From Gemmatimonadota bacterium (GTDB lineage Bacteria; Gemmatimonadota; Gemmatimonadetes; Gemmatimonadales; GWC2-71-9), in contig JAZDCZ010000083.1 in NCBI GenBank assembly GCA_036679605.1, positions 1 to 17,144 of the forward strand: a stretch of DNA of 17,144 nt. The letters run 5' to 3'. A program made the translations under genes and the position numbers. The notes under the pieces were generated by a model that made no database searches, was not told where the DNA came from, and was given only the letters and a program-made list of their open reading frames with translations. Each line of letters starts with the position of its first letter. The stretch's first letter is position 1. Below, piece after piece: positions 1 through 17,144 of this stretch.

Positions 1-402
1 TAAGGCAGATGCTCCAGGATGCGGCTGCGAATCCAAGGCGCACCATCGGTGATGGACACGAGGGTTGGCGATTTCTCTAGTGCCAGTTTTGAGGCATGCT
101 TTTCCATCAGGCGAACGAAGCCGTTCCGGGGAAATCCGAATCCCGGCTATGGCATACAAATCCTCCGCCGCCTGCTTGAAATCCTCAACGACCCCCAACG
201 TGCATAGCATACAACAAGCACCAGACGTTACGGTTCGTTCGTGGATGCCGACAAGGGCATCCACCGGACATAACCCGCCCGTGGCACGCGACCAGAAATA
301 GCGGCGTTGCATGGTCACTGTTCCGGTCGCGGTCAGCACATTCAACGGACGATCGCCCTTATTGCGCGCGGGAGGAAGATCGCTGATCGCAGAGTCCGGA
401 GG
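1..402 (-). pseudogene. Transposase orfB remnant with an internal deletion/frameshift near 120
   Basis: The +1 frame is transposase-like down to ERLR (~115). The DGAPWI-containing segment follows directly in another frame (from 119), and the stretch normally lying between them appears to be missing. Confidence 0.65.
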
Positions 403-622
403 GGGAAAAAGCGGCCGCTTGGGCCGTGGGATCGGCATCGACATTCGCTTGCACCGCCAGCTCCAGGCCCTCACGGGCCACGGTCAAAGCCGCATCGCGG
501 AAGGCCATTTCGCTCGCCTCGATCCAGTGACCATCCGGCGCGTTCTCCAACGCGTTGAGGGCCTTGGAAAACTCTTCTTCGAACCGTTCTCTCATTTGAT
601 GCATCAGCACGTCGCGATCCAT
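359..622 (-). CDS. Transposase N-terminal ORF (orfA), ending just past the T5C5 slippage site
   Basis: ATG at 622 with AGGAGG SD at 635-630; protein MDRDVLMHQMRERFEEEF...AAAFSPSG; overlaps the +1-frame transposase continuation. Confidence 0.65.
   Translation of the reverse strand: MDRDVLMHQMRERFEEEFSKALNALENAPDGHWIEASEMAFRDAALTVAREGLELAVQANVDADPTAQAAAFSPSGLCDQRSSSRAQ
401..426 (-). other. Stem-loop + T5C5 transcriptional slippage (recoding) signal
   Basis: Minus strand reads CGGCC-CAAGC-GGCCG-C-TTTTTCCCCC. Loss of one nucleotide in T5C5 fuses orfA to the +1 frame. Confidence 0.7.
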
Positions 623-847
623 GGGCAAGCCTCCTGTTCAAGTGAATAGTAACCACATCCATACCCGGAGAATCCCACAAACCGCGCGCTCGCGCAAGTA
701 AAGTGTGGCGCGATATTTTCCACCGCGCCAACATAAATGGCCACACCCGCCATCGAGATAGGTAATGAAGTTGAGTCGATCGTATTTGCTGCTTGTAGTA
801 TAATCAGTGCCATAAGTGTACAGTAGATTTGGTGTTAACATCCACGT

Positions 848-2749
848 CTACTGTCGTGTCCTTTTGTCGTCGTAGAGAACACAAAAAAGAAGCATATCTA
901 CCGTTAGTGCGCACAGAGAGGTAGATCCGAGCAGAATGCCGAACTGCCGGGTAGGACCGAACGGACTCAAAGCAAAAAAGGCCAAACACGAGGCGGAGAC
1001 AAACGTGCTCCCGACACATGGCCGCCAACAGCGCATCAGCCCGCGAGTTACTCCGCGTCGTTCTCCGACGGCACTAGCCAAGTGCACGGTGTCATCGATG
1101 GCCATGCCGATGGCAATGGCGCCAATCATGAACGATGGTAATCCGATGGATACTTGGGCGATCGCTACGATCAAGATCAGGCAGCATACTGGCAGGAGAT
1201 TAACCCAAGCAGCGATAAGGGCCATCCTGAAGCTCCACGTCAAGAACCCTATGGACATAGCCGCAATTAGTGCCATGGCCGGCAGCGTGACTACCGTGAC
1301 AAGCTGTAGGATTCTTCCCGTAGTCGTGATCTGCGCAGCGACGCCACGCCATTGCAATTGGACATGATTCGTGTTTGCCCAAGCATGCCATTCTTCCTGT
1401 GCGGAAACCAGATCGGGTAACGCATCGCCTTGAGCCAGACCCCAGTATGTTGATTGGTCTCCCCCGACGATGGTCGAGACATTGAGAACCTTCCTCACGC
1501 CTACCGTTTTTTGCAGCATTTTCGTAGGGTCGGCTAATCCGGTCACCGTGACTTGAAAAGGCAATGTTCCGGTCAGGCGCGCGTCGATGGTGGAAAAATC
1601 GCGTGTGATGCGCGCATCAGTTGGAAAGAAAGCTAGAGGATTCGATTCAATATGCAGGTACGGTATCGCAACGATTGATGCGATCGTGATGAAGACACAA
1701 ACGAGGACAACGGCATTACCATGCCGGTGGACAATCGCGAGGTTGCAGCGTAGGAGTGGTTCAAGCCACCGGGCAGGAGGACGGCTCGACCGATCGCGAG
1801 GGGCAGGTGCGGGCAATAGCGTCACAACGGCGAGCCAGACCAGCGCCATGCCAAGAGTTCCGTGAAGGGCAAACAATCGGAGAGGCACCAAATCACTAAT
1901 GCCAGCACTAGCGATTCCTGCCGCCGTCGTTCCGCAACACAATAGCAATGTACCAGTGATACCGCGACGAAGCGCTCGATGCGCCGCGTACGAGTACCCC
2001 AACGCCATGATGAGCGGGGGAATCATGGACAGTGACATGTCAACAGGAATTCGTTGCCAAGATACGATGCCCAACAAGACGACCTGGCTGAGCACAATCG
2101 CCGCGACGCCCGTTACAGCCGCCTTCGGTTTTCCCGTGATCGACCATAGCCAAACACCGCCCATGAGATTGATGAACAGCATGATAACCGGCAATCGTTG
2201 CTGACTGAATGCGTTGAGCGACACATGAAAGATTGCGGGGCCCGCTAACGCAAACCGATCCAGACTTCGATCATACTCAGCGAGCGCTGCGTGAATCTGA
2301 CGAACGAAAGTCTCATCGTCAGAGTCGGTGCGTCGAAACACAAATATGCCTGCGTATGTCCCGTCTTCGCTGACGACGAATTTTTCGGGCGTGATTCCTT
2401 GCGAACGACCAGTCCTTTCAACGTAGGCCGAATCGAGACAAAAGCCTACTGCCTGTTGATGGCGGAGAGAATCGGCGATATCGGCTTCAACGAAAGCGTT
2501 TCGTTCAAATCCAACAATCGCATATGACTTAATCGCACCAACGGCCTCAAGGTCGGGAACCCAACTTCCCAGATCATTGTCAATCCGGTAGTGCTGCAAG
2601 CCCATCCCGCTCAGTGCCGCCGCAACGAGCCATAGTATCCATGCTATCGTTCTTCCCAGATTCTTGCGCGGAGGATTCTGTGGTAATCGGTTTGGAGCGA
2701 GATCATACAACGATTCTTCCCCGACGGTCGATGGTGTAGCGAGTGTCAC
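848..2749 (-). CDS. MMPL/RND-family transporter (lipid exporter type)
   Basis: Two repeats of (TM, soluble loop, several TMs); GMAIDDTVH motif in the second half and C-terminal FALSPFGPTRQFG typical of MMPL proteins. Start may be TTG at 2710 (GGGGA upstream, overlapping the GT stop). Confidence 0.8.
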   Translation of the reverse strand: MTLATPSTVGEESLYDLAPNRLPQNPPRKNLGRTIAWILWLVAAALSGMGLQHYRIDNDLGSWVPDLEAVGAIKSYAIVGFERNAFVEADIADSLRHQQAVGFCLDSAYVERTGRSQGITPEKFVVSEDGTYAGIFVFRRTDSDDETFVRQIHAALAEYDRSLDRFALAGPAIFHVSLNAFSQQRLPVIMLFINLMGGVWLWSITGKPKAAVTGVAAIVLSQVVLLGIVSWQRIPVDMSLSMIPPLIMALGYSYAAHRALRRGITGTLLLCCGTTAAGIASAGISDLVPLRLFALHGTLGMALVWLAVVTLLPAPAPRDRSSRPPARWLEPLLRCNLAIVHRHGNAVVLVCVFITIASIVAIPYLHIESNPLAFFPTDARITRDFSTIDARLTGTLPFQVTVTGLADPTKMLQKTVGVRKVLNVSTIVGGDQSTYWGLAQGDALPDLVSAQEEWHAWANTNHVQLQWRGVAAQITTTGRILQLVTVVTLPAMALIAAMSIGFLTWSFRMALIAAWVNLLPVCCLILIVAIAQVSIGLPSFMIGAIAIGMAIDDTVHLASAVGERRGVTRGLMRCWRPCVGSTFVSASCLAFFALSPFGPTRQFGILLGSTSLCALTVDMLLFCVLYDDKRTRQ

Positions 2750-3929
2750 GCCACGGAACGCTGCGTCTAATCGTCAGCCACCACCAGGATTGTGCCAGGA
2801 TGCGCACCACAACACATACGGAAAGCGGATACCAGAATAGGTCTATTCGCCGACATCCGCCCATGCCCCAAAACCGGTAGCTGGCGACCATCATTAAAAT
2901 CAGATGGCTCGCGCAAAGGGCGGCGAAACAGATGATATCCATGCTGATCTTCGCGCTCGTGTTCCAGGCCGAATAGAATTCCATCGCCAGCCAGACTGCG
3001 ACGATATATGGAAGAAGCGAGCCGACGATCAGCCAGATCATACTGAGCGCGATCTTGGTTCCGCTTCTCAACGCCCCGACATAGATTCTCGCCCAACCGT
3101 TCAAGATTGCACCATAGTTCTCGTACATGCGGACCGAAACAAGATCACGCCCGGACGCAACCCAGCATGACACCCCCGACTTTTTGGCATACTCGGCCAG
3201 CGGGATGTCTTCTATGATGGCGGAGCGTACTGCTCTGTGTCCGTCCATTCGTTCGTACGCTTCGCGTTCGATCAACAGGAACTGCCCGTTGGCAAATGCC
3301 ATGACGCTACGGGGTTCGTTTACACGTTGAGAACCGAACCAGAGGGCGATGATCCCGCCGCACAAGGGAATGATAGTGTGTTCCCAGAATCCCCCTGCGG
3401 TCTGCTGTGGCCAGAGCGTCAAGAACTTCACATTCCGTGTGCGGGCTTCTTCGATCGCACGTCCAACTGCGTGTGGCTTCAGTTTGCAATCGACGTCCGT
3501 AAAGAGCAGCCAATCGGCGAGAACATTTCGGGTTCCCTGCCACAAGGCATGCGACTTGCCCATCCACTTAGGCGGCAGATGGTCAATATGTTTAGCCTGC
3601 ATCCGAGGATCTGATCGAGCAAACTCTTGTGCAATTTCGTAGGTGGTGTCCTCGCTACGATCATCGATCACGAGGACCGAAAGTTTCGGGTAGTTTTGCG
3701 CTAGTACATCTCGCAGGCAGTTGGCCAAACCCTCGGATTCATTTCTCGCGGCGATCACCACGCAAACTGTCGGCATATCAGTGTGTTTCGGAAATTCTGT
3801 CGAGTTTTCCACAGCCACTTCGAGAAACAGCCCGTCGCGGCGGGCCCTACGTTGGGCGACGATAAGCCCCAGCCACACGTTACAAATAGCCCCCCATCCG
3901 GCAAGCAGTAATATGGTTTCGACGGCCAT
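2703..3929 (-). CDS. Membrane GT2 glycosyltransferase, CrtQ/CruC/HpnB-like
   Basis: N-terminal TM; VIAARNE, DDRSED, WMGKSHAL, FTDVD (DxD), NGQFLLI, IIEDIPLA, VRMY..GW motifs; C-terminal TMs. Confidence 0.9.
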   Translation of the reverse strand: MAVETILLLAGWGAICNVWLGLIVAQRRARRDGLFLEVAVENSTEFPKHTDMPTVCVVIAARNESEGLANCLRDVLAQNYPKLSVLVIDDRSEDTTYEIAQEFARSDPRMQAKHIDHLPPKWMGKSHALWQGTRNVLADWLLFTDVDCKLKPHAVGRAIEEARTRNVKFLTLWPQQTAGGFWEHTIIPLCGGIIALWFGSQRVNEPRSVMAFANGQFLLIEREAYERMDGHRAVRSAIIEDIPLAEYAKKSGVSCWVASGRDLVSVRMYENYGAILNGWARIYVGALRSGTKIALSMIWLIVGSLLPYIVAVWLAMEFYSAWNTSAKISMDIICFAALCASHLILMMVASYRFWGMGGCRRIDLFWYPLSVCVVVRILAQSWWWLTIRRSVPWRDTRYTIDRRGRIVV

Positions 3930-3938
3930 GTAACGTTC

Positions 3939-5465
3939 TCAATCTAGTGGGGGAAGGCGAAGCGTCTTATCAAGTAGATGTGGATCATCGTGCAGGTAGT
4001 CATCCCAGCGGACTCTCTGAGTACCGCGTTTACGTGGTTGCCCAGCGCTAAGAATGCCCGACGGCGCGAGCAGGAACCCTTCGGGGCGTCCGGCAAAATG
4101 AACAAGGCCATCTGGACCGAACATGCTGGCGACGCCGTCCTTGAGCGGTAGTGCATCAAGCGTGTCATAGCTCACAAGTTGATACGACGCATCCTCCGCA
4201 ATCTCCAGCGAATCTAGTATGGCTGGTGCGTCGATGCTGACGTGAAAGACTTCATGATAACCCGCAGAAGAAATAACTATCGGGTGAATGAGTTTGGACG
4301 GTGTATCGAATGTGTCGATTACAACGACATCATACTTTCCGGGAACACTCTTCTCAACAGCAAAACGTTTGCCAGTAAGCGGTACTCCAAACTCTTCACG
4401 CGCGGCGGACTCGATACGGTTGGCAACAAAAACCACGTGAGCGCATCCACAATTCAAAGAGGATTCGAGGAATATCGGAATGTCGTTGACGTCCAGCGTG
4501 ATTCTGAGCATTGAACCGTCAATGTGACCGGCCACCGGATCATCCTTGCTCATTTCCGGACGCTCGGAGAACCACCAAACATAGTTGAGCTGCCGCAAGC
4601 GACGCCCACCGATCTTGGCCACCGTTTCGTATGAGTAGACGGTCGGTTCTGTGGGATCGATACGAACCTTGATGTGCTGGCCCTTCGCTGACAACTTGAC
4701 GCCACCAATCCTGTCGAAGTTGGCGTCATAGCGGCGATTTGTAGGCCACTCCACGCCGATGATCGGAGCGTATTTCGTGATGAGCGCTGCGTCGTTCGAT
4801 TCGTGTGGATGCCGGATCGCAATGCGAGCGAAGGTCTTTTCGGCCTTAGCGAGACATTTCTCGGCAAGATGGGATTCTTCATACGCGATGCCATTGGCGG
4901 TCATGGACGCAGCCCACGCATACAGGACTTTGCGTGCCGATCGTCCCTTGTCGTCGGGTAAATCTTCGACGCCCTCGCGGATGCTCACCAGCTTCCTCTG
5001 TAATTCCGGTGACGTAAGCCGATCCACATCTCGCAAATCGCTTGCGAACGCCGCGCCCGCAAGTCTTGAGAAATGATGTTGCAGGACGGCGCGATCAGCC
5101 GAGCTTCTTGTGATCTTTGCTAACTTCTTGCGTGCGTAGGCCGGTAGTCGTTCGATCTCATTCGCTGTAGACGTCTGACCCAGTGCGTAGGCGCCGCGCA
5201 AAACCGCACGCGCCATTTTGCGCTGTACTAACACATCGCCAACTGCGAGGGCGTCATCCAGGTCGCTGAGGAGGGCTGTGTCAAACCGGTAGTACGGACT
5301 GACTGTCGTGTGACGCGCGGCAGCGTTTGTCACCGAAGTCTTCTCCGCATGATACGCAATCGAGAGTCCTAATCGATTCGGAACGCAACCGCTCTCGAAA
5401 CAAAAGCCAATGAGGCAAAAAAAAGGCGACACTCGATGTATCCATTGGCGAGTCCGTTGTTTCAT
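3939..5465 (-). CDS. Hypothetical exported protein, possible lipoprotein
   Basis: Long ORF within the operon; ATG at 5465 with AAGGTGA SD; basic N-terminus, hydrophobic stretch and imperfect lipobox ESG-C; contains NCGCAH, GYH and SMFGPDGLV..GR motifs. Confidence 0.75.
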   Translation of the reverse strand: MKQRTRQWIHRVSPFFCLIGFCFESGCVPNRLGLSIAYHAEKTSVTNAAARHTTVSPYYRFDTALLSDLDDALAVGDVLVQRKMARAVLRGAYALGQTSTANEIERLPAYARKKLAKITRSSADRAVLQHHFSRLAGAAFASDLRDVDRLTSPELQRKLVSIREGVEDLPDDKGRSARKVLYAWAASMTANGIAYEESHLAEKCLAKAEKTFARIAIRHPHESNDAALITKYAPIIGVEWPTNRRYDANFDRIGGVKLSAKGQHIKVRIDPTEPTVYSYETVAKIGGRRLRQLNYVWWFSERPEMSKDDPVAGHIDGSMLRITLDVNDIPIFLESSLNCGCAHVVFVANRIESAAREEFGVPLTGKRFAVEKSVPGKYDVVVIDTFDTPSKLIHPIVISSAGYHEVFHVSIDAPAILDSLEIAEDASYQLVSYDTLDALPLKDGVASMFGPDGLVHFAGRPEGFLLAPSGILSAGQPRKRGTQRVRWDDYLHDDPHLLDKTLRLPPLD

Positions 5466-5481
5466 AGGTAATACATCACCT

Positions 5482-6555
5482 TTAGTAGAGAGAAACCGAA
5501 GCGACATCTCGGTGCTCGACTTGAGGCTTTGGTGATCCGACGCCCATTAGCCCAAACCCTGTAGGCGCATTCGTCGGTGGATCGCAGAGCCTCACACAAT
5601 CTCTTTCAAAAACGTTTATCAATAGAACTGTCTCATCCAACCTTGAAAACACCAAAGGGCCTTCAGCTCCAGCCCGGTCGTACATAGGTCGATCCACTTG
5701 TTCATCGACCACTCCGAGGAGAACCCTGTCTCCATATGGGTAGTAGATCAGCTCTCGACCAACGGCCATGTCCAGTTCGAGGCAGCATCCGAATAGTGTA
5801 TTGCCATACCCTGACAGGTGGACTGCGTTCGGGAATGCTTCCGTTTGGAACGCCTTCATTTCGTTCGATTCGATGGCCATGCCGCCGTAGTGGACGCCGC
5901 AGATGTTCTCACGTTGCGTGGAACGCATTGAGTCAGCAAGAGCACGGATTACGACAGGTGTAGAGAAGAGCACTGTAATCGTTTGGGAGTTCAGAATCGC
6001 AAGGGCTTGATCGACGATGTGTTGTAGGTATCGCTGCGCAGCAAAGCTACCAGTAGCCAACTTCCTTGCCCACCGAGAATCGAAATCGACGCTGAACGGT
6101 GTCATCGAACCCGTTGTCCGAGCGATGGCGTCCGCAGCGCGGTCGATGATGTGCGGCCCGGACGGCCCTACATAAAGCCAAGTTCCACCCAATTGGAAAT
6201 CAACGTGCTTTGCGGCAATGACGAAAGGATCGACAAAGGCTTCCCGGAATTCGTTCTCCAGATATGCCGTCCAGGCAGGTTGGCCTAGCGTACCGCCGGT
6301 TTGTGCGATAATCAACTCGCATTTGCGATCCATCAGCGGTCTTGGAAGAAAATCAACAAGCTCGTATTTCGCGAGATCCGCCTGATCCATCATGGGGAAC
6401 CGGGCGAGATCAGCGACGCACATGATCTCGATGCGTGGATCGAACCCGAGTTCCTTGGCGCGGTCAAGCCAGTACGGGCTGCCTTGTTCAGGATCGAAGT
6501 GGATCGCGAGAACGTCGCGAAGCCGCGCCTCGATGCTCATATCGTGTCCTGTCAT
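5482..6555 (-). CDS. Adenylate-forming (ANL/PaaK-like) enzyme, EhpF-like
   Basis: HFDPEQGSPYWLDRAKELGFDPR N-terminus resembles EhpF-type proteins; P-loop-like QTGGTLG, GPSGPH, GGM and GYGNTL motifs. Start placed at ATG 6555 (alternative 6540), just after the hydrolase stop, rather than at 6696. Confidence 0.7.
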   Translation of the reverse strand: MTGHDMSIEARLRDVLAIHFDPEQGSPYWLDRAKELGFDPRIEIMCVADLARFPMMDQADLAKYELVDFLPRPLMDRKCELIIAQTGGTLGQPAWTAYLENEFREAFVDPFVIAAKHVDFQLGGTWLYVGPSGPHIIDRAADAIARTTGSMTPFSVDFDSRWARKLATGSFAAQRYLQHIVDQALAILNSQTITVLFSTPVVIRALADSMRSTQRENICGVHYGGMAIESNEMKAFQTEAFPNAVHLSGYGNTLFGCCLELDMAVGRELIYYPYGDRVLLGVVDEQVDRPMYDRAGAEGPLVFSRLDETVLLINVFERDCVRLCDPPTNAPTGFGLMGVGSPKPQVEHRDVASVSLY

Positions 6556-6562
6556 GTTCGCG

Positions 6563-7264
6563 CTACCTTGCCGGGAGAATGTCATGGTGTTGCAGAAACT
6601 CCAGAACCGTCGTCGCAACTTCCGTTTCATGGCCTCGGAAAAAATGCTCACCAGCAGGCAACTGGATTCGCATTTTGGGTTCACGAATCGACTCATACCA
6701 AGCCATCAATTCGGAAATGCCGCAAGTGAAGTCATTGTCGCTATGGAGCATGAGTAGCGGCACCGGGCACGCTGACAATTCCTCGAAAGAGTGCTGCTTG
6801 GGATTGGGGGAAATCAGGACGATTGCCTTAACGCCTGATCCTTGCAGATTCTTTACAACCGTCCAACACCCGAAGCTGTACCCGATCAACACCGGAGGAA
6901 AATCGCACCATTGACTGAGTGCCGCGATCGCCGACCCGGCATCGTCCGCCCAATCGTGTTCCTCATTGAAAGATCCTTTCGTCCAAAAAGTTGACATCAC
7001 ACTGGGCCAATCCGCAGGCCCACCTTCGCTACTTCCAACGCCGCCGTAGTCAAACGCTAGCGTTACCGTACCTCGTGACGTCAACGCTTTCGATAACGAA
7101 CTCACGACGTTGTTGCGCATATCTCCGCCGAGAAACGGGTGCGGTCCCGCGATCAAAGCGCAGCAATCAGCGCCAACATCGGGATAGGCAAGGAGGCCTG
7201 ACAGCATTCGTTCGCACCCTTGGATGCGAACGTTTTCTTCAACGAATCCCGTTGCGGTCAACAT
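6563..7264 (-). CDS. Alpha/beta-fold hydrolase (COG2945-like)
   Basis: PHPFLGGDMRNNVV, FDYGGVGSSEG, nucleophile elbow GYSFG, Asp in DNDF, His in GEHFF; start overlaps the SDR stop by 7 nt. Confidence 0.88.
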   Translation of the reverse strand: MLTATGFVEENVRIQGCERMLSGLLAYPDVGADCCALIAGPHPFLGGDMRNNVVSSLSKALTSRGTVTLAFDYGGVGSSEGGPADWPSVMSTFWTKGSFNEEHDWADDAGSAIAALSQWCDFPPVLIGYSFGCWTVVKNLQGSGVKAIVLISPNPKQHSFEELSACPVPLLMLHSDNDFTCGISELMAWYESIREPKMRIQLPAGEHFFRGHETEVATTVLEFLQHHDILPAR

Positions 7265-8796
7265 AGCACACCGGTGTGACTGATAACTCTTGGGCTTTCG
7301 TTACCGATCACGGGGAATTCTTTGAGGAATTCGCCGATGATGGGGACCATCTTTAGCGCCCGCTCCACATCTCCAAACATTTCGGCGCTGCCGTGGAAAA
7401 ACACATCTTGCAACGGTTTGCGGCAAGATACGACATCAACTAAATCCTCATACGACAAGCGGTACTCAAACTCCGGTATTAGCGGCGACGGTACAGCGTG
7501 GGTTTCCTTTAGTCGACCGCGCTCAAAACGGCTGATCCAACTTCCCCCGATTCGACCGGTGATTGTATACTGTACCACTGCGGTCAACTCTTCGACTTTC
7601 GCAACCACAGAACGGGGTACGGCCTTGGGCAGATAGCTCTCGAAGTACCATGTTGGATTGAAGCCTTCGGCAGGTGACTGGAAATCGTGGGCATCGCCGT
7701 GTGCTCGACACCAGTTGGTTGCTTGGGCGTACTTCATACACGCAGCAAACGCTGAGCCGTCAATCAAACGTTTCCCCGAAGGCGTGTCCACCATACGGCT
7801 AGACTCAAACGTCAGACCGTCGCGAAAGTAATCAAGGCAGATGTTTCCCAGCGAGTAAAATAGGTCTTCATAGTGGTTGGCATCCGCAAGCGGCCACGTC
7901 GCATTGCTGAATCGCCCGCCAGCTATGTCGAAGTATTGCTCCAGCCACCGTTTGACTTCCTTATGAGTGGGTGGATCGGGGTTGGTGACGTGATGCACCG
8001 AGGATTCGGTGGTTGGCTCCAGGCTGATGTTGGCGATCTGCCGGGCGGCCCAATCAACGGGTATAATATTACAGGTGGCATGAGAATGCCCAAGAATTCG
8101 GAATGGTATCTGATGGCGGTCAACCTTGTGGTTGCCATCCATGGCCCGTGCAAGTATCTCGGTCGCTCTGGCAACAAGATACAATCCCTTCATGGCGCTG
8201 GCTCGCCCCGTATGGCTGTCACCAAACAGAATCGACGGCCTGCAAATCGTTACTATTCCGTTGTCTTCGCCCCAAGCCCAAACAAGCCGCTCTGCTTCCC
8301 ACTTCGATCGTTCGTACTCGTTGCGAATCGGCGGAAGATTTTCGAAGATCGCTTCTGGCTGATGGCCGATTTGTTCGCCGCACACATAGGCTGTGCTGAC
8401 AAAAGAAAACCGGCGAATTTTAGCATTAGTGGCCTGCAATAGTATCGCGCGTGTGCCATCGATGTTTGTCATTGCTGGCTCGCCCGAACCGTTGGCATGG
8501 AAGGTTGTATTCCCTGCAGCGTGCAGAACCATGTCAACGCCGCTTATGTCCTCCCAGTTGAGTGAGTCCGGCAATTCTCCCTCGACGGGTAGGATACGCC
8601 CATTAGCGATAAGCGCCGAGAGATTGAGACCCATGTCCACGAGAAGCTTGCCAAGTCGTTCGGAAGTCTTGGATATCGGAGGCCGGAGCAATACGCGGCA
8701 TCTGATGTGCGGATGCGCGAGCAGTTCTGCAAGCACATAGTGTCCAAGAAATCCGGTCGCCCCAGTTAGGAACACGTCGATTGGCCTAGGTGTCAT
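7258..8796 (-). CDS. Extended SDR (fatty acyl-CoA/thioester reductase, NAD_binding_4-like) with C-terminal SCP2 lipid-binding domain
   Basis: TGATGFLG, HAAG, VSTAYVCG, YERSK (YxxxK), RPSILFG, IPVDW; the C-terminal VVQYTITG..GGSW...FFHGSAEMFGDVERALKM is SCP2-like. Confidence 0.85.
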   Translation of the reverse strand: MTPRPIDVFLTGATGFLGHYVLAELLAHPHIRCRVLLRPPISKTSERLGKLLVDMGLNLSALIANGRILPVEGELPDSLNWEDISGVDMVLHAAGNTTFHANGSGEPAMTNIDGTRAILLQATNAKIRRFSFVSTAYVCGEQIGHQPEAIFENLPPIRNEYERSKWEAERLVWAWGEDNGIVTICRPSILFGDSHTGRASAMKGLYLVARATEILARAMDGNHKVDRHQIPFRILGHSHATCNIIPVDWAARQIANISLEPTTESSVHHVTNPDPPTHKEVKRWLEQYFDIAGGRFSNATWPLADANHYEDLFYSLGNICLDYFRDGLTFESSRMVDTPSGKRLIDGSAFAACMKYAQATNWCRAHGDAHDFQSPAEGFNPTWYFESYLPKAVPRSVVAKVEELTAVVQYTITGRIGGSWISRFERGRLKETHAVPSPLIPEFEYRLSYEDLVDVVSCRKPLQDVFFHGSAEMFGDVERALKMVPIIGEFLKEFPVIGNESPRVISHTGVLC

Positions 8797-11065
8797 GCGT
8801 TACCTCGCGTGTTAGTGCCACGAGATTCCGTCCGTTTCCGTTATCGCCTACTCCCACATCGCGAGACAAGGCGACAAGGGCACCATTGCATGATGAACCG
8901 GCCCCGGCCGTGCAACCGAAGCAGTGGGCGACCGTGTTGATCGCCCTATTTTGGAGTACCGAAGCGTCAAGATCACGGATGTGAGCGGGTAGGCCAGAGG
9001 TAAGTGGGATGTCCATGACTTGATTGAAATCGCAGTCGTAAAGGCGTCCATCGTATCCCACCGATAGGGTTCGCCGGCACATCAATCCGTCCACTGTATT
9101 TGGATTGAACGCGCTAACCAGTCGATCCATATACACTGACCACAGGCCTTGGCGTTTCAAGTCGTGTTCAAAGCGGTTGATGGGCATGTTGTTCATGGCA
9201 AAAAGCCGATCAAAACGGACCCCGAAGCGATTGAATAATTCACGTTTGTAGTGTTGCTCCAAGTCGTGCTGCGGGGCACCGAGATCAATCCCGGCAGGGT
9301 TATGCACCAGGTTTAGTGTCAAGCCCATTTCAGGCATGGCATATCCCAGTTCGTTGAGTTTCTGCAGCGCGGCGATACTTTTGGTGAAGGTTCCGACTCC
9401 CCGTTGACGATCAGCGATGTCCGCCTCGTCGGATGGCAGCGAGGCAGAGATCTGGATACCGTGTTCAGCCAGGAACTCGGGCAGGTCTTCGTAGCCCGGC
9501 TCGAAGAGGATCGTCAAGTTGCAACGGTCCACGACTCGACAGCCCAGTCGAGATGCCTCGCGCGCCAGGTATCGAAAATGAGGATTCATCTCTGGAGCGC
9601 CGCCAGTAATGTCAAGCGTCTCGATGTCGAAGCGGCGCAGTGCGTCAAGTACGAGTTCCACGGTCTCTCGAGTCATTTCCTCGGTTCGATTGGGGCCTGC
9701 ATCGACATGGCAATGGTGGCAAGCCTGATTGCAGCGACGCCCCATGTTGACCATGAGCGTAGATAGAGCAAGGGCGCGAAGTTCTTTGGGCCGACGATTC
9801 ATCGCGTGCCCTGCAAAGCACCGGCCGCCAGTGTTCTCAAGCGCCTGGTACGGGAGTATCGATTCACCGCTAGCAGCACCAGCTAACTGTGATTCATCGA
9901 GATCGGTTGGCAGCTGCCGGTGTTCTGTTACGCAGGAAATATCGTTGCCACCGAACAGCCCCCCCAGTGCGCCCCAGAATTCCTCCAACCACTTTTCGCT
10001 CGCCATAGCAAGACCATCCTCAAGCTCGTGCAACCAGAATTGTGACCAAGCGTCTCGTCGCCACGAACGGTATATGGCTCTCGCGTCTTCACCGGCCTTT
10101 CCCGGTTGTGGAAGGGGCAAACCAAAGGCCACATCGCCTTTCATAAATTGTATTTCCGATTCGGGACCGGCGCAAAGGCAGTGTGCGATCGCCACAGTTC
10201 GCGATGGCACATGATAAGTAAACGCAACTGCGACGAGTGCTCCGGCCTGCACCAGAGATAGGTTGGTTGGAAAAATGACTTGGATGAAGTCGCCGTCCAA
10301 AACCTTGACTAGACGAGGCTGCTCGATGATGTCGAACCCTCCGCGCTGTGTGTAGGCAACTTCGACCAGCCATGCGTTACTGGAGAGAATGTCGGAAACG
10401 ATCGTGGTGTGCTTGGTGTTGAGCGGCGAGCCTTGATGTGAAAGTGTTGAAACAACCGCCCTGCGTGGCAAGGATGGATCCGGGTCATCGAAAAAGGGAC
10501 TGCCCCATTTACACTGGCTGCATCCGCAGCAGAAGTAGAGTCGTTTCAGCGCCCAGTAGTAGCCTTCGCGCCAACGACGCCCGGCCTCCTGCTCCCCCAA
10601 GCGGGGGAGTTCTTCAACAAATCGATCCCAGAGTGCCTGTTTGTGTTGAGCTATCCGTCGGTTGGCGCGATCGCCGTCGGCGTCAGCCTGGGGCTTGGGT
10701 GCGGACATCGGTCCGTCGAGATGTCGAACCAGCGGGTTGACGCCGGGACCAGCGTGCATCGAGTGAGCGTACAGGGTTTGATCTGTCACTCGATCAAACA
10801 GGCAAACCACCGACACGATGGCGCCGTCAACAATCGGGCCACCTGTCACTGGGAACATCAAACGGACCAAGGAATCGGAGAGGTCTTTGTATACGATCGG
10901 TCGTGGTTCAACGCTTAGTCCTTTGCCGTCGAAGACGAAACGTAGCGCCCGTATCGGCTGACTATCGAGTACAGAGCGCACGAGGACATCGGACACTTCC
11001 GGTCGCCGCGTGTGACTTTGCGGATACATCGTGAGCGTAATGTCTTCATATGCGCGGTGCATCAT
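8786..11065 (-). CDS. arsS: ArsS-type radical SAM protein (rSAM + DUF3641 Cys-rich tail) with a ~400 aa N-terminal extension of two tandem unknown domains
   Basis: CNQACHHCHVDAGP (9733-9710), LDITGGAPEMNP, DRCNLTIL, LMCRRTLSVGYDGRLYDCDFNQ and HCFGCTAGAGSSCNG are characteristic of the ArsS family. ATG at 11065 has a GGAG SD. The symbol applies to the C-terminal domain only. Confidence 0.85.
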   Translation of the reverse strand: MMHRAYEDITLTMYPQSHTRRPEVSDVLVRSVLDSQPIRALRFVFDGKGLSVEPRPIVYKDLSDSLVRLMFPVTGGPIVDGAIVSVVCLFDRVTDQTLYAHSMHAGPGVNPLVRHLDGPMSAPKPQADADGDRANRRIAQHKQALWDRFVEELPRLGEQEAGRRWREGYYWALKRLYFCCGCSQCKWGSPFFDDPDPSLPRRAVVSTLSHQGSPLNTKHTTIVSDILSSNAWLVEVAYTQRGGFDIIEQPRLVKVLDGDFIQVIFPTNLSLVQAGALVAVAFTYHVPSRTVAIAHCLCAGPESEIQFMKGDVAFGLPLPQPGKAGEDARAIYRSWRRDAWSQFWLHELEDGLAMASEKWLEEFWGALGGLFGGNDISCVTEHRQLPTDLDESQLAGAASGESILPYQALENTGGRCFAGHAMNRRPKELRALALSTLMVNMGRRCNQACHHCHVDAGPNRTEEMTRETVELVLDALRRFDIETLDITGGAPEMNPHFRYLAREASRLGCRVVDRCNLTILFEPGYEDLPEFLAEHGIQISASLPSDEADIADRQRGVGTFTKSIAALQKLNELGYAMPEMGLTLNLVHNPAGIDLGAPQHDLEQHYKRELFNRFGVRFDRLFAMNNMPINRFEHDLKRQGLWSVYMDRLVSAFNPNTVDGLMCRRTLSVGYDGRLYDCDFNQVMDIPLTSGLPAHIRDLDASVLQNRAINTVAHCFGCTAGAGSSCNGALVALSRDVGVGDNGNGRNLVALTREVTHDT

Positions 11066-11185
11066 TCTTAACTCTCCGGTCCATCGGGGAAAGCATATAT
11101 ATCGAGACTTTGTAGGCAAGCGATGACCAGCCAGATTTGTTCGCGTGCGAGTTGTTGCGAAAAAGTTGACGTGGCCGTCTTATTC

Positions 11186-11674
11186 TTACGTCTCATGGGC
11201 ACGTTCCAATCTCTGGTTGATGTCGCTTTGCGGCGCGGAGGAGGATACGAGTTCACATGCCGCCAAGTATTCGGTTGCGAATTCGGGCGGAAACACTTCG
11301 AGTAGGTATTCGTTTTCGATCCAGACCTCGATCACGCGGAAGACGCGCCTGCGATGGATTTCAGCACGCCATCCGAAAGCGCGAGCGAGCTCCAACACAC
11401 GATCGGCGCTGGCGGATACTTGGATCGCCGTGTGTGAACCGGTGAATCTTCCGTACGAATCGCTGTCCAACAGCTCGCACGGTTTTCCCGGTTCGCCAGG
11501 GTGGATTTCGATCTCCTTTCGGTACAGTTCGATCAGCGATCCGGGTTCGCCGAAAGTCACGAAATAGCAGCCACGGTGGAGAAAATCGAAAGTCGCACCT
11601 TCGACGAGTTCGGCAAGCGCTCGTGCGACTCGCTTCGGTTCTCGAACTGGAATGGAAGTGTGGAGAATCCGCAT
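11186..11674 (-). CDS. VOC (glyoxalase/bleomycin-resistance fold) family protein
   Basis: Paired beta-alpha-beta-beta-beta pattern with candidate metal ligands: H in ILHTSI, E in LIELY, H in SHTAI, E in LLEVF; first gene of the operon. Confidence 0.65.
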   Translation of the reverse strand: MRILHTSIPVREPKRVARALAELVEGATFDFLHRGCYFVTFGEPGSLIELYRKEIEIHPGEPGKPCELLDSDSYGRFTGSHTAIQVSASADRVLELARAFGWRAEIHRRRVFRVIEVWIENEYLLEVFPPEFATEYLAACELVSSSAPQSDINQRLERAHET

Positions 11675-11785
11675 AGTGCGTATCTATCATTACCGCCGAT
11701 TAGCTCCGCCGGCCCGTTCAACTGAAAGCTCGGCTACCCCCGCGTCTCGGGCGTTTTGGGTGGCCGCACCCACGTTACACCAAAA

Positions 11786-11820
11786 CCGAATTTTCCGCGC
11801 CAAAGCTGCAATTTTTGCAG
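11786..11820. promoter_or_regulatory. Putative regulator binding sites in the divergent promoter region
   Basis: Perfect palindrome CTGCAA-TTT-TTGCAG (11806-11820) plus a degenerate copy CCGAATTTTCCGC (11786-11798) offset by 21 bp; a TATGAT -10-like box at 11849-11854 precedes the kinase. Confidence 0.5.
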
Positions 11821-11881
11821 TCAGCTACCTCCATCGGACGGGCGACGTTATGATGCAGGCGCGAACCCAACGGAGGCACCG

Positions 11882-13378
11882 ATGACCCTTGCGAAGAGGA
11901 TGACGCTCAAAACCTGTGTTCTAACAACGGCAATCGTCATCGTTGCCGTATCCGCTGCATGGGGCTTGCTGGCGGCGCGGAAGTCGGTGCGGATTGCGAG
12001 CGACGAGTATGCCGAGTTGCGCATGATCCTCAACCTTAACGAACATCTCATGACAGTAAGGGGCACGATCGAAGCCGGAGCAACCCTGGAAGGCGCGGAT
12101 GCCGAACTTTTAGAAGCCGTACGCGAATTGCGGAATCTCCTCGGTTTCCAGGACCAACAGCATAGGGATATCGCCCCTCACGAGGAGGAAGAGGGCAGGT
12201 ATCTACAAGCGCTGGAGTCGGATGTACGCAAAGTGGCGGCCTCGCTAACGACGCAATCCGGCGAAGTGGAGGTAGCCGCTGCTCTCGCCGGTCTCAAGGC
12301 GGCGCAGGCTCAGCTCAAGCACTTGGCAAACGAAATGGATGAGACGATAGCTCTTTCGCATCGAGCATCGAGCCGAACGCTCCAGGTAACATTGATCGTG
12401 TTGGTCCTCGTCTCATGTGCTATGATTCTGACGACCGTGCTGGTCAACATCGCGTTATACCGAAGCGTGGTAGTGCCGATACGACGCCTTCGTGACACGG
12501 TGAGGATGCTGGCATCGGGGCGGTTCGACAAGCGCCTTCCGCAAACCAATGATGATGAGTTTGGGCAGCTCGCCCGAGACTTCAATCAGATGGCGGCGGA
12601 GCTTGACGAACTCTATCACGACTTGGAGCAACGTGTTCGTGAAAAGAGTCGAGAACTCGTTCGTTCTGAGCGCCTCGCAGGCATTGGCTACCTCGCGGCT
12701 GGGGTCGCACATGAGATCAACAATCCACTCAGTATCATCTCGGGGCACGCCGAACTCACGCTGCGGCGAATCCGTAAGCCGACGGATGCACGCGAACAAG
12801 AGGTCACCGAACAGGCGCTCCGCATCATCCGCGACGAATCCTTCCGTTGTAAGGGAATCATCGAAAAGCTGTTGTCCTTGTCTTCCGGTGGAGACGCCGA
12901 ACGTACGCGAGTCCCCCTCGATCAGATCGTGGACGATGTCGCAACGATGCTGCGATCGTTGAAGCAGTACCGCGGTCGAAAAGTCACCGTCGAATTCGCT
13001 CCCGGCTCGGATGTATTGGGCAATGAAACGGAACTCAAGCAGGTTGTACTCAATCTTACCGTCAACGCCTTGGAGGCCGTTGAGCCTGATGTGGGCGAAG
13101 TGCAGCTCAAGGGTAAGCGGCACAACGGCACCGTAGAACTTATCGTCTCGGACAACGGCCACGGAATGACACACGAGACGCGAGAGCACGTATTCGATCC
13201 TTTCTTCACGCAACGAACAGGATCCAAGAGGCGCGGCTTCGGGCTAGGCCTGTCAATCACACACGCCATTGTTGAATCACACGGTGGCAGGATCACGGCC
13301 CAGAGCGATGGGCCCAATCAGGGGAGTCGCTTCATAGTCGAACTCCCAGTGTTTTCTGCGGAGGAAGACAAAGCATGA
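11882..13378 (+). CDS. Membrane sensor histidine kinase (TM-periplasmic-TM-HAMP-HisKA-HATPase)
   Basis: GGAGG SD before ATG 11882; HAMP (PIRRL...DEFGQLARDFNQM), H-box AHEINNPL, N-box QVVLNLTVNA, DNGHGM, FDPFFT, GLGLS. Confidence 0.95.
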   Translation: MTLAKRMTLKTCVLTTAIVIVAVSAAWGLLAARKSVRIASDEYAELRMILNLNEHLMTVRGTIEAGATLEGADAELLEAVRELRNLLGFQDQQHRDIAPHEEEEGRYLQALESDVRKVAASLTTQSGEVEVAAALAGLKAAQAQLKHLANEMDETIALSHRASSRTLQVTLIVLVLVSCAMILTTVLVNIALYRSVVVPIRRLRDTVRMLASGRFDKRLPQTNDDEFGQLARDFNQMAAELDELYHDLEQRVREKSRELVRSERLAGIGYLAAGVAHEINNPLSIISGHAELTLRRIRKPTDAREQEVTEQALRIIRDESFRCKGIIEKLLSLSSGGDAERTRVPLDQIVDDVATMLRSLKQYRGRKVTVEFAPGSDVLGNETELKQVVLNLTVNALEAVEPDVGEVQLKGKRHNGTVELIVSDNGHGMTHETREHVFDPFFTQRTGSKRRGFGLGLSITHAIVESHGGRITAQSDGPNQGSRFIVELPVFSAEEDKA

Positions 13379-14070
13379 CCAGATGCCTCAAGCCGACCGA
13401 GGAGACGACAGTGATGATCGTGGAGGATGAAGCACGCCTTCGCGATGTTCTCGTGTCCAGCGCTCAAGAGTGCGGATTCCGTGCGAAGGCGGTTCGTGCC
13501 GCAGAAGAGGCCATCGCGCAGATGGAACAGGATCCGTGTGACATCGTCATGCTTGATCTCAATCTCCCTTGCATGGACGGTCTGCGGTGCTTTGAAATCG
13601 TGCGTGAACGTTGGCCGGCAACATCTGCGATAATCCTTACCGGATTTGGAACCCTGGAGGCAGCGCAGCGGGCGATTCGCCTCGGCGTCGTGGAGTTTCT
13701 GACGAAACCGGCATCCCTCGGCGACATCGAACGGGCACTCCATCGAGCTTGGCGCATGCGGTTCGAGTTGTCGGAGGATCAAGTCGACGACATCCCGCCA
13801 ATCACAACGAATGAAGCCAGGGAAGCAGTCCAGCATGATTCACCACGCACGATGCACGAGATCGAGCGCGAAAGCATCACCGCAGCGTTGGACCGCCATG
13901 GAGGCAACCGGGAAGCGGCTGCAGCCGAGCTGGGTATGAGTACGCGCAAGCTCTATTATCGTTTGAGTGAACACAGGAGCATTGATGCACGCGGTGCAGG
14001 AGTGCCTGCGCCATCTTATTGCCCAGACATTACCCACAATCCGGTAAACGGCCCCACAGTGTCTGACTAA
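13375..14070 (+). CDS. Response regulator, REC + Fis-type HTH (no sigma54 AAA+ domain)
   Basis: VEDE, phosphoacceptor LDLNLP, LTGFG, FLTKP; HTH GGNREAAAAELGMSTRKLYYRL; ATGA overlap with the kinase. Confidence 0.93.
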   Translation: MTRCLKPTEETTVMIVEDEARLRDVLVSSAQECGFRAKAVRAAEEAIAQMEQDPCDIVMLDLNLPCMDGLRCFEIVRERWPATSAIILTGFGTLEAAQRAIRLGVVEFLTKPASLGDIERALHRAWRMRFELSEDQVDDIPPITTNEAREAVQHDSPRTMHEIERESITAALDRHGGNREAAAAELGMSTRKLYYRLSEHRSIDARGAGVPAPSYCPDITHNPVNGPTVSD

Positions 14071-14270
14071 CCGGCCCAATGATTTCCGTTGGATTGGGAA
14101 GCGTTGCCTGTGGCCTGCACTTCTTTATGACCGCGAATTGCTGGGCCAAAGTGACGGTTCCCGTAAGGTGACAATATTCGTCCAGCACCGATTCTCCCTA
14201 GTCCGCCGGTGGTGGTCAAGAACAGCATCGATCGGTATTGTGATTTGCCGACGCGTACGAATCCTCCCCC

Positions 14271-15314
14271 TCAACTCATCAGCCGCGATTCGACATCCTC
14301 GTACGACGGGCACTCGGCGTAGATTTTCTCGAAGTCCGCCCGGGCGCGGCGGCGATGGCCGAGAGATTCGTACACGAGGCCACGTTCGTAGCGCAGGGTC
14401 CGCAGCAGGTCGGCACTTCGCCCTCGCTTCCTGTGAAGAGCAAACGTCAACACATCCCTTGCAGCGGTATGCAACCCGAGTGCGCTCAGCGCTTTCGCCT
14501 TGTAGAGAAGTGTCGCCGCGTGAACATCAGATTCGTTCTTCACGTTCGCCGTCAGCGCCACAACTTGCTTGCAGGCTGGCTTGTCGCCGACGTCCTCCAC
14601 CAGAAGCTCAGCCAGAGAAAGGGTCACGAGCATGGCATCTGGATTTCTGCGACGAAGTTGCCTCAGGCAGTTGGCTGCATCTCGCCATCGGTGTTGCTGT
14701 TGGTGAACCTCGGCGAGAGCAAGTAGTACGCCCGAGATGTCCGCGTTGATGTCCGCCGAGACTTCGTCCGTGATCGTCAGAGTAGCTGCAGCTTCCACGC
14801 CGTACTTGGCAAAGAACTTACCGAGTGCACTTCGGCGCGACGCCGCCAATTTCAGATGGCCCTCGGCCGCGTCGAACTTGCCTCGTTTCAGCGCCAGCAT
14901 GCCGGCCATGAACGACGCATCCGCCAGGTTATTGGCTTGTTCGAAGTGGCGCATCGCCGCCGATTCCTTGCCGCGCACCAGCGCCCGCATACCATCGACG
15001 AAGTGTTCCTCTCTCTTGGGTGTGACGAGTCGCCGAAAGAATCCAAGGGTAAGTCGCTCGTTCGGCCTAGCCACTGACTCGCCCGTCGCCTGCGCGGCGC
15101 CCTTACCGGAGCCACGCTGCGAACGCCGGGATCCACCGCTCGTCGTCGTGTAGAACAGCCCGGTGCCGGGAATGCCAACGGTCCGCCTCACACCTCGCCG
15201 TCCGACGGTCACCTTGGCTCCGCGCGGCCCGAATGACAACGACGGTCCCGACTTGCTAAGGTTCAGCGTCAGCCCTGGGAGGATCTTCATTCGTCGAAAA
15301 AAACGGAATCCCAT
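14271..15314 (-). CDS. DUF4236 domain + TPR-repeat protein
   Basis: MGFRFFRRMKILPGLTLNLSKSGPSLSFGPRGAKVTVG...GIPGTGLFY is the DUF4236 pattern; the rest is helical and TPR-like (YERGLVYESLG..ARADFEKIY). Start set at ATG 15314. Confidence 0.85.
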   Translation of the reverse strand: MGFRFFRRMKILPGLTLNLSKSGPSLSFGPRGAKVTVGRRGVRRTVGIPGTGLFYTTTSGGSRRSQRGSGKGAAQATGESVARPNERLTLGFFRRLVTPKREEHFVDGMRALVRGKESAAMRHFEQANNLADASFMAGMLALKRGKFDAAEGHLKLAASRRSALGKFFAKYGVEAAATLTITDEVSADINADISGVLLALAEVHQQQHRWRDAANCLRQLRRRNPDAMLVTLSLAELLVEDVGDKPACKQVVALTANVKNESDVHAATLLYKAKALSALGLHTAARDVLTFALHRKRGRSADLLRTLRYERGLVYESLGHRRRARADFEKIYAECPSYEDVESRLMS

Positions 15315-15321
15315 GCAGGGC

Positions 15322-15330
15322 ATTATAACA
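15322..15330 (-). promoter_or_regulatory. Extended -10 promoter (TGtTATAAT) of the DUF4236 gene
   Basis: Minus strand reads TGTTATAAT-GCCCTGC-ATG; no SD sequence between the box and the ATG. Confidence 0.6.
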
Positions 15331-15663
15331 GGCGGTACGAAAATGCGGCAGGCAACAAGGCCACTAAAAGAAGAACACGGACAGCGTGAGCGGACGCACG
15401 TTCTGCTGAACAGGCCGTCGAGGCACGGGCCGGGGGACACATGCCAACATTCAAGGAAGAAGTCAGTTCCGGCGGGAAAGGGAACGGGACCGCAGTTGGT
15501 CGTCAGGGCCAGCGACCGGAGGAGCCAGCAGCGTTCGAGTGGGAAAGGCCGATGCGGCGGGAACCCCAGGGCAGACGACGGATTTACGGGATGAAGTGTC
15601 GGTTCCGCCTGCCCCTGCGAGGCGGTCTGTTCGTCATCCGTTAGGGCGATTCGACCCCAATCA

Positions 15664-15874
15664 GCCAGGGACTAGCCAGGAAATGTTTTTGGTCGCCTGT
15701 AACCCCTTTGTTTACAATAACTTACGATGGAGGCGGGGGGGCGAAGCTCCATACCCGATTGCCGCAACCGCGATAAACGCTATGAAACAAGGGTTTTCTC
15801 ACATCCAAGGTGACATCCGATAACATGCAAAGACACCCATTAACACCCATATGCCAGGAGCCAGCCAGGAAGTG
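15664..15874. mobile_element. att-like recombination site: tmRNA/tRNA 3'-end core flanked by inverted and arm-type direct repeats
   Basis: Core 15728-15741 reads CCCCCCCGCCTCCA on the minus strand; imperfect IRs at 15701-15715 and 15783-15795; direct repeats GCCAGG-N5-GCCAGGAARTG at 15664-15685 and 15853-15874. Confidence 0.55.
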
Positions 15875-15992
15875 AACATCCATTGATAGGGGCAAATGCC
15901 CCGTCGGCCACGCGGTCTTCCGCGAGCCGTGAAACTGACGAACACCGACCTGCGCGCGGACAGGATCTTCGGCCACGGCACAGCCCCCGACG

Positions 15993-16685
15993 ATGACTGA
16001 TGGTACTGGCAGCACGAGCTTTCCGGTCAATGTGTGGACCCCGTGGGAATCGCCTGCAGTTTGGCCTAAAGAGAGCCTTGCACATGTGCCGCCGTCTCCA
16101 GGCATCTGCACAGTCCGCCGAGTGGATCCCAATGGCGATCCGGTGCGACTGCCTGTGATATTGGCGGATCCAAGCGTGCAAGCGACTCCCGTTGACCTAG
16201 CAAAGCGAGCCGAGGGTTGGCAGGGCGTTGTCTATGTGGGAAAGGCGGTTGACGTACAGAACCGCTTTGCCCTACTGGTCAATAGCTGGGTGCCAAATCC
16301 TCCGTCAAAACCACATACATCACGCGAAAACTGGGACCAAAAGGACGCGGCATTTCGGGCGCAATATCCTCCGGATGAGATGCAGGTGCGTTTCAAGCGT
16401 ATGAGCAACAAAGACTGGGCGGTGAGCACTCTTCGGAAAGCCTATCGACCGTACGCGGAGTCGCAGGCTGGAGAGCCAGGCTGGCCCTACGCCAACACCA
16501 ACGAGGCGCTCGATGACATCGACAGTTGGTTCAAGGCGTAGTACCCCCATTGGACAAAACTGCACGGCAACAGCAAGGACGACATCAACGTCGCGTCCAC
16601 CATCGAGGAAGAACAGAAGGAACTGGGGAAGGTAAGGGACTGCTTCGGGTCTTTTCCGGTTCTTAACAAGGACGTGCCCAAGTGA
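15993..16685 (+). pseudogene. GIY-YIG-like nuclease gene interrupted by an in-frame TAG at 16539-16541
   Basis: PGICTV (GIY-like), VVYVGKA..VQNRF; the same frame stays open for 47 codons after the TAG and supplies EEEQKE...FGSFPVLNK (conserved Glu and PxLN) up to TGA 16683-16685. Confidence 0.6.
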
Positions 16686-16794
16686 TCCGCAGGCAGGGCA
16701 ATGACGAACCGACCGCCATTTGCGGTCCCGGTTGGCAATACCGTGTTCATCTCGAAGAGCGAGAAGGTGGCGTTCTCCGGTTTCCGCGTTTACC

Positions 16795-17142
16795 TCAGCC
16801 GGCGCCAATTATTTGACTGGCCCTTTCCGTACTCTCGATCACATTCCGTATCGCTTCCCATTCGGATTGGGGAACGCTCAGGAATGCGTCAACAACTACG
16901 GGGTCGAATTGCGCCTCCCTGCCGGCCTTGATTTCGCAGCGCGCCTCTTCATAGGTCATTGCGTCCTTGTACGGCCGGGCGGACATCAGTGCATCGAACA
17001 CGTCGGCGACAGTGAAGATCCGCGCGCCGCGTGGAATATCCGTCCCGGCCAGGCCCCTGGGATAACCGGTTCCGTCGTACTTCTCGTGATGGGCGTAGAC
17101 GATTTCCTTGGCCTCGTTCAGAAAGCGAACAGGTTCAAGGAT
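16795..17142 (-). CDS. HD-GYP domain c-di-GMP phosphodiesterase, C-terminal part (5' truncated by the window)
   Basis: Manual translation from 17142: ILEPVRFLNEAKEIVYAHHEKYDGTGYPRGLAGTDIPRGARIFTVADVFDALMSARPYK...QFDPVVV. Confidence 0.93.
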   Translation of the reverse strand: MLEPVRFLNEAKEIVYAHHEKYDGTGYPRGLAGTDIPRGARIFTVADVFDALMSARPYKDAMTYEEARCEIKAGREAQFDPVVVDAFLSVPQSEWEAIRNVIESTERASQIIGAG

Positions 17143-17144
17143 TC

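Follow-up and report, generated by a model that had tools for sequence, protein, structure and literature searches.

The arsenosugar pathway of Synechocystis sp. PCC 6803 combines ArsM with ArsS, the latter defined by the NCBIfam model TIGR04167. Lipid export of the mycobacterial MmpL type works with fatty acyl-AMP ligases and periplasmic lipoproteins. EhpF and EhpG, of the Pantoea D-alanylgriseoluteic acid cluster, are said to have been proposed by Bera et al. in 2010 to reduce a carboxylate to an aldehyde via the adenylate. A published table annotates EhpG as an aldehyde-dehydrogenase-family protein (PMC11278526). ArsS adenosylates DMAs(III) to give DDMAA, according to passages of two reports (PMC13598754; PMC12159101).

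The locus described here was found in a window (the whole stretch of DNA that was analysed) of 17,144 nucleotides. Its operon may couple a planctomycete lipid gene set to a dedicated ArsS paralogue, and so make and export an arsenic-bearing amphiphile, a reading with a probability of about 0.4. The eight operon ORFs, in order from the first gene, and the two neighbouring regulatory genes are as follows.

11186..11674, minus strand: first operon gene, a 162-aa protein of no recognised family (no Pfam, NCBIfam or PDB-sequence match)
8786..11119, minus strand: fusion protein, a duplicated domain of no known family joined to ArsS (profile searches, homologue alignment)
10475..11002, minus strand: repeat 1 of the N-terminal domain, about residues 40-215, boundaries approximate (alignments, AF2 model)
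9920..10414, minus strand: repeat 2 of the N-terminal domain, about residues 236-400 (AF2 secondary structure, single-repeat homologues)
8876..9778, minus strand: ArsS domain, with radical SAM core CxxxCxxC (C463, C467, C470) and Cys-rich DUF3641 (TIGR04167, tree, conserved positions)
7258..8796, minus strand: SDR of the thioester-reductase type (NAD_binding_4), ending in an SCP2-like domain (Pfam, NCBIfam)
6563..7264, minus strand: 233-aa alpha/beta serine hydrolase (Pfam)
5482..6696, minus strand: EhpF-like single-domain ANL adenylating enzyme, likely start near 6555 (PDB match)
3939..5507, minus strand: lipoprotein with a conserved C-terminal NLP-like core (residues 236-522) and an invariant C-G-C (alignment, AF2, fold comparison)
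2703..3929, minus strand: membrane glycosyltransferase of family GT2, whose closest models, HpnB and CruG, are both matched below cut-off (Pfam, NCBIfam)
848..2749, minus strand: probable divergent RND/MMPL-superfamily membrane protein (BLASTP to MMPL-family neighbours, NCBIfam)
11756..13378, plus strand: sensor histidine kinase with HAMP, HisKA and HATPase_c domains, oriented divergently to the operon (Pfam)
13375..14070, plus strand: response regulator, a receiver domain with a Fis-type HTH and without an AAA+ domain (Pfam)

All eight ORFs of the operon were located on the minus strand at these coordinates, confirming them as real and co-oriented genes. They had also been described as mostly overlapping or less than 20 nt apart. 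The coordinates give an 11-nt overlap between the fusion gene stop and the reductase gene start, a 7-nt overlap between the reductase and hydrolase genes and a 9-nt gap between the lipoprotein and GT2 genes; the other junctions vary with the choice of start, from an overlap to a gap of at most 16 nt. The description fails for the first, small gene, which lies 66-120 nt away from the fusion gene. The absence of arsM, arsC and arsR from the window was also borne out, with no arsM-like match and no ars-type Pfam family among the 19 window ORFs scanned. The histidine kinase adjoins the cluster in four related loci (L025, L026, L106 and L109), and the response regulator is kept together with it across loci.

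As in Synechocystis ArsS, the C-terminal 300 residues of the fusion protein pass the equivalog cut-off and keep the radical SAM motif and all the cysteines of DUF3641. The TIGR04167 score is 418.3 bits over residues 448-748 (421.4 bits in a six-frame search), against a cut-off of 300, and both PF04055 and PF12345 were matched by Pfam. When 16 ArsS domains from fusions were compared with 76 ordinary ones, 67 positions proved common to at least 97% of the whole set. These include all seven cysteines (C463, C467, C470, C681, C696, C733 and C736) that the fusion has in common with the 76 ordinary domains. Only four substitutions are specific to the fusion clade, one of which, Q456M, adjoins the cluster-binding motif; methionine occupies that site in none of the 76 ordinary domains. 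In the tree the fused domains form one clade (support 99) on a long stem branch of 0.34. Score, tree and conserved positions place the radical SAM portion firmly in the ArsS family, as originally predicted, and it is likely a dedicated paralogue of ordinary ArsS. A sequence search of the PDB found no ArsS structure.

Unlike Synechocystis ArsS, the fusion protein adds a duplicated N-terminal domain of 430 residues and falls in a separate clade of the ArsS tree. Its true start is probably the ATG near 11065 (MMHR...), since homologues begin at MHR or MMHR. The architecture of two copies of an unknown domain followed by ArsS was confirmed by profile searches, by the AF2 model of the N-terminal domain (pLDDT 81.6), in which repeat 2 has the secondary-structure pattern of repeat 1, and by single-repeat homologues that match both halves. 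A CxxCxxC-W motif (C197, C200, C203) is invariant in repeat 1 across the homologue alignments and absent from the single-repeat homologues. The fusion family is tiny, with 36 proteins in 5.8 billion, and the duplicated domain is represented 33 times among 1.84 billion proteins. Copies of the N-terminal domain are also found on their own, joined to hemerythrin (three of nine homologues scanned) and in genome G023, where the same search gave no ArsS-domain match. Such a distribution speaks for a general function in redox or metal chemistry and against one tied to arsenic. The stand-alone copies lie near a ferredoxin-flavin oxidoreductase and multihaem cytochromes.

The enzymes predicted downstream of the fusion were recovered in each case. 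The reductase matches NAD_binding_4 (PF07993) at 107.5 bits against a cut-off of 20.1, and TIGR01746 at 104.5, below the cut-off of 213. Its SCP2 domain scores 17.2 bits in the window protein, under the cut-off of 21.3, and exceeds it in orthologues (29.4 and 31.8), so that the SDR-SCP2 assignment holds. The hydrolase has a Pfam match and a GYSFG serine motif read from the sequence, and its L028 orthologue has a weak Thioesterase match. The predicted ANL ligase, a 404-aa protein, has no Pfam AMP-binding match (the L028 orthologue reaches 21.7 bits against 29.9), yet it matches EhpF (PDB 3l2k/3hgu) at E 1.3e-27. Residues 62-368 align with 27-333 of the 366-residue EhpF chain, nearly its whole length, and both proteins are without the C-terminal ANL subdomain. 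Distant orthologues align only from residue 54-59 onwards. Unlike in the Pantoea system, the partner in this locus is an NAD_binding_4 reductase with SCP2 instead of EhpG, and no phenazine genes are encoded.

The sixth gene was correctly called a lipoprotein. Behind a hydrophobic stretch its lipobox has a nearly invariant G40 and an invariant C41 in all 12 aligned sequences. The AF2 model (pLDDT 93.5) gives a core with the fold of Nep1-like proteins (NLPs; PDB 3st1, 9wsc and 5nnw) at an identity of only 8-12%. VIA-align returned Z scores of 10.3 (rmsd 3.6 Å over 173 residues) and 10.2 (3.8 Å over 178 residues) against NLP structures, compared with 3.4 for the next-best structure, and Foldseek matched the NLP fold at E 2e-3 and probability 0.99. 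The conserved heptapeptide of the HDWE-type NLP signature is found in none of 102 family members. Unlike NLPs, the protein relies on a lipobox for anchoring, carries an invariant C-G-C and His of its own, and gives no sign of acting as a toxin. NLP structures have been solved with hexosamines bound, according to the PDB entry titles, and the modelled core has a predicted sugar-lipid-binding NLP fold.

The GT2 prediction was upheld by PF00535 at 75.3 bits; the scores against HpnB (158.2, cut-off 379) and CruG (130.5, cut-off 600) lie well below threshold. The last gene had been called an MMPL protein. It has no Pfam match, PF03176 included, but BLASTP aligns it at 19-24% identity with MMPL-positive proteins encoded next to related modules (E 3e-15 and 3e-12), which makes it a probable divergent member of the RND superfamily. 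PF03176 is present in 4 of its 21 closer homologues (E ≤ 1e-100) and in six further, distant matches. The database version of the protein begins 13 residues later, and a natural GT2-RND fusion exists (P0187). The assignment of the small first gene to the VOC family is not supported: its product has no match to VOC/glyoxalase PF00903 even at E 10, is absent from the nine six-frame PF00903 matches in the genome, and aligns with VOC proteins of the same genome at an hhalign probability of 5.1%. The sole VOC lead is an Atlas match at rank 23 with a score of 0.88. The protein is 73-81% identical in L025, L026, L105 and L106, and its gene was not found in L028, L108 and L109.

Two export and modification systems resemble this gene set in part. 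With mycobacterial MmpL export it shares the joint encoding of an adenylating enzyme, a transporter of RND/MMPL type and a lipoprotein that is exported; the differences are that there is no polyketide synthase or acyltransferase, that the transporter is very divergent and that the lipoprotein has another fold. The hopanoid side-chain genes, which include the adenosylhopane synthase HpnH, likewise combine an adenosylating enzyme of the radical SAM type with GT2, RND-transporter and SDR genes. In NCBIfam, HpnB is nearest for the GT2, HpnN is nearest for the RND protein (E 0.0014, 16.6 bits against a cut-off of 752) and HpnA is listed for the SDR (53.5 bits against 368), all far below threshold. 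Here, by contrast, the radical SAM enzyme is of the ArsS type, and no squalene-hopene cyclase is encoded in the window.

All relatives of the cluster are in uncultured Planctomycetota. Genes for the reductase, hydrolase, ANL enzyme or lipoprotein adjoin the fusion gene at 8 of the 10 informative loci, arranged in three different orders, and this conservation in other loci shows that the arrangement is not due to chance. The lipoprotein gene is present in all five fusion genomes. The eight genes do not form a constant set: the reductase-SCP2, hydrolase, ANL enzyme and lipoprotein are constant partners of the fusion, whereas the small first gene and the genes for the GT2 and the RND protein vary among loci. 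In genome G043 the fusion gene is not linked to the lipid genes. Four other Planctomycetota genomes hold the lipoprotein and reductase genes without any ArsS, three of them with MMPL and two with the ANL and hydrolase genes; ArsS is thus an add-on to the lipid genes.

The association with arsenic is drawn from the family. An ArsM-like gene accompanies 30 of 75 ordinary ArsS loci, which ties the ArsS family to arsenic. In contrast to the ArsM-ArsS pathway, the fusion gene here is set among lipid genes, and neither arsM nor any other ars gene was found in any of the 12 fusion loci, two to four of which are too short to judge. Elsewhere in the host genomes, where arsM had been suggested as a search target, ArsM-like genes are present in all four other fusion genomes, although they pass the curated cut-off in only one of these genomes. 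Two of the four (G042 and G044) also have a separate, ordinary ArsS gene with an ArsM-like gene next to it. The type of ArsM that goes with ArsS, common in the collection at 95 of 401 genomes, was absent from G041 at E ≤ 1e-40. The arsM genes in the window's own bin may be another organism's.

For an arsenic-bearing amphiphile, the starting material would be a trivalent methylarsenical made by an ArsM-type methyltransferase encoded elsewhere in the genome. Its arsenic would receive the 5'-deoxyadenosyl radical that the ArsS domain releases by cleaving SAM, as is described for ArsS acting on DMAs(III). The duplicated domain, with its invariant CxxCxxC, would serve either to bind the arsenical or to bring the enzyme into contact with its partners. 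On the lipid side, a carboxylate, probably that of a fatty acid, would be activated by the adenylating EhpF-like enzyme and taken by the reductase to an aldehyde or alcohol, with SCP2 shielding the chain. The lipid alcohol would then be glycosylated by the GT2 and the product carried by the RND protein across the inner membrane to the NLP-fold lipoprotein. The neighbouring two-component system would switch the operon on. The original prediction of an operon that makes and exports an amphiphile fits these partner genes; the arsenic content of the product is unproven and follows from homology. The gene set matches no described cluster in the literature searched, again as predicted.

The lipid genes and the fusion could instead share no more than their regulation. 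The product of the fused ArsS would then be a soluble organoarsenical, formed in detoxification or as an arsenosugar, while the lipid genes separately remodel the envelope, both being transcribed for the same stress with no covalent bond between arsenic and lipid. Such an arrangement would suit the lipid genes found without ArsS, the unlinked fusion of G043, the two-component system conserved beside the cluster and the fact that no enzyme for joining an arsenosugar to a lipid is recognisable. It is nevertheless unlikely: the linkage persists through three gene orders and also where the two-component system is missing (L028 and L108), every fusion genome has the lipoprotein gene, and two genomes already own an ordinary arsM-arsS set for soluble products.

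An acceptor other than arsenic is quite improbable. By the logic of HpnH, a carbon or sulfur centre of the lipid would take up the 5'-deoxyadenosyl radical from the ArsS-derived domain, giving a ribosyl-extended lipid for the GT2 and RND proteins. So few clade-specific changes disfavour a switch from arsenic to carbon, four substitutions being set against 67 near-invariant shared positions that take in the whole Cys-rich domain; the long stem branch, Q456M, the sub-threshold hopanoid matches and the fusion loci without ars genes all speak for the switch. The N-terminal domain might also be a redox or iron-sulfur support, as an electron donor or as oxygen protection for the radical SAM cluster, in which case the fusion would be an ordinary ArsS suited to more oxidising conditions, and its lipid neighbourhood would have no meaning for the pathway. 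The hemerythrin fusions, the redox neighbours of the stand-alone copies and the invariant CxxCxxC agree with this. It is very improbable, however, as it leaves unexplained both the repeated linkage to lipid genes and the persistence of ordinary ArsS copies in the same genomes, and the single-repeat homologues are without the Cys motif.

Arsenolipids are widespread in marine organisms, and no description of genes for their assembly beyond ArsM and ArsS was found in the literature searched. In the fullest form of the arsenic-bearing reading, which is doubtful, the cluster would be the first genetically defined arsenolipid assembly line. The CxxCxxC of the duplicated domain would present the arsenical to a dedicated ArsS paralogue, the adenosyl- or ribosyl-arsenical would enter a reduced, glycosylated fatty chain, and the RND pump would pass the product to a surface lipoprotein of NLP fold. 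The cluster offers a concrete gene set for expression and testing, and brings to light two protein domains without a known family, namely the duplicated N-terminal domain and a bacterial lipoprotein family with the NLP fold. Should the arsenic link fail, the locus would still represent a lipid gene set of planctomycetes that is absent from the literature searched, together with an ArsS paralogue recruited to it.

The reading preferred here, at a probability of roughly 40%, is that a dedicated ArsS paralogue tailors an exported lipid with an arsenical, every chemical step being conjectural. No description of this ArsS fusion or of its cluster was found in the papers searched. The window is an entire contig (C417) of 17,144 bases. 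Eight head-to-tail ORFs occupy 11674 to 848 on the minus strand, and a histidine kinase and response regulator, recognised by Pfam, are transcribed divergently from this operon. Four of the eight operon proteins are assigned by Pfam: the 777-aa fusion (radical SAM and DUF3641), the 512-aa reductase (NAD_binding_4 and a sub-threshold SCP2), the alpha/beta hydrolase and the GT2 protein.

Features of the window (position, strand, feature)
706-730, minus: hairpin of 10 pairs with a weak T tail, ~120 nt past the RND stop
848..2749, minus: 633-aa RND-type protein
2703..3929, minus: GT2 glycosyltransferase
3939..5507, minus: 522-aa lipoprotein
5482..6696, minus: 404-aa ANL enzyme
6563..7264, minus: hydrolase
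7258..8796, minus: 512-aa reductase-SCP2 protein
8786..11119, minus: 777-aa fusion of a duplicated N-terminal domain and ArsS
11186..11674, minus: 162-aa small protein
11756..13378, plus: sensor histidine kinase
13375..14070, plus: response regulator
14271-15440, minus: 389-aa protein with DUF4236 and TPR repeats

The hairpin is a possible operon end, though the scan yields comparable hits no more often than chance would. Promoter and terminator consensus scans of the window gave no excess over shuffled expectation, and Rfam and tRNA scans of it were empty.

Residues 448-748 of the fusion match ArsS (NCBIfam TIGR04167) at 418.3 bits against a cut-off of 300. A comparison of 16 fusion with 76 ordinary ArsS domains found 67 positions with a conservation of 97% or more, among them the three cluster cysteines and four DUF3641 cysteines. 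The ArsS-type radical SAM assignment of the original prediction is borne out by this score and these common positions. The ArsS tree held 93 domains, 15 from known fusions and 78 from loci in which no N-terminal domain was visible. The 15 fusion rows, together with the domain of locus L029, whose upstream side is cut off at the contig start, form one clade (support 99, stem 0.34) separate from the ordinary planctomycete ArsS clade. A search of the PDB by sequence returned no ArsS structure onto which clade-specific changes could be mapped. ArsS chemistry is treated in PMC12159101 and PMC13598754.

Ordinary ArsS loci carry an ArsM-like gene in 30 of 75 cases, mostly directly upstream. G042 and G044, two of the other four genomes with a fusion, have an ordinary stand-alone ArsS next to an ArsM-like methyltransferase, and the fusion is therefore an extra, specialised paralogue there and not the sole ArsS. 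The order in G042 is arsM, a PiT-like transporter gene (assigned by sequence motif) and arsS. This ordinary operon (L120, G042:C226, 1093-4493, minus strand) encodes an ArsM-like protein of 409 aa with a Cys-rich tail, a 383-aa PiT-like transporter and a 337-aa ArsS, in the same genome as a fusion operon. Co-occurrence with ArsM was discarded as evidence: the ArsS-associated ArsM type is present in 95 of the 401 genomes sampled and did not turn up in genome G041 at E <= 1e-40, so it has no discriminating value.

The loci compared are listed below. The alignment values of L107 equal those of L028, and the pair was counted once; L110 and L111 were left out of the informative count as too short.

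Gene content of fusion loci and of lipid gene sets lacking the fusion
L025, L106: window's order, with kinase and regulator, small protein, fusion, reductase, hydrolase, ANL enzyme, lipoprotein, GT2
G042: window's order, divided between two contigs
L105: short fragment, window's order
L109: kinase, regulator, fusion, reductase, hydrolase, ANL enzyme
L028: reductase, ANL enzyme, hydrolase, lipoprotein, fusion; between ribosomal-protein genes and dnaB
L108: reductase (opposite strand), fusion, lipoprotein, hydrolase
L027 (G043): fusion in a different context
L029: downstream side without lipid genes, upstream side missing
L139, L140 (no fusion): lipoprotein with thioredoxin-like tails, MMPL, reductase-SCP2
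L141 (no fusion): lipoprotein, MMPL, reductase, ANL enzyme, hydrolase
L142 (no fusion): lipoprotein, reductase, ANL enzyme, hydrolase

The proposed eight-gene cluster stands in so far as the fusion is linked to lipid genes in eight of the ten informative loci, in three gene orders; its RND gene was not found after GT2 in L025, L106 or G042. Matching by equal contig size suggests 11 further fusion contigs with the lipoprotein gene, and eight with the RND gene.

The identities of the operon proteins were refined individually. The 404-aa protein has no Pfam match, yet aligns at E 1.3e-27 to crystal structures of the single-domain ANL enzyme EhpF, for which a mechanism has reportedly been proposed. 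An OleBCD reading of the hydrolase, ANL enzyme and SDR was rejected, as no thiolase is present and the reductase reaches only 27 and 23 bits with the two OleD-type (2-alkyl-3-oxoalkanoate reductase) models, whose cut-offs are 580. The genes ehpF and ehpG appear in tables of PMC11278526. The 633-aa protein, earlier labelled “MMPL”, aligns to MMPL-family proteins of related modules (identity 19-24%, E 3e-15 and 3e-12), and PF03176 is present in 10 of its 27 homologues among the matches listed; the window protein itself has zero Pfam matches. One protein (P0187, 1018 aa) naturally joins a GT2 glycosyltransferase to an RND-like transporter, both of this cluster type, and so ties the two genes together. 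The 162-aa first gene product had been called a VOC protein, a label that found no support: Pfam was empty even at E 10, as were NCBIfam and the PDB by sequence and by profile, the gene was absent from six-frame PF00903 matches across the genome, and hhalign put the probability at 5.1% when it was compared with eight VOC proteins from its own genome.

All 12 aligned sequences of the 522-aa lipoprotein keep the lipobox Cys, and its conserved core (residues 236-522) was modelled at pLDDT 93.5. NLP structures align with this core at Z 10.3 over 173 residues (rmsd 3.6 A) and at Z 10.2 over 178 residues (rmsd 3.8 A), the next chain being at Z 3.4, and Foldseek ranks the same NLP proteins top at E 2e-3. 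NLPs bind glycolipid head groups. Structures of NLPs have been deposited with bound hexosamines, according to PDB entry titles. The lipoprotein family differs from NLPs in having its own invariant C-G-C and His, and the NLP signature was found in none of its 102 members. A role as periplasmic receiver for a glycosylated lipid would fit the modelled fold.

The bin is called Gemmatimonadota and is 96.5% complete and 6.3% contaminated, with 6.7 Mb in 434 contigs, against 2-4.4 Mb in its 40 relatives. The fusion is absent from all 40, and the DUF4236-TPR flanking gene was not found in any of them. The named relatives of the cluster are all Planctomycetota or Phycisphaerae bins, which suggests mis-binning or gene transfer of the window contig. 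The GC and tetranucleotide composition of the bin is unimodal and does not set this contig apart, a result that is not decisive. Since the window contig may have been mis-binned or acquired by transfer, the arsM genes of the bin, on C61 and C346, cannot be credited to its host. The only ArsM match of the bin over the curated cut-off (L009, C61:824-1618, minus strand, 317.6 bits) contains one in-frame TAG.

Residues ~20-430 of the fusion form one domain in two copies, and a single-repeat homologue aligns to both halves. In the AF2 model (pLDDT 81.6, pTM 0.80) a pattern of two helices, a four-stranded sheet and a long helical hairpin appears twice, once in each repeat. Foldseek was empty at E <= 0.001. 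The best VIA-align match was a designed cystatin-fold protein (Z 7.9, 74 residues), and NTF2-like and cystatin proteins came next, at Z 5-6; these scores lie inside the background range, and the likeness is therefore one of arrangement only. No solved-structure fold beyond background was retained from either search. The domain has 33 cluster representatives in 1.84 billion and occurs in two of the 401 sampled genomes of G041's phylum. It is also free-standing, as single or double repeats. One stand-alone single repeat (L118, G019:C98, 2033-2575) is flanked by genes for a metallo-beta-lactamase-fold protein, a ferredoxin-flavin oxidoreductase and two multihaem cytochromes. P0039, P0040 and P0042 (550-594 aa) carry an N-terminal hemerythrin and the duplicated domain, with CxxCxxC retained.

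Other explanations of the fusion operon were weighed. Shared regulation alone is unlikely to account for the linkage. Against it, the lipoprotein gene is present in all five fusion genomes; in its favour, that gene lies in G043 with the reductase, hydrolase and ANL enzyme on a contig other than that of the fusion. It is quite unlikely that the enzyme acts on a non-arsenic acceptor. In favour of such an acceptor, an ArsM-like gene was found in none of 12 fusion loci, 2 to 4 of them too short to judge; against it, just four positions (Q456M, V555I, I642M and T643N) separate the clades. That the N-terminal domain gives redox support, with no pathway meaning, is held to be highly improbable. In favour of redox support, an invariant CxxCxxC-W closes repeat 1, in a low-confidence loop of the model, and three of nine homologues scanned bear the double domain behind a hemerythrin domain. 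The fusion family is tiny: of the 36 proteins that its search returned from 5.8 billion, 35 have the ArsS domains attached.

The reading of an exported lipid tailored with an arsenical is set against a wider distribution of the lipid genes. The lipoprotein family, with 102 proteins, is larger than the fusion family and occurs in 13 of the 401 genomes, six at E <= 1e-30, and the N-terminal domain is missing from four of those six, whose loci are L139 to L142. A divergently oriented Stf0-type sulfotransferase gene (L142, 10995-11729, plus strand) adjoins one such fusion-less set. Given that the lipid genes occur without the fusion, they are the older element and the ArsS fusion is an add-on to them.
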